Position numbers and translations under genes: made by a program. Below are positions 1 to 64,000 of a stretch of 64,000 nt of DNA, one piece after another (within the stretch, counting starts at the first letter, position 1; every line of letters begins with the position of its first letter). The stretch is from an uncultured Verrucomicrobiota bacterium. Its GTDB lineage: Bacteria > Verrucomicrobiota > Kiritimatiellia > JAAZAB01. Where the stretch lies: NCBI GenBank assembly GCA_964444425.1, contig CAYUHK010000004.1:12837-76836 (forward strand). The letters run 5' to 3'. The notes under the pieces are model-generated. The model was not told where the DNA came from, ran no database searches, and worked only from the letters and a program-made list of their open reading frames with translations.

Positions 1-56
1 TTATTTGATGAGAGCATAAGATTTTTCCGTAGGCGGCAACCCCGGCGGTTAAGGCG

Positions 57-1205
57 TTAGGGAGCTGCCGGCGCGCTCGCGCGGATTTCCAGAGCATTAG
101 GAATGATAACCGCGCCTTTGCGGCAGGCCAAGCTAGAACGTACGGCAACCCGCCGCGCTATAGTGGGGCAGGCAGGATCGCAAAGGCCCAGCTGGATTTG
201 ATAGCTGCCAGGCACAGCGTTAGTTGGAATCTTTAGCACGCGTTTCACGCGCAAATCGCGCACGTCGTGGGCGACTGGCGGATAATGGTCATCTTGAAAG
301 TGATAACCTTTCGGGCCGTTAAAATGGACGAAGGCCACGCAGGGTTCAGGGTCCCAGTCCGGCGGCCGGTCCCAGAAATAACGGATATATGCTGAGCTGC
401 CCGGGTAGATAGGCTTGTCCTGAATATCTAAGCTCAACAGGCGGACGCCATTAGCGAACTGGGCCAGCGGCGCTTCGGCGTGGCGGGTTAATTCATCCAG
501 GGTTACCAAATGAAAGCCGGCGGCGATCAAACGCTCTAGAATTGGGCCAAGGATGACGGGGAGGTAGCGGCGCCCCGGCACATCGGGGTGTGCGTCGTGA
601 CCATCATGCAAGAGTATAATATCACCAGCGGTTACTTGAGAAATCATCAGCTCGAAGAGCTCCTGCTTGGAGTGAGGGTTCCAGTCATTGGCATCGGTAG
701 ACCAGCCCGCGATGGTCAGACCATGTGCGCGGCAAAAATCTTCTAGGCCAACTCCATTGATGCCATAAGGCGGGCGCAGCCAAGTTGGCTTAATGCCGGT
801 GATTTCGCTGATCACCCTTTCGCTCGCCAGGATGTCCTGCTGGATGGCCTCGGCTGAGAGCTGGTCAAAGCGCTGATGCGCGAAACCATGATTACAGATA
901 AGATGACCCTCGCGTGCCATGCGCTTGACTATTTCGGGATCAGAGATGGCATTGGCGCCCAGTAGAAAGAAATTGGCTCGCACGTTAAAGTTTCGCAGTA
1001 TGTCCAGGATGTTTGCGGTGACTATGCCGTTGGGGCCGTCATCAAAACTCAGGCTGATCATTTTTTTGGCATTGGGTACAAAGTATATCGTAGTACCGGG
1101 CTGGCTGGAAGCTGGCGGCCGGCAAGCCATGAAATTAAAGACGCCGGCCGTCAACAGGCTTAGCAGAAGATAACGCTTGATTTGTATGAAAGAGGGCCGC
1201 TTCAT
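57..1205 (-). CDS. polysaccharide deacetylase (NodB/CE4 domain), probable lipoprotein
   Basis: 382-aa ORF. N-terminal signal peptide with lipobox-like FMAC. NodB-type motifs SFDDGP, HGFAH, RPPYG. About 120-aa C-terminal extension of unknown function. Confidence 0.8.
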   Translation of the reverse strand: MKRPSFIQIKRYLLLSLLTAGVFNFMACRPPASSQPGTTIYFVPNAKKMISLSFDDGPNGIVTANILDILRNFNVRANFFLLGANAISDPEIVKRMAREGHLICNHGFAHQRFDQLSAEAIQQDILASERVISEITGIKPTWLRPPYGINGVGLEDFCRAHGLTIAGWSTDANDWNPHSKQELFELMISQVTAGDIILLHDGHDAHPDVPGRRYLPVILGPILERLIAAGFHLVTLDELTRHAEAPLAQFANGVRLLSLDIQDKPIYPGSSAYIRYFWDRPPDWDPEPCVAFVHFNGPKGYHFQDDHYPPVAHDVRDLRVKRVLKIPTNAVPGSYQIQLGLCDPACPTIARRVAVRSSLACRKGAVIIPNALEIRASAPAAP

Positions 1206-1267
1206 ATCAAACGCCTGTATGAAAATATTTGGCTATTCCAAGAAAGCTTTTTGAAGCTGGGCCTTTC

Positions 1268-1657
1268 CTAACTGGCTCGTTCCCTGGCTATCGGCGCCTG
1301 AGCTAATTTCGTTAATAGCGTGTGCGCGGCCGGATCGCCTTGGTCGGCGGCGCGTTGCAGCCATTGCAGAGCCTGAGGCATGTCTTGGTGCACGCCCAAG
1401 CCTACGCGTAACATGTTGCCGATTTGAAATTGGGCGGCAACGTGGCCGCCTTCCGCCGCCCGGCGATACCATTCCGCCGCCGCGCTGTAGTTTTGGGTAA
1501 CCTGTTCGCCATCGTAATACATGTCGGCTAAGCGGCACTGGGCTTCGCCGTCGCCAGCGGCGGCGCGTTGGCGCACGGCTAGCAGCGCCGGCGGCTCGCT
1601 CAGCGCTGACGAGTCGACGTTGAGCAAGCGCTTAAGCATTTGTAAAAAAGCACGCAT
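1268..1657 (-). CDS. Sel1-like repeat protein
   Basis: 129-aa ORF with Sel1/TPR-like repeats (AEWYRRAAEGGHVAAQFQIGNML, LQWLQRAADQGDPAAH). The overlapping ORF at 1233..1538 in another frame is taken as spurious. Confidence 0.55.
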   Translation of the reverse strand: MRAFLQMLKRLLNVDSSALSEPPALLAVRQRAAAGDGEAQCRLADMYYDGEQVTQNYSAAAEWYRRAAEGGHVAAQFQIGNMLRVGLGVHQDMPQALQWLQRAADQGDPAAHTLLTKLAQAPIARERAS

Positions 1658-1658
1658 A

Positions 1659-2444
1659 TCATCGCAAGGTTTTCAGAAAACCAGCTATCCTTTTTAACAC
1701 TGCGACCTCAGCGGCGTCGGCGCCTTCATATTCCACCGAGAGAAAACCACGAAAGCCGGCTTGCGCCAGGATGGAGTGAATGCGCGCCCAATCAAAATTC
1801 TGATCGCGGCCATCCGCGAGAACATCGAAGAATTTAGCATGCACGATGGCGGCGTGGGGCGCACAACGCTGAATGGATTGATAGGTCTGCGGGCCCACCT
1901 GGCTGGTTGGCGGAAAATTACCCGTGTCTAAAGTGAATTTAAAAAATTCGTTGTCGACATCGCGCTGCAGCTTGAGCAGCTGATCGGCAGTGGTGCCGCC
2001 ATGGTTTTCCATCGCCATGACAATGCCTTGGCGGGCGCCCAACTCAGCGATTTGTTTGATCGCCTGGAGCACCTTTTGATATAGGCTGCTGCCGCCAGCT
2101 TCCAGCTCGGCGCCGCTGCCGCAGAAAAAGCGTACGCAGGGCGCTCCCAAGAAGGCGGCTACCTCCACCCAACGGGCGATCCCTTCGATCTGCTTCTGGC
2201 GTTCGGCGTCGTCATCAACTGTTAAGTGGCCATCGGCGGAAACCATTGCAATGGTCAAAAAATTATCGCTGCAGGCCTTTTTAAGTTTAATGAGATAATC
2301 GCGCTGTGTGCTCGGAAAATGACAGCCTAATAATTCCACTCCATCCAGGCCCAAGGCGGCACATTCCTTCAGCCATTGTATTTGATCCATAGAACCTTTT
2401 TCGAAGGCGCGGTGATAACTCCAAGAGCTACAAGATGTCTTCAT
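1659..2444 (-). CDS. sugar phosphate isomerase/epimerase (xylose isomerase-like TIM barrel)
   Basis: 261-aa ORF with the typical AP-endonuclease-2 / xylose-isomerase-like barrel pattern (LDGVEL, HAKF, VEYEG). Confidence 0.7.
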   Translation of the reverse strand: MKTSCSSWSYHRAFEKGSMDQIQWLKECAALGLDGVELLGCHFPSTQRDYLIKLKKACSDNFLTIAMVSADGHLTVDDDAERQKQIEGIARWVEVAAFLGAPCVRFFCGSGAELEAGGSSLYQKVLQAIKQIAELGARQGIVMAMENHGGTTADQLLKLQRDVDNEFFKFTLDTGNFPPTSQVGPQTYQSIQRCAPHAAIVHAKFFDVLADGRDQNFDWARIHSILAQAGFRGFLSVEYEGADAAEVAVLKRIAGFLKTLR

Positions 2445-2630
2445 GCTATTCTCCTTGTAATTTATGGATTAATGGGGCAAAGCCTAACAAGTCAAGCTTG
2501 GAAGTCAAGCAGAAGATGTATTGTGGGCGCGCACTTGATGATTAAGCTCTAGGCCCAGCTTGGCTGGAGCGGCCTAGCTTGGATTGCAGCCTTGAAATAA
2601 TAGGCTTAAACAACTATCCTTTGGCATCGC

Positions 2631-3620
2631 ATGAGAGCTCGGACGGCTTTATTTTTTAAGCGCTATAAATCTCTCCTCAGGGTGCTGATCAGCCTGTTGC
2701 TGCTGGCTTATGTCGCGCGGCAGATTGATTGGCGCGCCGGCCTGAGCCTGATGCCGCGCGCCAATCTGGTTTTAATGGCCCTAGCGGTTATCCTGCTAAC
2801 TCTTGAACGCATCGTGAGCGTGCTTAAGTGGTTCTTGCTTTTGCGCGCGCGCGGCGGCCGGATTTCTTTTGGGCGGCTATTGATTATTAATTACGTGGGC
2901 GGCTTCTGGGGCCTGATCCTGCCATCCAGCGTCAGCGCCGATATCGTCCGCGGCTATTATCTGGCGCGGACATCCGCCGGCCTGGCTCTAACGGTAACCT
3001 CCATGTTTATGGATCGGGTCCTATCGGGATTGGCCTTGCTTTCTTTGGCAGCGCTCGGCGGCTGGCTGGCCGGCAATCGTTTTGGCTTTGTGCATCATCG
3101 CGCAGTCATCGCCCTGGGCTTGGGCCTCGCCGGTCTGGCGCTGGCGCTGCTGACGCGGCCGGCTGTCTTGGGTTGGCTTGAGCGAGTTATAGCCCAGCGC
3201 GGCGGCCAGCGGCCCTTGCAACAGCGCTTGCGCGCTTGGCTGCAGTTTTGTTTGGAATATCGGCGATATCGCGGGTTGCTGGCACGAACCTTTGGGCTAT
3301 CCATCCTGATGCAGGTGATCAGGGTGTTGGTGTTTTATCTGGTGGCCGAGGCTTTTCAGGTTCATATTCCCATGCTCTATTATTTATTGTTTACGCCGAT
3401 CATTACGGTTTTAATCATGTTGCCGGTGGCCTTTGGTGGAATCGGCATCCGCGAGGGTAGTTTCGTGGCTTTCTTCACGCTGGTGGGGGTAGGTTCAGCC
3501 GACGCCTTCGTGATTTCCTTTACTGTCTCCCTGCTGACCATTTTGACGACAGCCGTGGGCGGGGTCATTTATCTATGCGATAAAGGCGCCCAGCCGCCGG
3601 CGCCCAGTCAGTCGACTTGA
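2631..3620 (+). CDS. flippase-like / lysylphosphatidylglycerol-synthase TM-domain family membrane protein
   Basis: 329-aa polytopic membrane ORF. Basic N-terminus followed by about 8 hydrophobic segments, resembling the UPF0104/LPG_synthase_TM family. Confidence 0.55.
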   Translation: MRARTALFFKRYKSLLRVLISLLLLAYVARQIDWRAGLSLMPRANLVLMALAVILLTLERIVSVLKWFLLLRARGGRISFGRLLIINYVGGFWGLILPSSVSADIVRGYYLARTSAGLALTVTSMFMDRVLSGLALLSLAALGGWLAGNRFGFVHHRAVIALGLGLAGLALALLTRPAVLGWLERVIAQRGGQRPLQQRLRAWLQFCLEYRRYRGLLARTFGLSILMQVIRVLVFYLVAEAFQVHIPMLYYLLFTPIITVLIMLPVAFGGIGIREGSFVAFFTLVGVGSADAFVISFTVSLLTILTTAVGGVIYLCDKGAQPPAPSQST

Positions 3621-3724
3621 ACGGCCTGGGCCAGCTAAAAATCCAATCTAAAAATTCTTGCCAAGCGCGCGGTCTTCTCGACATAATGCCTTTTTTGATC
3701 AACCCAGCAGGGAGGAATCCAGCT

Positions 3725-4297
3725 ATGACGCTCAGCGCATCGGATCTGCGCAAGGGTTTGCGCCTGGAAATCGACGGCGCCCCTTACATCATCACCGAGT
3801 TCAATTTTCTTAAACCGGGCAAAGGCGCATCCATTTATAACTGTAAGCTTAAAAACCTGATCACCGGCGGCAGCTTGACCAAGAGTTATCGCTCTAACGA
3901 TGTCTTTGATGAACCTAATCTGGACGAGCGCAGCATGCGCTATTCCTATATCGATGGCGATCAATATGTGTTCATGGATAAAAATTATGAACAGATCCAT
4001 GTTGACGCCAGCGTTTTGGGCGATCAACGCTTTTTTCTAGTGGAAGATATCGAGGTGCGCGTGCTGATTCATAACGGTCGGCCGATTGGCGTGGAGCTGC
4101 CTACCTTCGTGGAGAAGACCATCGTGGAGACAGAGCCGGGCTTCCGTGGCAATACGGCTACCAACGTTCTCAAGCCAGCCAAAATCGAAGGCGGCTATGA
4201 AATTCAGGTGCCCCTGTTCATCAACCAGGGCGATATCGTCAAGATCGATACGCGTAGCGGCGGCTATAGCGACCGCGTCCGCATCGCCCGGAATTAA
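3725..4297 (+). CDS. efp: elongation factor P
   Basis: 190-aa product MTLSASDLRKGLRLEIDGAPYIITEFNFLKPGKGASIY... with the conserved KPGKG loop. GGGAGG RBS lies 9 nt upstream of ATG 3725. The six-frame ORF starts earlier at 3617, but that N-terminus is not EF-P-like. Confidence 0.9.
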   Translation: MTLSASDLRKGLRLEIDGAPYIITEFNFLKPGKGASIYNCKLKNLITGGSLTKSYRSNDVFDEPNLDERSMRYSYIDGDQYVFMDKNYEQIHVDASVLGDQRFFLVEDIEVRVLIHNGRPIGVELPTFVEKTIVETEPGFRGNTATNVLKPAKIEGGYEIQVPLFINQGDIVKIDTRSGGYSDRVRIARN

Positions 4298-4334
4298 AAT
4301 GGCCAGCTCTAGCGCCGGCCGGCGGAAAGAGCCT

Positions 4335-5246
4335 ATGCAAGCTTCTTTAGCTTCCCACAAATCGGTTCTGGAACTGCGCGCCGCCACCCTGCGGGCCATT
4401 CGCCAGTTCTTTTGCGAACGCGCTTTTTTGGAAGTGGATACCCCGCTGCGCGTGCCAGCGCCGGCCTTGGAGTTGTATATCGACGCCATTCCCGCCGGCG
4501 GCGAATACCTGCGCACCTCGCCTGAGCTGCAAATGAAACGTTTGTTGGCAGCCGGCTACCCGCGTTTATTTCAAATCGGACCTTGTTTTCGCCAGGATGA
4601 GCGTGGCGATCGCCACCATCCTGAATTCAGCATGCTGGAATGGTACCGCGCCCAGGCCGATTATATGACGGTATTGGCCGATGCCAAAGCCCTGATCGCG
4701 GCTGTGGCTCAAGCCGTCTTAGGCCGCAGCTGCCTGAATTGGCCCGGCCGCCCCCCGCTTGAATTGCTGCCGGTTTGGGATGTGTTGACGGTGAGCCAGG
4801 CTTTTAAGAACTTTGCCGGCTGGGATCCAGTGGCCGCTTTCGACCCTGAACGCTTTGATCTGGATTTGGTAAATAAAGTGGAGCCAAACCTGTCTCTTGA
4901 GCGGCCGGTGGTACTGATGGATTATCCAGCCGCGGCCGCCGCCCTGGCGCGCCGCCGCCCCAGTGATCCGCGGCTGGCCGAGCGCTGGGAACTTTATATC
5001 GGCGGGCTGGAGCTGGCCAATGCCTGCAGCGAACTAACCGATCCCAAGGAACAGCGCGCCCGCTTCGCCGCCGCCGCCGCCGCGCGGGCTGCCCGCGGCG
5101 CGCCGGTTTATCCATCGGATGAGAAATTTCTGGCGGCCCTGGATGCCGGCCTGCCGCCATCGGCCGGAGTGGCCTTGGGGATCGACCGCCTAATCATGTT
5201 ATTGACCGGCGCGACTTCCTTGGATGCAGTTCTGCCTTTTCGGTGA
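4335..5246 (+). CDS. epmA: EF-P lysine-34 beta-lysyltransferase (class II Lys-tRNA synthetase-like, EpmA/GenX/PoxA)
   Basis: Class II aaRS catalytic core motifs (RAIRQFFCERAFLEVDTP, FRQDERGDRHHPEFSMLEWY, GIDRLIMLL) with no anticodon-binding domain, located directly after efp. An alternative start at 4299 overlaps the efp stop. Confidence 0.8.
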   Translation: MQASLASHKSVLELRAATLRAIRQFFCERAFLEVDTPLRVPAPALELYIDAIPAGGEYLRTSPELQMKRLLAAGYPRLFQIGPCFRQDERGDRHHPEFSMLEWYRAQADYMTVLADAKALIAAVAQAVLGRSCLNWPGRPPLELLPVWDVLTVSQAFKNFAGWDPVAAFDPERFDLDLVNKVEPNLSLERPVVLMDYPAAAAALARRRPSDPRLAERWELYIGGLELANACSELTDPKEQRARFAAAAAARAARGAPVYPSDEKFLAALDAGLPPSAGVALGIDRLIMLLTGATSLDAVLPFR

Positions 5247-5250
5247 ACTT

Positions 5251-5985
5251 ATGAATTTCATGGAAACTTTTTTGGGGGCCTGCCTGGTGCTGGCGGCCAC
5301 CGCCTTGGGCGCCGCCGGCATTTTGGCATTTCGTAAGATCGAGCGGCGCTATTTCGTGTTGATGGTGGCCTTTAGCGCTGGGGTGATGGGGTTCTCGGCC
5401 TTGGAGATGATCCTGGGAGCCTATGCCTTGACTGGCTCAGCTCCGGCCCTGAGCAGCTTCTTGATAGGCCTGCTATGTTTCTTCTTGCTTGATAGCCTGA
5501 TGCCGCACGCCCACATGATCCTTACCGGCAACCCCCTGCAGAGCGCCCGCCGCAAGGTGGCTCTGCTGGTTGGCACTATTACCCTCCATAATATCCCGGA
5601 AGGGCTGGCGGTGGCTTCGGCCTTCGCCGAGTCTTCCTCACTGGGCTGGCTGGTTACCCTTACCATAGCCCTGCAAGATATCCCCGAAGGATTGATAGTC
5701 TCGGCGCCAGCGTTGTGTTATGGCGTAACCACCCGGCGTTCCTTTGGCTGGGGCGTGTTGTCCGGAGTGGTGGAGTTTCTCGCCGCCTTGGGCGGATTCC
5801 TCTTTTTAAGTGCGGTGGCTAACGCCACGCCCTGGGCCCTGGGCTTTTCCAGCGGAGCCATGACCTATGTGGTTTTAGCTGAGCTGCTGCCGGATATCTT
5901 GCGCGCTGGTAATCGCCAGACGGCGCTGGCTCTCTTTCTGGTGGGTCTAGCTGCCGGCGCTGGTTTTGCAGCCTTGCTTAGCTAA
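5251..5985 (+). CDS. ZIP family metal (Zn/Fe) transporter
   Basis: Multi-TM protein with the ZIP signature HNIPEGLAV and a second repeat QDIPEGL. The ORF is open from 5224. Start 5251 (MNFMETF) is chosen to avoid overlap with epmA. Confidence 0.75.
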   Translation: MNFMETFLGACLVLAATALGAAGILAFRKIERRYFVLMVAFSAGVMGFSALEMILGAYALTGSAPALSSFLIGLLCFFLLDSLMPHAHMILTGNPLQSARRKVALLVGTITLHNIPEGLAVASAFAESSSLGWLVTLTIALQDIPEGLIVSAPALCYGVTTRRSFGWGVLSGVVEFLAALGGFLFLSAVANATPWALGFSSGAMTYVVLAELLPDILRAGNRQTALALFLVGLAAGAGFAALLS

Positions 5986-6221
5986 GCGCCCCCCCCTCCG
6001 GCCGCCTTGAGTTGCCTTCCTGCATTATCAGGTTTAGAGCGTGTCCCGCCTAAGTATAATTCCTGACGATGATGGTGGATACGACCCCGACTGTGGCTTG
6101 CAGGGAATCGCCGCTCAGGTATAATTCATCCTCTTGCAGGATATCTTTGCGCCGGCCAATCCCCTGGATGGGTGGCTATGAAGGGCGCCAGGGCGCTGGA
6201 GGGCGCGCGCGCCTGCGGCTC

Positions 6222-7577
6222 TCAAATGATGATGGCGCCGCCGGCCTGCAATAGGCGCCTGGTTTCGGCTGGGTTGACGCTGGCCACGCCGTGTTGACCC
6301 TTCCAGGCCTGCCAGGCCGCCACCCCGGCCGCTTCGCCGCATTGGTTCAGGTTGACCATGACGCGGACGGCGCCGAAGGCATCTCGATCCGCGTCCAGCA
6401 TGCGGCCAGCAACCAGGACATTGAAAGCCTTTTTGGGTATCAGGCAGCTCAGCGGTATCTGGTAAAATGGCAGCACCTCGCCCTCCGGCAGCCAGCGCTC
6501 GGCAGAAAGGAGTTGGCCGGCCCGATAAACGCGCGCTGTGCCATTCAAGGCTTTAAGGGAAATGGTTGCATCGGTGTCGTTATGAATGTCCACTGGGTAG
6601 GTGCCGTTGGCGATGGCATCGGGAAAGCGGCGTCCAGCCAGCAACTCTTCGCCGCGGAGCGTTCCTACGGAATAAATATGCAGACCTTCGCGAATGCCGA
6701 TTGCCGCTGGCAGAGTCTCTAGGCAGATCTGGCGCTGGGGAAATTCCATCCGGAGCATTGCCAGAATGGCTTTGATCTGGCGGCGGGCGGTAAGTTCCGC
6801 CCGGGTGATTTCATCGGCGTCGTTGCAGTCGCATTGCAAGACTCGCGTTCCAGCCAGCATATGGAGCTGGCTATTGGGAATTGACATATCCCAGTAATAG
6901 CCGCAGGGCAGGTCTGGCAGCTTTTCTCGATATTTATCCATGCATGCTTGCAGATTAAATCCGTCTGGGAAGGACCAGCCACTAAACCGGGCGCAGCTGG
7001 TTGGCGGCTGAGGATGCTCGGGGCGCCGCATGGCTAGGCCGGCGCTGCGCGTCAGCACGCCATCACCGGAAGCGTCGATAAATACTTTGGCACGAATGGC
7101 GTAACGGCCCGATTTATCCTCAGCGACAATCGCCTGCACCTGGCCGGGAGCGGCCATGACTGCCTGCGAAAAGGAGGTCTGTAGGTACAAAGTAATGTTT
7201 TTCTCGGCCATCACCATGGCATCGAGTTCCAGGGTGAGCTCCTCGGAATTCAAGCGGATACCATAATAGTCGGTCGGTTGACGGAAGGTGCTGCAGGCCG
7301 CGGTCTTCTCCAGGCGCTCAAGAGTTTCGAAGGTGAGCCCGCCGATGATCTGGCGGCTGCGCGTGATATCAAACAGCGAATGCCACATGCCGACCAGGCC
7401 CAAGGTGGCGACGCCGCCCAGCCGGTTCGACTTTTCCAGCAGCACAACCTTCGCGCCCAAGCGCGCCGCCCGCAATGCCGCAAACACGCCAGTGCAGCTG
7501 CCGCCGACCACGCAAATGTCGGCTTCAGTTTTGACAGCTAGCGTCTCGGGCGGCAGTAAAATTTTATTTTTATTCAT
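6222..7577 (-). CDS. FAD-dependent oxidoreductase (FAD_oxidored family)
   Basis: 451 aa with N-terminal dinucleotide-binding motif VVGGSCTGVFAALRAARLGAKVVLLEK. Lies 30 nt downstream of the btuD-like gene on the same strand. Confidence 0.7.
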   Translation of the reverse strand: MNKNKILLPPETLAVKTEADICVVGGSCTGVFAALRAARLGAKVVLLEKSNRLGGVATLGLVGMWHSLFDITRSRQIIGGLTFETLERLEKTAACSTFRQPTDYYGIRLNSEELTLELDAMVMAEKNITLYLQTSFSQAVMAAPGQVQAIVAEDKSGRYAIRAKVFIDASGDGVLTRSAGLAMRRPEHPQPPTSCARFSGWSFPDGFNLQACMDKYREKLPDLPCGYYWDMSIPNSQLHMLAGTRVLQCDCNDADEITRAELTARRQIKAILAMLRMEFPQRQICLETLPAAIGIREGLHIYSVGTLRGEELLAGRRFPDAIANGTYPVDIHNDTDATISLKALNGTARVYRAGQLLSAERWLPEGEVLPFYQIPLSCLIPKKAFNVLVAGRMLDADRDAFGAVRVMVNLNQCGEAAGVAAWQAWKGQHGVASVNPAETRRLLQAGGAIII

Positions 7578-7607
7578 GTTAGCCTGATTTATTTCTATTG
7601 ATTAATT

Positions 7608-8912
7608 TCATCCTAACCCAGGTTGACTGGGGCGGCCCTGGGGCATGAGCGCGGCGGCCAAGCTGGCCAGGGCCTCATGGACTTGGCTCCAAGGTCGCGC
7701 GCCATTTTGAAGCATTATTTTAATGCGCGCGGAAGCGGCCTGGTCGGCGGTATAATCGCGGCCAGCCAGGTCGCGATCGTTGATCAGCACGATTTTACCG
7801 CTCCGCAGGGCGCTGGCGGCTATGTCCAGATTGACCAAGTTACCAGGTCCGAAGGGCACCTGGCAGACTATCACGGCAGCGGCAGCGGCGGCCAGCCGCT
7901 GAGCCTCTGCTAAGGCGGCCGGCGCGATTGGTGAAAATGGTTTTTCGAGGGCTTGCTCTGCGCCTAGCGCGGCGGCAGTTTGGGCGTCGGAATCCAACTG
8001 GTTAAGCACGCCGCAGGAGAGGCGGTAGCCGCTCAGCGAAAGTCGCCGCAAGAGCTCAGCGCCGCTGCCGCCGCCAGCAATCAAATGCACGCGCGCGTTG
8101 GTGTCACCGGCTGATTGGGGCAAGCGCCGCGAGGGCGCCACGAAGAGGCCGCCGGTTTGGTTATCCTGTTGCACGTGCAGGTCGCAGCGATAAACCTCTC
8201 GCAGGATGTCTTTCTGCAGCACCGCCGCCGGCGGGCCATCGGCGGCCACGCGGCCTTGATCTAGCAGGACCAAGCGTTGGCAGAACTCGGCGGCCAGGTT
8301 TAAATCGTGGCTGGTCATAAGCACGGTTACGCCTTGTTCGCGGTTGAGGCGTTCAACTATTTGCATGATTTCCAGCGAATGGTTTAGGTCGAGATGGGTG
8401 GTAGGTTCGTCCATCACGATCAGGCGGGGTTGCTGGGCCAGGGCCATGGCTATGATGGCGCGTTGCTTTTCGCCGCCGCTCAGGGCATCGAGGGGACGGT
8501 CGCCTAGCTCGTGCACATCTGTTTGGGCCATGGCGCGTTGGGCCACCTGGCGGTCGGCGGCGGAGGGTTGTTGCCAGGGTTTAAGCAGAGCTGCGCGGCC
8601 CATCAAGACCAGCTCGGCAACGCTATAGGCCATGGGAGTCTTGAGTTCCTGGGGCACTACCGCCACCAGCCGGGCGCGCTCGGCGGCGCGCAGCTTATTT
8701 AGATTTTGACCGAACAAGCGCACCGTGCCGCTGCTTGGCGGCAGCAGGCCGGTAAGCACGCGCAGCAAAGTGGATTTGCCGGCGCCATTAGGACCTAGCA
8801 GGGCGACGCTTTCGCCGGCAGCCACACTCAGGTTAAGGTTTTGAAATATCAGAGCCGTGCCATAGCCGGCGCTTAATTGTTGGAGTTCGCAAGCCGGTTT
8901 CATTCCAGCCAC
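7608..8912 (-). CDS. ABC transporter ATP-binding protein (BtuD/FecE-like) with ~170-aa C-terminal extension of unknown function
   Basis: Walker A GPNGAGKST, ABC signature LSGGEKQR, Walker B LIVMDEPT and H-loop in the first ~260 aa. The C-terminal ~170 aa (HLIAGGGSGAELL...VIVCQVPFGPGNLVNL...) match no motif I recognise. Confidence 0.8.
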   Translation of the reverse strand: MAGMKPACELQQLSAGYGTALIFQNLNLSVAAGESVALLGPNGAGKSTLLRVLTGLLPPSSGTVRLFGQNLNKLRAAERARLVAVVPQELKTPMAYSVAELVLMGRAALLKPWQQPSAADRQVAQRAMAQTDVHELGDRPLDALSGGEKQRAIIAMALAQQPRLIVMDEPTTHLDLNHSLEIMQIVERLNREQGVTVLMTSHDLNLAAEFCQRLVLLDQGRVAADGPPAAVLQKDILREVYRCDLHVQQDNQTGGLFVAPSRRLPQSAGDTNARVHLIAGGGSGAELLRRLSLSGYRLSCGVLNQLDSDAQTAAALGAEQALEKPFSPIAPAALAEAQRLAAAAAAVIVCQVPFGPGNLVNLDIAASALRSGKIVLINDRDLAGRDYTADQAASARIKIMLQNGARPWSQVHEALASLAAALMPQGRPSQPGLG

Positions 8913-9916
8913 CCATGTTTGCGGCGTTGGCGCAAGAGCATCAAAAAAAATGGTCCGCCGATCAAGGCGGTGATGACGCCTACCGGTATTTCCCGTGGCG
9001 CCAAGGCCGTTCTAGCTAAGGTATCGCAAAGGACCAGGAACCAGCCGCCGGCCAGGGCCGCGGCCGGCACCAGGCGGCGATGGTCTGGGCCAACCAGGCT
9101 GCGCATGTAATGGGGTACGATCAAGCCGACAAAGCCGATTAAGCCGGCCAGGCTTACCGCCGCGGCCGTGGTCAGGGTGGCCAGACCCAATCCCAAGCCA
9201 ACGGCCAACTCGGTGCGGATGCCGAGATGGTAGGCCATTTCACGGCCGAGAGTTAAGGCGTTGAGGTCGCGTGCCAGGCCCCAGATGCCCAGCATGCCGA
9301 TGGCTATCAGTAGGCTACTGATCAATAGCAACCTGGATGACATTACCTGCAGATTGCCCAGCAGCCACCAGGTTATGCTGTGCAGGCCTTCGATCGGGGC
9401 TAAGGAGATGATCAACATCAAGATGCTTGAGCACATCGCGCTGATGATAACGCCGCTAAGCAGCAGCCCGTAAATGGATGGAGCGCCGCCGTGGTGTGCC
9501 AAGAGCACCACCAGGCTAAGGGTTAAGATGGCGGCGCCGAAGGCGCTCAACGGCAGCACTCCAGTGATGGCGGCCAGACCCGATACGATCGCCAGGGCGG
9601 CGCCGAGTCCGGCGCCGCTGCTCACTCCCAGGATATAGGGGTCGGCTAAGGGGTTGCGCAATAGGGCCTGAAGAACCACTCCGGAACTGGCCAGGCCAGC
9701 GCCAACCACAAAGCCGGCGATCACGCGGTGGAGGCGCAGGGCAAGGATGGCGCGGCCTATGGCGTTGTGCCAATCCAGCTGGCTAAATCCGCCGGCGCCG
9801 AGCAAGAGGCTGGCGCCCAGGATGAGAGGCGTCAGCGTCAACAACAGCCAAACCAGCGCCGGCCGCCGCCAGCTCGCTGGGGGCATATTTTTTTTACAGC
9901 TCATGGCTAATTCCAA
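8900..9916 (-). CDS. FecCD-family ABC permease (BtuC-like)
   Basis: 338-aa polytopic membrane protein with typical FecCD/BtuC sequence (LLRNPLADPYILGVSSGA). Overlaps upstream and downstream genes, consistent with operon coupling. Confidence 0.85.
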   Translation of the reverse strand: MELAMSCKKNMPPASWRRPALVWLLLTLTPLILGASLLLGAGGFSQLDWHNAIGRAILALRLHRVIAGFVVGAGLASSGVVLQALLRNPLADPYILGVSSGAGLGAALAIVSGLAAITGVLPLSAFGAAILTLSLVVLLAHHGGAPSIYGLLLSGVIISAMCSSILMLIISLAPIEGLHSITWWLLGNLQVMSSRLLLISSLLIAIGMLGIWGLARDLNALTLGREMAYHLGIRTELAVGLGLGLATLTTAAAVSLAGLIGFVGLIVPHYMRSLVGPDHRRLVPAAALAGGWFLVLCDTLARTALAPREIPVGVITALIGGPFFLMLLRQRRKHGWLE

Positions 9917-9927
9917 TTAGTTTGCTT

Positions 9928-10950
9928 TCAGTTTAGCGCAGCGGGTTTGTAAAAGCAGCATTTTTTAGTGTCGCGCCGTGCCGCGCCGGCGCCTAAGGGG
10001 CCGGGCTTGAAGGGGCTTTGGCCACTTGGGCGGATATCATCCTCTATGCATTGGCGCAGGGCGGCAATGCCTTCTAGCACCCTGGGACCCGGGCGCAAAA
10101 TGGCGTTATTATCCAAGCCGCCATAAACGCGCTGATTTTTTACCGCTTGGCTGGCGGCCCAGCCTATTTGTTTGGAGAGGCCCCAGGCCGACTCCTGGTT
10201 CTCGCGCTCAACCTGAGCCATATCAAGGCAAATGATGATATCCGGATTTTGTTTAAGCACCCATTCGGGTGCAACGGTGAAATAATCGCGCGCGGTTATG
10301 CTGTTGCCAATATTGCAGCCGCCAGCTAAATCAATCAGGTCGGCCACAAAGGAACCTTGGCCCACCGTGGTAAGGGGATCGTTCCAAATCCTTACGAAAA
10401 CCGTGGGCGCTGTTTGGCCGGCCAGCTGGCGTTCCGTCCTTGCGCTGCGGAGCTCGGCCAGGCCCCTTTGAATTGTTTCCGCCAAGGCTTGAGCCTTGGT
10501 TGGCGTATGGGTGAGGTCGCCAACCTGGCGAATGGCTCGGGGTATATCGTCTAACTTGGCACAGGCGATCTGCTGGTGGCGCAGGCCGATTTGTGCGAAC
10601 ATGTCTCTCAGGGCTTTATCCTCCAAATCAACTTCCAGGACCAGGGTCGGCTGCAGCCGCAGCAGGGCATCTAGGGTCGGCGCGCCAAAGCCGCCGACGA
10701 TCGGGATGGCCTTTACTTGATCGGGTGGGTAATCGCAAGCGCTGGTGCGACCGACCAATTGGGTTCCGGCGCCGATGGCATAGATGATTTCCGTCAAGCT
10801 AGGCGCCAGCGAGATCACCCTTGGGGCTGATTGATCACTTGAGGGCGCCCGCGCCGGTTGACAACTGGTCAATAGGATTAGGCCTATCAAGAGCAGAGCG
10901 TTGGCAACAGCTCGGGCTACTCCGGCGCTTAGGCTAGAAGCTAAATGCAT
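9928..10950 (-). CDS. periplasmic binding protein (BtuF-like, cobalamin/iron-complex family), lipoprotein
   Basis: 340 aa with signal peptide and lipobox LLTSC. PBP class III fold motifs (VISLAPSLTEIIYAIGAG..LVG). Sits between the FecCD permease and cobS. Confidence 0.8.
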   Translation of the reverse strand: MHLASSLSAGVARAVANALLLIGLILLTSCQPARAPSSDQSAPRVISLAPSLTEIIYAIGAGTQLVGRTSACDYPPDQVKAIPIVGGFGAPTLDALLRLQPTLVLEVDLEDKALRDMFAQIGLRHQQIACAKLDDIPRAIRQVGDLTHTPTKAQALAETIQRGLAELRSARTERQLAGQTAPTVFVRIWNDPLTTVGQGSFVADLIDLAGGCNIGNSITARDYFTVAPEWVLKQNPDIIICLDMAQVERENQESAWGLSKQIGWAASQAVKNQRVYGGLDNNAILRPGPRVLEGIAALRQCIEDDIRPSGQSPFKPGPLGAGAARRDTKKCCFYKPAALN

Positions 10951-11788
10951 GAATCACCTTTGCATAGGGGGCCAGGGCTGCCAGAGTGAATAGCAGGATG
11001 CACTCGCTGGTTTCGTTGGCCAGGCCCAATAGATCTCCCGTTACCCCTCCGAAAGAGCGTCGCATCCAACTAGCCAAGGGCCAGCCCAACAGGCCAGCCA
11101 GAAGAAGGATTAAGCCGCCCGCCCAACCTAGCAGCAACAGGCTAAGCAGCAACGCCAGGCCGGCGGCACCAAGCAAGTGTTTGGGCCGAGCCTGTTTAAC
11201 GAAAGCGCCGGCGCCGCCGCCTTCGGCGCGAGCATAGGGCAAGGTTACCGCCAGTAGCACCATGATCAGGCGCGAGAGTATAAAGGGTATGGGCATCCAG
11301 GTCCATTGGCCCAGTTGGACCAATTGGGCTAGGGCGATTGTTTTAAGCAGTAAGGCCGCGGCTATGGCTGTAGCGCCAAAGGCCCCCAGATGGTGATCCT
11401 TCATTATGGCCAGCATGCGCTCACGCGGGCGCCCGGGGGCATAGGCATCGGCGCTATCGCCCAGGCCATCGAGATGCAATCCGCCGGTGATCCAGGCCAG
11501 CAGAATCACGCCAGCGGCGGCCGCGCCGTTGGGCCAGCCGAGCCAAGCACCGATCAGCCAGGTTAGCCCGGTCAATAATCCGCCGATCAGGGCACCGACC
11601 AGGGGGAAAAATATCAAGGCGTCGGTTAGGCGGGTTGAGTCTTGGCCTGGCAGCCTGAGAATGGTTAAGGTTTTACATGCCGTTATTAATCCGTTCAGCA
11701 GCATAGCTAAACTCCCGCTCAGTTGAGCCAATTCGCCCTCCAGCTTATATTGAAGCAGGGCCTGCTTGCAAACCAGAAAGTCGGCCAA
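10934..11788 (-). CDS. cobS: adenosylcobinamide-GDP ribazoletransferase (cobalamin synthase)
   Basis: Polytopic membrane protein with CobS signatures (GGLHLDGLGDSADA, GGVTGDLLGL). The true start may be the internal Met at about 11704 (MLLNGLITA...), based on comparison with E. coli CobS length. Confidence 0.8.
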   Translation of the reverse strand: MADFLVCKQALLQYKLEGELAQLSGSLAMLLNGLITACKTLTILRLPGQDSTRLTDALIFFPLVGALIGGLLTGLTWLIGAWLGWPNGAAAAGVILLAWITGGLHLDGLGDSADAYAPGRPRERMLAIMKDHHLGAFGATAIAAALLLKTIALAQLVQLGQWTWMPIPFILSRLIMVLLAVTLPYARAEGGGAGAFVKQARPKHLLGAAGLALLLSLLLLGWAGGLILLLAGLLGWPLASWMRRSFGGVTGDLLGLANETSECILLFTLAALAPYAKVIHAFSF

Positions 11789-11799
11789 GCCCCAGCGGC

Positions 11800-12864
11800 T
11801 CAGGCGCCCGGGGCGATGCCGGCCTCAGCAAAACTGGCCATGTGATTATAGATTGCTAAGGCATCCTCGATTATTTGTATGGCGATGACTGCGCCGGTGC
11901 CTTCGCCCAGGCGCAGACCTAGGTCCACTAACGGCCGGAGATTCTCTCGCGCAAAAAAGATCCGGTGTCCTGGTTCGGCGCTCATGTGGGCGAAGAAAAG
12001 ATAATCCCTTACGGCGGGACAAATCCGCATGGCCGCCAGCGCGCCGGCACTGGCAATGAAGCCATCTACCACCACCGGGCGGGCCTGGGCGGCGCCCCCC
12101 AAGCATAGGCCGCAGATGCCGGCTATTTCTAAGCCACCCAGCGCCGCTAGCGTTCCCAGGGCGTCTTGGCAAAGGGGGCGGTTGCGCGCGATGGCCTGAT
12201 CCACCACTTCTATTTTATGATTGACACCGGAGACGTCGAGGCCGGTGCCCGGGCCAACGGTTTGGCTGGCCGGCAGGTTTAAGAAGGCCGAAAACAAGGC
12301 GGCCGCTGAGGTGGTATTACCGATGCCCATGTCGCCGGTAGCCAGCAGGGCAATGCGTTGCCGGGCTGTCTGCTCGGCCTGTTTAATGCCCACGGCTATG
12401 GCTTTTAAGGCCTGGTCGGGAGTCATGGCAGGCCCTTGCGCGATGTTGTCGGTTCCGCGTTTAACATTGCATCTTTGCAGGCCCTTGACCCGGCCCAGAT
12501 CTTGGGCCATGCCGATATCAATGATTTTAATTTTGACGCCGGCTTGGCGAGCCAAGACATTGATGGCCGCAGCGCCACCCAGAAAAGATTTTACCATCAG
12601 AGCGGTAACGGTGGAGGGATAGGCGCTGATGCCTTCCTGGACTACGCCATGGTCGCCGGCGAACACGAAGACATGCTTGCTTGCCAGGCGCGGGCTTTCT
12701 TGCGGGAGCATGGCTGCGCAGCGCGCGGCGATCTCCTCGAGATATCCCAGACTGCGGCGCGGCTTGGCCAGGGCATCCAGGCGCTGAAAGGCCCGCGCCA
12801 GCGCGGCCGGGGCTATCGGTCGGATGCGGCTGATGGTTTGTTCGAGCAAAGCGGCGGAGCGCAT
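11800..12864 (-). CDS. cobT: nicotinate-nucleotide--dimethylbenzimidazole phosphoribosyltransferase
   Basis: 354 aa with CobT-family motifs (FAGDHGV, GDMGIGNTTSAAA, GGLEIAG). Confidence 0.85.
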   Translation of the reverse strand: MRSAALLEQTISRIRPIAPAALARAFQRLDALAKPRRSLGYLEEIAARCAAMLPQESPRLASKHVFVFAGDHGVVQEGISAYPSTVTALMVKSFLGGAAAINVLARQAGVKIKIIDIGMAQDLGRVKGLQRCNVKRGTDNIAQGPAMTPDQALKAIAVGIKQAEQTARQRIALLATGDMGIGNTTSAAALFSAFLNLPASQTVGPGTGLDVSGVNHKIEVVDQAIARNRPLCQDALGTLAALGGLEIAGICGLCLGGAAQARPVVVDGFIASAGALAAMRICPAVRDYLFFAHMSAEPGHRIFFARENLRPLVDLGLRLGEGTGAVIAIQIIEDALAIYNHMASFAEAGIAPGA

Positions 12865-12908
12865 AGGCGGTTTTCTCTTTATGACATGGCCTCCATGAGC
12901 ATAGCAGC

Positions 12909-13442
12909 TTATTTTGGCAAGGCGCCTTTCAAGGCCAGCGGCAGACCGGCTACTACCAGCACCACATTGGTTGCCAGCGCTGCCAGATCTTGATTGAACC
13001 AGCCAGCCAGGTCGCGGAAGCTGCGGCCCAATTCATGTTCCGGCACAATGCCCATGCCGACTTCATTACTTACCAAAATCAGGTTTTGCCGGCAGGCTCC
13101 CAGGGCCTCCAGCAGGGTCTGGCGCCTTTTAGGATAAGAGTCCAGGCCTTCTTTTAAAATGACGTTGGTTAGCCAGAGGGTTAGGCAATCTACCAGCAGG
13201 CCATCGCCATCGGCGCTAGCCAGGGCCGCTGCCAGTTCCAAAGGTTCCTCGCGACAGCGCCAGTGCGCGCCACGCGCTTGGCGATGGGCCTGAACCCGCC
13301 GGGCCATTTCGGCATCCTTAACCTCGGCAGTGGCCAGGTAAAGGGGCCGCTGCCAATGACGCTCGGCCAAGCGCAAGGCATAGTTGCTTTTCCCGCTGCG
13401 GGCGCCGCCCAGCACCAACACGCGCATTAAGTTAGCAGGCAT
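12909..13442 (-). CDS. cobU: bifunctional adenosylcobinamide kinase / adenosylcobinamide-phosphate guanylyltransferase
   Basis: 177 aa with P-loop GGARSGKS at the N-terminus, typical CobU/CobP size and sequence. Confidence 0.85.
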   Translation of the reverse strand: MPANLMRVLVLGGARSGKSNYALRLAERHWQRPLYLATAEVKDAEMARRVQAHRQARGAHWRCREEPLELAAALASADGDGLLVDCLTLWLTNVILKEGLDSYPKRRQTLLEALGACRQNLILVSNEVGMGIVPEHELGRSFRDLAGWFNQDLAALATNVVLVVAGLPLALKGALPK

Positions 13443-14284
13443 TGTGATAACCTCTTTAGCGACTGCTGCAAAGCCTTGGCATTAAATAGCTCCAGTGTCA
13501 GGACGCCGTTAAAATTGTCAATAGAATTCAAAAACTGCTGCAGCCAGCCAGCCGGCCGGTCGGGCAGGGGTTGATGGTCGCGCCCGGCCTTGACGCCATG
13601 CAAATGAATCACTCGGGTGCGCTCGGCATAGCCTTGGTAATGGCGGCAAAGGGCGCCGCCGGCCAGCTGGAGATGGCCGGTATCCAGGCAGACTCCCAGT
13701 CCAAAAAGTTCTAGAAAAACCTCGCACCAGGCAAAGGGGTAAGCCAAGTTTTCCAGACAGAGTTGCCCGGGCATATCCAGCTGATCGCAGATAGCAGGGA
13801 GCAGCTGGGCGATGCGGCCCTGCCAGTTTTTGACGCTGCTAGCCTTGGCCTCAGGCGCTATGCCCTCTAGATGCAGGATATAGGCATAGGGCCGCAGCGG
13901 CCTAACCCGCTTGATGATTTTGATGATCTGGCCTAGCAGCTCCCTGCGTTCGGCTGGCTGGGCGGAGCCCAATTGACGATCGATCGGCAAGTGAATGGTG
14001 TAGGTCAAGGAATGTTCGGCGGCGAGTTGGCCCAGCAGCGCGATGGTCTTAGGCGTTGGTATAGCCTGGCGGGTTTTCGATTCAAAAAGGATTAACTCGA
14101 TATCATCCAAGCCCGGTGCCAAGGCCCGCACGTTAGTCAATATGTCAGCTGGGTAGACGTAGGAAGGCGCGCCCAATCGAAAATGGTGTTTAGCCGGGAA
14201 GGGCGGCAAGGGCAAAAATTGCCTGGCTGTATTCGAGCGTGGGCCGGGCACGGTTTTTTCAGATTCCAACATCTGGCTGATCAA
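13427..14284 (-). CDS. cbiR: xylose-isomerase-like TIM-barrel protein, candidate cobamide-remodelling phosphodiesterase (CbiR-like)
   Basis: 285-aa AP-endonuclease-2/xylose-isomerase-like barrel (HLEG, LDTGH, IHLHG metal-ligand-like motifs). First gene of the cobU-cobT-cobS-btuFCD operon, overlapping cobU by 16 nt. The cbiR assignment is by family plus context only. Confidence 0.5.
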   Translation of the reverse strand: MISQMLESEKTVPGPRSNTARQFLPLPPFPAKHHFRLGAPSYVYPADILTNVRALAPGLDDIELILFESKTRQAIPTPKTIALLGQLAAEHSLTYTIHLPIDRQLGSAQPAERRELLGQIIKIIKRVRPLRPYAYILHLEGIAPEAKASSVKNWQGRIAQLLPAICDQLDMPGQLCLENLAYPFAWCEVFLELFGLGVCLDTGHLQLAGGALCRHYQGYAERTRVIHLHGVKAGRDHQPLPDRPAGWLQQFLNSIDNFNGVLTLELFNAKALQQSLKRLSQCLLT

Positions 14285-14596
14285 ACCCTGGGATTAATTT
14301 TATAGATTGAAAGGATAGGGCCCTTCCAGCTGATAGTGTAAGCCGGGTCGGCTGGGATAGCGCTGGCCCGTCCGCATAGGCATTCCGATCAAAAGCATTT
14401 TAAGGTATTGAGTAAAACAGGTCCCCGCGCCGCCCAAATCACGCTCAAGGTTTCTTACATATTGCAGGGCTAGGTGCGAGTGCCAAGGCAAATTAACAAA
14501 CAGCAGCCAGCAGAGCAAGGGCTTATAGGGGCCTATCAAGCCAGGCGCGACTAAGAGGGTTTAAATAGTTTTAAGGCCATGCTATAGTTTAGCCCC
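14285..14596 (-). promoter_or_regulatory. long 5' leader of the cobamide operon; candidate cobalamin riboswitch (unverified)
   Basis: 312-nt non-coding leader between divergent tatD and the cbiR-like gene. Contains GC-rich helices and a CACUAUCAGCUGGAAGGGCC segment loosely resembling the GCCACUG...GGGAAGGC region of cobalamin riboswitches. A covariance-model search was not possible here. Confidence 0.3.
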
Positions 14597-15409
14597 ATGA
14601 ATATATCGCCGCCAGCGCCAAGCCATTTATTCGACAGCCATGTTCATTTTCAAGGCTTGCTTGAGAAAAACAACCTGGCTGCTGCTGCCATCATAGTTCG
14701 CGCGGCGGCCCAGGGGGTTGAGCGCATGATAGCTGTAGGCGGCGCGCCGGACAGCAATCAGCAGGCCTGCGACATTGCTCGGGAGCATCCGCGCCAAGTC
14801 CGCGCCGCGGTTGGTATTAATCGAGATCAGGCCCTTACGGATTGGTCGGAGGCTGCTCTAGAGCAATTGGCTTTGGCTCCGGAAACGGTGGCCTTGGGAG
14901 AAATCGGTTTAGATTTTCATCATGAATCCGCCACGCGCGCCGCGCAGCTGGTCTTGTTTGAGCGCATGCTAGCGCTAGCCCGCCAGCAGCGCTTGCCGGT
15001 TATTATTCATAGCCGTGCGGCGGAAGCAGCTACTAGCGCTTTATTGGAGCAACATGTTCGGGCTTGGCCTGGTGCACCCGATCAGGTTGGAGTACAGCAT
15101 TGTTTCAGCGGCAGTCGTGATTTTGCTGAACGTTTGTTGGAGCTTGGTTTTTTTATCAGTTTCAGCGGCATAGTTACTTTCAAAAACGCTGGCGCCTTAC
15201 GGGAGATAGCCGCTATGATTCCAGCTGAGCGGCTGCTCATCGAAACCGACGCGCCCTGGCTGACGCCGGAGCCCTGGCGCGGCCGGCCCAATGAGCCGGC
15301 CAATGTCCATCGGGTGGCCGAGGAACTGGCCCGTATTCGCAATCAGCCGCTTAGCGAGATAGCGCTGATCACCTATCGCAACGCCGTGCGGCTCTTTGGC
15401 ATTGAATAG
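14597..15409 (+). CDS. tatD: TatD-family metal-dependent hydrolase/DNase
   Basis: 270 aa with HVHF metal-binding start, ETDAP motif and typical TatD length. Confidence 0.85.
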   Translation: MNISPPAPSHLFDSHVHFQGLLEKNNLAAAAIIVRAAAQGVERMIAVGGAPDSNQQACDIAREHPRQVRAAVGINRDQALTDWSEAALEQLALAPETVALGEIGLDFHHESATRAAQLVLFERMLALARQQRLPVIIHSRAAEAATSALLEQHVRAWPGAPDQVGVQHCFSGSRDFAERLLELGFFISFSGIVTFKNAGALREIAAMIPAERLLIETDAPWLTPEPWRGRPNEPANVHRVAEELARIRNQPLSEIALITYRNAVRLFGIE

Positions 15410-15430
15410 GCTGGCCAGCCGCTTGATAAT

Positions 15431-16366
15431 GTGCCATCATTTTATTCTTCTTCTTCGGCTAAGCTGAAAGCGTTCAAGCAGATGCAGGCGAACTGGCAGG
15501 CTAGTATAGTGGAGCTGATCCGGCGGACATCAACGGTATTGCCGCGTGATGTCGTTGCCGCTCTGCAGCGCGCTCGGCGCCGTGAGCAACCTGGCACATC
15601 GGCGCGCTGGGCTTTAGATACGATCCTTCATAACGTTGATTTAGCACGCCAGCGCTCAGCGCCACTTTGTCAAGATACGGGAGCCTTGCTGTTTTATTGT
15701 CGGGTGCCGGCCTGTTACGATGTCTTGGCCCTAACCAACCATATCCGCTGGGCAACGCGCCAGGCCACCCGCTTGGGCTATCTGCGCCAAAACACGTTAG
15801 ATGGGCTTACTGGAAAAACTTGTCTTGGCAACGTCGGCTGGGGCGCGCCGGTGATCCATTATAAGGCTAGTCGGCGGCGCGCAGTAGAAATCAGGCTGAT
15901 TATGAAGGGCGGTGGCAGCGAGAATGTCAGCCTTCAATATAGTCTGCCAGATATGCGGTTAAATGCCGGCCGCGATTTGGATGGGGTACGGCGTTGTGCG
16001 TTGGATGCCGTCTGGCGTGCTCAGGGCAATGGCTGTGCTCCGGGGGTATTAGCTCTGGGAATCGGTGGCGATCGCGCCAGCGGTGCAGAATTGGCCAAGG
16101 AGCAGTTATTGCGGCCTTTGCATAGCCCAGCCGCCGATCGTCAGCTGGCTCGCTGGGAACGGCGTATTTTGCGGGAGGCCAATCAAATTGGGATTGGTCC
16201 GATGGGGTTTGGCGGGAGCACAACGCTTTTGGGGGTTAAAATTGGCGTCGCTAGCCGTTTGCCGGCCTGTTATTTCGTGAGCGTGAGCTATATGTGCTGG
16301 GCCTTGCGTCGGCGCGGTGTGCTTCTGGGTTTGGATGGTCTGGCCCGGCGCTGGCTTTATCCATAG
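15431..16366 (+). CDS. Fe-S hydro-lyase, tartrate/fumarate subfamily, alpha subunit (class I fumarate hydratase N-terminal-type)
   Basis: 311 aa containing the CQDTG cysteine-ligand motif of class I fumarase / L(+)-tartrate dehydratase alpha subunits. Confidence 0.75.
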   Translation: MPSFYSSSSAKLKAFKQMQANWQASIVELIRRTSTVLPRDVVAALQRARRREQPGTSARWALDTILHNVDLARQRSAPLCQDTGALLFYCRVPACYDVLALTNHIRWATRQATRLGYLRQNTLDGLTGKTCLGNVGWGAPVIHYKASRRRAVEIRLIMKGGGSENVSLQYSLPDMRLNAGRDLDGVRRCALDAVWRAQGNGCAPGVLALGIGGDRASGAELAKEQLLRPLHSPAADRQLARWERRILREANQIGIGPMGFGGSTTLLGVKIGVASRLPACYFVSVSYMCWALRRRGVLLGLDGLARRWLYP

Positions 16367-16393
16367 TTCCCTACGCGGCCGAAAACATGCGTT

Positions 16394-16960
16394 ATGCAAA
16401 TAATCTATCCATTTAACCGCCAGCAGATTTTGAAACTGGTTGTGGGCGAGCAGGTATTGATCAGCGGCCGAATATTTACTGGCCGCGATCGGCTGCATCG
16501 CTTCTTGGCGGAAAATAAAAAATTACCGGTTAACCTGCGCTGCGGAGCACTCTATCATTGCGGTCCCTTAATCATTCGTCGCCGCGGGCAATGGCAGCTG
16601 CGTTCGGCGGGACCCACCACCTCGATCCGCACTGAGGCCTATATGCCGATGATCATTCGGCGCTACGGATTGAGTGTCATCATCGGCAAGGGCGGCATGG
16701 GTCCGGGCACCCGGCAGGCTTGCGCCAAATATGGCTGCGTCTATCTCCATGCTGTAGGCGGCGCCGCCCAGATTTTGGCCGATAAGGTAGCCAGAGTGCT
16801 GGGGGTTAATTTTCTGGATAGTTTTGGGTCAACCGAGGCCATGTGGGAATTGATGGTCAAAGATTTCCCGGCGCTGGTAACCATAGATGCCCGCGGCAAT
16901 AGCTTACATGAGCAAGTTGCGGCGCGCTCCGCTAGCCAGCTGGGCAAGCTTTTGGAGTAG
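16394..16960 (+). CDS. Fe-S hydro-lyase, tartrate/fumarate subfamily, beta subunit
   Basis: 188 aa resembling FumA C-terminal / TtdB domain (GRIFTGRD, GKGGMG), located directly downstream of the alpha subunit. Confidence 0.75.
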   Translation: MQIIYPFNRQQILKLVVGEQVLISGRIFTGRDRLHRFLAENKKLPVNLRCGALYHCGPLIIRRRGQWQLRSAGPTTSIRTEAYMPMIIRRYGLSVIIGKGGMGPGTRQACAKYGCVYLHAVGGAAQILADKVARVLGVNFLDSFGSTEAMWELMVKDFPALVTIDARGNSLHEQVAARSASQLGKLLE

Positions 16961-17070
16961 CCGACTGGACGATGCTGGCATAAGCCTCCAGCGGCCGCCA
17001 ATGAGCTCAGCCTGTATGCCTGGGTGCATTCGGGCTGGCAGGCTATTTTTATCATAAAAGAGGATATTTT

Positions 17071-18036
17071 ATGCGTATAGTTTTCATGGGCTCGGCTGAG
17101 CTGGCCTGTTGCTCACTGGATAGTTTACTAGCCAGTCCGGCGGACAGGCTGGTGGGGGTGATCGCTCAGCCAGATCGACCCAAAGGGCGCACCCTGCAGC
17201 TGGCGGCATGTCCGGTGCGCGCCCACATCGGTCGGCGCCAGATTCCGGTTTTAACCCCAGTATCCGTCAATACGCCTGAGAGCCAGCAAGCGATAAAGGC
17301 GCTGGCGCCGGACTTGATCGTGGTGGTGGCCTACGGACAAATTTTAAAACCAGCCCTGCTGGATATTCCGCCGCGCGGCTGCGTCAATCTGCATGCATCT
17401 TTGTTGCCGCGCTATCGCGGCGCCGCGCCGATCCAATGGGCCATCGCGCGTGGGGAGCGGCGCACCGGCGTGACCACCATGTTTCTCAATGCGGCCATGG
17501 ATGCCGGCGATATCATTGATCAGATCGAGGAGCCGATCCATGTCGATGATACGGCTGGGACTCTTCATGAGCGCCTGGCCAGTTTAGGCGCTCAACTGCT
17601 GCTTCGCAGCCTGGATGCTATTCGTCAAGGCACTGCCCGCCGCCTAGTCCAGGATCATGCCGCCGCCACCTACGCACCCAAGCTTAAAAAGAGCGATGGC
17701 TATCTGGACTGGCGGCGGCCGGCTATTGAGCTTTATAACCGCATTCGCGGGTTTAACCCATGGCCGGGCTCTTATTTTGAACTGGGCCGGCCAGGTTTGG
17801 GCAGTGGCGCGATCAAGGTACTGCAAGCCAGCGTCGTGCCGGCGCCGGGCGCGGCGCGGGGCCAACCCGGGGAAGTGCTGGCCCTATCGTCGGCTGGGCC
17901 GGTGGTGCAAACCGGGGAGCAAGCTTTATGCCTATTGGAACTACAACCAGCTGGTCGTAAGGCCATGAGCGCAAACGCCTTTCTTTGTGGCCATCCCTTA
18001 AAGGTTGGCACGCGCCTGGCCTTAATGAAAACCTAA
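17071..18036 (+). CDS. fmt: methionyl-tRNA formyltransferase
   Basis: 321 aa starting MRIVFMGS, with formyl-transferase motif NLHASLLPRYRGAAPIQWAI and a C-terminal Fmt domain. Confidence 0.9.
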   Translation: MRIVFMGSAELACCSLDSLLASPADRLVGVIAQPDRPKGRTLQLAACPVRAHIGRRQIPVLTPVSVNTPESQQAIKALAPDLIVVVAYGQILKPALLDIPPRGCVNLHASLLPRYRGAAPIQWAIARGERRTGVTTMFLNAAMDAGDIIDQIEEPIHVDDTAGTLHERLASLGAQLLLRSLDAIRQGTARRLVQDHAAATYAPKLKKSDGYLDWRRPAIELYNRIRGFNPWPGSYFELGRPGLGSGAIKVLQASVVPAPGAARGQPGEVLALSSAGPVVQTGEQALCLLELQPAGRKAMSANAFLCGHPLKVGTRLALMKT

Positions 18037-19703
18037 TCGGTCGGAGCAGTTTCTTGGATGTTGGCTGCCCAAGGCTGGGCCCCCAGTTGTCTCAAGCGCT
18101 CAGCTTCATCGATCACCTGGCCGGTGGTTGGGTCTAGGGCTAGACAAGCCCCATCAATAATGGCAGTTGGCGTGGCGCTGCGGGCGCCGCCGGCGCCAGC
18201 CAGACCGGGGGCGTCGAGCAGACCCCGTTGGACTGCTTCATTAAGAACGGTTGGGTTGCCCCAAGGATCCGGATCGGTCGGCGCAAGTTTTTTGATGGCC
18301 TGCAGGAGCAAGCGTGTTTCGGATACGAGCTTGGTTTGGCGTTGCTGCAGGGCCTGATCGAGAGTGCAATCGGGCAGGCCATCTAAGGCGTTCTGCAAGG
18401 TCCCGCGGGCGATTTCACAGGATTCGATAACTTCATCGGCTGTGGCAGCGTGATCGCCTTCACTAAAGCCTACCACGTGCAGGATATGCGGCCGCATGGC
18501 TAACGAGATTACCGCAGTAGCGGCCATTTGGCCCTTGGCGATATTGCCATGGGGTGAAAGGCTTGCCAATCCAGCGCGCACTTGGTTATAGACGGTGAAA
18601 TGCTCATCTTCCAGGCTATGGATGAGTTCCTGTTTGGCTAGCATCTTGGCTAAATCCATGCGTGGGGTTGTTCCCGGCGGGGTATTGAACATATATTGCG
18701 AAACATAGTGTTTCACACCGCAACGCTTGGCGTTGTAGGCGGCTAGGAAGGCGGTAGCCACTGCTACAGTATCATGAGCGTTGCGCAGGCTCCATTGGTG
18801 CGCTTCATTGACTTCGACTGGCACGGCATGCTGGGCGTACCAGCGAATCGCTTGCAAGTTTTCGCGCAGCGCCGCCAGCAGCGGCCGTTGGGAACGACCA
18901 TCCAATTGGCTATACCAGCTTAAGGGGATAGCGCCCCAGGCAATCTTAATGGTGCGCAGGCTCATCTCCGCCCAGCGCTCCAAATCATTGGTGCCGCTAT
19001 AACAGCGCAAGAGGGGGTGATTACCGCAGCGCGTGGCGTTATAGATGTCTAGCAAGTCGGCAGGTTGACGGAGCGGCACGCCGCCGGCGCCGGCCTGGGC
19101 GGGGTTCATCTTGGCTGGGCGAAAAAAATATTCCTGGGCGTTTTGGTCCGGGCCCAGAGACAAAACATCTAGCGCCGCGGCCGCGGCGATGCGCGCGGCT
19201 CCGCTGACAGTTTCTGTCAGGCTGGGGCGACCATAGTGATGCCGCAGCAGCGGCATGGGGTAGCTTTGGGCGATGCGCGCGCTGAGGCTTTGGGCCGGAA
19301 TAGCGGGGCTGGTGGCGGCCGCGCCGCCGCGTAAAAATTCAGATACTTCATTCAGGCTTTCGGTGCCGGCAAAGCTGCGTTCGAAAATGCCGGAGCGCTC
19401 GGCGACTGCAGCCACCGGCGGCGTTCCGCCAAAGACCAAGCGGGTTGAGCTGTCAGCCGCCTGTGGCAGCAGTTGCTTGAATTCGGCCAAGAGTTGCGCG
19501 GCCGTTTCCGGTGTAAGTCGGTAACTAATGGCGAGCAGAGCCGGTTTTTGTTTAATCAATTGCTCAACCAGTTGTTGGGGAGACAGGCGTGTGCCCAGGA
19601 AGCGCGTGAGGTAGCCCTCGGCCGCGGCCAGGCGCAGAAAGCCTTGAATCCCGGCAACATGGACGCAATCGCCAATAGTGGCGCCTAAAACCAAGCCCTT
19701 CAT
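18033..19703 (-). CDS. cobalamin (B12)-binding-domain protein with large C-terminal domain of unknown function
   Basis: 556 aa. N-terminal ~130 aa resemble a Rossmann-like B12-binding domain with the DxHxxG motif (GDCVHVAGI). The remaining ~420 aa match no enzyme family I can name. Start overlaps the stop of the upstream opine-DH gene (ATGA at 19700-19703). Confidence 0.55.
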   Translation of the reverse strand: MKGLVLGATIGDCVHVAGIQGFLRLAAAEGYLTRFLGTRLSPQQLVEQLIKQKPALLAISYRLTPETAAQLLAEFKQLLPQAADSSTRLVFGGTPPVAAVAERSGIFERSFAGTESLNEVSEFLRGGAAATSPAIPAQSLSARIAQSYPMPLLRHHYGRPSLTETVSGAARIAAAAALDVLSLGPDQNAQEYFFRPAKMNPAQAGAGGVPLRQPADLLDIYNATRCGNHPLLRCYSGTNDLERWAEMSLRTIKIAWGAIPLSWYSQLDGRSQRPLLAALRENLQAIRWYAQHAVPVEVNEAHQWSLRNAHDTVAVATAFLAAYNAKRCGVKHYVSQYMFNTPPGTTPRMDLAKMLAKQELIHSLEDEHFTVYNQVRAGLASLSPHGNIAKGQMAATAVISLAMRPHILHVVGFSEGDHAATADEVIESCEIARGTLQNALDGLPDCTLDQALQQRQTKLVSETRLLLQAIKKLAPTDPDPWGNPTVLNEAVQRGLLDAPGLAGAGGARSATPTAIIDGACLALDPTTGQVIDEAERLRQLGAQPWAANIQETAPTD

Positions 19704-20797
19704 TCAGTGGTCTCCTCGCCGATAGCCAGCAGGCGCAGGCTGCGCACCGACATATCTTTGATGCCCAGGCGTTCAACCGTGCGGCCTTCTTGCCAGAAAT
19801 CTATGCCGCATAAAGCGCTGGCCATTTGGATCACCGCCCGGATGGTTGGCGTGGGGACTTTTAGCATCTCTCCCAAGCTGGCGATAGGCACTAGGCTCAT
19901 GGGCACGTCTTCGGTTAGGTAACGGGTGTGGATGCCGGTGGGGGCCATGATGCCCCGATAGCCAGGATTAGCGTGCATGGCATGCCAGATATCCGGTCCA
20001 TTGGCTTCATAGGCGAAGTGCATCCATTGTCGGGCGGTCATGGCTTGAATGCCAATGGCCTCGGCCACGGCGATCCGCTCGGCATCCACTTCCTCCAGCA
20101 CTTGAGCCACCGAAGGGCTGCAGCCTTGCAAATAAAATTGGAATTCCGAATCATCTTCAATCCAGCCGGCATTAAGGACCGTGATAGTGGGGTGAAATAC
20201 CGCGCCGATGTTATTGAGGCTGGTTTTGAAAACGTTATCTCCGGGAACGAACTGAGGATAGGCTGCCTTCAGCAGGCTCAGTACCTCCGGTATGCGATGG
20301 GCATTGATCGCGGCAACCGGAATAGCGTTTTTAATGCGAAATATACGTACCTGGCCGGGGTTATTTACGCGGGAGGCGTAGATCAATGTTTGGGCCTCAG
20401 CGATGGTTACATCAGCCTTAATGCCTTCAGCAGTTAAGACTTGCCTGAATTCCAGGGCGCCAAAGGTGCGTCCCGGGTTCAAAACCACCACTTGCCCATC
20501 GGCCAGGTGGGGTCCAATAGTTTTAGCCATATCGTGGTGGGCGGTAGCCGGCACCACGACCATCAAGATATTAGCGCCTTGCAGGGTTTCAATGGGATCG
20601 GTGCTGGCTATGGCGATCTTTGCAAAGCCTTCCACCTCGCCTTCCAGAGTGATGCCGCCGGTCATCTTGATAGGGAGCAGACGCTCGGGCGAGCGATTAT
20701 ATAGGCGCACCTCGAAACCCATCAGGGCGAGGTGTCCGGCCATGGCTAGGCCGCCATGGCCGGCGCCGAGCACGGCAAAAACCGGTTTAGCTGTCAT
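19700..20797 (-). CDS. NAD(P)-dependent opine dehydrogenase family protein (octopine/nopaline DH-like)
   Basis: 365 aa with N-terminal GxGxxG (AVLGAGHGGLAMAGHLA) and C-terminal octopine-DH-like helical domain. Confidence 0.75.
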   Translation of the reverse strand: MTAKPVFAVLGAGHGGLAMAGHLALMGFEVRLYNRSPERLLPIKMTGGITLEGEVEGFAKIAIASTDPIETLQGANILMVVVPATAHHDMAKTIGPHLADGQVVVLNPGRTFGALEFRQVLTAEGIKADVTIAEAQTLIYASRVNNPGQVRIFRIKNAIPVAAINAHRIPEVLSLLKAAYPQFVPGDNVFKTSLNNIGAVFHPTITVLNAGWIEDDSEFQFYLQGCSPSVAQVLEEVDAERIAVAEAIGIQAMTARQWMHFAYEANGPDIWHAMHANPGYRGIMAPTGIHTRYLTEDVPMSLVPIASLGEMLKVPTPTIRAVIQMASALCGIDFWQEGRTVERLGIKDMSVRSLRLLAIGEETTE

Positions 20798-21087
20798 AGC
20801 GATAATTCCTTTGAACTATAGCCAACGTTAAAATCATGGTTTGCTGTTGTCAGGGTGGCGGTGCATATGTTGGAGCGATTTTCTAATAAGGGTAAGCCAA
20901 GGTTTTTAAGATGTCCACTTTATTTTTAATAACACTGAGACGGCGAGTAAGCCAGGCGCTGTCGGGGGGTGGTCGGCTTAGCTAGGGCGCTGGAGCAATG
21001 GGCAGCCCAGCTCAAAAAAAAGATTTGCGTTAGGCCGGCGGATCTGCTTAGCTGCTGACCTGACGTAAAACAAGAGGCATTTGGATT

Positions 21088-21288
21088 ATGAAAGCAAAAA
21101 TTCATCCTAAGTATGATGATGCCACCATCAGCTGCATTTGTGGCAATGTTATTCATACGCGCTCCACGGTTAAAGATATCAAAATCAATACCTGCTCGGC
21201 CTGTCATCCTTTTTTCACGGGCACGGCGAAATACGTGGATACGGCTGGACGCGTTGAACAATTCCGCAAACGCTACAGCAAGAAATAG
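21088..21288 (+). CDS. rpmE: 50S ribosomal protein L31 (Zn-binding C+ form)
   Basis: 66 aa MKAKIHPKYDD...CxC...CxxC motif, highly conserved. Confidence 0.9.
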   Translation: MKAKIHPKYDDATISCICGNVIHTRSTVKDIKINTCSACHPFFTGTAKYVDTAGRVEQFRKRYSKK

Positions 21289-21394
21289 CGCCCTACCTTT
21301 CTGTGGGTCAGCCATCTTTGGCCAACGGCCTTTTAGCTTTCCTGTTTGATCGGATAAGGATCTAGCTGGATAGCGGAAGCGCAGGGCTCATGCC

Positions 21395-22495
21395 ATGATA
21401 GATCAGGCATTTATTGATAAGATCAGCGCGCGGCTAGCGGAGTGTGAAACTCAACTAGCGACGCCGGCGGCTAATCCTCGCCAACTCAAAGAGCTCACCA
21501 AGGAGTACGCGCGCCTAAAGAGGCTGCTGGAAAAGGCTACTGGCCTGTTGCGGCTAAAAAAAGATATTGAACAAAATCGTGAATTGCTGACCCTGGCAAC
21601 GGCGGATCCGGAATTAAAGCAACTGGCTCAAGAAGAACTATTGGAATTAGAGCGGCGCTGGCCGGAAGCCCAACAAGCTATGCTTATCGCTCTGCTGCCG
21701 GCCCTGCCGGATGAAGGCCGCAACACCATTATGGAGATTCGCGCTGGCACTGGTGGCCATGAGGCGGCCTTGTTTGCTGGTGATCTCGTGCGCATGTATA
21801 TGCGCTATGCCGAGAAGCGCGGCTGGAAAGTTGAATTCATAGACGCCAATTTGTCCGAGCGGGGCGGCTATAAAGAGGCGGTTTTTTCGATTCAGGGCGA
21901 TCATGTTTATCGCACCTTGCAATTTGAGGGCGGCGCGCACCGGGTTCAACGGGTTCCCATTACCGAGGCTCAAGGCCGCGTGCATACTTCGGCGGCGACA
22001 GTGGCAGTTTTGCCAGAAGCCGAAGACCTGGATGAAATTGAAATCAAACCCGAGGATTTACGCGTTGATGTTTATCGGGCGTCGGGCGCCGGCGGCCAAC
22101 ACGTCAATAAAACCGATTCGGCCGTTCGCCTGACCCATCTGCCCACTGGCATTGTAGCGGCCAGCCAGGAAGAGCGTTCGCAGCATAAAAATCGAGCTCA
22201 GGCTTTGCGAGTGCTTCGCTCACGTTTGCTGGAGCTTAAGCGTCAGCAAGCCGAGACACAGCTGGGCAATGCGCGCCGTTCGCAGATCGGCAGCGGCGAT
22301 AGAAGCGAGCGCATTCGCACCTATAATTTTCCTCAGAACCGGCTGACCGATCATCGGATCAATTTCACGCTTTATAATCTTGGCAATATCATGGATGGTG
22401 AAATAGAACCGATCTTAAAGGCGCTCTACGACCACGATCTGGCTGAGCGCTTAAAACAGATCAATACCGGATTGCCAACCAGCTCGGCACCCTGA
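21395..22495 (+). CDS. prfA: peptide chain release factor 1
   Basis: 366 aa with [13 protein letters not shown] motif and RF1-type [13 protein letters not shown] region, in the canonical rpmE-prfA-prmC arrangement. Confidence 0.9.
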
Positions 22496-22617
22496 GTAGA
22501 TAATCAAACCATACTTATAAAAAATCTGGCCAGATCGTTTAGCCCAGGATGGTTGGTTAACAGCCTGGCTCCCCGGCGGCTGACTATGCTTCTGCGCTCA
22601 AAGGTTTTTTCTACGCC

Positions 22618-23496
22618 ATGATCCTTAATTTACAGCTGCCGCCATTAATGCCAGCCGCGCTTCATCAGGCCGTGCAATTTCTACAAAATTATGGCAATGC
22701 TGAGGCCCAGCTAAACGCGGAATGGCTTTTTAGCCAGGCCTTAGGCTGCGGGCGACTTGAGCTTCATCTACAGCGTGGCATCAGGCTCGCCCCGGAGACC
22801 CTGAGCCATTTAGAGATTCAGCTGCGCCGGCTGGCCGCCGCTGAACCTTTGCAATATGTTTTGGGGATGGCATGTTTTTTAGGGCATGAGTTCAAAGTAG
22901 ATCGCCGCTGCCTTATCCCGCGTCCGGAGACCGAGTTGTTGGCTGAATGGCTAATCGAAGAAACCCGGCCGGCTGGGCGGCTGCCCGACGTGGCACTGGC
23001 GGATGTTGGCACTGGCAGCGGCTGTATCATTATTAGCCTGGCTCTAGCTAGGCCGGGCGGCATTTATCATGCCATTGATATCGCGCCGGCGGCTTTGGAT
23101 CTGGCTCGAGAAAACGCGGCTCGTTTTGGCGTTGCCGATCGCATCCGGTTTTACCAAGCTAATTTGCTTAGCCCCATGCCGCCGGCCAGTCTGGATTACG
23201 TGGTTGCTAATCCTCCTTATGTTAGCACTGATGAATGGCGCTGCCTGCCAGCGCAGATTCGCGACTACGAGCCGCGCGTAGCGTTGGATGGCGGGCCGCA
23301 GGGCTTGGCCAGCATTAATCCACTTATAGCTCAGGCGGCGCGGGCCTTAAAACCGGGCGGCCTTCTATGCATGGAGATCGGCGCTGGCCAATGGCCAGCT
23401 GTGCGCCAATTGTTGGCTAGCCATGGATTCCAGAATAGCCAGATTCGCTCGGATCTCGCCGGCCATGCTCGCTTTATCAGTGCCCGCCAGCCCTAG
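22618..23496 (+). CDS. prmC: release factor glutamine N5-methyltransferase (HemK/PrmC)
   Basis: 292 aa with SAM-binding DVGTGSGCI and NPPY motif (VVANPPYVS), directly downstream of prfA. Confidence 0.85.
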   Translation: MILNLQLPPLMPAALHQAVQFLQNYGNAEAQLNAEWLFSQALGCGRLELHLQRGIRLAPETLSHLEIQLRRLAAAEPLQYVLGMACFLGHEFKVDRRCLIPRPETELLAEWLIEETRPAGRLPDVALADVGTGSGCIIISLALARPGGIYHAIDIAPAALDLARENAARFGVADRIRFYQANLLSPMPPASLDYVVANPPYVSTDEWRCLPAQIRDYEPRVALDGGPQGLASINPLIAQAARALKPGGLLCMEIGAGQWPAVRQLLASHGFQNSQIRSDLAGHARFISARQP

Positions 23497-23521
23497 CCAG
23501 TCTGAAGGCTAAGAGCTTGTT

Positions 23522-23541
23522 AGCTGGGCCAGCTTTTTCTC
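23522..23541 (+). terminator. weak intrinsic terminator after prmC
   Basis: 5-bp stem AGCTG-GGC-CAGCT followed by TTTTTCT. The stem is short, so confidence is low. Confidence 0.3.
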
Positions 23542-24469
23542 AGTCCGATATATTATCCGTGGGGCAGTGTTGCCCAGCGCCCGCGCAAGCCGGTTCCACA
23601 TGGAGGGTAACTATAGTGCCGGGATAGCGCGCGTTAATCGCCTGCGTAATGGTTCGGATAATTTTATGCGATTCAGCGATCGTCATATCGGCCGACACAG
23701 TTAGGTGCACTTCCATAAAACGATCGGCTCCCGCCCGGCGGGTGCGCAGATTATGAAAGCCGTGGATAGTTGGCTGCAGATCGTTTAAAAAGTTCTGAAT
23801 CCAATCCATTTCATCGCTTGGCCAAGCTGCGTCTAAAAGGTCGCGCCCCGAGTGAATCAATACGTGCCAGCCGGCTCGGCAAATGAATAGCGCCACAGCG
23901 ATAGCCGCAATCGGATCAATCCAGCCCAGGTATGCTTGGGGCCAGAGGATGTTGCCGATCCAGATTGTTAGCAGGGCGAACATAACTCCGAGCGAGGTAT
24001 AGACATCGGTTAGCAGGTGCCAGCCGTCAGCCTGTAGGGCCACGGATTGGGTCTTGCGCCCCACCACGAACAGCAGTCGGGCGACAATGCTATTGACCAC
24101 GGCGGAAAACAACATAAGACCAGCTCCCCAATTGGTTAGAGCGATAGGTTGCGGGTTTATCAAATCCCGGACGGCTTCTATAACGATCCAGGCCGCTGCT
24201 AGAAAGATCAGCAAAGCCTCCACGGCGCCGGAGATGTTTTCTATCTTGCCGTGGCCGAAAGGATGTTTTACATCCGCCGGATGTTTTACCATCCAGACCG
24301 CGAAGAGGGCGATGCCGGCGGCCAGCAAGTCAATGCCTGAGTGAATACTCTCGGAGATTACTGCCACCGATCCTATCAGCCAGCCGATCGTGAATTTGGA
24401 AATAACCAGAATGCTGTTGGTGGCCACCGCTAGCGTGGCTACAGCGATTTTTTGTTGGTGAGCGCGCAC
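23540..24469 (-). CDS. cation diffusion facilitator (CDF) family metal efflux transporter
   Basis: 309 aa with 6 TM helices then a cytoplasmic domain, and typical CDF motifs (SDSLHSGIDLL-like ESIHSGIDLLAA, HLLTD). Confidence 0.8.
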   Translation of the reverse strand: MRAHQQKIAVATLAVATNSILVISKFTIGWLIGSVAVISESIHSGIDLLAAGIALFAVWMVKHPADVKHPFGHGKIENISGAVEALLIFLAAAWIVIEAVRDLINPQPIALTNWGAGLMLFSAVVNSIVARLLFVVGRKTQSVALQADGWHLLTDVYTSLGVMFALLTIWIGNILWPQAYLGWIDPIAAIAVALFICRAGWHVLIHSGRDLLDAAWPSDEMDWIQNFLNDLQPTIHGFHNLRTRRAGADRFMEVHLTVSADMTIAESHKIIRTITQAINARYPGTIVTLHVEPACAGAGQHCPTDNISD

Positions 24470-24837
24470 GGCTTAAGGGATCTTTATTGTTTGGGCAAGT
24501 TGCCTGGGCTAATTTATTTTATAAGCTTCATTTAATTTAGCGCATATCCAACTGCTAGGACGGCGAGGCATTAATAAGTATTATTGATGAAAACTAGCTT
24601 AGGGACAAGCTTTCATATCTTCGATTTTTTGCGGATAAATTCTGGACAATGCAACAAATCAATAACATACTGCGAGCTTAACGGATGATTATAACCATGC
24701 CGGGATTCAGGCCTGGGGCGTTAGGCGCCTAGCATGGGCTGTTGCGCCGCGCCAATCAACACCAAGGCTTCTTAAGATCATCAATTAGCCAGATCTAACT
24801 GATCGTTCGGAAGAGCGCTGCAGGCGCGCTCACTATT

Positions 24838-25998
24838 ATGGAAAGCTTAAAGCAGCAGAGCGCCCGCCAGTGGCGCGGCGGAGTTTGGGCGGCCATTATA
24901 TTAGCGCCGATCCTAGCCATAGCCTGGCTGAAGCTTGCGGCCCCAGTGCTCCCAGCTGTTCAACTTACTCGAACCATAACCGACCTGGCCGGGCGAGAGG
25001 TGCTGATTCCGAAGGAGGTTAAGCGTCTTATTGCTTTAGGCCCCGGCGCACTGCGGCTGGTGGTATATCTTGGCGCGACCGATAAAATTGTTGGCATCGA
25101 AGACATGGAATACCGCATGGCCCGCAGTCTGTACGAGCGACCTTACGCCCAGAGCCTTAAGGAAGCTTTTTTTGCCTTGCCGGTCGTCGGCGCCGGCGGC
25201 CCTGGAGTGCTTCCTGATTTCGAGAAAGTATTGATGTGCCGCCCAGATCTGATCGTTGCCGTGAGCATGGCGCCGGGCCAATTGGATAATATCCAGGCGA
25301 AAACCGGCGTCCCGGCGATTTACCTTTCCTATGGCGAATTAGGCGTCTGGCGCGATCAGGCTCGCCGTTCCTTGGCGCTGTTGGGTGAAGCCATTGGCCA
25401 AAGCGCGCGTGCGGCGGCCATCAATGCTTATGTGGCATTTTTGGAACAAGACCTGGCCCGACGGGTTCAAGGGATTGCCGAGAACGCCAAACCTCGGGTA
25501 TATTTTGGAGGGGTTTCATATAAGGGCTCGCAAGGCCTGGCCAGCACGGAAGCCGATTATTCTTCTGGTCGCCTAGTTGGGGCGCGCAATCTGGCCGATG
25601 GACTGGGCCTGCGCGGCCACTTTTTAGTGGACAAGGAACAGATCTTGCTGTGGGATCCCGATTATATCTTTGTTGATATTGCCAGCCGTGTGATTCTGGA
25701 TCAAGAGTTTGAGCGCAACCGGGAATACTATCAGCTGCTAAGCGCAAGCCAAGCAACCAGGATTTATTCATTATTGCCTTATAACTATTACAACACCAAC
25801 ATCGAATTGGCTTTGCTCAATGCTTATTTCATAGGTAAAACTCTTTATCCTGAAAGGTTCGGCGATATTCAGATGGAAGAGCAGTCAGCAAAGATTCTGG
25901 GGACATTTCTGGGCGTTCAGTTTGATCGGCAGATGCCGGAGATTCCGGCTTACCGGCCCTTACGCTTTAGCGAGGGTTCCGCGCCGTTATGGAGATGA
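24838..25998 (+). CDS. ABC transporter periplasmic binding protein (iron-complex/cobalamin class, PBP-III)
   Basis: 386 aa with N-terminal signal/TM segment and PBP-III style sequence (LIALGPGALRLVVYLGATDKIVGI). First gene of the PBP-FecCD-ATPase set. Confidence 0.75.
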   Translation: MESLKQQSARQWRGGVWAAIILAPILAIAWLKLAAPVLPAVQLTRTITDLAGREVLIPKEVKRLIALGPGALRLVVYLGATDKIVGIEDMEYRMARSLYERPYAQSLKEAFFALPVVGAGGPGVLPDFEKVLMCRPDLIVAVSMAPGQLDNIQAKTGVPAIYLSYGELGVWRDQARRSLALLGEAIGQSARAAAINAYVAFLEQDLARRVQGIAENAKPRVYFGGVSYKGSQGLASTEADYSSGRLVGARNLADGLGLRGHFLVDKEQILLWDPDYIFVDIASRVILDQEFERNREYYQLLSASQATRIYSLLPYNYYNTNIELALLNAYFIGKTLYPERFGDIQMEEQSAKILGTFLGVQFDRQMPEIPAYRPLRFSEGSAPLWR

Positions 25999-25999
25999 T

Positions 26000-27067
26000 A
26001 TGCCATCAATCAATCTGCCAGAACAATACGCTCGGCACCTCAAGCGCAAGCAGCTGGCGGGCTGCGCCTTGCTGTTATTGATTTTTATCGCCAGTTTATT
26101 TTCCTTAGGCGTCGGGGCCTATCCTATCGGCCTAGATGACATGGTGGCTGCCTTGACCGGTCGCGCTGCCGCGCCTACCCAGCATGTTTTTTGGAGTATT
26201 CGCCTGCCGCAATTATTGGCGGCGCTGCTGGCCGGAGCCAGCCTTGGACTAGCAGGGACAGCGCTGCAGAACGTGCTTAGAAATCCACTGGCCGCGCCGA
26301 TCACCTTGGGGATCTCTCAGGGGGCGGTTTTTGGCGCCGTGTTTGCTATTACCATATTAGGCGCTGGCAGTGCCGTTGCCAGCGGGACGAGTTTTGCTAC
26401 GCCTTGGATTCCATATAGCATTGTGCTTTGTGCCTTTGCTGGGTCATTGATTACGGTGGGCACGTTGGTGTGTCTCTCCACGCTGCGGGCGCTCTCGCCC
26501 ACGGCGCTTATCTTGGCCGGTGTGGCCATCAGCGCCTTCTTTGGGTCGGCCACCATGCTGCTGCAATATTTCGCCACCGATATTGAGATAGCCGCGGCGG
26601 TTTTTTGGACCTTTGGCGACCTTAAGAATGCGCAATGGCCGCAGTTGGCTGTGATCGCCGGCATACTGCTGCCAGCCGGCTTGTATTTTCAGCGGCGCGC
26701 CTGGCATTTCAATGCGCTGATTTGGGGGGACGATACCGCCCAAAGCTTGGGCATAGGGGTGCGCTCGCTGCGGCTGACTGCGCTGGTGCTGGCTGCCTTA
26801 GCGGCGGCGGTAACCACAGCGTTCATGGGCATCATTGGTTTCGTTGGCCTGATCGCGCCACATGTGGCGCGCATGATCGTAGGCCAAGACCATCGTTTTT
26901 TGTTTGCTTATTCGGCTCTGGTCGCTGGCCTGCTGCTGCTGCTTGCCGACTTGCTGGCCCGGACGATATTAGCGCCAATAGTTTTGCCGGTCGGCATTCT
27001 GACTTCCTTTGCCGGCGCGCCGCTTTTTCTATATCTGCTGATGAAGCATAGAGAGATCCGAGCATGA
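26000..27067 (+). CDS. FecCD-family ABC permease
   Basis: Polytopic membrane protein with FecCD motifs (LRNPLAAPITLGISQGA). GGAG RBS lies 5 nt upstream of ATG 26000. The six-frame ORF is open from 25922, overlapping the PBP gene end. Confidence 0.8.
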   Translation: MPSINLPEQYARHLKRKQLAGCALLLLIFIASLFSLGVGAYPIGLDDMVAALTGRAAAPTQHVFWSIRLPQLLAALLAGASLGLAGTALQNVLRNPLAAPITLGISQGAVFGAVFAITILGAGSAVASGTSFATPWIPYSIVLCAFAGSLITVGTLVCLSTLRALSPTALILAGVAISAFFGSATMLLQYFATDIEIAAAVFWTFGDLKNAQWPQLAVIAGILLPAGLYFQRRAWHFNALIWGDDTAQSLGIGVRSLRLTALVLAALAAAVTTAFMGIIGFVGLIAPHVARMIVGQDHRFLFAYSALVAGLLLLLADLLARTILAPIVLPVGILTSFAGAPLFLYLLMKHREIRA

Positions 27068-27915
27068 TTTTACGGGTAAACGATCTGTATTTTTCGTATC
27101 GCGGCATGGATGTCTTACGAGGGCTCACCTTCGAGGTGCCTTCAGGTTGTCTCACAGCCATCCTGGGGGAAAATGGTTCAGGGAAAACGACCTTGCTGAA
27201 GACCATCAATCGTTTGCTTAAACCACGGCGCGGCACAGTCTTTCTGGATGACCAGGCGACAACCGCCTTGCCCGGAGCTGCTCTTGCCAGATACTTTGGC
27301 TATATGCCTCAACGCCAGGAGCTGGTTCATTGCAGTGTCTATGAAACAGTCTTGCTTGGCCGCAAAAGCGCCAGCAGCGGGCGCACCAGCGCCGTAGATC
27401 TGGAGAAGGTTGCGGCCATCCTGCGTTTGGTGAATCTGGAGAAGCTAGCCATGCGCTCCATAGCCGAGCTCAGCGGCGGCGAACTACAGAAAGTTATCTT
27501 GGCTCGCGCCTTGGCTCAGGAGCCCAAGGTTCTGCTGCTGGATGAGCCGATTAACCACCTGGATCCAGTCAATCAGCTAGAGGTGATGAGCTTGCTGCGC
27601 GCCGTAACCCGTGATCTTGACATCGTCAATCTGCTTGTTACTCATAATCTAAACAACGCGCTACAGTTTGCAGATCGCTTTATTCTGCTCAAGGCTGGCG
27701 CGGTTTGGGCTGCTGGCGGCAGAGAGGTGGTTACGCCAGCCGCCATTCGGGAGGTTTTCCGTATAGATGTTAAGATCGAGCAGGTGGCTGGAGTTCCCGT
27801 GGTGATTCCGATACAATGCGGCCAGCGGCCTCATTGGCATTTCGTAGAATCGGGTGGCTTGCGTCAACACACGCACATGGTTGATGGCCATATATATGAC
27901 CATCAGCATGGTTAA
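27064..27915 (+). CDS. ABC transporter ATP-binding protein (FecE/BtuD-like)
   Basis: Walker A GENGSGKTT, signature LSGGELQK and Walker B LLLDEP. Start overlaps the permease stop (ATGA). Confidence 0.85.
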   Translation: MILRVNDLYFSYRGMDVLRGLTFEVPSGCLTAILGENGSGKTTLLKTINRLLKPRRGTVFLDDQATTALPGAALARYFGYMPQRQELVHCSVYETVLLGRKSASSGRTSAVDLEKVAAILRLVNLEKLAMRSIAELSGGELQKVILARALAQEPKVLLLDEPINHLDPVNQLEVMSLLRAVTRDLDIVNLLVTHNLNNALQFADRFILLKAGAVWAAGGREVVTPAAIREVFRIDVKIEQVAGVPVVIPIQCGQRPHWHFVESGGLRQHTHMVDGHIYDHQHG

Positions 27916-27939
27916 GCTGCCTAGCGCCGCCCAGTTGCT

Positions 27940-28812
27940 TCAGGGTGTTTTTTTACCATAAACCGCCGCTTCCAAGGCTTGGCGCATAGCCGGCACAGGC
28001 GCCTGTATGCCAGTCCAGATGGTGAAGGAAAGGGCGCCTTGATGCAATAACATGCCTAAGCCATTAGCGGCGCGCGCGCCGCGCGCGCGGGCCATTCGCA
28101 TGAGCGGGGTTTCCGGAAACATGTAGATCAAATCATACAGCGCTTGCCCTGGTCGAAAAGTTTCTGGCGGCAACGGCGCGGCTTCTTCTGGATTCATGCC
28201 ACATGGCGTGGCCTGTACGATCAGGTCCGCAGCCTGCCCGGCTTGCGCCCAGGCGGTCGTTTCGGGCGCTAGCGGTTGGGCTACTAATGGATTGGGCAAG
28301 CTGGTTAGTTCCTGGGTTAATTTTTCTACGCTGAGCATATTTTTATCGGCTAACAGCAAGCGCCGCGCTCCAGCGCGGGCCGCGGCCAAGGCTACAGCGC
28401 GGCCAGCGCCGCCGCAGCCGAGGATGAAAAGCGTAGAGTTGGCTACGGATAACTGCAAATCCTCCTGAATGGCCCGCAGGAAACCTTCACCATCCGTGCT
28501 GAAGCCTTCCAACCCGTTGGATGTGAATTTAACGGTATTGACTGATCTAAGCTGGCGGGCCGATTCATCTAGATGGGCGATGCCCTGGAAGGCGACTTCC
28601 TTCAGCGGGATGGTTAGGTTGACGCCAATAAATCCCAGTTCGGCCAAGCTTGTTAAAGTTGCTAGCAGGCGCGCTGGCGCCACATCGAAGGCCAGATAGA
28701 GCGCTTCTTTTTTTAGGGCCTGGAAGGCCGCGTTATGCATGGCTGGGGAAAGCGAATGGCCGATAGGATGACCAAGCACGGCAAAAAGCTGGGTATGCGG
28801 AGATATATTCAT
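27940..28812 (-). CDS. aroE: shikimate dehydrogenase
   Basis: 290 aa with N-terminal substrate-binding motif (LFAVLGHPIGHSLSP) and GAGGAARA NADP-binding glycine motif. Confidence 0.8.
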   Translation of the reverse strand: MNISPHTQLFAVLGHPIGHSLSPAMHNAAFQALKKEALYLAFDVAPARLLATLTSLAELGFIGVNLTIPLKEVAFQGIAHLDESARQLRSVNTVKFTSNGLEGFSTDGEGFLRAIQEDLQLSVANSTLFILGCGGAGRAVALAAARAGARRLLLADKNMLSVEKLTQELTSLPNPLVAQPLAPETTAWAQAGQAADLIVQATPCGMNPEEAAPLPPETFRPGQALYDLIYMFPETPLMRMARARGARAANGLGMLLHQGALSFTIWTGIQAPVPAMRQALEAAVYGKKTP

Positions 28813-28868
28813 GCCTAGAGACCTATCGAGCTATCCGGCTAGCGCATCTGGCGCGTAATCTGGCCGGC

Positions 28869-30401
28869 CTATTTTTTTTGGCGCGCGTATAAAACCCGGT
28901 TAATACAGCTTAAATAGGCGGCTGCGCTGGCTTGAACGATATCGGTGCTGGCAGCTTTGCCGCCAACTACATCATCGTCAAAGGCTACGCGCAGACTGAC
29001 TTCGCCCAAGGCATCCTTGCCAACCGTTACGGCTTGGATATTGTAGTCCAGCAATTTCCCATGATTTCCGGTGATGCGATCTATGGTCTTTAAGGCCGCG
29101 TCCACGGGGCCATCGCCACAGGCGGCATCCTGGATTATCTCCGAGCCTTTTTGCAGACGCACAGTGGCGGTGGGCACGGTATTGGTGCCAGTGGCTACGT
29201 GTAGATAATCGAGCACATAAATGGCGGGCACATCCTCCATCTCATCTCGGGCAATGGCCACCAGATCATCATCATAGATGGTTTTTTTCTTGTCGGCCAG
29301 GTCAATGAAGCGGTTATAGGCGCGTTCCAATTCCTGGGGATTCAAGCGAAAACCCATTTTAGCCAGTCGATCTACAAAAGCATGGCGTCCGGAATGCTTG
29401 CCGAGCACCAGATCAGATCCTTCAATGCCGATGTCTTCGGCGCGCATTATTTCATAGGTGGAGCGTTCTTTTAGAATGCCGTCTTGATGGATGCCGGCTT
29501 CATGGGCAAAGGCGTTGGCGCCGACGATCGCCTTATTGCGCTGCACCACCATTCCAGTAAGGCGGCTGACTAAGCGGCTGGTTTTATAGAGCTCACGGGT
29601 ATTTATGGCAGTGGTGGCATTAAAGGCGTCGCCGCGCGTCCGCAGCGCCATGACCAGCTCTTCAAGGGCGCAATTGCCGGCGCGCTCGCCCAGTCCATTA
29701 ATGGTGCATTCGATGCCGCCGGCGCCGTTTTGCACGGCAGCGAGCGAGTTGGCTACCGCCAGGCCTAAATCGTTATGACAATGCACGTTAATCAACGCTT
29801 GTTGGATATTGGATACACGCTCGAACAGGAAGGCGATCAAGCGGCCAAATTCATCCGGCAAGGCATAGCCGACGGTATCGGGAATATCAACGGTTGCCGC
29901 GCCGGCGTCGATGACGGCCTGGGTTATTTCGGCAAGGAAATCGGCTTCGGTGCGGGTGGCATCTTCGGCGCTGAATTCTACATCGGCGCATAATTTGCGT
30001 GCATAAGCAACGGCGGAGGTCGCCTGTTTAAGGATGGCTAGTTTATCCTTTTTTAGTTTGAATTGCCGATGGATCGGCGAGGTGGCCAGAAAAACATGGA
30101 TCCGGCCGCGCTCTCCAGCTGGCGCCAGGGCCTCAGCGCAACGCTCAATATCCTTATTCAGGCAGCGCGCCAGGCCGGCGATGCGTGGGCCCTTGATTGT
30201 CTCGGCGACCGCTTGCACGGCCAAAAAATCATTGGGCGAGGCGATGGGAAAACCGGCTTCGATAACGTCAACATTCAAGCGCGCCAGCTGCTGAGCTATC
30301 TCCAATTTTTCGCGATGATTCAGGCTAGCGCCCGGGCATTGTTCGCCATCCCGCAGGGTGGTATCAAGAATCAATATTTTTTTATTAGCTTTGCTTTGCA
30401 T
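28869..30401 (-). CDS. leuA: 2-isopropylmalate synthase / citramalate synthase family (LeuA-type with C-terminal regulatory domain)
   Basis: 510 aa starting LILDTTLRDGEQ (DRE-TIM metallolyase), with HCHNDLGLAVANSLAAV motif and a C-terminal LeuA-dimer domain. Confidence 0.8.
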   Translation of the reverse strand: MQSKANKKILILDTTLRDGEQCPGASLNHREKLEIAQQLARLNVDVIEAGFPIASPNDFLAVQAVAETIKGPRIAGLARCLNKDIERCAEALAPAGERGRIHVFLATSPIHRQFKLKKDKLAILKQATSAVAYARKLCADVEFSAEDATRTEADFLAEITQAVIDAGAATVDIPDTVGYALPDEFGRLIAFLFERVSNIQQALINVHCHNDLGLAVANSLAAVQNGAGGIECTINGLGERAGNCALEELVMALRTRGDAFNATTAINTRELYKTSRLVSRLTGMVVQRNKAIVGANAFAHEAGIHQDGILKERSTYEIMRAEDIGIEGSDLVLGKHSGRHAFVDRLAKMGFRLNPQELERAYNRFIDLADKKKTIYDDDLVAIARDEMEDVPAIYVLDYLHVATGTNTVPTATVRLQKGSEIIQDAACGDGPVDAALKTIDRITGNHGKLLDYNIQAVTVGKDALGEVSLRVAFDDDVVGGKAASTDIVQASAAAYLSCINRVLYARQKK

Positions 30402-30610
30402 CGTAGGTCCTATCTGCGGTGGCCTAGTTGGCGCTTAGCCTTTAGGCCGGGCCATTTGATCCTCCGGGCGACCAAGATCTACGCTTGATCAGCTTTAGTC
30501 GGTCCGTTGCTGTCATCAATAAACTAGTCGGCTTAAAAAGCCAAGTTTTTTGGGCTAGCCCATGGAGCTTGGAGCCACGCCTGACAACAAGCCAAGCGGC
30601 TTTAAATCTA

Positions 30611-31090
30611 TTAATTCTCCAAGCCGGCCAAGGCAATAACTCCGGTTCGCGAAACTTCCATGATACCATTTGGCTTAAGCAACTCTAGGAAATTATCCAC
30701 TTCTTCGGTAGAGCCCACCAATTGCATGGTCAGCGACTGATTCTGGACGCAAATAATCTCGGCATGAAAAAGCGCGGCCAGCTCGATGAGCATCGAGCGG
30801 TTTTTAGCGCTCAGGTTGGTCTTCACCAATATTAATTCGCGGCCCATATATTTTTCTTTAGTAAGATCAAAGACCTTGATGACGTCCACTAATTTATTTA
30901 ACTGTTTGGTGACCTGCTCCAAAATGTGGTCGTCTCCCGGCACCACCATGGTAATGCGTGAAATGGTATTATCCTGAGTAGGCGCCACATTTAGGCTGTG
31001 AATATTATAGCCCCGCCCGGAGATCAGGCCGATAATCCGCGCCAGCACTCCTGGTCGGTTTTCCACCATTGCCGATATGATCCGTTTCAT
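30611..31090 (-). CDS. ilvN: acetolactate synthase small (regulatory) subunit
   Basis: 159 aa with ACT domain start (RIISAMVENRPGVLARIIGLISGRGYNI), typical IlvN/IlvH. Confidence 0.85.
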   Translation of the reverse strand: MKRIISAMVENRPGVLARIIGLISGRGYNIHSLNVAPTQDNTISRITMVVPGDDHILEQVTKQLNKLVDVIKVFDLTKEKYMGRELILVKTNLSAKNRSMLIELAALFHAEIICVQNQSLTMQLVGSTEEVDNFLELLKPNGIMEVSRTGVIALAGLEN

Positions 31091-31161
31091 AATATATTCC
31101 TTATCTTTATTCTATATCCCTCAAACATTTCGCGTTCAGTTCTGCGCCAGCGGCTGGCCAG

Positions 31162-32883
31162 CTAGGCCATACTTTGAATCATTTCGGTCAGCGTTGCACC
31201 AGAGGGCACCATCGGGTAGACATTGGCTTCCGGCTCCACCAGGCATTCGACCACGGCGGGGCATTCCGATTCAAAAGCCTGCTTCAACTTGGGCATCAGT
31301 TCAGCTTTTGATTGTACGCGCAGGCCCAGTGCGCCGTGAGCTTCCGCCAATTTCACGAAGTCTGGCAGGTATATATCGGCGGACTCAGGCGTGGATTGCT
31401 CTTTTTTATTCCGACAGCTGCGTCCAAGCTTAGTTGCCGAATATTGTTTATGATAGAAGAGCTCCTGCCATTGCCGCACCATACCTAGATAAGTATTGTT
31501 TAAGATCACCATCTTGACAGGGATCTGGTTTTCCACGGCCACCACCAGCTCCTGGAAATTCATTTGGGCGCCGCCATCGCCGGAAATGTTAACCACCAGC
31601 TGGTCGGGCCGGCCCATTTTAGCGCCGATCGCCGCCGGCAAGCCAAAGCCCATCGTGCCCAATCCTCCGGATGAGAGGAAAGTACGTGGTCGGGTATACT
31701 GATAATAATGTGCTGACCACATTTGATGCTGGCCCACGTCGGTTACGATTATGGCTTCGCCTTTGGTCAAGGCGTAGATTTGTTCAATGACGTATTGGGG
31801 CATTAAGCTTGAGTTGTTTTGCTCGTATGAGAAGGGATATTTCTCCTTCCATTCCGCTATCCGATTTAGCCAGAGCTGGCGCTCCTTGGCTTCCACCAAG
31901 GGGATAAGCTCCAGCAGCACTTGCTTGGCATCGCCTACCACAGGGATATCCACCGGCACGCTTTTGGAGATGGCCGTGGGATCGATATCGATATGGGCTA
32001 TTTGTGCGCGCGGGGCGAATTCGCTGATCTTGCCGGTGACCCGGTCATCAAAGCGGGCGCCGATAGAGACCAGTAAATCGCAATGTTGGGTTGCGTAATT
32101 TGCGCTCACGCTCCCATGCATGCCGAGCATGCGCAAGGCCAGCGGATCGGTTTCCGGAAAGCTGCCTAGGCCTTGCAAGGTGGTGGTCACCGGTATTTTT
32201 GCTTTGCGGGCCAACTGGATTACTTCGTTAGCGGCATTGCTGATGATCGCGCCGCCGCCCACGTATAATAGCGGTTCTTTGGCCTTGTTGATGGCATCAG
32301 CCAGCTTGATGATCTGCTTAGGGTGCCCCTCGCGGGTGGGGTTATATCCGCGGATGTTCACAGCGTTAGGGGTTGGCGCCTTGGTTTTGGCCTGTTGCAC
32401 ATCCTTGGGGATATCCACCAACACTGGACCAGGCCGGCCAGAGCCGGCGATATAAAAAGCCTCGGCAATGATTCGGGGCAAATCATCCACATTGCGCACC
32501 AGGTAATTATGTTTGGTTACCGGGCGAGTGATGCCAGTGATGTCGGCTTCCTGAAAAGCATCGTTGCCGATCATTAAGGAGGGCACTTGGCCGGTGATGC
32601 AGACCACTGGGCTGGAATCCATACAGGCGGTGGCCAGGCCGGTTACCGTATTGGTGGCGCCCGGGCCAGATGTGACTATGCAACAGCCCACTCGCCCGGT
32701 TGCCCGCGCATAGCCGTCGGCCATATGGGCGGCTCCCTGTTCATGGCGGCACAGTAAAAATTTAAATGGCGCATTGTATAACTTATCAAAAATATCCAAC
32801 ACGGCGCCGCCGGGCAGGCCGAAAATAGTTTCCACACCAGCCTTTTTAAGGCCATCCATCAAACATTCCACACCAGTTCTCAT
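31162..32883 (-). CDS. ilvB: acetolactate synthase large (catalytic) subunit
   Basis: 573 aa ThDP enzyme with GLPGGA motif, ThDP-binding GDGGAQMN...NN motif and strong AAGGAG-like RBS (AAGGAG, 7 nt upstream). Confidence 0.9.
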   Translation of the reverse strand: MRTGVECLMDGLKKAGVETIFGLPGGAVLDIFDKLYNAPFKFLLCRHEQGAAHMADGYARATGRVGCCIVTSGPGATNTVTGLATACMDSSPVVCITGQVPSLMIGNDAFQEADITGITRPVTKHNYLVRNVDDLPRIIAEAFYIAGSGRPGPVLVDIPKDVQQAKTKAPTPNAVNIRGYNPTREGHPKQIIKLADAINKAKEPLLYVGGGAIISNAANEVIQLARKAKIPVTTTLQGLGSFPETDPLALRMLGMHGSVSANYATQHCDLLVSIGARFDDRVTGKISEFAPRAQIAHIDIDPTAISKSVPVDIPVVGDAKQVLLELIPLVEAKERQLWLNRIAEWKEKYPFSYEQNNSSLMPQYVIEQIYALTKGEAIIVTDVGQHQMWSAHYYQYTRPRTFLSSGGLGTMGFGLPAAIGAKMGRPDQLVVNISGDGGAQMNFQELVVAVENQIPVKMVILNNTYLGMVRQWQELFYHKQYSATKLGRSCRNKKEQSTPESADIYLPDFVKLAEAHGALGLRVQSKAELMPKLKQAFESECPAVVECLVEPEANVYPMVPSGATLTEMIQSMA

Positions 32884-32938
32884 AACGATCTCCTTTGCTT
32901 GCTATGACTTTATCATTGGCATTATCGGCACCATTTAC

Positions 32939-32966
32939 AAAAAAACCCACCGTTTTTTACGGTGGG
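32939..32966 (-). terminator. intrinsic terminator of the ilv leader (attenuator)
   Basis: On the minus strand: CCCACCG-uaaaaaa-CGGUGGG hairpin (7-bp GC-rich stem) followed by UUUUUUU, 55 nt upstream of the ilvB start. Confidence 0.6.
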
Positions 32967-32998
32967 TTGTTATACCGGTTCAAAGAGAGGTTGCGGTT

Positions 32999-33109
32999 TT
33001 AGCCGCACTCCGGTCCCACCGCGCAGCGGACCACGAGCGCCAAGACCAACAATACAAGGCCCAGGACGTTTGCAAGACGCATTTGCGCGATGGAAGCCTG
33101 ATAATTCAT
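32999..33109 (-). CDS. ilv operon leader peptide (Val/Leu-rich), attenuation control
   Basis: 36-aa ORF MNYQASIAQMRLANVLGLVLLVLALVVRCAVGPECG. It has 14/36 branched-chain residues, including the run VLGLVLLVLALVV. It ends 33 nt before the terminator hairpin. Its codons 29-31 (GCGGUGGGA) duplicate the terminator 3' stem and can pair with the 5' stem as an antiterminator. Confidence 0.55.
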   Translation of the reverse strand: MNYQASIAQMRLANVLGLVLLVLALVVRCAVGPECG

Positions 33110-33317
33110 AAGTGCAGTTAATTTCTCACAACCGGCGGAACAATGTCAATTGCTTTTTTTATATTTTTACTGCTGGGCTTAGGCTGCCAGTCTAATCAAC
33201 TTGCCTTTTGGAGTGATCCTGTTATAAGCAGCTTATCGAGCGGGCTTATCGATTATTAACAGCTATAAAATCGATGTTCGTTGGCTGGCGCCAACGGATC
33301 AGCGCGGCATAGGTCTC

Positions 33318-33503
33318 TTGGCTGTCGGCCAGCCCATTTTGGAAATTAGCACTCATCACTATACGGCGGATGATTTTACACGTGCGCGGCACACGTTCGA
33401 ATTACAACGCCGCAATGGAACGATCCTTAACCTCGACTACCGTCGCGGGGGTCTTGGCAGCAACCGGCGCGGGCCCTTGCCCTTACCCCCCAATATCTGT
33501 TAA
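33318..33503 (+). pseudogene. remnant of the C-terminal end of a GH2 beta-galactosidase (truncated fragment)
   Basis: 61-codon ORF ...LEISTHHYTADDFTRARHTFELQRRNGTILNLDYRRGGLGSN resembles the extreme C-terminus of LacZ-type GH2 enzymes (..[43 protein letters not shown]). No upstream GH2 body is present. Confidence 0.3.
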
Positions 33504-33679
33504 TGCCAGGGGAGATATCTTTTTCCGTGCGTCAGAGGGCCTTCTCGTCGGCAACCGATACGCCCATGCAGCTAAGCCATTAGATGCCAGAGTTGGCTTA
33601 ACTATAAGCTTGATATAAAATACTTGTTTATAAAGCTCGGCTAAATTAGCATGATCTCTAAAATAAAAATGGAGTTAAC

Positions 33680-34741
33680 ATGGAAAACAAACTGATGCAA
33701 GCGGCCGTCATTAAAAGCCCCGGAGTCATTGCCATCGAGATGATTCCTAGGCCGGTGCCAGCGGCAGGCGAGGTCTTGTTGAAGATAGAGGCCTGTGCTT
33801 TGTGCGGCACAGATCAACGCGTTTTAAAGGGCGAGAAGCACGTGGATGTCGCCATCGTTGGCCATGAGATTAGCGGAACAGTTGTGGCCTTAGGCCAGGA
33901 GGTTCGGGGCGTTAGTCTGGGTCAACGCTATATTGTACAAACTGTGATTGGCTGTGGCGTCTGCCCGATGTGTCGAATTCAGCGCGAAAATCTTTGCGAA
34001 AAGGGATTCATCGCCATGGGCTATCAGTTCAACGGTGGATTTGCTGAATATATGATCATGCCCCGAGTGGCGGTGGAGCAAGGCTGTTTGATCCCCATTC
34101 CGAATGATCTGCCCGCCGAAATCGGCACTCTGATCGAGCCACTGAGCTGTTGTGTTAACGGTATGAAATACATACCTCTGGAGCAGACGGAACATGTTGT
34201 TATTTTCGGCGGCGGAATCATTGGGGTACTCAACGGTCTAGTGGCTCGCGCGCGCGGCGCAAAAACCATTACCATCATGGATGTGTCTCAAGCGCGCCTG
34301 GATTTGCTGCGCCGGCTTGATTTGCCGTTCGATAATCTAATCAATTCGGCTCAAGTAAGCCCGGCGGCCTGGGTTAAAGATGCTACGGCCGGCCGCGGCG
34401 TGGATGCGGTAGTGGTGGCCGTCTCGCTGAAAAAATTGGTAACCGAAGGCCTTGGGCTATTGCGCCGCGCTGGCCATCTTTCCATATTCGCGGGCATGCC
34501 GAAATCAGATGCCTTGGAATTAGTAGACTTGAATAAAATTCATTATTATGAGTTGAGCTTGCATGGTGCCAATAGCTCGGCGCAAGCCGAATATCTACAA
34601 GCTCGTGATTTCTTAGTTAGCGGCAAGATCAAAGGGGCCCCCTTGGTAACCCACCGCTTTTCTTTAGAGCGTTTTCATGAGGCGGTAAAAATACAGGCTG
34701 ATCCAGCCCAGGGATCTTTAAAGGTGATTATTATACCCTGA
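33680..34741 (+). CDS. zinc-dependent alcohol/polyol dehydrogenase (MDR family, sorbitol/threonine-DH-like)
   Basis: 353 aa with catalytic Zn ligands (CGTD, GHE) and structural Zn cysteine cluster (CGVCPMCRIQRENLC), plus Rossmann GGGIIG. Confidence 0.8.
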   Translation: MENKLMQAAVIKSPGVIAIEMIPRPVPAAGEVLLKIEACALCGTDQRVLKGEKHVDVAIVGHEISGTVVALGQEVRGVSLGQRYIVQTVIGCGVCPMCRIQRENLCEKGFIAMGYQFNGGFAEYMIMPRVAVEQGCLIPIPNDLPAEIGTLIEPLSCCVNGMKYIPLEQTEHVVIFGGGIIGVLNGLVARARGAKTITIMDVSQARLDLLRRLDLPFDNLINSAQVSPAAWVKDATAGRGVDAVVVAVSLKKLVTEGLGLLRRAGHLSIFAGMPKSDALELVDLNKIHYYELSLHGANSSAQAEYLQARDFLVSGKIKGAPLVTHRFSLERFHEAVKIQADPAQGSLKVIIIP

Positions 34742-34771
34742 GCAATCGGGGCGTAAAGGAGCGTAACAAGC

Positions 34772-35572
34772 ATGACTGCTGAGTGCATAAAGCTGAAGGG
34801 CAAGCGAGCAATCGTCACTGGCGCCGGCCAGGGCCTAGGAGCAGCTATCGCCGGGCGGCTCTTGAAGGAGGGCTGCAGGGTGATCATATCTGATATACAA
34901 GAATCGCAGATCGCCAGCGCGGGCGCTGGGCTTAAACAGTGCCAGGGAGGCGAGATCAGCGCGGCTGTCGCCGATGTAACAATCGAATCGGATGTTGAGG
35001 CTTTGGTGGCCCGTGCTCTGCAGCAGTGGGGTGGCCTGGACATTTTTGTGGCCAACGCGGGCATCTTGATTTCGGGAGCGCTTAGCGAGTTTGATGTTGC
35101 CAGCTGGCGCAAGGTCATCGAGGTTAATCTGGTGGGCCAAATGCTTTGTATGAAGCACGCCTTGCGAGTCATGGCGCGGCAGGGCAGCGGTTCCTTTATC
35201 CAAATTAACTCTAAATCTGGCAAAAGGGGTTCCTTTAGGAATTCAGCTTATGCGGCTTCCAAGTTCGGCGGCATCGGGCTGGTTCAGAGCGCGGCTCTTG
35301 AAATGGCTGATCAAGCAGTGCGGGTTAATGCCGTCTGTCCGGGAAATTTATTGGATTCGCCGCTCTGGACGAACAGTCTATTCAAACAATACGCGCAAAA
35401 CCAGGGTATTACTGAAGCAGCTGTGCGCCAGAAATATATCGATCAAGTTCCCATGAAGCGCGGATGTAGTTACGACGATGTTTGCAATGTGGTGGTATTT
35501 CTAGCTTCGGATCAAGCGGCCTATATGACTGGGCAGGCCATTAATGTGACCGGCGGGCAAGAGATGGGCTAG
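34772..35572 (+). CDS. short-chain dehydrogenase/reductase (SDR)
   Basis: 266 aa with TGAGQGLG cofactor motif, NAG and catalytic YAASK. Confidence 0.85.
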   Translation: MTAECIKLKGKRAIVTGAGQGLGAAIAGRLLKEGCRVIISDIQESQIASAGAGLKQCQGGEISAAVADVTIESDVEALVARALQQWGGLDIFVANAGILISGALSEFDVASWRKVIEVNLVGQMLCMKHALRVMARQGSGSFIQINSKSGKRGSFRNSAYAASKFGGIGLVQSAALEMADQAVRVNAVCPGNLLDSPLWTNSLFKQYAQNQGITEAAVRQKYIDQVPMKRGCSYDDVCNVVVFLASDQAAYMTGQAINVTGGQEMG

Positions 35573-35661
35573 GAGAGAGCTTTCGGTACGTTTAATTTTG
35601 GATTAGCTCCGTTTGATCTTGTTGCAAGGCTTTATGTACATGCAAAGTTCAATGACGTGCT

Positions 35662-37167
35662 ATGAATGCTAAGCGTTTTTTGGCTATAGATTTGGGGGCG
35701 TCGGGCGGGAAATGTTTTGCCGGCATTTTTGATTCCCGAGGATTTTCCATGCGGGAGATCCACCGTTTTGCGCACGAGAATGTTGCCTTATATATTCCCG
35801 ATCGCAGCGGCCTTGTTCAAGAGCGCATGGTTTGGGATGATACCTTGATTTATGCCAACATCCTGGCCGGATTGCATGCTTACCGCCGCGAGCTGGGCAA
35901 CCATTTGGACGCCATTGGCATTGACACCTGGGGTGCCGATGGCCATATCATCAGCGCCGATGGAGATATGCTGGGCAAGGTTTATGCCTATCGCGATCAT
36001 CGCTTGGATGAGATGATTGGGCAGGTTCAAGCACGCCTGGCGGCGGCGCGCATTTACGCAATCACCGGCATCCATTTCCAGCCGTTTAATCTCAGCAATC
36101 AGCTGTTGTGGTTCATGCAAAATCGGCGTTATTTATTACATCCGGGATGTCGGTATGTGCCAATTTCTGCGCTATTTTATTATTATTTGGGGGGGATCAT
36201 TAAGGTGGATTCCACCTGGGCTAGCATTACCCAATTGATGGATGCCCAGAACCAAACTTGGAGCCACGAGATTCTTGAGAAGCTTGAAATCCCTTTGGAA
36301 ATCATGCCAGAAATTACACCTCCCGGCACCATCATCGGCCAATTGCACCAGGCCCTTTCGCAAACAGTTGGCTTGAACAGTGCGCAGTTGGTTGCGGTGG
36401 GCGGCCATGATACCGCTAGCGCTTTTGCGGCGGCGCCGATCAGCGATCCCAGCGAAGCTCTAATAATAAGTTCTGGCACCTGGTCGCTGGTGGGGCGCTT
36501 GGTCCCGCAGCCCATTACCACGCCGGCAGCCATGGCATTGAATTTGAGCAATGAAGGCGGCATTGGCAACATCCGCCTTTTGAAAAACTGTATGGGCGGC
36601 TGGCTGGTACAGGAACTCCGCCGAGTCTGGCGCGAAGCGGACGGCCAAGAAATGGAATGGGCAGATATGTATCAAATGGCACAAAGGGCTCCCGCCTTTA
36701 GCGCGCTCATTGATCCAGACGACCCCAGTTTTTATAATCCGCCTAATATGGAAAAGGCGCTTGTGGAATATTGTCATAAAACGCACCAGCGCGCCCCCCG
36801 CGAGCGCGGCGGTCTGTTGCGCATGATCTATGAAAGCTTGGCGCTTAAATATCGCCTGATCAATGATGCTCTCGCCGGCGTCTCTGGGCAAACCAGCAAA
36901 ATAATTCATATCGTAGGCGGGGGATCACGCAATGAAATGTTAAACCAATTTACAGCCGATGCCTGCGGTCTGCCGGTGCTGACCGGACCGGTTGAAGCCA
37001 CGGCGATCGGCAACATTATGGTTCAAGCCATCGGCCTGGGATTGATAGATTCCTTGCTGGAGGCTATGCCCATAATCAAGGCGGCCTTCCCCATTCGACA
37101 ATATCAGCCGCGCGATCCGGCTGTCTGGAACAAGATTTACGAGCGGTTTAAAAAGATCACCAACTGA
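35662..37167 (+). CDS. FGGY-family carbohydrate kinase (rhamnulokinase-like)
   Basis: 501 aa with FGGY N-terminal LAIDLGASGGK and C-terminal GGGSRN motifs. Confidence 0.8.
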   Translation: MNAKRFLAIDLGASGGKCFAGIFDSRGFSMREIHRFAHENVALYIPDRSGLVQERMVWDDTLIYANILAGLHAYRRELGNHLDAIGIDTWGADGHIISADGDMLGKVYAYRDHRLDEMIGQVQARLAAARIYAITGIHFQPFNLSNQLLWFMQNRRYLLHPGCRYVPISALFYYYLGGIIKVDSTWASITQLMDAQNQTWSHEILEKLEIPLEIMPEITPPGTIIGQLHQALSQTVGLNSAQLVAVGGHDTASAFAAAPISDPSEALIISSGTWSLVGRLVPQPITTPAAMALNLSNEGGIGNIRLLKNCMGGWLVQELRRVWREADGQEMEWADMYQMAQRAPAFSALIDPDDPSFYNPPNMEKALVEYCHKTHQRAPRERGGLLRMIYESLALKYRLINDALAGVSGQTSKIIHIVGGGSRNEMLNQFTADACGLPVLTGPVEATAIGNIMVQAIGLGLIDSLLEAMPIIKAAFPIRQYQPRDPAVWNKIYERFKKITN

Positions 37168-37200
37168 GCCGCCGGCTTAGAGGCCCCGCCTAGAAGCATT

Positions 37201-38013
37201 TTAGCCTAGCTTGAATTCAGCTGCCATAACGGTGTGGTCTGATGGCGTCTGGCTTAAGCGGGGTTTCAGGTCAATATAAGCATCCAGCGATTTGGCTGCC
37301 AAGGCCGGCGTGGCTAGGATATGGTCTACCCGCCAGCCCATCTTACGCTGCACGGCGTTGGGCGTGCGATAATCGAAATAGCTATATTGACCCGGTTCCG
37401 GCCGGTGTTTACGAAACACGTCCAAAAATCCCCAAGCAACTGTTGCCGCAAATGCTTGGCGAACCGATTGATGATAGCAGACGTTGTTTGCCTGCTTGGC
37501 CGCGTTATGGACATCTTTGGCTTCTGGGGCAACATTCAGATCGCCCACCCAAAGCAGCGGCATATTGGGCTTGAAATGCCGGCCAAACCAGGCGCGCAGC
37601 CGCTCGAACCATTGCAGTTTATATTGATACATGGCATGTTCAATATCGCGCCCCTGCGGGACATAGGTGTTGACGACATATATCGACCCAACTTTAGCTG
37701 ATACTAGGCGGGTTTCATCGGGCGCTAGCCCATCATCCAGTCCAAAGCGAATCTTAGTTGGCTTTAATTTAGAAATCAGCGCGACGCCGTTATAAGATTT
37801 TTCTCCACGAAAAATCACCTGCCAACCAGCCTCAAGCAGTGGCAGAGCTGGAAAGGCTTGGTCCTGCACTTTAGTCTCTTGCAGACATAAAACATCCGGC
37901 TGATGGCGCGCCAGCCAATCTAAAATAATAGCTAGGCGCGCGCGGATAGAGTTCACATTAAATGTAGCGACTTTCAACAATAAACCCGATCTTTCTTTAT
38001 ATCTTTGTGGCAT
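37201..38013 (-). CDS. xth: exodeoxyribonuclease III (AP endonuclease, EEP family)
   Basis: 270 aa with FNVNSIRARL, LCLQETK, GDLNVAP and SDHTPV-like SDHTVM motifs. Confidence 0.85.
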   Translation of the reverse strand: MPQRYKERSGLLLKVATFNVNSIRARLAIILDWLARHQPDVLCLQETKVQDQAFPALPLLEAGWQVIFRGEKSYNGVALISKLKPTKIRFGLDDGLAPDETRLVSAKVGSIYVVNTYVPQGRDIEHAMYQYKLQWFERLRAWFGRHFKPNMPLLWVGDLNVAPEAKDVHNAAKQANNVCYHQSVRQAFAATVAWGFLDVFRKHRPEPGQYSYFDYRTPNAVQRKMGWRVDHILATPALAAKSLDAYIDLKPRLSQTPSDHTVMAAEFKLG

Positions 38014-38135
38014 CCTAATACAAGACCACCGGCCTTTTATTTATAGCTGCTGTTAATAGCTTGAGGCTGGAAGCCAAAAGACAGCATCTTAGGCATAGCA
38101 GCTTCTTTTTTTGGGTCAATATAAGTAATAGCGCC

Positions 38136-38558
38136 TCATTGGTTAGCAGCTGGATCAGCTGGAGCCAGCGCGGCGGGCGTGGCCGGAGCGGCCATGCCTG
38201 ATTCAACACTAATGATGTTCTTCAAGATAATAGCCTGGCCTATTTTGTGACCCTCGCCAACCAACTCGATATTCTTGCCTAGGCATTGCTCTAGATCAAG
38301 CAGTTCTGGCTTGGTTTCCGGCAGCACGATTTTATTGCCCTGTGCTGTTGTCAGCACGTATTTAACCTTAGCTTCTTTGGTTCGGGGCTCTTCCTTAGAC
38401 AATTTTCCAGCCGTCGTGATTTTAACCAATGGTTTTTCTTTCATAGTCTTAGCCAGGCCCGAATGCTTCGGGTTAGTCGGAACAGTTTTTTCGGTGGCCA
38501 TAACAGGCCAAGCGGTCGTAAAACCAAGAAGCATGATTCCAATCAATAAATATTTCAT
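38136..38558 (-). CDS. hypothetical secreted protein
   Basis: About 140 aa starting MKYLLIGIMLLGFTTAWPVMA (signal peptide), Lys-rich, Ala/Pro-rich C-terminus. No recognisable domain. The ORF is open from 38585. Confidence 0.45.
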   Translation of the reverse strand: MKYLLIGIMLLGFTTAWPVMATEKTVPTNPKHSGLAKTMKEKPLVKITTAGKLSKEEPRTKEAKVKYVLTTAQGNKIVLPETKPELLDLEQCLGKNIELVGEGHKIGQAIILKNIISVESGMAAPATPAALAPADPAANQ

Positions 38559-39077
38559 AAATTCGGATTCCTTTAAGATTAACAACGCATGGGGTTTAAT
38601 TCGCTGCTCAAGAATAGGCGCTGGCGAGGTCTGCCGCGTTGCACCTCCTTCTGGTGATTTGTTGGGGAGAACAAACTAGTCCTTTATAGCAGAAAATTGG
38701 GAAAACACAAGGCTGTCCGTGATGTTGAAGCCAGTTGCAGCAAAATTCTCTAGCGCTTCGGCAACAAGGCCTGCGTCCGGGTTTTTAAGCGCGCGTTAAC
38801 TATGGCAGGAGCATTGGTTAGCTTGGCTTTCTTCGATTTCTTGCTTGTAAGAGGGACCCGCTCTTTCCTATCCTATGCCTGGCTTTAAATCGGGTGAATT
38901 ATTTCAGAATGGTTGATAGGCCCGAGAACAGATGCTAACTGGTCTTGGCCATTGCAAGGGTTTCCGGCTACGCTGCAATCATTATGCTTTTGGCGTAGCG
39001 TAATCAAGCCGATCGGCTCTGAGGCAACACTAGTTTTTAAAAAGCAGTCTTTAGAATAAGTTGGATCGTTTAAATAT

Positions 39078-39153
39078 GGGGCAGTAGCTCAGTTGGTAGA
39101 GCATCACGTTCGCAACGTGGGGGCCAGGGGTTCGAATCCCCTCTGCTCCACCA
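39078..39153 (+). tRNA. tRNA-Ala (anticodon CGC)
   Basis: 76-nt cloverleaf. Acceptor stem GGGGCAG/CTGCTCC with G3:U70 Ala identity pair, D-arm GCTCAGTTGGTAGAGC, anticodon loop TTCGCAA, T-arm AGGGGTTCGAATCCCCT, encoded CCA. Confidence 0.9.
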
Positions 39154-39636
39154 TTGATAAAGATAGTTTTTTTAAGCAGCGCCGATAGGCTATTAGCAGC
39201 CGGGTATTGAAAGAGGCTTTTGGCCTCTGCCATTCACACGCGGATCAGGACTGATAATAACCGGCGAGCCATTTGCGTCTGTCATAAAACTCTTAAAAAT
39301 TTTTTGCCGCGCTTTTCTTCTGCAACGATCGGCTTGGCTCTTCAGCTAGGCGCCTAAAAATCCACTTTGTGTTTTACTGAAAAATATGCTTGGTTTTTTG
39401 GAAAAGTTTTTCAACAGCAGCTCGGCCGATATAGCGGAGTAGGCTAGCAGTGCTTTAGAGCAGCAGGCTAGAGTTGATCAGGTCGTCGCCGCGGTTTGGC
39501 TATCAAAACGGGATTTCAGAAATGTTATTTTCAAAAGTTTTTGATAAAATGCGCTTGTTAAAAACTATAAATTAGTGTAGGTTTCGGCCTCGGCGCTTGA
39601 CCGCGCGCGCTCGCAAGAAGTAAGGAGAAAAGCCCT

Positions 39637-40575
39637 ATGCTCAAAGTATTTAATCTACGGAAAACATTTGGCCCTATTCAGGCGGTCAAAGATGTTTCTT
39701 TCCATGTGGATAAAGGAGAAGTGCTTGGTTGCCTGGGCCCTAATGGAGCTGGCAAGACCACGACGATGCGGATGATCACGGGGTTTTTGCCGCCCACTTC
39801 GGGCAGCGCTGTCATTGCTGGGCACGACATCATAGCCAATCCTGTTGCAGCCAAAAAGCTGATCGGCTATTTGCCGGAGAACGCGCCGGTTTACTCTGAT
39901 ATGGCCGTATGGCGCTACTTGGCTTTTATCGCAGAAATTCGAGGTTACCGCGGTGGCCAATTACAAGAGCGGGTGGAGCAAACCATCTCGCAATGTCGGC
40001 TTGAGCCGGTTAAGCATCGGACCATCGGCACCTTGTCCAAAGGCTACCGTCAGCGCACCTGTTTTGCGCAAGCCTTGATTCATGATCCGCCGATTCTGGT
40101 AATGGATGAGCCCACTGATGGCCTTGATCCGAACCAAAAACAAGCCGTACGCGAAATGATCCGTAGCATGGCAGCTCAGAAGGCTATTGTTATTTCCACC
40201 CATATTCTGGAAGAGGTGGAGGCTATTTGCACGCGTGCCATCATAATAGGTAATGGCACTATAGTGGCCAATGGATCTCCTGAGGAATTAAAGACCCGCA
40301 GCCGCAGCTACGGTGCTATCGAGCTGAGGTTTCCGTCTCGGCCGAGCGAACTGCTATCCAACTTGGAGCATTTGACTTCGGCGGCTCAGGTGGAATTACA
40401 CGACCAGTCCGTTATGGTCTATCCGCGCGATCCGCGGCGGCTGTTTGAAGATATAATGCAGCTGCTTAAAGCACATGCCGAGTGGCCCATAACAGGAATA
40501 AAAACATTGGATGGACGCCTGGATGATGTGTTTCGGGATTTAACTCAAGCCGACCCAACTGGCTCGCGTCGTTAA
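39637..40575 (+). CDS. ABC transporter ATP-binding protein (GldA-like, ABC-2 type)
   Basis: 312 aa with Walker A GPNGAGKTT, signature LSKGYRQR and Walker B LVMDEPT. AAGGAG RBS upstream. Confidence 0.85.
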   Translation: MLKVFNLRKTFGPIQAVKDVSFHVDKGEVLGCLGPNGAGKTTTMRMITGFLPPTSGSAVIAGHDIIANPVAAKKLIGYLPENAPVYSDMAVWRYLAFIAEIRGYRGGQLQERVEQTISQCRLEPVKHRTIGTLSKGYRQRTCFAQALIHDPPILVMDEPTDGLDPNQKQAVREMIRSMAAQKAIVISTHILEEVEAICTRAIIIGNGTIVANGSPEELKTRSRSYGAIELRFPSRPSELLSNLEHLTSAAQVELHDQSVMVYPRDPRRLFEDIMQLLKAHAEWPITGIKTLDGRLDDVFRDLTQADPTGSRR

Positions 40576-40592
40576 AGCACAGGAGAACACGC

Positions 40593-41336
40593 ATGGACTC
40601 GATTCGAAATATCACGGCGATCAGCAAGCGAGAATTATTTTCCTATTTTGAGTCGCCGGTGGCTTATGTCTTTCTGGTTGTATTTATAACTCTGATAGGA
40701 TTCCTAACTTTTTTTGTCTCGCGCTTCTACGAGATGGGCCAAGCCGATCTACGTCCGTTTTTCTTTTGGCACCCATGGATGTTTTTGATCCTGGTTCCGG
40801 CGGTGGCGATGCGGCTGTGGGCGGAAGAGCGTCGCTCTGGCACAATTGAAACGCTTTTGACTTTGCCGATCACGCTGACCCAAGCCATCTTGGGTAAATT
40901 TATTGCTGCTTGGATTTTTCTGGGCTTGGCGATTTCGCTTACCTTTCCGATCGTCTTGACTACAGTTTATTTGGGCGCGCCGGATCGCGGCGCCATTATT
41001 GGTGGATATATCGGCAGTTTATTGTTGGCCGGCGCATACCTATCGGTGGGCATGTTGACCTCGGCCTTTACTAGGAACCAGGTGATAAGTTTTGTGCTCG
41101 CGGTGGTGATCTGCTTATTTTTACTTTTGGCCGGCTGGCCGCCAGTGACCGACTTACTGGTGAATTGGGCGCCGAACTGGCTGGTTCGCGGAATAGCCTC
41201 TTGTAGTTTTATGCCTCATTATGAGGCCTTTCAGAAAGGGGTATTGGATATTCGTGATTTTGCCTATTATGTTAGCGTCATGCTTTTTATGCTCTGCGGC
41301 ACTGCCCTGGTGCTAGAGAATCGCAAAGCGGCTTAA
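40593..41336 (+). CDS. ABC-2 family permease (GldF-like)
   Basis: 247 aa with 6 hydrophobic segments, directly downstream of the ATPase. Confidence 0.75.
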   Translation: MDSIRNITAISKRELFSYFESPVAYVFLVVFITLIGFLTFFVSRFYEMGQADLRPFFFWHPWMFLILVPAVAMRLWAEERRSGTIETLLTLPITLTQAILGKFIAAWIFLGLAISLTFPIVLTTVYLGAPDRGAIIGGYIGSLLLAGAYLSVGMLTSAFTRNQVISFVLAVVICLFLLLAGWPPVTDLLVNWAPNWLVRGIASCSFMPHYEAFQKGVLDIRDFAYYVSVMLFMLCGTALVLENRKAA

Positions 41337-41398
41337 GCAGCCCGTGCCGGACTGGCCGAACATAAAACGCAGATTGAAATAGAGGATTAATAAAAACT

Positions 41399-43378
41399 AT
41401 GAACGCTTTGACGCCTCAAAAACCCTCCATCAAAACCGCTGCGCAATCCCGCCGCCTTTGGGGTCTGAGCGGTAGCATTATTGGGATTTTGGTTTTATTG
41501 GCCATTCTATTTGCCGCCAACATCATTCTCGGTACACTGCGCCTGCGAGTTGATCTAACCGAGGATAAAATATTCACGCTCTCAGAAGGCACGCACGGCG
41601 TCCTTAAGAAGCTGGATGCGCCGATTACCTTAAAATTATTTTTTTCGGAGCATGCGGCGAATGCGCCTATGCCTCTTAAAAGCTTTGCGCGCCAGGTGTT
41701 GGATCTTTTGCGCGAATATCAGCTGGCGGCCGGCGGCAATATTTTATTGGAAACATATGATCCCTTGCCGGATTCAGATGCTGAGGAATGGGCTGAGCGG
41801 TATGGTTTGGCCGGCCAAAATCTTAGCTTGCTCGGCGGCCCGGACGCGACCATGTATTTCGGCTTGGTGGCAGTCAAAGGCGACGTCAACTTAGCTATTC
41901 CTTTCATAGATCCTCGGGCCGAAACCTTATTGGAATACAATATTACGCGTTTGATCGCCCGTGTGGCGAATCCTCGCAAACCAAGCGTGGGCGTCATGAG
42001 TAGCCTTGCGGTTTTGGGCGTGCAAAGTTTTCCCTATGCTATGCCGGGGCAAGCGCTTCCTCAGAGCCAGCCGCCCTGGGTTATCTTTCAAAATTTAGCG
42101 GAAGATTATGAGATTCGCCCAATCGCTATGGATGTCGACCAGATCCCTGCCGATATAGATGCCTTGATCATGGTGCATCCTAAAAACTTGTCTGAACAAA
42201 CCCAGTTTGCCATCGATCAATTTGTACTGCGGGGCGGCCGTCTTTTGGCTTTTCTGGACCCCTTGTGTCTGGCCGATGCTGCCAACGCAGATCCCGCGAT
42301 GGCGCGGGGCGCCTCCAAACCTTCATCGGATCTCGGCAAATTGCTTGAGGCATGGGGCATCAACTATGCGTCGGATCTAGTATTGCTCGATATGGAAGCG
42401 AGCACGCGCATCCGCCAGAGCGATAACGCGGTGGAGGATAGCCCTGTATTTTTAAGTTTGCGCGAAGGCAATATAGATGCTCAGCATATAATTACCGCTA
42501 ATCTGCAATCGCTGATCCTGCCTTGCGCTGGCGCCTTTACGGCCAACGAAACTAGCGACCATAATGTTAACTCTTTGCTGGTTTCATCCGAACAATCGCA
42601 ATTGGTTAATTCCATGTCGGCGCCAATGGGGGCGGAAGCTTTGCGCCGAGATTTTAATCCCGGATTAAAACGCAGAAATATTGCGCTGTCCTTGCAGGGC
42701 AATTTTAAGACGGCCTTCCCAGAAGGTCGGCCAAAAGCAAAACTTGATTTAGAAACCAATGATCAGAATACGGATTCAGATCAGGATAAATCGGAAACTC
42801 CCCTTGAGGCGCTTGAGGCCAGTGCGCAGCCAACCAGCATTATTTTGGTGGCTGATGTGGACATGCTATTTGATCAGTTTGCCGTTCAAGAGCTCAGCTT
42901 TTTTGGCCAGCGGGTATTCCAACCCATTAATGATAATATCAATTTCTTCATCAATGCTTTGGAGCAATTGGCCGGCAGCACGGACTTAGCTCAGGTCCGT
43001 TGTCGCGGGCGTTTTGAGCGACCCTTTGACCGCGTGTTGGTGTTACAGCATGCGGCTCAAAAGCGCTGGCTGCTGCAGGAACGGACGCTTCAGGAAAAGC
43101 TCGATGCTACTCGTCAGCGTCTGGAAGCCTTGCAATCGCAGAAGGATAAGAATCAACGCTATATTCTCAGTCCCGAACAGGAACAAGAAATCAACAGCTT
43201 TAAGCAGGAACAAATCAAAACATTGGCTGAACTCAAGAAGGTGCGCAAGAATCTGCGTGAAGGAATTGAGCAACTTGGCGTGATTGTGAAGGTTATCAAT
43301 ATCGCGCTGATGCCTATATTGGTTATCCTAGCTGGCGTGGGGTTAGGCCTTTATCGGCGCCGCCAGACCAAGCAATGA
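41399..43378 (+). CDS. GldG-like ABC-transporter auxiliary protein
   Basis: 659 aa with N-terminal TM, large periplasmic region, a coiled-coil segment and C-terminal TM, third gene of a gldA/F/G-like module. Confidence 0.65.
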   Translation: MNALTPQKPSIKTAAQSRRLWGLSGSIIGILVLLAILFAANIILGTLRLRVDLTEDKIFTLSEGTHGVLKKLDAPITLKLFFSEHAANAPMPLKSFARQVLDLLREYQLAAGGNILLETYDPLPDSDAEEWAERYGLAGQNLSLLGGPDATMYFGLVAVKGDVNLAIPFIDPRAETLLEYNITRLIARVANPRKPSVGVMSSLAVLGVQSFPYAMPGQALPQSQPPWVIFQNLAEDYEIRPIAMDVDQIPADIDALIMVHPKNLSEQTQFAIDQFVLRGGRLLAFLDPLCLADAANADPAMARGASKPSSDLGKLLEAWGINYASDLVLLDMEASTRIRQSDNAVEDSPVFLSLREGNIDAQHIITANLQSLILPCAGAFTANETSDHNVNSLLVSSEQSQLVNSMSAPMGAEALRRDFNPGLKRRNIALSLQGNFKTAFPEGRPKAKLDLETNDQNTDSDQDKSETPLEALEASAQPTSIILVADVDMLFDQFAVQELSFFGQRVFQPINDNINFFINALEQLAGSTDLAQVRCRGRFERPFDRVLVLQHAAQKRWLLQERTLQEKLDATRQRLEALQSQKDKNQRYILSPEQEQEINSFKQEQIKTLAELKKVRKNLREGIEQLGVIVKVINIALMPILVILAGVGLGLYRRRQTKQ

Positions 43379-43394
43379 AAGGAACCAATAAGAT

Positions 43395-44672
43395 ATGAAG
43401 CCGAAAACTCTACTAATGCTAGTTGTCCTGGCCGGCCTGCTGGGGGCTGGGGCTTGGTGGACCATCCAAAAGGAGTCAGCCGCGCCGCCGGCCATGGTAG
43501 GCTCTCAGGTATTGCCGGCCCTCCCGATCAACGCAGTTAATAAAATTATAATACAAACTTCGGCCACTAACACCATCATCGCTAAAACGCAGGGCCTTTG
43601 GAGGGTGGTGAATCGCTTCGAATATCCCGCAAAGTTCGATAAAATTGTTGAGGTCCTTCAGGAACTTAGCGCTCTGAAGATTGGTCAGCTGGTGGCGGCG
43701 AGCGAGGTCCAACTGGAGCAGTTTGATTTACTGCCTCCGGCGCCGGAGGCTCAGCAACCGCTGGCTGCTAAGACCGGCAGCTTGCTGCAGCTGTTCGATG
43801 CCCAAGATCAGATGTTAGCGTCGCTGCTCATCGGCAAACATTTCATGCGGCCGCCACCGGCGGGCCAGCCGAGCAGCCCCTTTGCGCTAGGAGGTTATCC
43901 AGGCGGCCAATACGTCCGCACAGCTTCCGGGCAGGTGTTATTGGTGACCCAGACTTTAGACCAGCTGACCGAAGACGTTAAATATTGGCTGGACGATGAA
44001 TTCATCAATGTAGCGGCCCAGGATATTATAGAAATGAGTGTGACCGGCCCGGGTCGCAACGCCATTTTACTGCAACGTGAAACAGCCGATGCTGCCTTGA
44101 AGCTAATGGATACCGCAGCGAACGAGGATTCGCTGGATACGGCTAAACTTAATCAACTGGCCGGCGCCTTGCAATATCTTAGCTTTGACGATGTAGCTGC
44201 GCCAACACTGCCGGCCGAGGAAACCGGCTTGGATCAACCCAATATCATCAAGGTTCGTACTAAACAGGGTCAGATCTACATCTTGAGCGTTGGCAACACT
44301 GTCAATCCCGATAACTTTGATCGCTACATGCAGGTGAGCTTGGCCTACGAGCCGCCCCCTCAGGCAAGCATTACCGCGGCCGAGGGCGGCTTAGAGAATG
44401 AGGCCGAACAGCTGGCGCAGAAAGCCGATAGCGCGGCCAGCGAGATTTTAGCGGAGCAAACTAAAACCTTACATAGCAAGCTGAGCCCTTGGATTTATGT
44501 GCTTAAATCCTATCGCGCCGAATCCTTACTGATAAAACGCGAAGATTTGATCAAGCAACCCGAGCCGCTTAAGAGCGATAACGCCGCGAGAGCGCTTCCA
44601 CTGGGACCGTCCGCAGGTGGCAGCGCTCAGCCGCTTGTTTGCGCCAAGAATATTGTAAGCCAAGCCGTCTAA
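43395..44672 (+). CDS. DUF4340-like secreted protein associated with GldG-type ABC modules
   Basis: 425 aa with N-terminal signal/TM. Placement directly after the GldG homolog is conserved for DUF4340 proteins. Confidence 0.45.
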   Translation: MKPKTLLMLVVLAGLLGAGAWWTIQKESAAPPAMVGSQVLPALPINAVNKIIIQTSATNTIIAKTQGLWRVVNRFEYPAKFDKIVEVLQELSALKIGQLVAASEVQLEQFDLLPPAPEAQQPLAAKTGSLLQLFDAQDQMLASLLIGKHFMRPPPAGQPSSPFALGGYPGGQYVRTASGQVLLVTQTLDQLTEDVKYWLDDEFINVAAQDIIEMSVTGPGRNAILLQRETADAALKLMDTAANEDSLDTAKLNQLAGALQYLSFDDVAAPTLPAEETGLDQPNIIKVRTKQGQIYILSVGNTVNPDNFDRYMQVSLAYEPPPQASITAAEGGLENEAEQLAQKADSAASEILAEQTKTLHSKLSPWIYVLKSYRAESLLIKREDLIKQPEPLKSDNAARALPLGPSAGGSAQPLVCAKNIVSQAV

Positions 44673-44776
44673 GTTCAAGCGCCTGCGCTCCGCGCCAGGC
44701 ATCCTTATGACCCAGGTTGATTGAGCGTAGAATTTCGATAGTTAAATGCAGTTGAATTACTGATTCGGAGGCCGCT

Positions 44777-45766
44777 ATGGAGCATGCAGATATCACTAAA
44801 ACTAGTAATTTGATCCAGGAACAAGCCAAATCAATTGATCTTTTGCGTCAAGAAGTCATGAAGATCTTGGTGGGTCAGGAACAGCTGTTGGATCGTATGT
44901 TGATGGCTTTGATTACTGGAGGCCATATTTTATTGGAGGGAGTTCCCGGACTAGCCAAGACCACGGCCGTTAAAACCATGGCCCAGGCCATCGGCCTAAA
45001 ATTTCAACGGATCAGTTTTACCCCTGATCTATTACCAGCCGATCTAACCGGCACCATGGTTTATGACCCTCGCAATGGGACTTTTTCGGCCAAAAAGGGG
45101 CCGGTTTTCACCAATCTTTTATTGGCCGATGAAATCAACCGTGCTCCTGCCAAGGTGCAGTCGGCCCTCTTGGAGGCCATGCAGGAGCATCAAATAACTA
45201 TTGGCGACAGCACTTTTGCCCTGCCGGAACCCTTTCTGGTTATGGCCACCCAAAACCCCATAGAACAGGAGGGCACCTATCCCTTGCCGGAGGCCCAGAT
45301 AGATCGTTTTATGTTGAAGTGTAAAGTAAGCTACCCCTCTAAGGACGATGAGCGTCGGATCATGAACCGTTTTACTCGGAAGCATAACGCTCAAGTCAAC
45401 GTTGTCATGCCAGCCGATCGTCTGGCTGCCTTACGCGGGCTTCTCGAGGAAATTTATTGCGACGAGAAGGTAGGCGACTATATCTTAGATTTGGTTGTGG
45501 CGACTCGCCAGCCCTCTGCTTATGGCATCTCCATCGATCACCAAATCGAATACGGCGCTTCGCCGCGCGCCACTCTCTATCTAAACTTGATGGCTAGAGC
45601 TAACGCCATGCTACATGGGCGCGGATATGCTACGCCTCAAGATGTCAAGGAAATCGCCCCCGATGTGTTGCGCCATCGCATCATGCTTACCTATGAAGCG
45701 GAAGCCGAGGAAGTCACTAGCGACGACATTATTGCACGCTTGCTGAACGAGATTTCGGTGCCCTGA
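44777..45766 (+). CDS. MoxR-family AAA+ ATPase
   Basis: 329 aa with Walker A GVPGLAKT and Walker B LLADEINR, typical MoxR length. Confidence 0.9.
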   Translation: MEHADITKTSNLIQEQAKSIDLLRQEVMKILVGQEQLLDRMLMALITGGHILLEGVPGLAKTTAVKTMAQAIGLKFQRISFTPDLLPADLTGTMVYDPRNGTFSAKKGPVFTNLLLADEINRAPAKVQSALLEAMQEHQITIGDSTFALPEPFLVMATQNPIEQEGTYPLPEAQIDRFMLKCKVSYPSKDDERRIMNRFTRKHNAQVNVVMPADRLAALRGLLEEIYCDEKVGDYILDLVVATRQPSAYGISIDHQIEYGASPRATLYLNLMARANAMLHGRGYATPQDVKEIAPDVLRHRIMLTYEAEAEEVTSDDIIARLLNEISVP

Positions 45767-45803
45767 ATAATGTTGAACGAATCAGAGGGCCTAAGCAGGC
45801 TCG

Positions 45804-46739
45804 GTGGCTAGCATTTTATGGTTTGGTAGTATCTGGGATAAGATATCTATGGCCATTGATACTCAAGAATTAATGAAGCAAGTCCGCCGGATCAGAGTGT
45901 TCACCAGCAAGCTGGTGAACGAGCATGTTTCCGGAGAATATCACTCGGTCTTCAAAGGCCGCGGCATGGAATTCGACACTGTGCGTGCCTATGTTGCGGG
46001 CGATGATATCCGCTCGATTGATTGGAATGTTACCGCGCGCACGGGAAATCTCTTTGTTAAGCGTTTCTGCGAGGAACGCGAATTGACCATTATTTTTCTG
46101 GTGGATATTTCTGGCTCCATGCTCTTCGGCAGCCAGTCGCGCTCAAAGGCTGCCGCCGCGGCCGAGTTAACTTGTTTACTGGCTTTATCGGCCATTAAAA
46201 ACCAGGATAAAGTAGGCATGATCTTATTTAGCGATCGTATCGAGCGTTATCTGCCGCCGCGTAAGGGCCGCACGGCTGCCATGCGTTTGGTGCGGGAGGT
46301 ATTGGCGGCCGAGAAGACCCGCCGTGGCACGAATATTAACGCCGCTTTACAATTTCTTAACCGGGTTCAGAAGCGCCGTGCTGTGGTATTTCTGATTTCT
46401 GATCTCATGGCCGACGCTTATGATAACAAGCTGCGCGTTAGCGCACGCCATCACGATCTGATAGTTTGTTCAGTGGCTGACCCGCGCGAGACGGAGCTGA
46501 TCAATATCGGCGTACAGGAAATACTCGATCCCGAAACCGGCGAGCTATTGCTGTTGGATACCAGCTCGCCGGCGTTGTTAAAAAACTTTCGGAATCGAGT
46601 TAAGGCCGAAGAGGCCTCCCGCCAAAAGTTGTTTCAAAAACTGCATGTGGACACCATTTCCATATCAACTGTGAGGCCTTTTGTAGATGACGTGCGGCAT
46701 CTGTTCCATCAGCGTCAGCGCCGGGCCAAGCGGGGCTGA
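45804..46739 (+). CDS. DUF58 (vWA-like) protein, MoxR partner
   Basis: Degenerate vWA fold (LVDISGSM) immediately after moxR. The probable true start is the internal Met at about 45849. Confidence 0.75.
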   Translation: MASILWFGSIWDKISMAIDTQELMKQVRRIRVFTSKLVNEHVSGEYHSVFKGRGMEFDTVRAYVAGDDIRSIDWNVTARTGNLFVKRFCEERELTIIFLVDISGSMLFGSQSRSKAAAAAELTCLLALSAIKNQDKVGMILFSDRIERYLPPRKGRTAAMRLVREVLAAEKTRRGTNINAALQFLNRVQKRRAVVFLISDLMADAYDNKLRVSARHHDLIVCSVADPRETELINIGVQEILDPETGELLLLDTSSPALLKNFRNRVKAEEASRQKLFQKLHVDTISISTVRPFVDDVRHLFHQRQRRAKRG

Positions 46740-46762
46740 TATTTTATATTGTTATTAAGACT

Positions 46763-47776
46763 ATGCCCTCTCGATCCATAATAATATGGCTGCAAGTTTT
46801 GTTGGGCAGCGTCTGGCTATGTCTGCTGGGCGCTTGTCGGCAGTTAGATCAGCCTGCCGCAGCCAGCCCGCCGGCGCGGGTTGAGCAGATGAATGTTGCT
46901 GGCATGGAATACCGCATCACCGCGCAGCCAGCCGAAGTGCGCTTGGATCGCGATGTTTTGCTAACCATTCAAATCAAGGCGCCGATTGGGGCGCTTATCC
47001 AGTTGTCTTCATTAACCAATCGACTGCAAGGCTTTGTGCTTAGCGGCGCATATGATCAAGAGCCGGTTGCTCTAGATGGATTTGTGACCTACGAACATAA
47101 TTTTAAATTGACCCCGACGCTGACGGATGAATATCGCCTAGGAGCCTTGGCGGTAAACTATCTTGATCATAGCCGGGCTCCGCCACAAACCAACTGGTTT
47201 GCCACGCAGCCGATCCTATTTAAAAGCATCCCTTTAACATCCGCCTCAGCATCAACAACCAGTGCCGATATTTTGGGTCCAGCTTGGATTCATCCTTCCT
47301 GGCAGGTTGTTCTATTGTGGAGCTTTGTGCTTCTGCTGTTGGGATTGCTCAGCTATGGGATCTACAAGCTTGGTCGGCGGATGCGCCGGCATATGCAGCT
47401 GCGGCGAATGACGCCCAAAGAACGAGCGCAACGCGAACTGGCTGAGCTATTGGCCAAGGATTTGATCGCTCATAGTCGGTTTAAGGAATTTTATCTGGAA
47501 ATCACTGCAATCGTTCGGCGTTACATTGAGCGGGCGCATGCCATCCGAGCCCCCGAGCAGACCACCGAAGAGTTCCTTGCCGCGGTAACCCAAGATCACC
47601 GTTTCCAGCGCGCAGTAATCCTTAAGCTGCAGATGTTTCTACAGACGGCTGATCTGGTTAAATTCGCCGCTCTTCGGCCGGATCGGCCGACGATTGATAA
47701 AACCGTGAGCACTGCGCGCGACTATCTTGAGACAGATGAACAGAGCCTAAAATCACAGGAAGATAACCATGTTTAG
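46763..47776 (+). CDS. hypothetical membrane protein of the Bat operon (DUF4381-like)
   Basis: 337 aa with signal peptide and a central TM helix (VVLLWSFVLLLLGLLSYGIY), positioned between DUF58 and batA as in Bacteroides/Leptospira bat loci. Confidence 0.45.
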   Translation: MPSRSIIIWLQVLLGSVWLCLLGACRQLDQPAAASPPARVEQMNVAGMEYRITAQPAEVRLDRDVLLTIQIKAPIGALIQLSSLTNRLQGFVLSGAYDQEPVALDGFVTYEHNFKLTPTLTDEYRLGALAVNYLDHSRAPPQTNWFATQPILFKSIPLTSASASTTSADILGPAWIHPSWQVVLLWSFVLLLLGLLSYGIYKLGRRMRRHMQLRRMTPKERAQRELAELLAKDLIAHSRFKEFYLEITAIVRRYIERAHAIRAPEQTTEEFLAAVTQDHRFQRAVILKLQMFLQTADLVKFAALRPDRPTIDKTVSTARDYLETDEQSLKSQEDNHV

Positions 47777-48803
47777 CTTTGCTCATCCTTATTGTTTTCT
47801 ATTGGGCTTGCCTTTAGCCTTGGCCGCCTGGTTTCTCTACAGCAGACGTGTTCGGCAGGCCATGCTGTTTGCGCCAACTCATCGCCTGCCGCGCGCACAG
47901 CGCTCCTGGCGCTTACGCACGCGCGCGGCCTTGCCGTTATTCTACCTCGCAGGATTGGCTTTATTGATCATCGCTTTGGCCCGTCCTCAGACGCTATTAT
48001 CCAGGAGCACTCACAGAACCAATGCCATTGCCATTCAGATGGTGGTGGATGTATCCGGCTCGATGGAGGCGCTAGATTTTTCAACCCGTGATCAACATCG
48101 TAGTCGCCTGGATGTAGTTAAAGAAACTTTTGTTAAATTCATAGAGCGGCGACCGGATGACCTGATCGGGCTAGTGACCTTCGGCGGATTTGCCACTAGT
48201 CGAGTCCCTTTAACCATTGATCACGGGATCCTACGACATGTCCTGCAAGGGATTCAGATCCCCAAGCCCAGCTTGAATTCCGCTGGGCAGGTGGCCAATC
48301 ATGAGGAGTTATTGACGGCTATCGGCGATGCTCTAGCGGTCGCCTGTGCGCGCTTAGAACAAAGCGTTGTTAAATCTAAAATAATCGTCCTTCTGAGCGA
48401 TGGCGAGTCTAACACTGGCTTGATAAAGCCGGAGGATGCCATGAAAGCGGCCAAGGCGCTGGGGATCAAGGTATATACCATTGGGATCGGATCCAATGGC
48501 CGGGCGCCCTTCATGGTTCAAGACCTGTTCGGCCGCAACGTGATTCAGTACGCGGAGGTGCGTATGGACGAAGATCTGCTTAAATCTATAGCTATAACTA
48601 CTGGCGGCCATTATTTCAATGTTACCAATCCCCAAGGATTGGATCAGGCCCTAGTCGAAATCAACAAGCTGGAAAAGACTGCAATCCACAGCCACGTGTA
48701 TAATCAATATAATGAATTATTTTTATGGCCTTTGTTGCTAGGGCTTTTGCTCTGCATCATGGCGGTTAGCGCAAATATGTTGATCTCCCGGCAATTGATT
48801 TAG
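47769..48803 (+). CDS. batA: vWA-domain membrane protein BatA
   Basis: 344 aa with N-terminal TM helices, vWA MIDAS motif DVSGSM, C-terminal TM. Confidence 0.75.
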   Translation: MFSFAHPYCFLLGLPLALAAWFLYSRRVRQAMLFAPTHRLPRAQRSWRLRTRAALPLFYLAGLALLIIALARPQTLLSRSTHRTNAIAIQMVVDVSGSMEALDFSTRDQHRSRLDVVKETFVKFIERRPDDLIGLVTFGGFATSRVPLTIDHGILRHVLQGIQIPKPSLNSAGQVANHEELLTAIGDALAVACARLEQSVVKSKIIVLLSDGESNTGLIKPEDAMKAAKALGIKVYTIGIGSNGRAPFMVQDLFGRNVIQYAEVRMDEDLLKSIAITTGGHYFNVTNPQGLDQALVEINKLEKTAIHSHVYNQYNELFLWPLLLGLLLCIMAVSANMLISRQLI

Positions 48804-48867
48804 GCGGATAATTTGTGTTAACGCTAGTTTAGAAACTAATGCTTAAAACCTATATTTTGGATTAGAT

Positions 48868-51723
48868 ATGCCGCTAGAATTTGCCAATGCTTGGATGCTA
48901 TATGCCCTCTGGTTAGTCCCCATTATCGGGCTGATTGGGCTGCGGCACCACCAGCGCGGCGCGCGGATCTTAGAGCAATTCATAGCGCCGGCCATGCACC
49001 GAACAATGTGTTCTCCGCCAGCGCGGCGGCGGTTTTATTGGCAGTGGGCTAGTCTGTTGTGCGGATGTCTGCTGGCTATCATGGCTGCCGCCCGGCCTCA
49101 ATGGGGATTACGGGAAGAGACTGTTATCCAGCGGGGCCGCGATCTGATTATCGCTCTGGACGTGTCGCGCTCCATGCTGGCTGAAGATGTGCACCCCAAT
49201 CGCCTGCAGCGCGCCAAGGCGGATATCCAAGATCTGTTGAGAGAACTACGTGGCGACCGCGTTGCGCTGGTGAGCTTCCGTGCTCGGGCGATTCTACTGT
49301 GTCCGCTAACGATTGATTATGCCTATCTGGAACAAATTCTAAGCACGCTGACGCCGGATTCAGCGCCTCGCGGCGAGACAGATATCGGCGATGCCATCCA
49401 AAAAGCCTTGGCTGCTTTCGAGTGTGACCAGGGCGCACATCAGGCTATCGTGCTTGTTTCCGATGGGGAGGACCTGGCCGGCCGCGGGCGCAAAATGGCT
49501 GAAGAAGCGCAAAAGAGAGGCATTGTTATCTTTACCGTTGGGCTTGGCGATCCGGATGGCGCCACCATACCAAGTCCCCTGAAAGAGACCGAAGCTATGC
49601 AATATCAAGGCCAAGAGGTGATCACTAGGCTGGAACACGAAACTTTAAAAAGCATTGCCGAAATGACCGGAGGAGTTTATGTGCCGGTTGGCACCTCCAA
49701 TGTTAAATTAGGGACCCTTTACCGCGATCATTTGAGCAGAATAGCAGCACAGGACTTTGCTGAATCAACTCAGCGACGCTATCACGATCGTTTCCAGTGG
49801 TTTCTAGGTCCCGCTTTGATTTTTCTACTAGCCGCAGCCTATCTGAGCCGTGGCCGCTTAGCTAAAACAGCCGTTTGTGTCAAAAGCAGCTCTCGTGGCT
49901 CATCCGCCGCGCCAGCAATCGTTGGGTTGTTCATAGGGCTAATTGGCAGCAGCATGGCCGCCAATGTGCTGGCTGCTTCCAATCTGGTCAGGCCCAGCCT
50001 GGTCACTGAATCTAACCAGGCTGCGCTTGCCGCTGGGCTAGCCCAAGCGGAGATCAAAGCGCTTCCCGGTTTAGCGGGCGCGCGCAATGGCCAGAAGCTT
50101 TATTTTCAGGGCAAATATCTAGAATCGGCGGCAGCCTATCTTCAGGCAGCTCAGACGGCGACCCGTCAATTACGTAATGATTTTATCTTCAACGCTGCCT
50201 GCGCTCTCTATCGTGCTGGTCATTATCAGGAGGCGGCTGATAAATTCAATGAAGCCGCTCTGCGCCAAGATACTAGTCGGACTGCAGCTGCTCATTATAA
50301 CAGTGGCTGCGCCTGTTTCCGGCTTGCCGAACAGCTGACAGGCGCCGCAGCTTCAAACCGCAATTATGCCGCAGCAACGGGGCTGTTTGAACGCGCCGGC
50401 CTGGAATTCCAGCGGGCCTTACGACTGGACCCCCAGCTATCATCGGCGCGTGCTAATTTGGCAGGCGTGGCTCAAATCTTGCCTACGGTGCGCCAGCAGG
50501 CCAAGCTTCAGGCGCTGCTGGAGAAATATGGCCAAGCCTCACCAGATCAAATTGCTGACGAGATGCTAATTGCTCAGCAAAGCATCCTGGCGGCTCTGCC
50601 AGCAGCTATAAGCAATGCTAGCCCCAGCCGTATTGCCATGTTGGAAGCTTTGAGCGAACGCCAATATCAAAACAGCGATTTATTGATTCCTTTGCAGGCT
50701 AGTCTTGCGGCCTTGGCTGCTCAGTCGGCCAGTAACGCGCCAACAAGCCAACAAATCCAGGAGCATTTAGAGGCCTTGCGCAATACCATGCTGCAATCAC
50801 GAGAAAGCCTGAGAAATCTGGATGAGGGCGCTTACACCTCTGCCGCCGCTGCCGAATCGGGTATTTATGCTTTCTGGAAAACCTTGGCATCTTTTTCGCA
50901 ACTTCTTCGTGAAGATATGCGCCAACAAACCAACTGCATTGTTATGACGGAAGGTATTTTGAACTCAGCCGCCGCGCGCGAGCGCCAGACTGTTTTAGCT
51001 CAACAGGAGGCAGCCGCACAACTGACGCAACTATTCAGCGAACGCTTCTCTCAAGCTGTTCCGCCCGAAGGCATCAGGGCGCCAACAAGCGTCGGGACGA
51101 ATCTAAGCTCTGCTCCAGCTAGTCAGGACGCAATAGCGTTGGGCAGCCTGGCGAGTCCAACCAACCTGCCGTTGGCTAAAGAGATAACTCCGGAACAGCG
51201 CAGGCGTATTTTAAGCCTGGCTCAGGCAGCTCAGACGTCTCAGGAGCAAGCTGGCCAACTAATAGCTAGCATCGATTTAGCAAAATCTCTGACTGAGCAG
51301 CAGGAGGCCTATGATCTTTTACAGGCCATCGCGGAGCTGTTGCCGCAGGAGCAGTCGGAGCAGCCAGTGCCGCAGGAGCAGTCGGAGCAGCCAGTGCCGC
51401 AGGAGCAGTCGGAGCAGCCAGCGCCGCAGGATCAACAGAGCGAGCAACCTCAGGAACGGGAAACGGAACAACAACCCGAACAATCTCAACAGGACCAGCA
51501 ACAAAATGAGGATCAAGGCTCATCCCAAGAAGCGCCTGCCCAACAACAGCCCGCTCAACCGACTGCTCCTGCTCAGCCGCCGCGCCAAGATGAGGAGATG
51601 TCTTTGGATCAAGCCAGGGCGCTTTTAGAGCAAGCCCAGCAGCGCGAAAAAGATCGGCGCGAGGAACAAGAACGTGCTCACGATCGCTATATCCCGCCGG
51701 CGCCGCTAGAGAGAGATTGGTAA
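48868..51723 (+). CDS. batB: vWA + TPR protein BatB, unusually long (951 aa) with acidic Q/E/P-rich repeat tail
   Basis: N-terminal TMs, vWA MIDAS DVSRSM, TPR-like region (YLQAAQTA...ALYRAGHYQEAADKFNEA), then a ~200-aa low-complexity tail including 3x PQEQSEQPV. Confidence 0.7.
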   Translation: MPLEFANAWMLYALWLVPIIGLIGLRHHQRGARILEQFIAPAMHRTMCSPPARRRFYWQWASLLCGCLLAIMAAARPQWGLREETVIQRGRDLIIALDVSRSMLAEDVHPNRLQRAKADIQDLLRELRGDRVALVSFRARAILLCPLTIDYAYLEQILSTLTPDSAPRGETDIGDAIQKALAAFECDQGAHQAIVLVSDGEDLAGRGRKMAEEAQKRGIVIFTVGLGDPDGATIPSPLKETEAMQYQGQEVITRLEHETLKSIAEMTGGVYVPVGTSNVKLGTLYRDHLSRIAAQDFAESTQRRYHDRFQWFLGPALIFLLAAAYLSRGRLAKTAVCVKSSSRGSSAAPAIVGLFIGLIGSSMAANVLAASNLVRPSLVTESNQAALAAGLAQAEIKALPGLAGARNGQKLYFQGKYLESAAAYLQAAQTATRQLRNDFIFNAACALYRAGHYQEAADKFNEAALRQDTSRTAAAHYNSGCACFRLAEQLTGAAASNRNYAAATGLFERAGLEFQRALRLDPQLSSARANLAGVAQILPTVRQQAKLQALLEKYGQASPDQIADEMLIAQQSILAALPAAISNASPSRIAMLEALSERQYQNSDLLIPLQASLAALAAQSASNAPTSQQIQEHLEALRNTMLQSRESLRNLDEGAYTSAAAAESGIYAFWKTLASFSQLLREDMRQQTNCIVMTEGILNSAAARERQTVLAQQEAAAQLTQLFSERFSQAVPPEGIRAPTSVGTNLSSAPASQDAIALGSLASPTNLPLAKEITPEQRRRILSLAQAAQTSQEQAGQLIASIDLAKSLTEQQEAYDLLQAIAELLPQEQSEQPVPQEQSEQPVPQEQSEQPAPQDQQSEQPQERETEQQPEQSQQDQQQNEDQGSSQEAPAQQQPAQPTAPAQPPRQDEEMSLDQARALLEQAQQREKDRREEQERAHDRYIPPAPLERDW
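51343..51423 (+). repeat. 3 x 27-bp tandem repeat inside batB
   Basis: CCGCAGGAGCAGTCGGAGCAGCCAGTG repeated three times (third copy has one mismatch), encoding PQEQSEQPV units. It produces artefactual ORFs on other frames. Confidence 0.85.
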
Positions 51724-51748
51724 AGATTTTGATATTTCGCTTCCCATA

Positions 51749-53716
51749 ATGCGAGTTTCATTCATAGGTAAACTTATAGAGTTTAGAGCCTGGACTATGG
51801 CTTGCGCTGGGCTGGGCCTATTGATGTTTCTGCCAACGACAGCAGCAGCACAGGAACTCAAGCTGCAAGTGGAAGCTAATCGGAGCCAAATTTATCTGGG
51901 CGAATCTTTCATTTTACAAGTAATAGTCAGCGGATCCAGTCAGCCCGCCTTGCCCAATCTATCCGCGATCAAAAACTGTACGATCAAATTGTTAGACAGT
52001 CGCGATATCAGCAATTACAGCATCACCATCATTAACGGGCGTTTGGTGAAGGAAGGCTTCAGTGGGCGAGTCGTTAGCTATGAAATCACACCAACCCTGG
52101 CTGGCCAATTGACGATTGGTCCAGTCTCGGTCGCAGTAGATGGTCAGCAGCTAAGCGAGCCTGGTCCCAGTGTCTTGGTAACCGACATAGAGCAACAGGA
52201 CCGGGTTATCATTTCCGTGACGTCTTCCCAAGCCACTGTGCTGGTTGATGAGCCATTTGAGATTACACTCAAAATCTTGATCCGCCGTTTGGCCGGCGCT
52301 TATGCTGATAGCGACCCTATTTTCATAGATCAGCCTCCGGACCTAACTGTGCCCTATCTTGCCGGCGAGGGCTTGGCAGGGCTTGCCTCACCTGATCTGC
52401 GGCGTATTTTAGAAGATCTATTGGTGGCGGCGCGCAATCAGCCTGGACTGGCTATCAATCATCTCAGCCTAGCGCCGGACCTTTTTGATTTTGATAGCTT
52501 CTTCCGGGAAATGGCTGGCCAGGGTCGCAAGGCTAAATTCATGCTGCCTCGGCGTGAGGCCCAACAGGATCATCAGCTTTATTTTGAATATAGTCTGACC
52601 GTGCCATTCGTTCCCCAGGATGAGAATAATTATGTATTTGGCCCAGTGGTCTTCAAGGGCACTGTGCCGACAGAGATCAGCTCACAAGGGCAAGCTAAAG
52701 GAATGCCAATATTTGCGGTAGGGCCTGCTTGTACGGTGCGTGTGGTTCCGCCACCTGAGGAAGGCCGCCCCTTGTCGTTTACTGGCGGCTTGGGCACGAA
52801 TTTGGCAGCAACAGCCGCGCTGGATGTTGTTGAAGGCAAAGTCGGTGATCCCTTGAAACTAACCTTGGCTTTATCAGGCCAAATTCGTTTCGATAAAATG
52901 TTGCCACCAAAACTTAACTTGCAAACGAATATCACTCGGCATTTTACCGTTTACGACGATACAGTACAAACCGTTAAGCAGGATAATCAACGTAAATATA
53001 TTTATATCCTGCGCCCTGATCATCCCGGATCATTTGAGCTCCCGCCAATTGAAATAGCCTATTACGATACGCAATGTCGTAAATATAAAACGATATCCAC
53101 TCAGCCGGTACCGATCACAATCATGCGTGGCGCGGAAGTATCGGCGGCTCAACTTATCGGGAATACCAATGTTTGGCGAGAAGCGCAGCCGGATTCAGAT
53201 GCTGCGACAATGCTGCCGGCGCCTATTCGTCCAGTGGCCGGAGGAGCTAATTCACAACCTCTAGGCAGCCGCGGACTCCTGGCAGCGGCTGCGGCAGGGC
53301 CATTGGTTTATCTTCTAGTTGTTCTGGCTGGTCTCATCCGCGAACACTATGGTCAATGGAGACAAGCCTCCCGCCGGCGGCTGGCTCTGCGTCATACTTT
53401 AAGGCATTTGCAGCTGGCCAAGCGGCAGGCGCAGCGCGAACCGGGCAAGGTCGGGCAGGTGATTCGTACGGCTATCTGTTATTACCTAACCAGCCGGCTG
53501 GCCGCTTGCGCCTCTAGTCTAACCCCTGATGATGTTCGCCGGCTGCTTTCAGAAGCCGATATTTCTCAACCGACTCGCGACGATCTTGTTGCTATCTTTG
53601 AACGATGTTTCAATGCAGACTATTCAAAGCAGAATTCAATCAGTCATGCTTTAGCCGCTGATGTCCATCAGGTTCGTCGCTTGTTGCAAACAATTGATGG
53701 CGAGATAAGATCATGA
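51749..53716 (+). CDS. batD: BatD-like oxygen-tolerance protein
   Basis: 655 aa with signal peptide, large extracytoplasmic region, C-terminal TM (LVYLLVVLAGLI) and cytoplasmic tail, in the canonical position after batB. Confidence 0.55.
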   Translation: MRVSFIGKLIEFRAWTMACAGLGLLMFLPTTAAAQELKLQVEANRSQIYLGESFILQVIVSGSSQPALPNLSAIKNCTIKLLDSRDISNYSITIINGRLVKEGFSGRVVSYEITPTLAGQLTIGPVSVAVDGQQLSEPGPSVLVTDIEQQDRVIISVTSSQATVLVDEPFEITLKILIRRLAGAYADSDPIFIDQPPDLTVPYLAGEGLAGLASPDLRRILEDLLVAARNQPGLAINHLSLAPDLFDFDSFFREMAGQGRKAKFMLPRREAQQDHQLYFEYSLTVPFVPQDENNYVFGPVVFKGTVPTEISSQGQAKGMPIFAVGPACTVRVVPPPEEGRPLSFTGGLGTNLAATAALDVVEGKVGDPLKLTLALSGQIRFDKMLPPKLNLQTNITRHFTVYDDTVQTVKQDNQRKYIYILRPDHPGSFELPPIEIAYYDTQCRKYKTISTQPVPITIMRGAEVSAAQLIGNTNVWREAQPDSDAATMLPAPIRPVAGGANSQPLGSRGLLAAAAAGPLVYLLVVLAGLIREHYGQWRQASRRRLALRHTLRHLQLAKRQAQREPGKVGQVIRTAICYYLTSRLAACASSLTPDDVRRLLSEADISQPTRDDLVAIFERCFNADYSKQNSISHALAADVHQVRRLLQTIDGEIRS

Positions 53717-54438
53717 GTAAAATCGTTGCATACTTAGCTGCTGTCAAGCATCTCTCAAAGGGTTGTTGGATAGCGCCGCCGCGTTGGCTAAATAATATAA
53801 GCTTGGTTCTATTCATACTGTTTATGGCAACTCTGCCAGCGCGGAGTATGGATGCATCTGAAGGAAGTTTCATTTGGAACGAGGCTAATGCGCTTATGGG
53901 TTCGGCCACGGCGGTAGAAGATTATTGGCGCGCTGCCCAAACCTACCAAAAGCTGGTTGATGCTGGCATTCGCAACGGCCCTTTATTCTATAATCTGGGA
54001 ACCGCCTTGCTTAAAGCCGAGCGCTATGCAGAGGCGTTGGATGCGCTCGCGCGCGCCGAGCGTTACTTAGGTTACCAAGCAGATATAGCCCACAATATGA
54101 AAATCGCTATGGGCGGAAAGCAAAAAACCTTAGGAGTCGAATGGCCCTGGTATAGAACCTTGTTGTTTTGGCATTTCACTTTGCCCAGCTCCATGCGCTT
54201 AGCCATTGCCACGATGTGCTTTACGTTATTTTGGCTGGCCTTAGCTTTGCGCCGCCTGGGGTTGGAGCGCGGGATAAACACCGTTATCATATTGGCCTTG
54301 CTGGCCTGCTTCGCTTTTGGATCCAGCGCTGCCACGACTTGGTATCAGGAAAATACAGCTCGTCGCTATATTCTGGATATTCCGGCTTTGCCGCTTCCAA
54401 ATAATCCCTGGCCCCCGCCGGCCGCGTCAGCATCGTAA
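53713..54438 (+). CDS. TPR-repeat membrane protein (BatC/BatE-like), last gene of the Bat operon
   Basis: 241 aa with TPR motif (YNLGTALLKAERYAEALDALARAERYLG) followed by TM helices. Start overlaps the batD stop (ATGA). Confidence 0.5.
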   Translation: MSKIVAYLAAVKHLSKGCWIAPPRWLNNISLVLFILFMATLPARSMDASEGSFIWNEANALMGSATAVEDYWRAAQTYQKLVDAGIRNGPLFYNLGTALLKAERYAEALDALARAERYLGYQADIAHNMKIAMGGKQKTLGVEWPWYRTLLFWHFTLPSSMRLAIATMCFTLFWLALALRRLGLERGINTVIILALLACFAFGSSAATTWYQENTARRYILDIPALPLPNNPWPPPAASAS

Positions 54439-54555
54439 ATAAATGTCAGGAGAGAGCCAGGCCAGGTTAAGCGCCTCTGACTCTCAACAGGAGAGGCAGG
54501 GGGCATTGCTGAGTTAAGCAATATGCTCGGATAGGATCTCGGTTCAACTTACCAG

Positions 54556-54598
54556 AACGCCTGCGGCAAGCGCGATTGGCTGCCGCAGGCGTTGTTTT
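54556..54598 (+). terminator. strong intrinsic terminator ending the Bat operon
   Basis: Perfect 13-bp stem AACGCCTGCGGCA / TGCCGCAGGCGTT with a 12-nt loop, followed by GTTTT. Confidence 0.6.
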
Positions 54599-54616
54599 AG
54601 GCATCTATTTTATTTG

Positions 54617-55591
54617 TTAGCGATAAAGAAAATAATAGGCCCATTGTAGGTAGTAATTATAGTAATAGTTAGCGTAAGAAGTATAGCCATAATACATGTA
54701 ATAACACCATAGAGCATAGCCGTAGTAATGGTAAGCATAGGCAAGATGCCGGTATGTCCTCGCATTATCATAATAATAATTGGCTAGCTTATAGTAATAG
54801 GCGAAATTGGTGGCATAGGTATAAAGATCATAATAATGCTTAGCATATTTAGCATAGTATTGGTAGGCTTGCGTCGCTAAAGAGCTATTGCCATGGTAGA
54901 GATAGTAGTAATAGTTGGCATAGGCATAGTATAAATAGGCGTTGTACAGGTAGTAGTATGATCCGGTTTTTTGGTAGTAGCTTAAATAGCTCATGGCCTG
55001 GTTATAATTTTGCCTATACCTGGTGTAGTTAGCCTCTGCGGCGCTGGCTTTAAGTGTCAGGGTATGGGTCCAAGTATGCCCGCCGGCTTTGCAAACCCAG
55101 TTATATGTATTAACGCTTGGGCCGTTGTCTGGCCAAGGATCGTTCAGATAGACAGATTTATTGGCGATTCCCCGTATAACCAGCATATGTCCGCCGCCGC
55201 CATCCCATCCCCAGCGAATGAGGACTGGACGCGACTGGGCTATTTCTGTTTGTAAACTGCTTAACGATAAAGCGGCAGCGTGGCTCTGGGTATCCAGTTT
55301 TCCAAAATGTTTAAGGATTAAGTCAGCTCCGCGCCTGCTGGAATCGGAGCCATAAAGGTAATTAGCTACATTTTTGCCGCCTACCGCCCATTTAGCAATA
55401 GCCGCTTGCGAATAGGAATAGCCTTTGAACAGCAGAACCATCTGAGAGCTAGCGCACCAACACCACTGATTTTTTTCTTGGTAACGTTGGGGCACGTTCA
55501 ATACGGCTCCTTGGCATAAATGAGCCGCCGCCAGCATAGCAACAACCAGGCCAGTTGCTATGGTTTTAGTAAAATGATGGCAAGGGTTCAT
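54617..55591 (-). CDS. secreted papain-like cysteine peptidase (C39-like domain) with extreme tyrosine-rich C-terminal tail
   Basis: 324 aa with signal peptide. Nucleophile region NQWCWCASSQMVLLFKG and His region GGGHMLVIRGIANKSVYLNDPW resemble the Peptidase_C39_2 fold. The last ~140 aa are ~40% Tyr (YYYLYNAYLYYAYANYYYYLY...). Confidence 0.55.
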   Translation of the reverse strand: MNPCHHFTKTIATGLVVAMLAAAHLCQGAVLNVPQRYQEKNQWCWCASSQMVLLFKGYSYSQAAIAKWAVGGKNVANYLYGSDSSRRGADLILKHFGKLDTQSHAAALSLSSLQTEIAQSRPVLIRWGWDGGGGHMLVIRGIANKSVYLNDPWPDNGPSVNTYNWVCKAGGHTWTHTLTLKASAAEANYTRYRQNYNQAMSYLSYYQKTGSYYYLYNAYLYYAYANYYYYLYHGNSSLATQAYQYYAKYAKHYYDLYTYATNFAYYYKLANYYYDNARTYRHLAYAYHYYGYALWCYYMYYGYTSYANYYYNYYLQWAYYFLYR

Positions 55592-55611
55592 AAAGTTTTT
55601 CTCCTCTTGGG

Positions 55612-56286
55612 TTATTTGGAAGATTTAATCGCGTTCTGAACGGTAGGCTTTAATTCTCCAACGGTAGCGGCTACCGTATCCAAAGTTGAATAATCTAGCT
55701 CAACGGCTGGCGTGGCTAGCGCGGCGCCGGCCGATGGGGCCTTTAGTGTGGATAGCTTAGTTAAGTTATAGGCATCCTTTTCGGGAACGGTAAACAAGTA
55801 TTGTTGGGCCTGATATACAGCTATTAATATAGGATGATAACCATCCGCTGCCTTCCATTGACGATTCAGCACTGCTAACTTTTGAGCTAAAACGGCATAT
55901 CCCAAGGATACCGCTTGCCATTGATTATCCTGCCGATCAACGACTAAAATCGCGCGTGCTTGTCCGGCGATCAGCACTGGAAAATACCAAGAGGTTGTTG
56001 GGCTGATTAATGATGCTACGGCCAAGCCCTCGCGATATTGATCTAAAGCTGCTGGTGTGATGGTATGCAATAGAAAAGGAGCAGCTAGCGTGGCTTTTTG
56101 TAGATCATCGCCACTACGAAACCCATATTGATCTAAGGCATCGCTGGAGATTTGATTTAGAAATGGAGCCAGACCCGCTTGAGCAGCCTGCTGAACATCA
56201 TTAGGAACATTCGGTGCGGCCAATAAGCAGGGGACAGCAAAAACCCCAATCGTTATTAACACGCTTAAAAATTTATATATTTGCAT
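55612..56286 (-). CDS. hypothetical secreted protein, co-transcribed upstream of the C39-like peptidase
   Basis: 224 aa with signal peptide (MQIYKFLSVLITIGVFAVPCLLAAP), no recognisable domain, 20-nt gap to the peptidase gene. Confidence 0.45.
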   Translation of the reverse strand: MQIYKFLSVLITIGVFAVPCLLAAPNVPNDVQQAAQAGLAPFLNQISSDALDQYGFRSGDDLQKATLAAPFLLHTITPAALDQYREGLAVASLISPTTSWYFPVLIAGQARAILVVDRQDNQWQAVSLGYAVLAQKLAVLNRQWKAADGYHPILIAVYQAQQYLFTVPEKDAYNLTKLSTLKAPSAGAALATPAVELDYSTLDTVAATVGELKPTVQNAIKSSK

Positions 56287-56598
56287 AACAAATTTCCTCT
56301 TGGTTTGTTTAGGTTGTCCACATAATCCAGCCTGATATTAAATATTTCCTCCAAGTAAGGCTAGTGCTTTTATATTCTAGCCGGTTAAGGACTATATTCC
56401 AAGATAAAAAATATCCCTAATTTGAGCTCTAATATCAACATCTTTTTAAGAATCGAGTCTTGAGGGCGCTTAGCTTATGCATAATTATGGCTAATTTTGG
56501 GTACATAAGCCTGTTTTGAGCATAATTGGCCATTAAACAGGTTCTTCATTTTAAAGCAGATTTCCGCATACTAGGTTTTAAGGAAATACTTTTTTTAT

Positions 56599-58437
56599 AT
56601 GAATCAGCCTGTTATCCTTGCCAACATGGTTTGTCTTAGGCCTAAGACTTATTGCCGGCTATCCAGTGGGGCTCTCTTGTTGTTAGTGCTTCTCGCCTTG
56701 ACAGCTGGCTGTGCGCGGGAGACAACTGATTTATCGGCCGATGTTTTATTTGGTGAAACCACTCGTATCCGTGGGTTCGATCCAGTAAAAGCTGGCGATT
56801 TTGCCAGCGCTCTAGCAGTCAGTCGCATTTATGAGGGTTTATTGCAGTATGCTTATCTTGAAAGGCCATATCGTTTAGAGCCGCTCTTGGCCGAGTCCAT
56901 GCCGGCGGTGTCGCCGGATGGATTGACTTATGTTTTCGCTCTACGCCGCGGTATATATTTCCAAGATGATCCCTGTTTCGTGGCTACTGGCGGTAAGGGC
57001 CGTGAATTGACCGCGGCTGATTTCGTTTACTCCATTTTGCGTGTCGCCGACCAAAAAAACGCTTCCACAGGCTATTGGGCTTTCCAGGATCGTATCGTTG
57101 GTTTGGATGCCTTTCGTGCTGCTTCCGGCACTGCCGGGCCAACTGATTATGGACTGCCAGTGGCCGGATTATGTGCCATTGATCGTTATACATTGAAGAT
57201 CACTCTAACGCAGCCTTATCCACAAATTCTTTGGGTGTTAACCATGCCATATGCCGTGGCTCTGCCATGCGAGGCTGTAGAATTTTATGGCAATGAGTTG
57301 GTTAATCACCCAGTGGGGACGGGGCCTTTTATGCTTAAATCTTGGTGGCGCAATTATCGTTTGGAATATGTGCGTAATCTCAAGTGGGCGGAATCTGGCC
57401 GCCAGGATTGTTATCCTTTGAGCGGCTCAAAGGAAGATCATGCTCAAGGATTGTTGGCGGATGCTGGTCGGTCGCTGCCATTTCTAAAAAGCATTGTCGA
57501 ATATGTCGTTGCCGATGATAGTACTAAATGGATGATGTTTGTCACCGGTCGCTTGGATCGTTTCCGTTCGATTTCACGGGATAACTGGAGCATGGTGGCG
57601 ACGGCTGATCGGCAATTGCATAACGATTTAGCGGCGCGCGGGGTCCGGCTCATTTCTCAGCCCACGCTGGAGATTTATTATGTAGGATTTAATATGGATG
57701 ACCCAGTGCTTGGGAGCAATCGCGCTTTGCGCCAAGCCCTAACCTGTGCGTTTAACACAGCAAGCTGGCTGCATTTCTATGATCAACGCGTGATCCGGCC
57801 AACCTGTCCAGTGCCTGCTGAGTTGATCGGCGGGGCCATCCCAGAACGTTTCCCTTTCGATCTAGCCCGCGCCCGGAGCTTGCTGGCGCAAGCTGGTTAC
57901 CCCCAAGGAGTGGATCCAAAAACCGGGCGGCGCCTTCAATTAACCATGGAGCTGGCATCGGCGGATAACGTTGAAATACGCCAATCCAGCGAACTGATCA
58001 TTGACTTTATGAATAAGATTGGAGTGGCTATTCGGCCGATATATAACAACAAGCCAGCGTTTTTTGACAAAATCGAGCGGCGCCAGGCTCAGATGTTTCG
58101 CCTGAGTTGGTCAGCCGATTATCCTGATGCACAGAACTTTCTACAATTATTTTATAGCGCTAACGTGTCGCCTGGACCCAATCGAACTAATTATATCAAT
58201 CCGGCCTTTGATCAGCTATATGAGCAAGCCCGCCTGATGGCGGATTCTCCGCAACGCCTGGCATTGTATCGCCAGCTGGCCGATTTAATAAGCGAAGATT
58301 GCCCATGGATTTTTACACATCAACCCTTAGCCTATGAGCTTCAACAAGCTTGGGTAGCAAATGTTAAACTACACGACTTCCCTTTTGGCATGGCTAAATA
58401 TTACCGGGTTCTAGGCCGGCCCCAAGCTGCTCCATGA
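56599..58437 (+). CDS. ABC transporter substrate-binding protein, family 5 (peptide/nickel/opine type), lipoprotein
   Basis: 612 aa with signal peptide and lipobox LTAGC, SBP_bac_5-like sequence. No cognate permease or ATPase genes are adjacent (orphan). Confidence 0.75.
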   Translation: MNQPVILANMVCLRPKTYCRLSSGALLLLVLLALTAGCARETTDLSADVLFGETTRIRGFDPVKAGDFASALAVSRIYEGLLQYAYLERPYRLEPLLAESMPAVSPDGLTYVFALRRGIYFQDDPCFVATGGKGRELTAADFVYSILRVADQKNASTGYWAFQDRIVGLDAFRAASGTAGPTDYGLPVAGLCAIDRYTLKITLTQPYPQILWVLTMPYAVALPCEAVEFYGNELVNHPVGTGPFMLKSWWRNYRLEYVRNLKWAESGRQDCYPLSGSKEDHAQGLLADAGRSLPFLKSIVEYVVADDSTKWMMFVTGRLDRFRSISRDNWSMVATADRQLHNDLAARGVRLISQPTLEIYYVGFNMDDPVLGSNRALRQALTCAFNTASWLHFYDQRVIRPTCPVPAELIGGAIPERFPFDLARARSLLAQAGYPQGVDPKTGRRLQLTMELASADNVEIRQSSELIIDFMNKIGVAIRPIYNNKPAFFDKIERRQAQMFRLSWSADYPDAQNFLQLFYSANVSPGPNRTNYINPAFDQLYEQARLMADSPQRLALYRQLADLISEDCPWIFTHQPLAYELQQAWVANVKLHDFPFGMAKYYRVLGRPQAAP

Positions 58438-58477
58438 CCGATAGGCTAGGGCGATTGCCCGCTTAAATAGGCATTCC

Positions 58478-58506
58478 TTGACACTGTGGTAGGGCTGGTG
58501 TAATCT
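58478..58506 (+). promoter_or_regulatory. putative sigma-70-type promoter for the TPR gene
   Basis: TTGACA (58478-58483), 17-nt spacer, TAATCT (58501-58506). GAGGAG RBS lies 9 nt upstream of ATG 58537. Confidence 0.3.
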
Positions 58507-58536
58507 GTCAAAAAAATTAATGAGGAGCCTAGCGCA

Positions 58537-59934
58537 ATGGCTGAATTAATAGAGGCAGATGTTCCTAAGCGCGCGCGGGAATTGTTTGAAAAGGGCATGA
58601 TAGCCATGGAGCGAAATAATTTGCCCTACGCCATGGATATGTTCATCGCGACTTTGGATATCGAGCCCCGCTATCTAAAGGCTCGTAAATTTCTCCGCGC
58701 GGCCGGCCTCAAACATTTCAGCGCAGCGCGCAACGATGTTATCTCTCATTTGCTGGCGACCCTGGCCGGCGGCGTAAGTCTGCTTAAAGGTTTATGGGCC
58801 TTAAAAAGCGGCAAGCCTTTGGTGGCCCTACGGATCGCCGAGCAACTCTTGCGGACCGACGCATTAAACCTGGTTTTTATTAAATTTCTATGTCAGGCGG
58901 CGGTGGCTGCGGATATGCAAGAGGTTGCCATTCAGATGCTGTCGGTAGCTCGCGAATACTATCCTACTCGGCCCGACCTGCTCTTGAAACTGGGCAATCT
59001 ATATACAGCTACCAATCAGATGGCTGCCGCCCAAGAGTGCTTTGAGGCTTTGGTAGACTTACGGCCTCACGATGCCCAGGCCATGAAAGCATATAAGGAT
59101 GCCATGGCGCGCGACAGCATGGTAAAGGGCGGTTGGATAGATGCTGCTAAAGAAGGCGGCTCCTATCGCAGCGTTATTAAAGACGTGCAGGCAGCGGTTG
59201 CCTTGGAACAGGAAGCCAAATCCGTGCGCAGCCAACAACATCTGGAACTGTTGATCCAGGACGCTATCGCCAATGTCAAGCGCCAGCCTGATAACCTGCA
59301 ATTGCGCCGGTCATTGGCCAACTTATATGTCGAAGCCAAGCGGTTCGATTCCGCAATCCGGGCGCTTGAGGAAGCGCGCCGCTTGCCGGGGATTGATGAT
59401 TCTCAGCTTGACGAACTGCTATCCACTGTCCGGCTCCAACAGTTAGATAGCGAAATCGCCTTGCTTAGGGAAAACGGCGACGCTGCCGGCGCGGCTGCCA
59501 AGCAGACCGAAAAAGATGAGTTTTTGTTTCAAAATATCCAAATGCGCGTAGAGCGCTATCCCAATGATCTACCTCTGCGCTTTGAATATGGCGTGTTGTT
59601 GTATGCACGCGAACAATTGAACGAAGCGATTCAACAATTTCAAACAGCTCAACGTTATCCGCGCAATCGTATCCGCTCTCTGTACTATCTGGGGCTCTGT
59701 TTTCGGAAAAAACATCAGCTAGATATGGCGCGTGAACAGTTGGAAAAAGCTACAGTTGATCTTGCTGAAATGAATGATCTAAAAAAAGAAATCTTCTACG
59801 AACTGGGTAGTATCTTGGAAAGTTTGGGCAAGCCTGCCGAAGCGGTGGAGCGCTATTATAAAGAAATCTATCAGGTGGATATCGGCTATAAGGATGTCGC
59901 CGCTAAGATCGAGGCCGCCTATAAATCGCCTTAG
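58537..59934 (+). CDS. TPR-repeat protein
   Basis: 465-aa all-helical protein with multiple TPR-like repeats (e.g. LGNLYTATNQMAAAQECFEALVDLRPHDAQA). No signal peptide. Confidence 0.6.
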   Translation: MAELIEADVPKRARELFEKGMIAMERNNLPYAMDMFIATLDIEPRYLKARKFLRAAGLKHFSAARNDVISHLLATLAGGVSLLKGLWALKSGKPLVALRIAEQLLRTDALNLVFIKFLCQAAVAADMQEVAIQMLSVAREYYPTRPDLLLKLGNLYTATNQMAAAQECFEALVDLRPHDAQAMKAYKDAMARDSMVKGGWIDAAKEGGSYRSVIKDVQAAVALEQEAKSVRSQQHLELLIQDAIANVKRQPDNLQLRRSLANLYVEAKRFDSAIRALEEARRLPGIDDSQLDELLSTVRLQQLDSEIALLRENGDAAGAAAKQTEKDEFLFQNIQMRVERYPNDLPLRFEYGVLLYAREQLNEAIQQFQTAQRYPRNRIRSLYYLGLCFRKKHQLDMAREQLEKATVDLAEMNDLKKEIFYELGSILESLGKPAEAVERYYKEIYQVDIGYKDVAAKIEAAYKSP

Positions 59935-60295
59935 ACTTCCGCATAACCCGCCTGTATTCTCTGGCTAGTTTTCTCAGTTCTTATTGAGTGAGCTAGTATT
60001 ATTTAGTCTGAGCCGCTCGGGCCGCATCCTATTTCAGCGGCTGCAGCGTCAACGCTGTTGATAGCCTTTGGCGCCTGAATTATTAGCCGATAGGTTTCCC
60101 TCGATAACTTAAGCTAATCATCTAAGCTTGGTATACAAGAGAGTCCTTGAATCATCAATGCGGCTTGGATGAGGCCTAATGCGGCGCGCTTGCTTGGAAC
60201 CAGCACCTAATCCGATTGGCAAGCTTGCTAACGCAGCCTTGCCGACGCCTTGCAATGTTATCGAACCAGGATCTAAGATCCGCTTATTTCAAGCT

Positions 60296-61471
60296 TTAAT
60301 TTTCCAGATAGAGCAGGGCGCAGCGGGCCATCAAGGCGGCGCCACGAGCTAGAATACGGTCGTCAAAATTAAACCGATTGCTATGCAGGGGGGGCTGATC
60401 AGCATTTTTGCGGATGCCCAGATCGATATAGACGCCAGGAGCGAATTTCTGATAGGTGGAAAAGTCTTCCGCGCCCATGGTGAGCTCGAATTTTTTTACG
60501 GGAATACGCAATTCGGCCGCGGCGCGGCTGGATAGTTTTGTCAGGGCGGCGTTATTGGAAACCACCGGGTAACCCCGCATGAGATGGAATTCACAACGCA
60601 CCCCGAAGCCTGTTTCAACGCCTAAAATAATCTGGCGCATACGGCGGATGATCGTGTTGCGCACTTTTTGGTCGAAGGTGCGAATCGTTCCTAACATTTC
60701 AGCTGTTGTGGGAATTACGTTGAAAGTGGTGCCGCCAGACAAGGTGCAGACGGATAAGACATGCGGATCATAGCCTTTAAGATTGCGTCCAATCGATTGC
60801 AAGCCCTGATAAATTTGTTGAGCTGCTAAAAGGGGATCCACGCAGAGCTCGGGATGAGCGGCATGTCCACCGCGCCCGATGATGTGCAACTGGAAACGAT
60901 CCGCCGCCGCCATGATGGGACCGGGACTGATGCCTAAAACGCCATAATCTTGGCGGACGCTTATATGCATACCAAAAATAGCGTCTACTTTAGGATCTCG
61001 CATAGCGCCTGCTTGGATCATGGCTTCGGCGCCACCAAGACCTTCTTCGGCGGGTTGAAATAAAAATTTAACGTTTCCGGGTATATGGGACTGTAGACGC
61101 TTAAGGATCATGGCCGCACCTATGACCATGGCAACATGGCCATCATGGCCGCAGGCATGCATCACACCGCGAACCCGTGATCGATAGGAAACAGAGTTGG
61201 TTTCTTCAACCGGCAGGGCGTCGATATCCGCTCGCAGGGCCACAGTTTTAGTGCCTTGGCGGCCACCTTGTAGAATTCCTATTACGCCAGTTTTAGCCAC
61301 GGGCGCCAGCAGCTGATCCAGCCCGATCTGGCGCAATTGCTGCGTAATTTTTCGGCAAGTGCGCTGCTCCTGGAAGCCGAGTTCCGGATATTGGTGTAAG
61401 TCCCGCCGAATCGCAATCAAGCGTTTACTGAAAGCGGCGGCGCTGGTTAGAATTTCCTTATTGATGTTCAT
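60296..61471 (-). CDS. M20D-family amidohydrolase (N-acyl-L-amino acid amidohydrolase / hippuricase-like)
   Basis: 391 aa with MHACGHDGH metal-binding motif and M20 dimerisation domain. Confidence 0.8.
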   Translation of the reverse strand: MNINKEILTSAAAFSKRLIAIRRDLHQYPELGFQEQRTCRKITQQLRQIGLDQLLAPVAKTGVIGILQGGRQGTKTVALRADIDALPVEETNSVSYRSRVRGVMHACGHDGHVAMVIGAAMILKRLQSHIPGNVKFLFQPAEEGLGGAEAMIQAGAMRDPKVDAIFGMHISVRQDYGVLGISPGPIMAAADRFQLHIIGRGGHAAHPELCVDPLLAAQQIYQGLQSIGRNLKGYDPHVLSVCTLSGGTTFNVIPTTAEMLGTIRTFDQKVRNTIIRRMRQIILGVETGFGVRCEFHLMRGYPVVSNNAALTKLSSRAAAELRIPVKKFELTMGAEDFSTYQKFAPGVYIDLGIRKNADQPPLHSNRFNFDDRILARGAALMARCALLYLEN

Positions 61472-62126
61472 CGTCTGGTTTTCTTAGAGATCTTAATAGT
61501 TAAGGCTTCATATTAAAAGATAAATTAAAGCCTTTACACATGTTAAATGGTCAGGCAAAACATTTCAGCCAGCCGTCTTCGCCACAAGATAATATGTCTG
61601 GCCAAGCCGATGGGCGGGCTCACACGGCCGAGATGCCTTGGCGCCGAATTCGTTTGGCTCCAAGTATATTTTTAGGGCTGCGCTAAGCCCGTCAGCACAA
61701 CTATTTTCTTTATGAGCATTGCCCGGCCAGAGGTCATCTTCAAATTCTGGTTAGCGGCAGTGCGTGCTTGAATCACGCTGGCATTGATTATTGGCACTGT
61801 ATGCCGAATGAGTCAATTAGTCTTTTTGGTGTTTCAATGAATAAAATCAAACGGCCGATAGGTTAGCCGCTTATGGCTTAGCATTTGCGCCTGAGTGGCA
61901 CTATTTAATTGCTTTCCATGCTCTAGCATGGCATTTTATCGCCCTTATAAGCCCAAGCGGACTGAGCCGTATCCAATCGGGCATTAGCCTTGTTTTGGCA
62001 GCTGTTTATTGCGAATAATATCGCTAAAACACCCAGCGGCAGCTTTAGCATGATCTTGGCCGGTTCTGTTTCGGGTGCTGTCGGCCAGCTGGAAGTGCAT
62101 AGAACCATAGGAATACATAACCAGGT

Positions 62127-63017
62127 TTGAATCCTATTACGATCAGAGCCATAAACAATATGAATAAAATTATTGAAAAACGCCAATTGTCTTCAGATGT
62201 GTATTGGATGAGGATTGAGGCTCCCTTGATAGCACGGGAACACAAGGCTGGCCAGTTTATTATACTGCAATTAGATAATGATTTGGGCGAGCGGATTCCT
62301 TTAACCATAGTTGATGCTGACGCAGCTTCTGGATCCATAGTGATAGTTTTTCAGATAGTCGGGAAAACCACCGCCCTGTTGGCGGCTTTGGATTCCGGCG
62401 ATTCAATCGCCCATCTGGTGGGCCCACTTGGCCGCCCTATGGATGTCGAGAAAGCGGGCCGGGTTGTTGGCGTTGGCGGAGGGGTTGGCATTGCCGCGCT
62501 TTACCCCATCGCTCGTAGCTTGCGCCAGGCTGGCAATCAGATGATTATTATTTTGGGGGCGCGCACTCAGGCATTACTTATGCTGGAAAAAGAAATGGCT
62601 AGCCTAGCTGATGAATTAATCGTTTGCACCGATGATGGTTCTTACGGCCGTCACGAGCTGGTGTCGACGCCTCTTAAAGAAGTTTGCGAGCGGAATCCTA
62701 AACCAGATTTGGCTGTTATCATTGGGCCGCCGATCATGATGAAAGTTTGTGCCGCTATAACTCGGCCGTATAATGTGCCTACCCGCGTCTCTTTGAATAC
62801 CATCATGGTGGATGGCACCGGCATGTGCGGCAGCTGCCGGGCCACGGTCGGCGGGCAAACCAAATTCGCCTGTGTCGACGGGCCTGATTTCGACGGCCAT
62901 CAAGTAGATTTCGATAATATGCTGGCGCGCCTAAACGCTTACCGAGAGCAGGAACGCGCTGCCTATGAACGTTGGCGGCAAGCCAAGGCCAGGCCGGCCG
63001 GAGGATCCAATCAATGA
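62127..63017 (+). CDS. NfnA/SudB-like FAD + [2Fe-2S] electron-transfer subunit (PyrK family)
   Basis: FAD-binding RIPLT-like motif region and C-terminal 2Fe-2S cysteine cluster (GTGMCGSCRATV...FACVDGP). The real start may be the internal Met at 62160 (MNKIIEKRQL). Confidence 0.75.
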   Translation: MNPITIRAINNMNKIIEKRQLSSDVYWMRIEAPLIAREHKAGQFIILQLDNDLGERIPLTIVDADAASGSIVIVFQIVGKTTALLAALDSGDSIAHLVGPLGRPMDVEKAGRVVGVGGGVGIAALYPIARSLRQAGNQMIIILGARTQALLMLEKEMASLADELIVCTDDGSYGRHELVSTPLKEVCERNPKPDLAVIIGPPIMMKVCAAITRPYNVPTRVSLNTIMVDGTGMCGSCRATVGGQTKFACVDGPDFDGHQVDFDNMLARLNAYREQERAAYERWRQAKARPAGGSNQ

Positions 63018-64000
63018 GTGATCATCCAACACCAGCAGCTTTAGAGGAACAAGCAGGTTGGGAGCTGACGCAAATTCTTGCGCGTCAAGAACCTTTAACC
63101 CCGCAACTCCGTTTACGTATTCCAGTTCAAGCCATGCCTTCTCAGGATCCCCAAACTCGGCGGGGCAATATCCAAGAAGTAGCTTTGGGCTATGGACCTC
63201 ATCAGGCTCGACTGGAAGCATTGCGTTGTCTGCAATGTAAAAATGCTCCCTGTGTGCGCGGTTGTCCTGTGCGCATTGACATTCCAGGGTTCATCAAGGC
63301 GTTGGCCGATGGCCAATTCCAAAATGCCATTAAAGTTATTAGGCGCAATAGCTTATTGCCCGCAGTTTGCGGCCGGGTCTGTCCACAAGAAAGCCAGTGT
63401 CAAGCTGTCTGCACGGTTGGCCGGGCCTTGAAAGACGTTGCTCAAGCCGTATCTATTGGTAGACTCGAACGCTTTGCAGCCGATTGGGAGCGCGACCACG
63501 GAGAAACACCAAGCCTCACCGTAAAACCGGAAACCGGCCGGCGGGTCGGGGTTATCGGTAGCGGCCCAGCCGGCATCACCGTGGCCGCGGATGTACGCCG
63601 CAAAGGGCATGCGGTCACTTTGTTTGAGGCGTTCCATAAGCCAGGCGGGGTGTTGCAATATGGCATTCCCGAGTTTCGGCTACCCAAAAAGGTAGTGCGC
63701 CAGGAAACCGAGATGTTGCGGGCCATGGGCGTTGAGTTGCGGACCGATGTTTTTATCGGACGGACTCGCGCCCTACAGGATCTGCTGAACCGGGATGGCT
63801 ATGAGGCATTGTTTATAGGGACCGGCGCCGGCCTGCCAAAATTCATGAACATCCCAGGCGAAAATTTGGTGGGCGTGTTTTCCGCCAATGAATATTTAAC
63901 CCGGGCCAATTTAATGCGTGGCTACGATATTGGCCGCGCCGACACACCGCTCGTTCATGCCCGCCGGGTGGCCGTGCTGGGCGGCGGTAATGTAGCCATG
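63014..64000 (+). CDS. NfnB / GltD-like NADPH-dependent oxidoreductase large subunit (glutamate-synthase small-chain family), 3'-truncated by window end
   Basis: Open frame from ATG 63014 (ATGA overlap with the upstream stop) to the window edge. Two [4Fe-4S] cysteine clusters (CLQCKNAPCVRGCP, CGRVCPQESQC) then FAD/NADPH GxGxxG motifs (GVIGSGPAG, VAVLGGGNVA). It is absent from the ORF track because it has no stop codon. Confidence 0.75.
   Translation, partial: MSDHPTPAALEEQAGWELTQILARQEPLTPQLRLRIPVQAMPSQDPQTRRGNIQEVALGYGPHQARLEALRCLQCKNAPCVRGCPVRIDIPGFIKALADGQFQNAIKVIRRNSLLPAVCGRVCPQESQCQAVCTVGRALKDVAQAVSIGRLERFAADWERDHGETPSLTVKPETGRRVGVIGSGPAGITVAADVRRKGHAVTLFEAFHKPGGVLQYGIPEFRLPKKVVRQETEMLRAMGVELRTDVFIGRTRALQDLLNRDGYEALFIGTGAGLPKFMNIPGENLVGVFSANEYLTRANLMRGYDIGRADTPLVHARRVAVLGGGNVAM

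Follow-up and report, generated by a model that had tools for sequence, protein, structure and literature searches.

A papain-fold peptidase with a tyrosine-rich tail and a putative pro-region-like partner in an uncultured Kiritimatiellia bacterium

What purpose could be served by a C-terminal tail of which about two in five residues are tyrosine, carried by a secreted cysteine peptidase, and by the second secreted protein encoded directly upstream? The question is raised by a locus from an uncultured Verrucomicrobiota bacterium (GTDB Kiritimatiellia; JAAZAB01), found within a 64,000-nucleotide stretch (GenBank assembly GCA_964444425.1, contig CAYUHK010000004.1, forward-strand positions 12,837 to 76,836) that is referred to here as the window.

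Gene order and expression signals

The two open reading frames were found where the initial annotation had located them, the peptidase ORF (324 aa) at 54617-55591 and the partner ORF (224 aa) at 55612-56286, both on the minus strand and separated by a 20-nt spacer. The features of the locus are as follows.

56374..56438, minus strand: two sigma-70-like promoter candidates in AT-rich intergenic DNA 5′ of the partner gene, 9/12 matches each
56295..56301, minus strand: partner Shine-Dalgarno AAGAGGA, 8 nt 5′ of the ATG (read from the sequence)
55612..56286, minus strand: partner gene, 224-aa predicted secreted protein with a prostaphopain-pro-region-like fold
55601..55608, minus strand: peptidase Shine-Dalgarno AAGAGGAG, inside the 20-nt spacer, 9 nt 5′ of the ATG (read from the sequence)
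55508..55591, minus strand: putative peptidase signal peptide, residues 1-28 (sequence pattern, AF2 pLDDT)
55043..55507, minus strand: papain-fold cysteine peptidase domain, residues 29-183
55478-55480, 55460-55462, 55187-55189 and 55139-55141, minus strand: catalytic candidates Q38, C44, H135 and D151, respectively
54827..55036, minus strand: Tyr-rich tail repeat 1, residues ~186-255 (composition, conservation, AF2, half-versus-half alignment)
54620..54826, minus strand: Tyr-rich tail repeat 2, residues ~256-324 (same evidence as repeat 1)
54556..54593, no strand assigned: GC-rich hairpin (stem of 13-14 bp) separating the peptidase stop codon from a convergent TPR gene (folding)

The pair is flanked by BatD and the TPR gene on one side and by an SBP_bac_5 gene on the other, with AT-rich intergenic DNA, as first described. 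The intergenic DNA 5′ of the partner gene has a GC content of 32-37%. Six sigma-70-like sites were found in the intergenic region compared to 5.5 expected from shuffles, i.e. at chance level, and the two listed promoters are thus candidates only. The CCAAGAGGA context at the partner Shine-Dalgarno recurs 5′ of the peptidase gene. The hairpin at the distal end is present in the centroid structure, the region having a z-score of -3.4 relative to shuffles, and is probably a terminator shared by the peptidase and the convergent TPR gene. It was missed by a simple terminator scan because the minus strand lacks a U-run.

The genes flanking the pair are wholly different from genome to genome, and in the homologous loci examined the pair is located among housekeeping genes rather than in toxin loci. 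A PADLOC search returned no matches. No NCBIfam model matched the peptidase protein, the partner or the PEP-CTERM-like relatives, and the literature searched yielded no description of the Tyr-rich domain or of the partner-peptidase gene pair.

The peptidase domain and its export

The peptidase is matched by two Pfam families over residues 31-163, both above their cutoffs: Peptidase_C70 (E=2.4e-12, 47.4 bits against a cutoff of 19, 132 of 141 profile positions) and Peptidase_C39_2 (E=2.2e-11, 44.9 bits against a cutoff of 24, full profile 1-143). Across 55-76 relatives Q38, C44 and H135 do not vary and D151 is retained in at least 90%, and in HMM alignments C44 and H135/D151 coincide with the catalytic residues of LahT150 and AvrRpt2. 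The features of papain-like (clan CA) enzymes are present: the papain fold, a nucleophilic Cys at the N-terminus of a helix, an oxyanion Gln ~6 residues before the Cys, a His in the beta-domain and a polar residue ~16 residues after the His. The C39_2-type Cys/His peptidase first proposed is hence borne out: the protein is a secreted papain-fold enzyme, staphopain/C39/C70-like, with Gln38-Cys44-His135-Asp151 at papain-like spacing.

Families C47, C70, C39 and BtrH_N form one closely related subcluster (PMC10318531). The C47 staphopain family of MEROPS (Pfam PF05543) was absent from the matches listed at E≤1, so that membership of C47 is not seen at the sequence level. Assignment to C39 proper, the bacteriocin-processing ABC transporter domain, was rejected: the Peptidase_C39 HMM remained below its cutoff (17.8 compared to 22 bits), and no ABC transporter is fused to or adjoins the peptidase in the window or in homologous loci. 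In this the enzyme differs from the double-glycine leader peptidases of PCAT/AMS transporters (PCAT1, ComA, LahT150), whose C39 domains lie at the cytoplasmic face, whereas the present peptidase is predicted to act outside the cytoplasm. AvrRpt2, in contrast, is delivered by type III secretion and becomes active in plant cells, where host cyclophilin triggers its activation with autoprocessing; the enzyme studied here has a Sec signal, belongs to a free-living environmental bacterium with no T3SS genes seen in the flanks, and comes with both a pro-region-like partner and an additional C-terminal domain.

Both proteins carry N-terminal signal-like sequences, in line with the secretion initially predicted for each. 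In that of the peptidase, a basic n-region is followed by a hydrophobic core and a c-region of small residues, a pattern kept across the family, and signal peptidase probably cleaves after CQG. The AF2 model has a pLDDT of 48-58 over residues 1-30, with values below 50 at 1-6 and 24-26. A lipobox was considered and rejected, the Cys not being invariant in the family. The tailed peptidase may stay periplasmic in this lineage.

The partner protein and the split-zymogen model

In the partner, a hydrophobic N-terminal signal (residues ~1-24) precedes an alpha+beta core (29-166), and a disordered linker (~180-200) leads to a helix at the C-terminus (205-223). As reported at the outset it has no known domain, matching neither a Pfam family nor an NCBIfam model. 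A search of PDB sequences with the partner profile gave nothing meaningful, two pyruvate dehydrogenase phosphatase matches being discarded as short chance matches. In fold comparisons the best match is the prostaphopain B zymogen, with similarity to the globular pro-region of 1x9y. Mature-only staphopain C, a separate entry in the same fold library, is missing from the partner's top 60, and the fold match therefore lies in the pro-region. Compared by hhalign with the 1x9y chain, the partner gave a single alignment, collinear and confined to the pro-region (partner residues 25-118 against 1x9y residues 15-84), of low probability (4%, E=0.0095).

Furthermore, some relatives (P0067/P0068, E=2e-12) and Ca. 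Uabimicrobium (L034/L036, E=8e-55 and 9e-64) have a domain resembling the partner at the N-terminal side of the peptidase, within one fusion protein. Among 79 loci, taken as species representatives of many phyla, the partner is adjacent to or fused with the peptidase in 63 (upstream in 58, downstream in 3, fused in 2), which supports the functional link suspected initially. The pair is spread across Verrucomicrobiota, Kiritimatiellia, Bacteroidota, Planctomycetota, Myxococcota and Bacillota, and thus represents a widespread two-gene module, hitherto unannotated. In the locus studied here the pro-region-like partner is not covalently joined to the peptidase and has its own gene and signal peptide. 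This distinguishes it from prostaphopain B of Staphylococcus aureus (SspB zymogen, MEROPS C47, PDB 1x9y), in which the pro-region is covalent. The third catalytic residue also differs, being Asp here rather than Asn, and the present locus has a Tyr-rich C-terminal domain and lacks a staphostatin-like gene.

Given the prostaphopain B fold match, the N-terminal fusions and the genomic linkage, the evidence favours a role for the partner as a pro-region-like inhibitor or chaperone. Of the functions guessed at first, inhibitor therefore stands, while substrate and immunity protein are disfavoured by the fold match and the fusions. It appears unlikely that the partner is no regulator at all and serves as a substrate, as an immunity protein against a toxin-like peptidase or as a substrate-recruiting adaptor, given that its closest fold is that of a protease pro-region and that it is fused at the pro-region position in two lineages. 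The immunity variant is further at odds with the partner's own export signal, immunity proteins of exported toxins normally being cytoplasmic, and with the housekeeping surroundings and blank PADLOC result. A role of the C-terminal helix in docking on the tail, as a feature specific to the Tyr-tail clade, was also rejected, the helix being kept in partners of untailed peptidases.

We propose, as about an even bet, that the locus is a two-gene operon encoding a zymogen split over two genes, with the Tyr-rich tail acting as a retention or targeting domain. Gene 1 would encode a secreted alpha+beta protein with the prostaphopain B pro-region fold, and gene 2 a secreted papain-fold peptidase of the C47/C39/C70 group. 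Following Sec-dependent export of both, the partner would bind the peptidase in the cell envelope and either aid its folding or hold it inactive, as a covalent pro-region does, to be released or degraded afterwards.

Operon-coupled regulators of cysteine proteases include the staphostatin-staphopain, Spi-SpeB and Bfi-Bfp/Bti-Btp systems (PMC3462683). There, a small protein encoded on the same transcript as a papain-fold protease controls that protease, and the gene arrangement described here is alike. Staphostatins, which are small beta-barrels, and Spi stand guard in the cytoplasm, whereas the present partner is a predicted exported protein of 224 aa with a pro-region-like alpha+beta fold. 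Spi is homologous to the SpeB propeptide, so that a pro-region homologue standing free has a precedent. Lif, the lipase-specific foldase, is an example of an exported protein with a gene of its own that acts as a pro-peptide in trans, being a membrane-anchored steric chaperone encoded beside its lipase; the putative role of the partner would resemble that of Lif, with an unrelated fold and enzyme class and, in Lif alone, a membrane anchor. A secreted pro-region-like regulator would extend the short list of bacterial cysteine protease controls (staphostatins, Spi), and a pro-region supplied in trans would provide a testable function for two families of hypothetical proteins.

The tyrosine-rich tail

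Of the 139 residues at 186-324, 53 are Tyr (38%), and the share rises to 40% over residues 200-324. The length and composition initially given for the tail (~140 residues, ~40% Tyr) are thus correct. Tyr is encoded by 30 TAT and 23 TAC codons, and the frame has no internal stop. Elsewhere in the window Tyr makes up 2.5% of residues (other ORFs of at least 200 aa; binomial P ~2e-47 for the enrichment in the tail), and a six-frame scan of the window revealed no comparably Tyr-rich segment. The tail is nearly uncharged. No tandem repeats were found in the DNA of the tail region, and an origin by tandem repeats or microsatellite expansion was rejected, none being detected at the DNA level.

The tail is kept in ~40 orthologues at 41-58% identity, with an open frame of 120-170 residues and with invariant Ala/Gly positions; the organisms are mostly named as Kiritimatiellia, Verrucomicrobiota or Lentisphaerae. 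An identical protein flanked by the same genes was recovered on 4 contigs, assembled from two or more independent runs. These observations answer the initial concern that resequencing might show the Tyr-rich frame to be broken. All that points to an untranslated artefact (frameshift, pseudogene or misassembly) is the unusual composition and low GC of the segment, and we consider this explanation practically negligible: the same sequence appears in independent assemblies, the diverged orthologues remain open despite dozens of TAY codons that are each one transversion from a stop, Ala/Gly positions are invariant, and a strong Shine-Dalgarno precedes one continuous ORF that includes the peptidase domain.

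No match to the tail was found in Pfam, NCBIfam or PDB sequences, including the known sorting signals (PEP-CTERM, T9SS CTD, dockerin) in Pfam/NCBIfam. Literature searches on Tyr-rich domains, repeats and tails returned only unrelated proteins, and the tail has no counterpart in any characterised peptidase, none having been recognised at first either. Only 7 representatives among 1.84 billion proteins are matched by the tail profile. A tail-only word-index search gave 1 match in 50 candidates, low-complexity words being seemingly poorly indexed, and metagenomes were searched for tail homologues with a degenerate DNA motif scan.

AF2, drawing on ~33 tail sequences, predicts five helices in two ~65-residue repeats with a pLDDT of 84-97 (~90). 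The pTM of the whole protein is 0.68, and the orientation between the domains is therefore uncertain. The tail halves align with a score of 120 compared to 89.5 ± 8.9 for shuffles, revealing an internal duplication, and the most conserved motif, SSYANYYYNYYMxWAYYYY, closes repeat 2. Conservation periodicity is helix-like at residues 184-209, 236-275 and 304-323, and ambiguous (~155 degrees) at the AYAY segments 212-232 and 280-300. We infer that the tail is a folded two-repeat domain with a predicted helical fold, and the low-complexity segment initially described is a conserved module rather than an unstructured stretch. A G-[DN]-S-S-x-A turn motif had prompted comparison to TPR/Sel1-like repeats. 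This was rejected: no TPR family was matched at E≤1, hhalign against the TPR protein of the window gave a probability of 0.04%, and predicted helices of 20-40 residues in a ~65-residue unit do not fit the 34-36-residue TPR periodicity.

Related modules are also found behind an NHL domain and free-standing, in secreted proteins with one to three repeats. P0145, of 124 aa, is one such stand-alone protein, and three of these proteins occur in tandem. Modules of this kind, type 1, are C-terminal in every fusion protein seen. The peptidase family carries at least three Tyr-rich modules between which no sequence relationship could be detected: homology of the type 1 tail is not detectable either to type 2 or to the N-terminal block of P0070, a relative in which a different Tyr-rich block precedes the peptidase. 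In other family members the position after the peptidase domain is occupied by a T9SS Por_Secre_tail (21 of 76 relatives) or by lectin (F5/8-C, ricin-B), PKD, BACON, dockerin, Ig or fn3 modules; the Por_Secre_tail, dockerin, PKD and lectin domains share no sequence similarity with the Tyr-rich tail.

Because relatives carry T9SS sorting, lectin, PKD and dockerin modules at this site, a lineage-specific role in retention or targeting is most likely for the tail. The slot after the peptidase domain would serve as a variable address label across the family, with the Tyr-rich tail holding the protease at, or directing it to, a surface of the envelope or outside the cell. It might bind a glycan layer or a scaffold made of the homologous free-standing Tyr-rich proteins. 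Surface or matrix anchoring, as initially suggested, thus remains the best guess, on the basis of an analogy of position. A retention domain of this kind may show how polysaccharide-degrading anaerobes arrange enzymes on their surface. The nearly uncharged Tyr/Ala/Leu/Trp helices could alternatively sit in lipid headgroups, for example of the outer membrane, an interface anchor that we regard as quite improbable.

T9SS C-terminal sorting domains are cleaved after export, and their presence at the same position in relatives, together with the C-terminal placement of type 1 modules in all fusions, would also fit a C-terminal pro-domain or secretion helper that supports export or folding and is later removed, leaving no lasting anchor. 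This is doubtful: stand-alone secreted proteins consist wholly of the module when mature, unlike a mere export tag, P0070 has its Tyr-rich block on the N-terminal side, and no dedicated secretion gene is conserved near the pair in the genomes examined. The cleaved Tyr-rich propeptide of the initial annotation found no support.

The recruitment of at least three unrelated Tyr-rich modules to one peptidase family and the existence of free-standing secreted Tyr-repeat proteins could mean, though this is less likely than not, that Tyr richness itself has been selected. Kiritimatiellia and Lentisphaerae would then possess an undescribed Tyr-based extracellular scaffold or coat, built from a new kind of folded domain with ~40% Tyr, that the protease docks to or processes. 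The same stand-alone proteins (including the tandem of three) and repeated recruitment, with AYAY segments near beta conservation periodicity, could also reflect self-assembly in which stacked aromatic residues hold together an extracellular matrix, a fibre or a condensate, maybe beta-rich or amyloid-like, the protease being a matrix-resident or matrix-processing enzyme. Such self-assembly has a small chance of being correct, as the AF2 model shows the tail, with high confidence, as a compact helical domain and the window lacks a second Tyr-rich protein.

It is very improbable that the tail is a Tyr store or a substrate for chemistry such as dityrosine/DOPA cross-linking, sulfation or RiPP-like processing. 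The extreme Tyr content alone would suggest it, and Eimeria has Tyr-rich wall proteins cross-linked by dityrosine. Beside the pair, none of the genomes examined shows a conserved modifying enzyme, be it an oxidase, a sulfotransferase or another type, which leaves the dityrosine cross-linking initially considered unsupported; several MAG names suggest anaerobic digesters, sediment or peat, where presumed anoxia argues against oxidative cross-linking, and the conserved Ala/Gly positions speak for a folded domain.

High Tyr content is shared by the Wzc C-terminal tail, chlamydial Tarp repeats, Eimeria GAM wall proteins and FUS-like low-complexity domains. In all of them, be they short phospho-acceptor tails, disordered stretches or precursors of cross-linked walls, Tyr is far less dense, whereas the present tail is a conserved, nearly charge-free bacterial domain of 38-41% Tyr, predicted to be helical and exported. 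A conserved, apparently folded domain of this kind lies outside ordinary protein composition, and no prior description was found; should the helical fold prove true, research on protein folding and design would gain an uncommon object of study.

As a single observation, one stand-alone tail homologue adjoins AlgX-like and L,D-transpeptidase genes.

The peptidase domain and its locus

The peptidase and partner ORFs, re-read in the window, have the positions initially assigned to them.

Features of the peptidase locus
54617-55591, minus strand: peptidase ORF, 324 aa
55612-56286, minus strand: partner ORF, 224 aa, 20 nt upstream of the peptidase ORF
54556-54593: GC-rich hairpin with a 13-14-bp stem, between the peptidase gene and the convergent TPR gene

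A strong Shine-Dalgarno context (CCAAGAGGA) is common to both genes and lies 5' of each. The flanks are also as first described: BatD and TPR genes border the pair at one end, an SBP_bac_5 gene at the other. The former (51749-54438, plus strand) are a BatD-domain gene (655 aa, PF13584) and a 241-aa gene with weak TPR matches, which share 4 nt (53713-53716) and lie at the end of a Bat-type operon that converges on the peptidase gene. Within the stretch examined, no permease genes adjoin the family-5 solute-binding protein gene (SBP_bac_5, E=2e-57; 56599-58437, plus strand). Next comes a gene for a 465-aa protein (58537-59934, plus strand), whose counterpart in the homologous locus L009 displays only faint or weak TPR matches.

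Peptidase residues 31-163 match both Pfam Peptidase_C70 (47.4 bits, cutoff 19) and Peptidase_C39_2 (44.9 bits, cutoff 24). In alignments of 55 and 76 relatives Q38, C44 and H135 never vary, and conservation of D151 reaches at least 90%. The Gln-6-Cys and His-16-Asp spacings are those of papain, and profile alignments match the candidates to the catalytic Gln/Cys and His/Asp pairs of LahT150 and AvrRpt2. With both models above cutoff and the catalytic residues conserved, the peptidase domain proposed in the initial annotation is confirmed; the protein belongs to Pfam C70 and C39_2 and to the papain-like fold. The sequence does not place it in C47 or in Peptidase_C39 proper, for which it scores under the Pfam cutoff. 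Residues 1-28 resemble a type I signal peptide; a lipobox was rejected because the Cys close to the cleavage site lacks conservation in the family. As far as sequence analysis can go, the protein is established as an active, exported cysteine peptidase.

A conserved tyrosine-rich repeat domain

Tyr accounts for 53 of the 139 residues at positions 186-324 (38%), and for 40% of residues 200-324. Given a Tyr content of 2.5% in the other long ORFs of the window, the binomial probability of such a tail is ~2e-47, and six-frame translation of the window reveals no comparably Tyr-rich segment elsewhere. The Tyr codons are mixed (30 TAT and 23 TAC), and Tandem Repeats Finder detects no DNA repeat in the region; hence, the tail is not a microsatellite. 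The low GC content of the segment (33-39%, compared to 54% across the window) can be explained by the TAY codons. Independent sequencing runs yielded an identical protein with the same neighbouring genes, and ~40 peptidase homologues (290-357 aa) end in a Tyr-rich stretch, the named sources of close peptidase or partner homologues being Kiritimatiellae. An artefactual Tyr-rich frame is effectively excluded.

A 22-sequence alignment of the tail contains 40.7% Tyr, 12.6% Ala, 7.4% Ser and 7.3% Asn, with D, E, K and R together at 6.3% and Pro at 0.2%. Tyr is the majority residue in 55 columns, A223, A225, A239, A307 and A318 are invariant, and G234 and G302 nearly so. As read from the sequence, the tail is an internal duplication with copies of ~65 residues, approximating YYxxYxxYYNLAxQYY ... 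SYxDLAYAYYYYAYAxYYYYMYxG-[DN]SSxANYYYNYYMxxAxYYY; the two halves of the window tail align with a score of 120 compared to 89.5 ± 8.9 in shuffles. AlphaFold2 predicts five helices (184-209, 212-232, 236-275, 280-300 and 304-323; pLDDT 84-97), with the repeat junction inside the 40-residue middle helix. In an AlphaFold2-independent check, the periodicity of conservation came out as clearly helical (95-130 degrees) in 184-209, 236-275 and 304-323 and as ambiguous (~155 degrees) in the two AYAYYYYAYA segments. The all-helical fold should thus be taken as a good prediction rather than a fact. Three predicted tail helices contain zero or one charged residue each; their interfacial partitioning energies are strongly favourable and their Kyte-Doolittle hydropathy is negative. 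Tyr is distributed round the helix, not on one face, in most helices including both AYAY segments. The initial observation stands and its interpretation is upheld in part: the domain call and the linked partner hold, but the description of the tail as a low-complexity segment does not: it is a conserved repeat domain that is probably folded.

Structural neighbours of the tail model are generic helix bundles only. No Pfam model, NCBIfam model or PDB sequence matches the tail; it has no similarity to a TPR protein, and no published description was found in a literature search. It belongs to no described family, and the Tyr-rich domain appears to be new. A search of 1.84 billion representative proteins with the tail profile gave seven matches, two of them peptidase family members.

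Other proteins carrying the tail module
P0143: signal peptide and three tandem repeats, without peptidase
P0144: two tail repeats
P0145: one tail repeat
P0146: N-terminal domain of no assigned family and a less Tyr-rich tail
P0147: NHL repeat and tail, homology confirmed by hhalign (probability 92.6%)

P0143 and P0144 are encoded in tandem on a single contig (L011) with a third, partial paralogue. This small cluster (L011 2-2128, plus strand) comprises three successive secreted stand-alone Tyr-repeat genes: a partial gene, a two-repeat gene (221 aa) and a three-repeat gene (263 aa). A metagenome DNA motif scan for A-[ND]-YYY-[ND]-YY-M added four tailed peptidases and three stand-alone proteins consisting of a signal peptide and the Tyr domain. 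One of these three, a 189-aa stand-alone Tyr-rich gene at locus L092 (2226-6006, minus strand), lies 42 nt upstream of a 645-aa AlgX-like SGNH and S9/esterase gene, which is followed by an L,D-transpeptidase-LysM gene; these neighbours are one isolated pointer to a cell-envelope or exopolysaccharide setting.

Of 79 species-representative loci, only the 13 closest have a Tyr-rich C-terminus (at least 29% Tyr), all from Kiritimatiellia, uncultured Verrucomicrobiota or Lentisphaerae MAGs. A second Tyr-rich C-terminal type, with 34-39% Tyr and ending in VAxGQR, occurs on the same peptidase family in Lentisphaerae-like MAGs, and the relative P0070 has a Tyr-rich block N-terminal to the peptidase. 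Similarity of either to the window tail is undetectable (probabilities 0.3% and 0.6%), so Tyr-rich modules joined this peptidase more than once. The MAGs CAYQNY01 and JAAZAB01 each contain two separate Tyr-tailed peptidase loci (L019 and L022; L020 and L023), hence more than one tailed gene copy per genome is possible.

The partner as a putative pro-region in trans

No family assignment was obtained for the partner in Pfam, NCBIfam or PADLOC; its ~70 close homologues are all 200-230 aa long. In the AlphaFold2 model (pLDDT 86.6, pTM 0.80), a hydrophobic signal at the N-terminus precedes an alpha+beta core, and a disordered linker leads to a C-terminal helix modelled with confidence. Its top fold match is the prostaphopain B zymogen (SspB, PDB 1x9y), and since the comparison output carries no aligned residues, the match was placed by exclusion of mature-protease entries. 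Mature staphopain C, a separate library entry, is the top match of the peptidase model; neither it nor any other papain-like protease is among the top 60 fold matches of the partner, and the prostaphopain match is therefore to the pro-region. SspB and 1x9y agree near-exactly over 358 residues, and chains of the mature enzyme alone begin at ~residue 218. The partner-family profile gives one weak alignment to the full 1x9y chain (probability 4%, E=0.0095), which is collinear and inside the pro-region (partner 25-118, chain 15-84), pairing WYFPVLIAGQ with YYYPVIKDGK. The partner model folds like the prostaphopain pro-region, and a like action is proposed.

Genomic evidence independently agrees with this reading. 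The linkage survey scanned one genome per species, and the resulting 79 loci were searched with HMMs built from our own alignments; the partner is adjacent upstream in 58 of them, adjacent downstream in 3, fused in 2 and missing from 16 (two of these at contig ends). The suggestion that the two proteins are linked is thus upheld, as they adjoin or are fused in most loci. The 79 loci represent Kiritimatiellia/Verrucomicrobiota, Lentisphaerae, Cloacimonadota, Elusimicrobiota, Bacteroidota, Planctomycetota, Myxococcota, Desulfobacterota, Acidobacteriota, Fibrobacterota, Ignavibacteriota and Bacillota, among others. On three long contigs the partner is directly upstream of the peptidase and the remaining genes are wholly different housekeeping genes. 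Partner homologues also accompany a relative of 203 aa that differs at its C-terminus (E=1e-32) and, downstream, a relative bearing an N-terminal Tyr block (E=1e-27). A partner-like domain is fused N-terminal to the peptidase in P0067 and P0068 (E=2e-12 and 8e-5), and in Ca. Uabimicrobium the whole partner profile (positions 17-223) is directly continuous with the peptidase domain.

Co-transcribed regulators of papain-fold proteases are well known, as in staphostatin-staphopain, Spi-SpeB and Bfi-Bfp (PMC3462683). Those regulators are cytoplasmic or small beta-barrels, whereas the present partner is predicted to be exported. The pro-region of prostaphopain is covalently joined, its defining feature; the window has a separate partner gene, although fusion is seen in some relatives. 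A pro-region acting in trans best accounts for the partner, which may serve as chaperone, inhibitor or both, and the pair may be read as a zymogen split over two genes, with the partner presumably binding and inhibiting the peptidase.

Three Bacillota loci (L072, L084 and L087, from Filifactor, Brevibacillus and Paenibacillus) have the partner homologue downstream rather than upstream; those of L072 and L087 end in a hydrophobic stretch then basic residues, resembling a membrane anchor. In an Acidobacteriota MAG (L042), two ORFs of 273 and 554 aa encode the peptidase domain; each has a C-terminus that is dockerin-like by eye, and one partner homologue was detected at the locus. On the contig of P0068 (L006, 2248-4310), an IS1595 transposase gene, together with a WHH nuclease and SUKH/SMI1 immunity pair, lies ~700 nt from the fused partner-peptidase-dockerin-like gene and represents a polymorphic-toxin cassette.

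Possible roles of the tail

Outside the 13 Tyr-tailed loci, the stretch following the peptidase domain is missing or filled by modules of known role. A T9SS sorting domain takes this position in 21 of 76 proteins; other modules are F5/8-type-C and ricin-B lectin domains, PKD, BACON, dockerin, Ig, fn3 and FlgD-Ig. Some short relatives have PEP, hydrophobic and basic tail ends, PEP-CTERM-like by eye and lacking HMM confirmation. The partner is constant whatever the tail type, and its C-terminal helix is conserved with untailed enzymes too. Because known-role modules occupy the same position, the tail could, by analogy and tentatively, be this lineage's occupant of a variable address slot, i.e. 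a retention or targeting domain. Its uncharged Tyr-covered surface would suit glycans, lipid interfaces or the like domains of free-standing Tyr-rich proteins.

Rival readings are a self-assembling matrix, an interface anchor and a cleaved export domain or pro-domain. A site of Tyr chemistry is disfavoured despite the Tyr content: no modifying enzyme is conserved near the pair in the loci examined, and several source MAG names suggest anaerobic digesters, sediment or peat, presumably anoxic. With the tail as a retention or targeting domain, this would be a known kind of system (secreted protease, regulator and targeting module) with one apparently new component, the Tyr-rich domain.

Seven untailed relatives of ~200 aa (P0034, P0037, P0039, P0043, P0046, P0047 and P0051) share a C-terminal I-[TS]-A-I-[LI]-x-L-L-L-[GS]-[ND] motif. 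Too short for a membrane span and matching no model found, it could represent a sorting or docking signal at the C-terminus that has so far escaped recognition.
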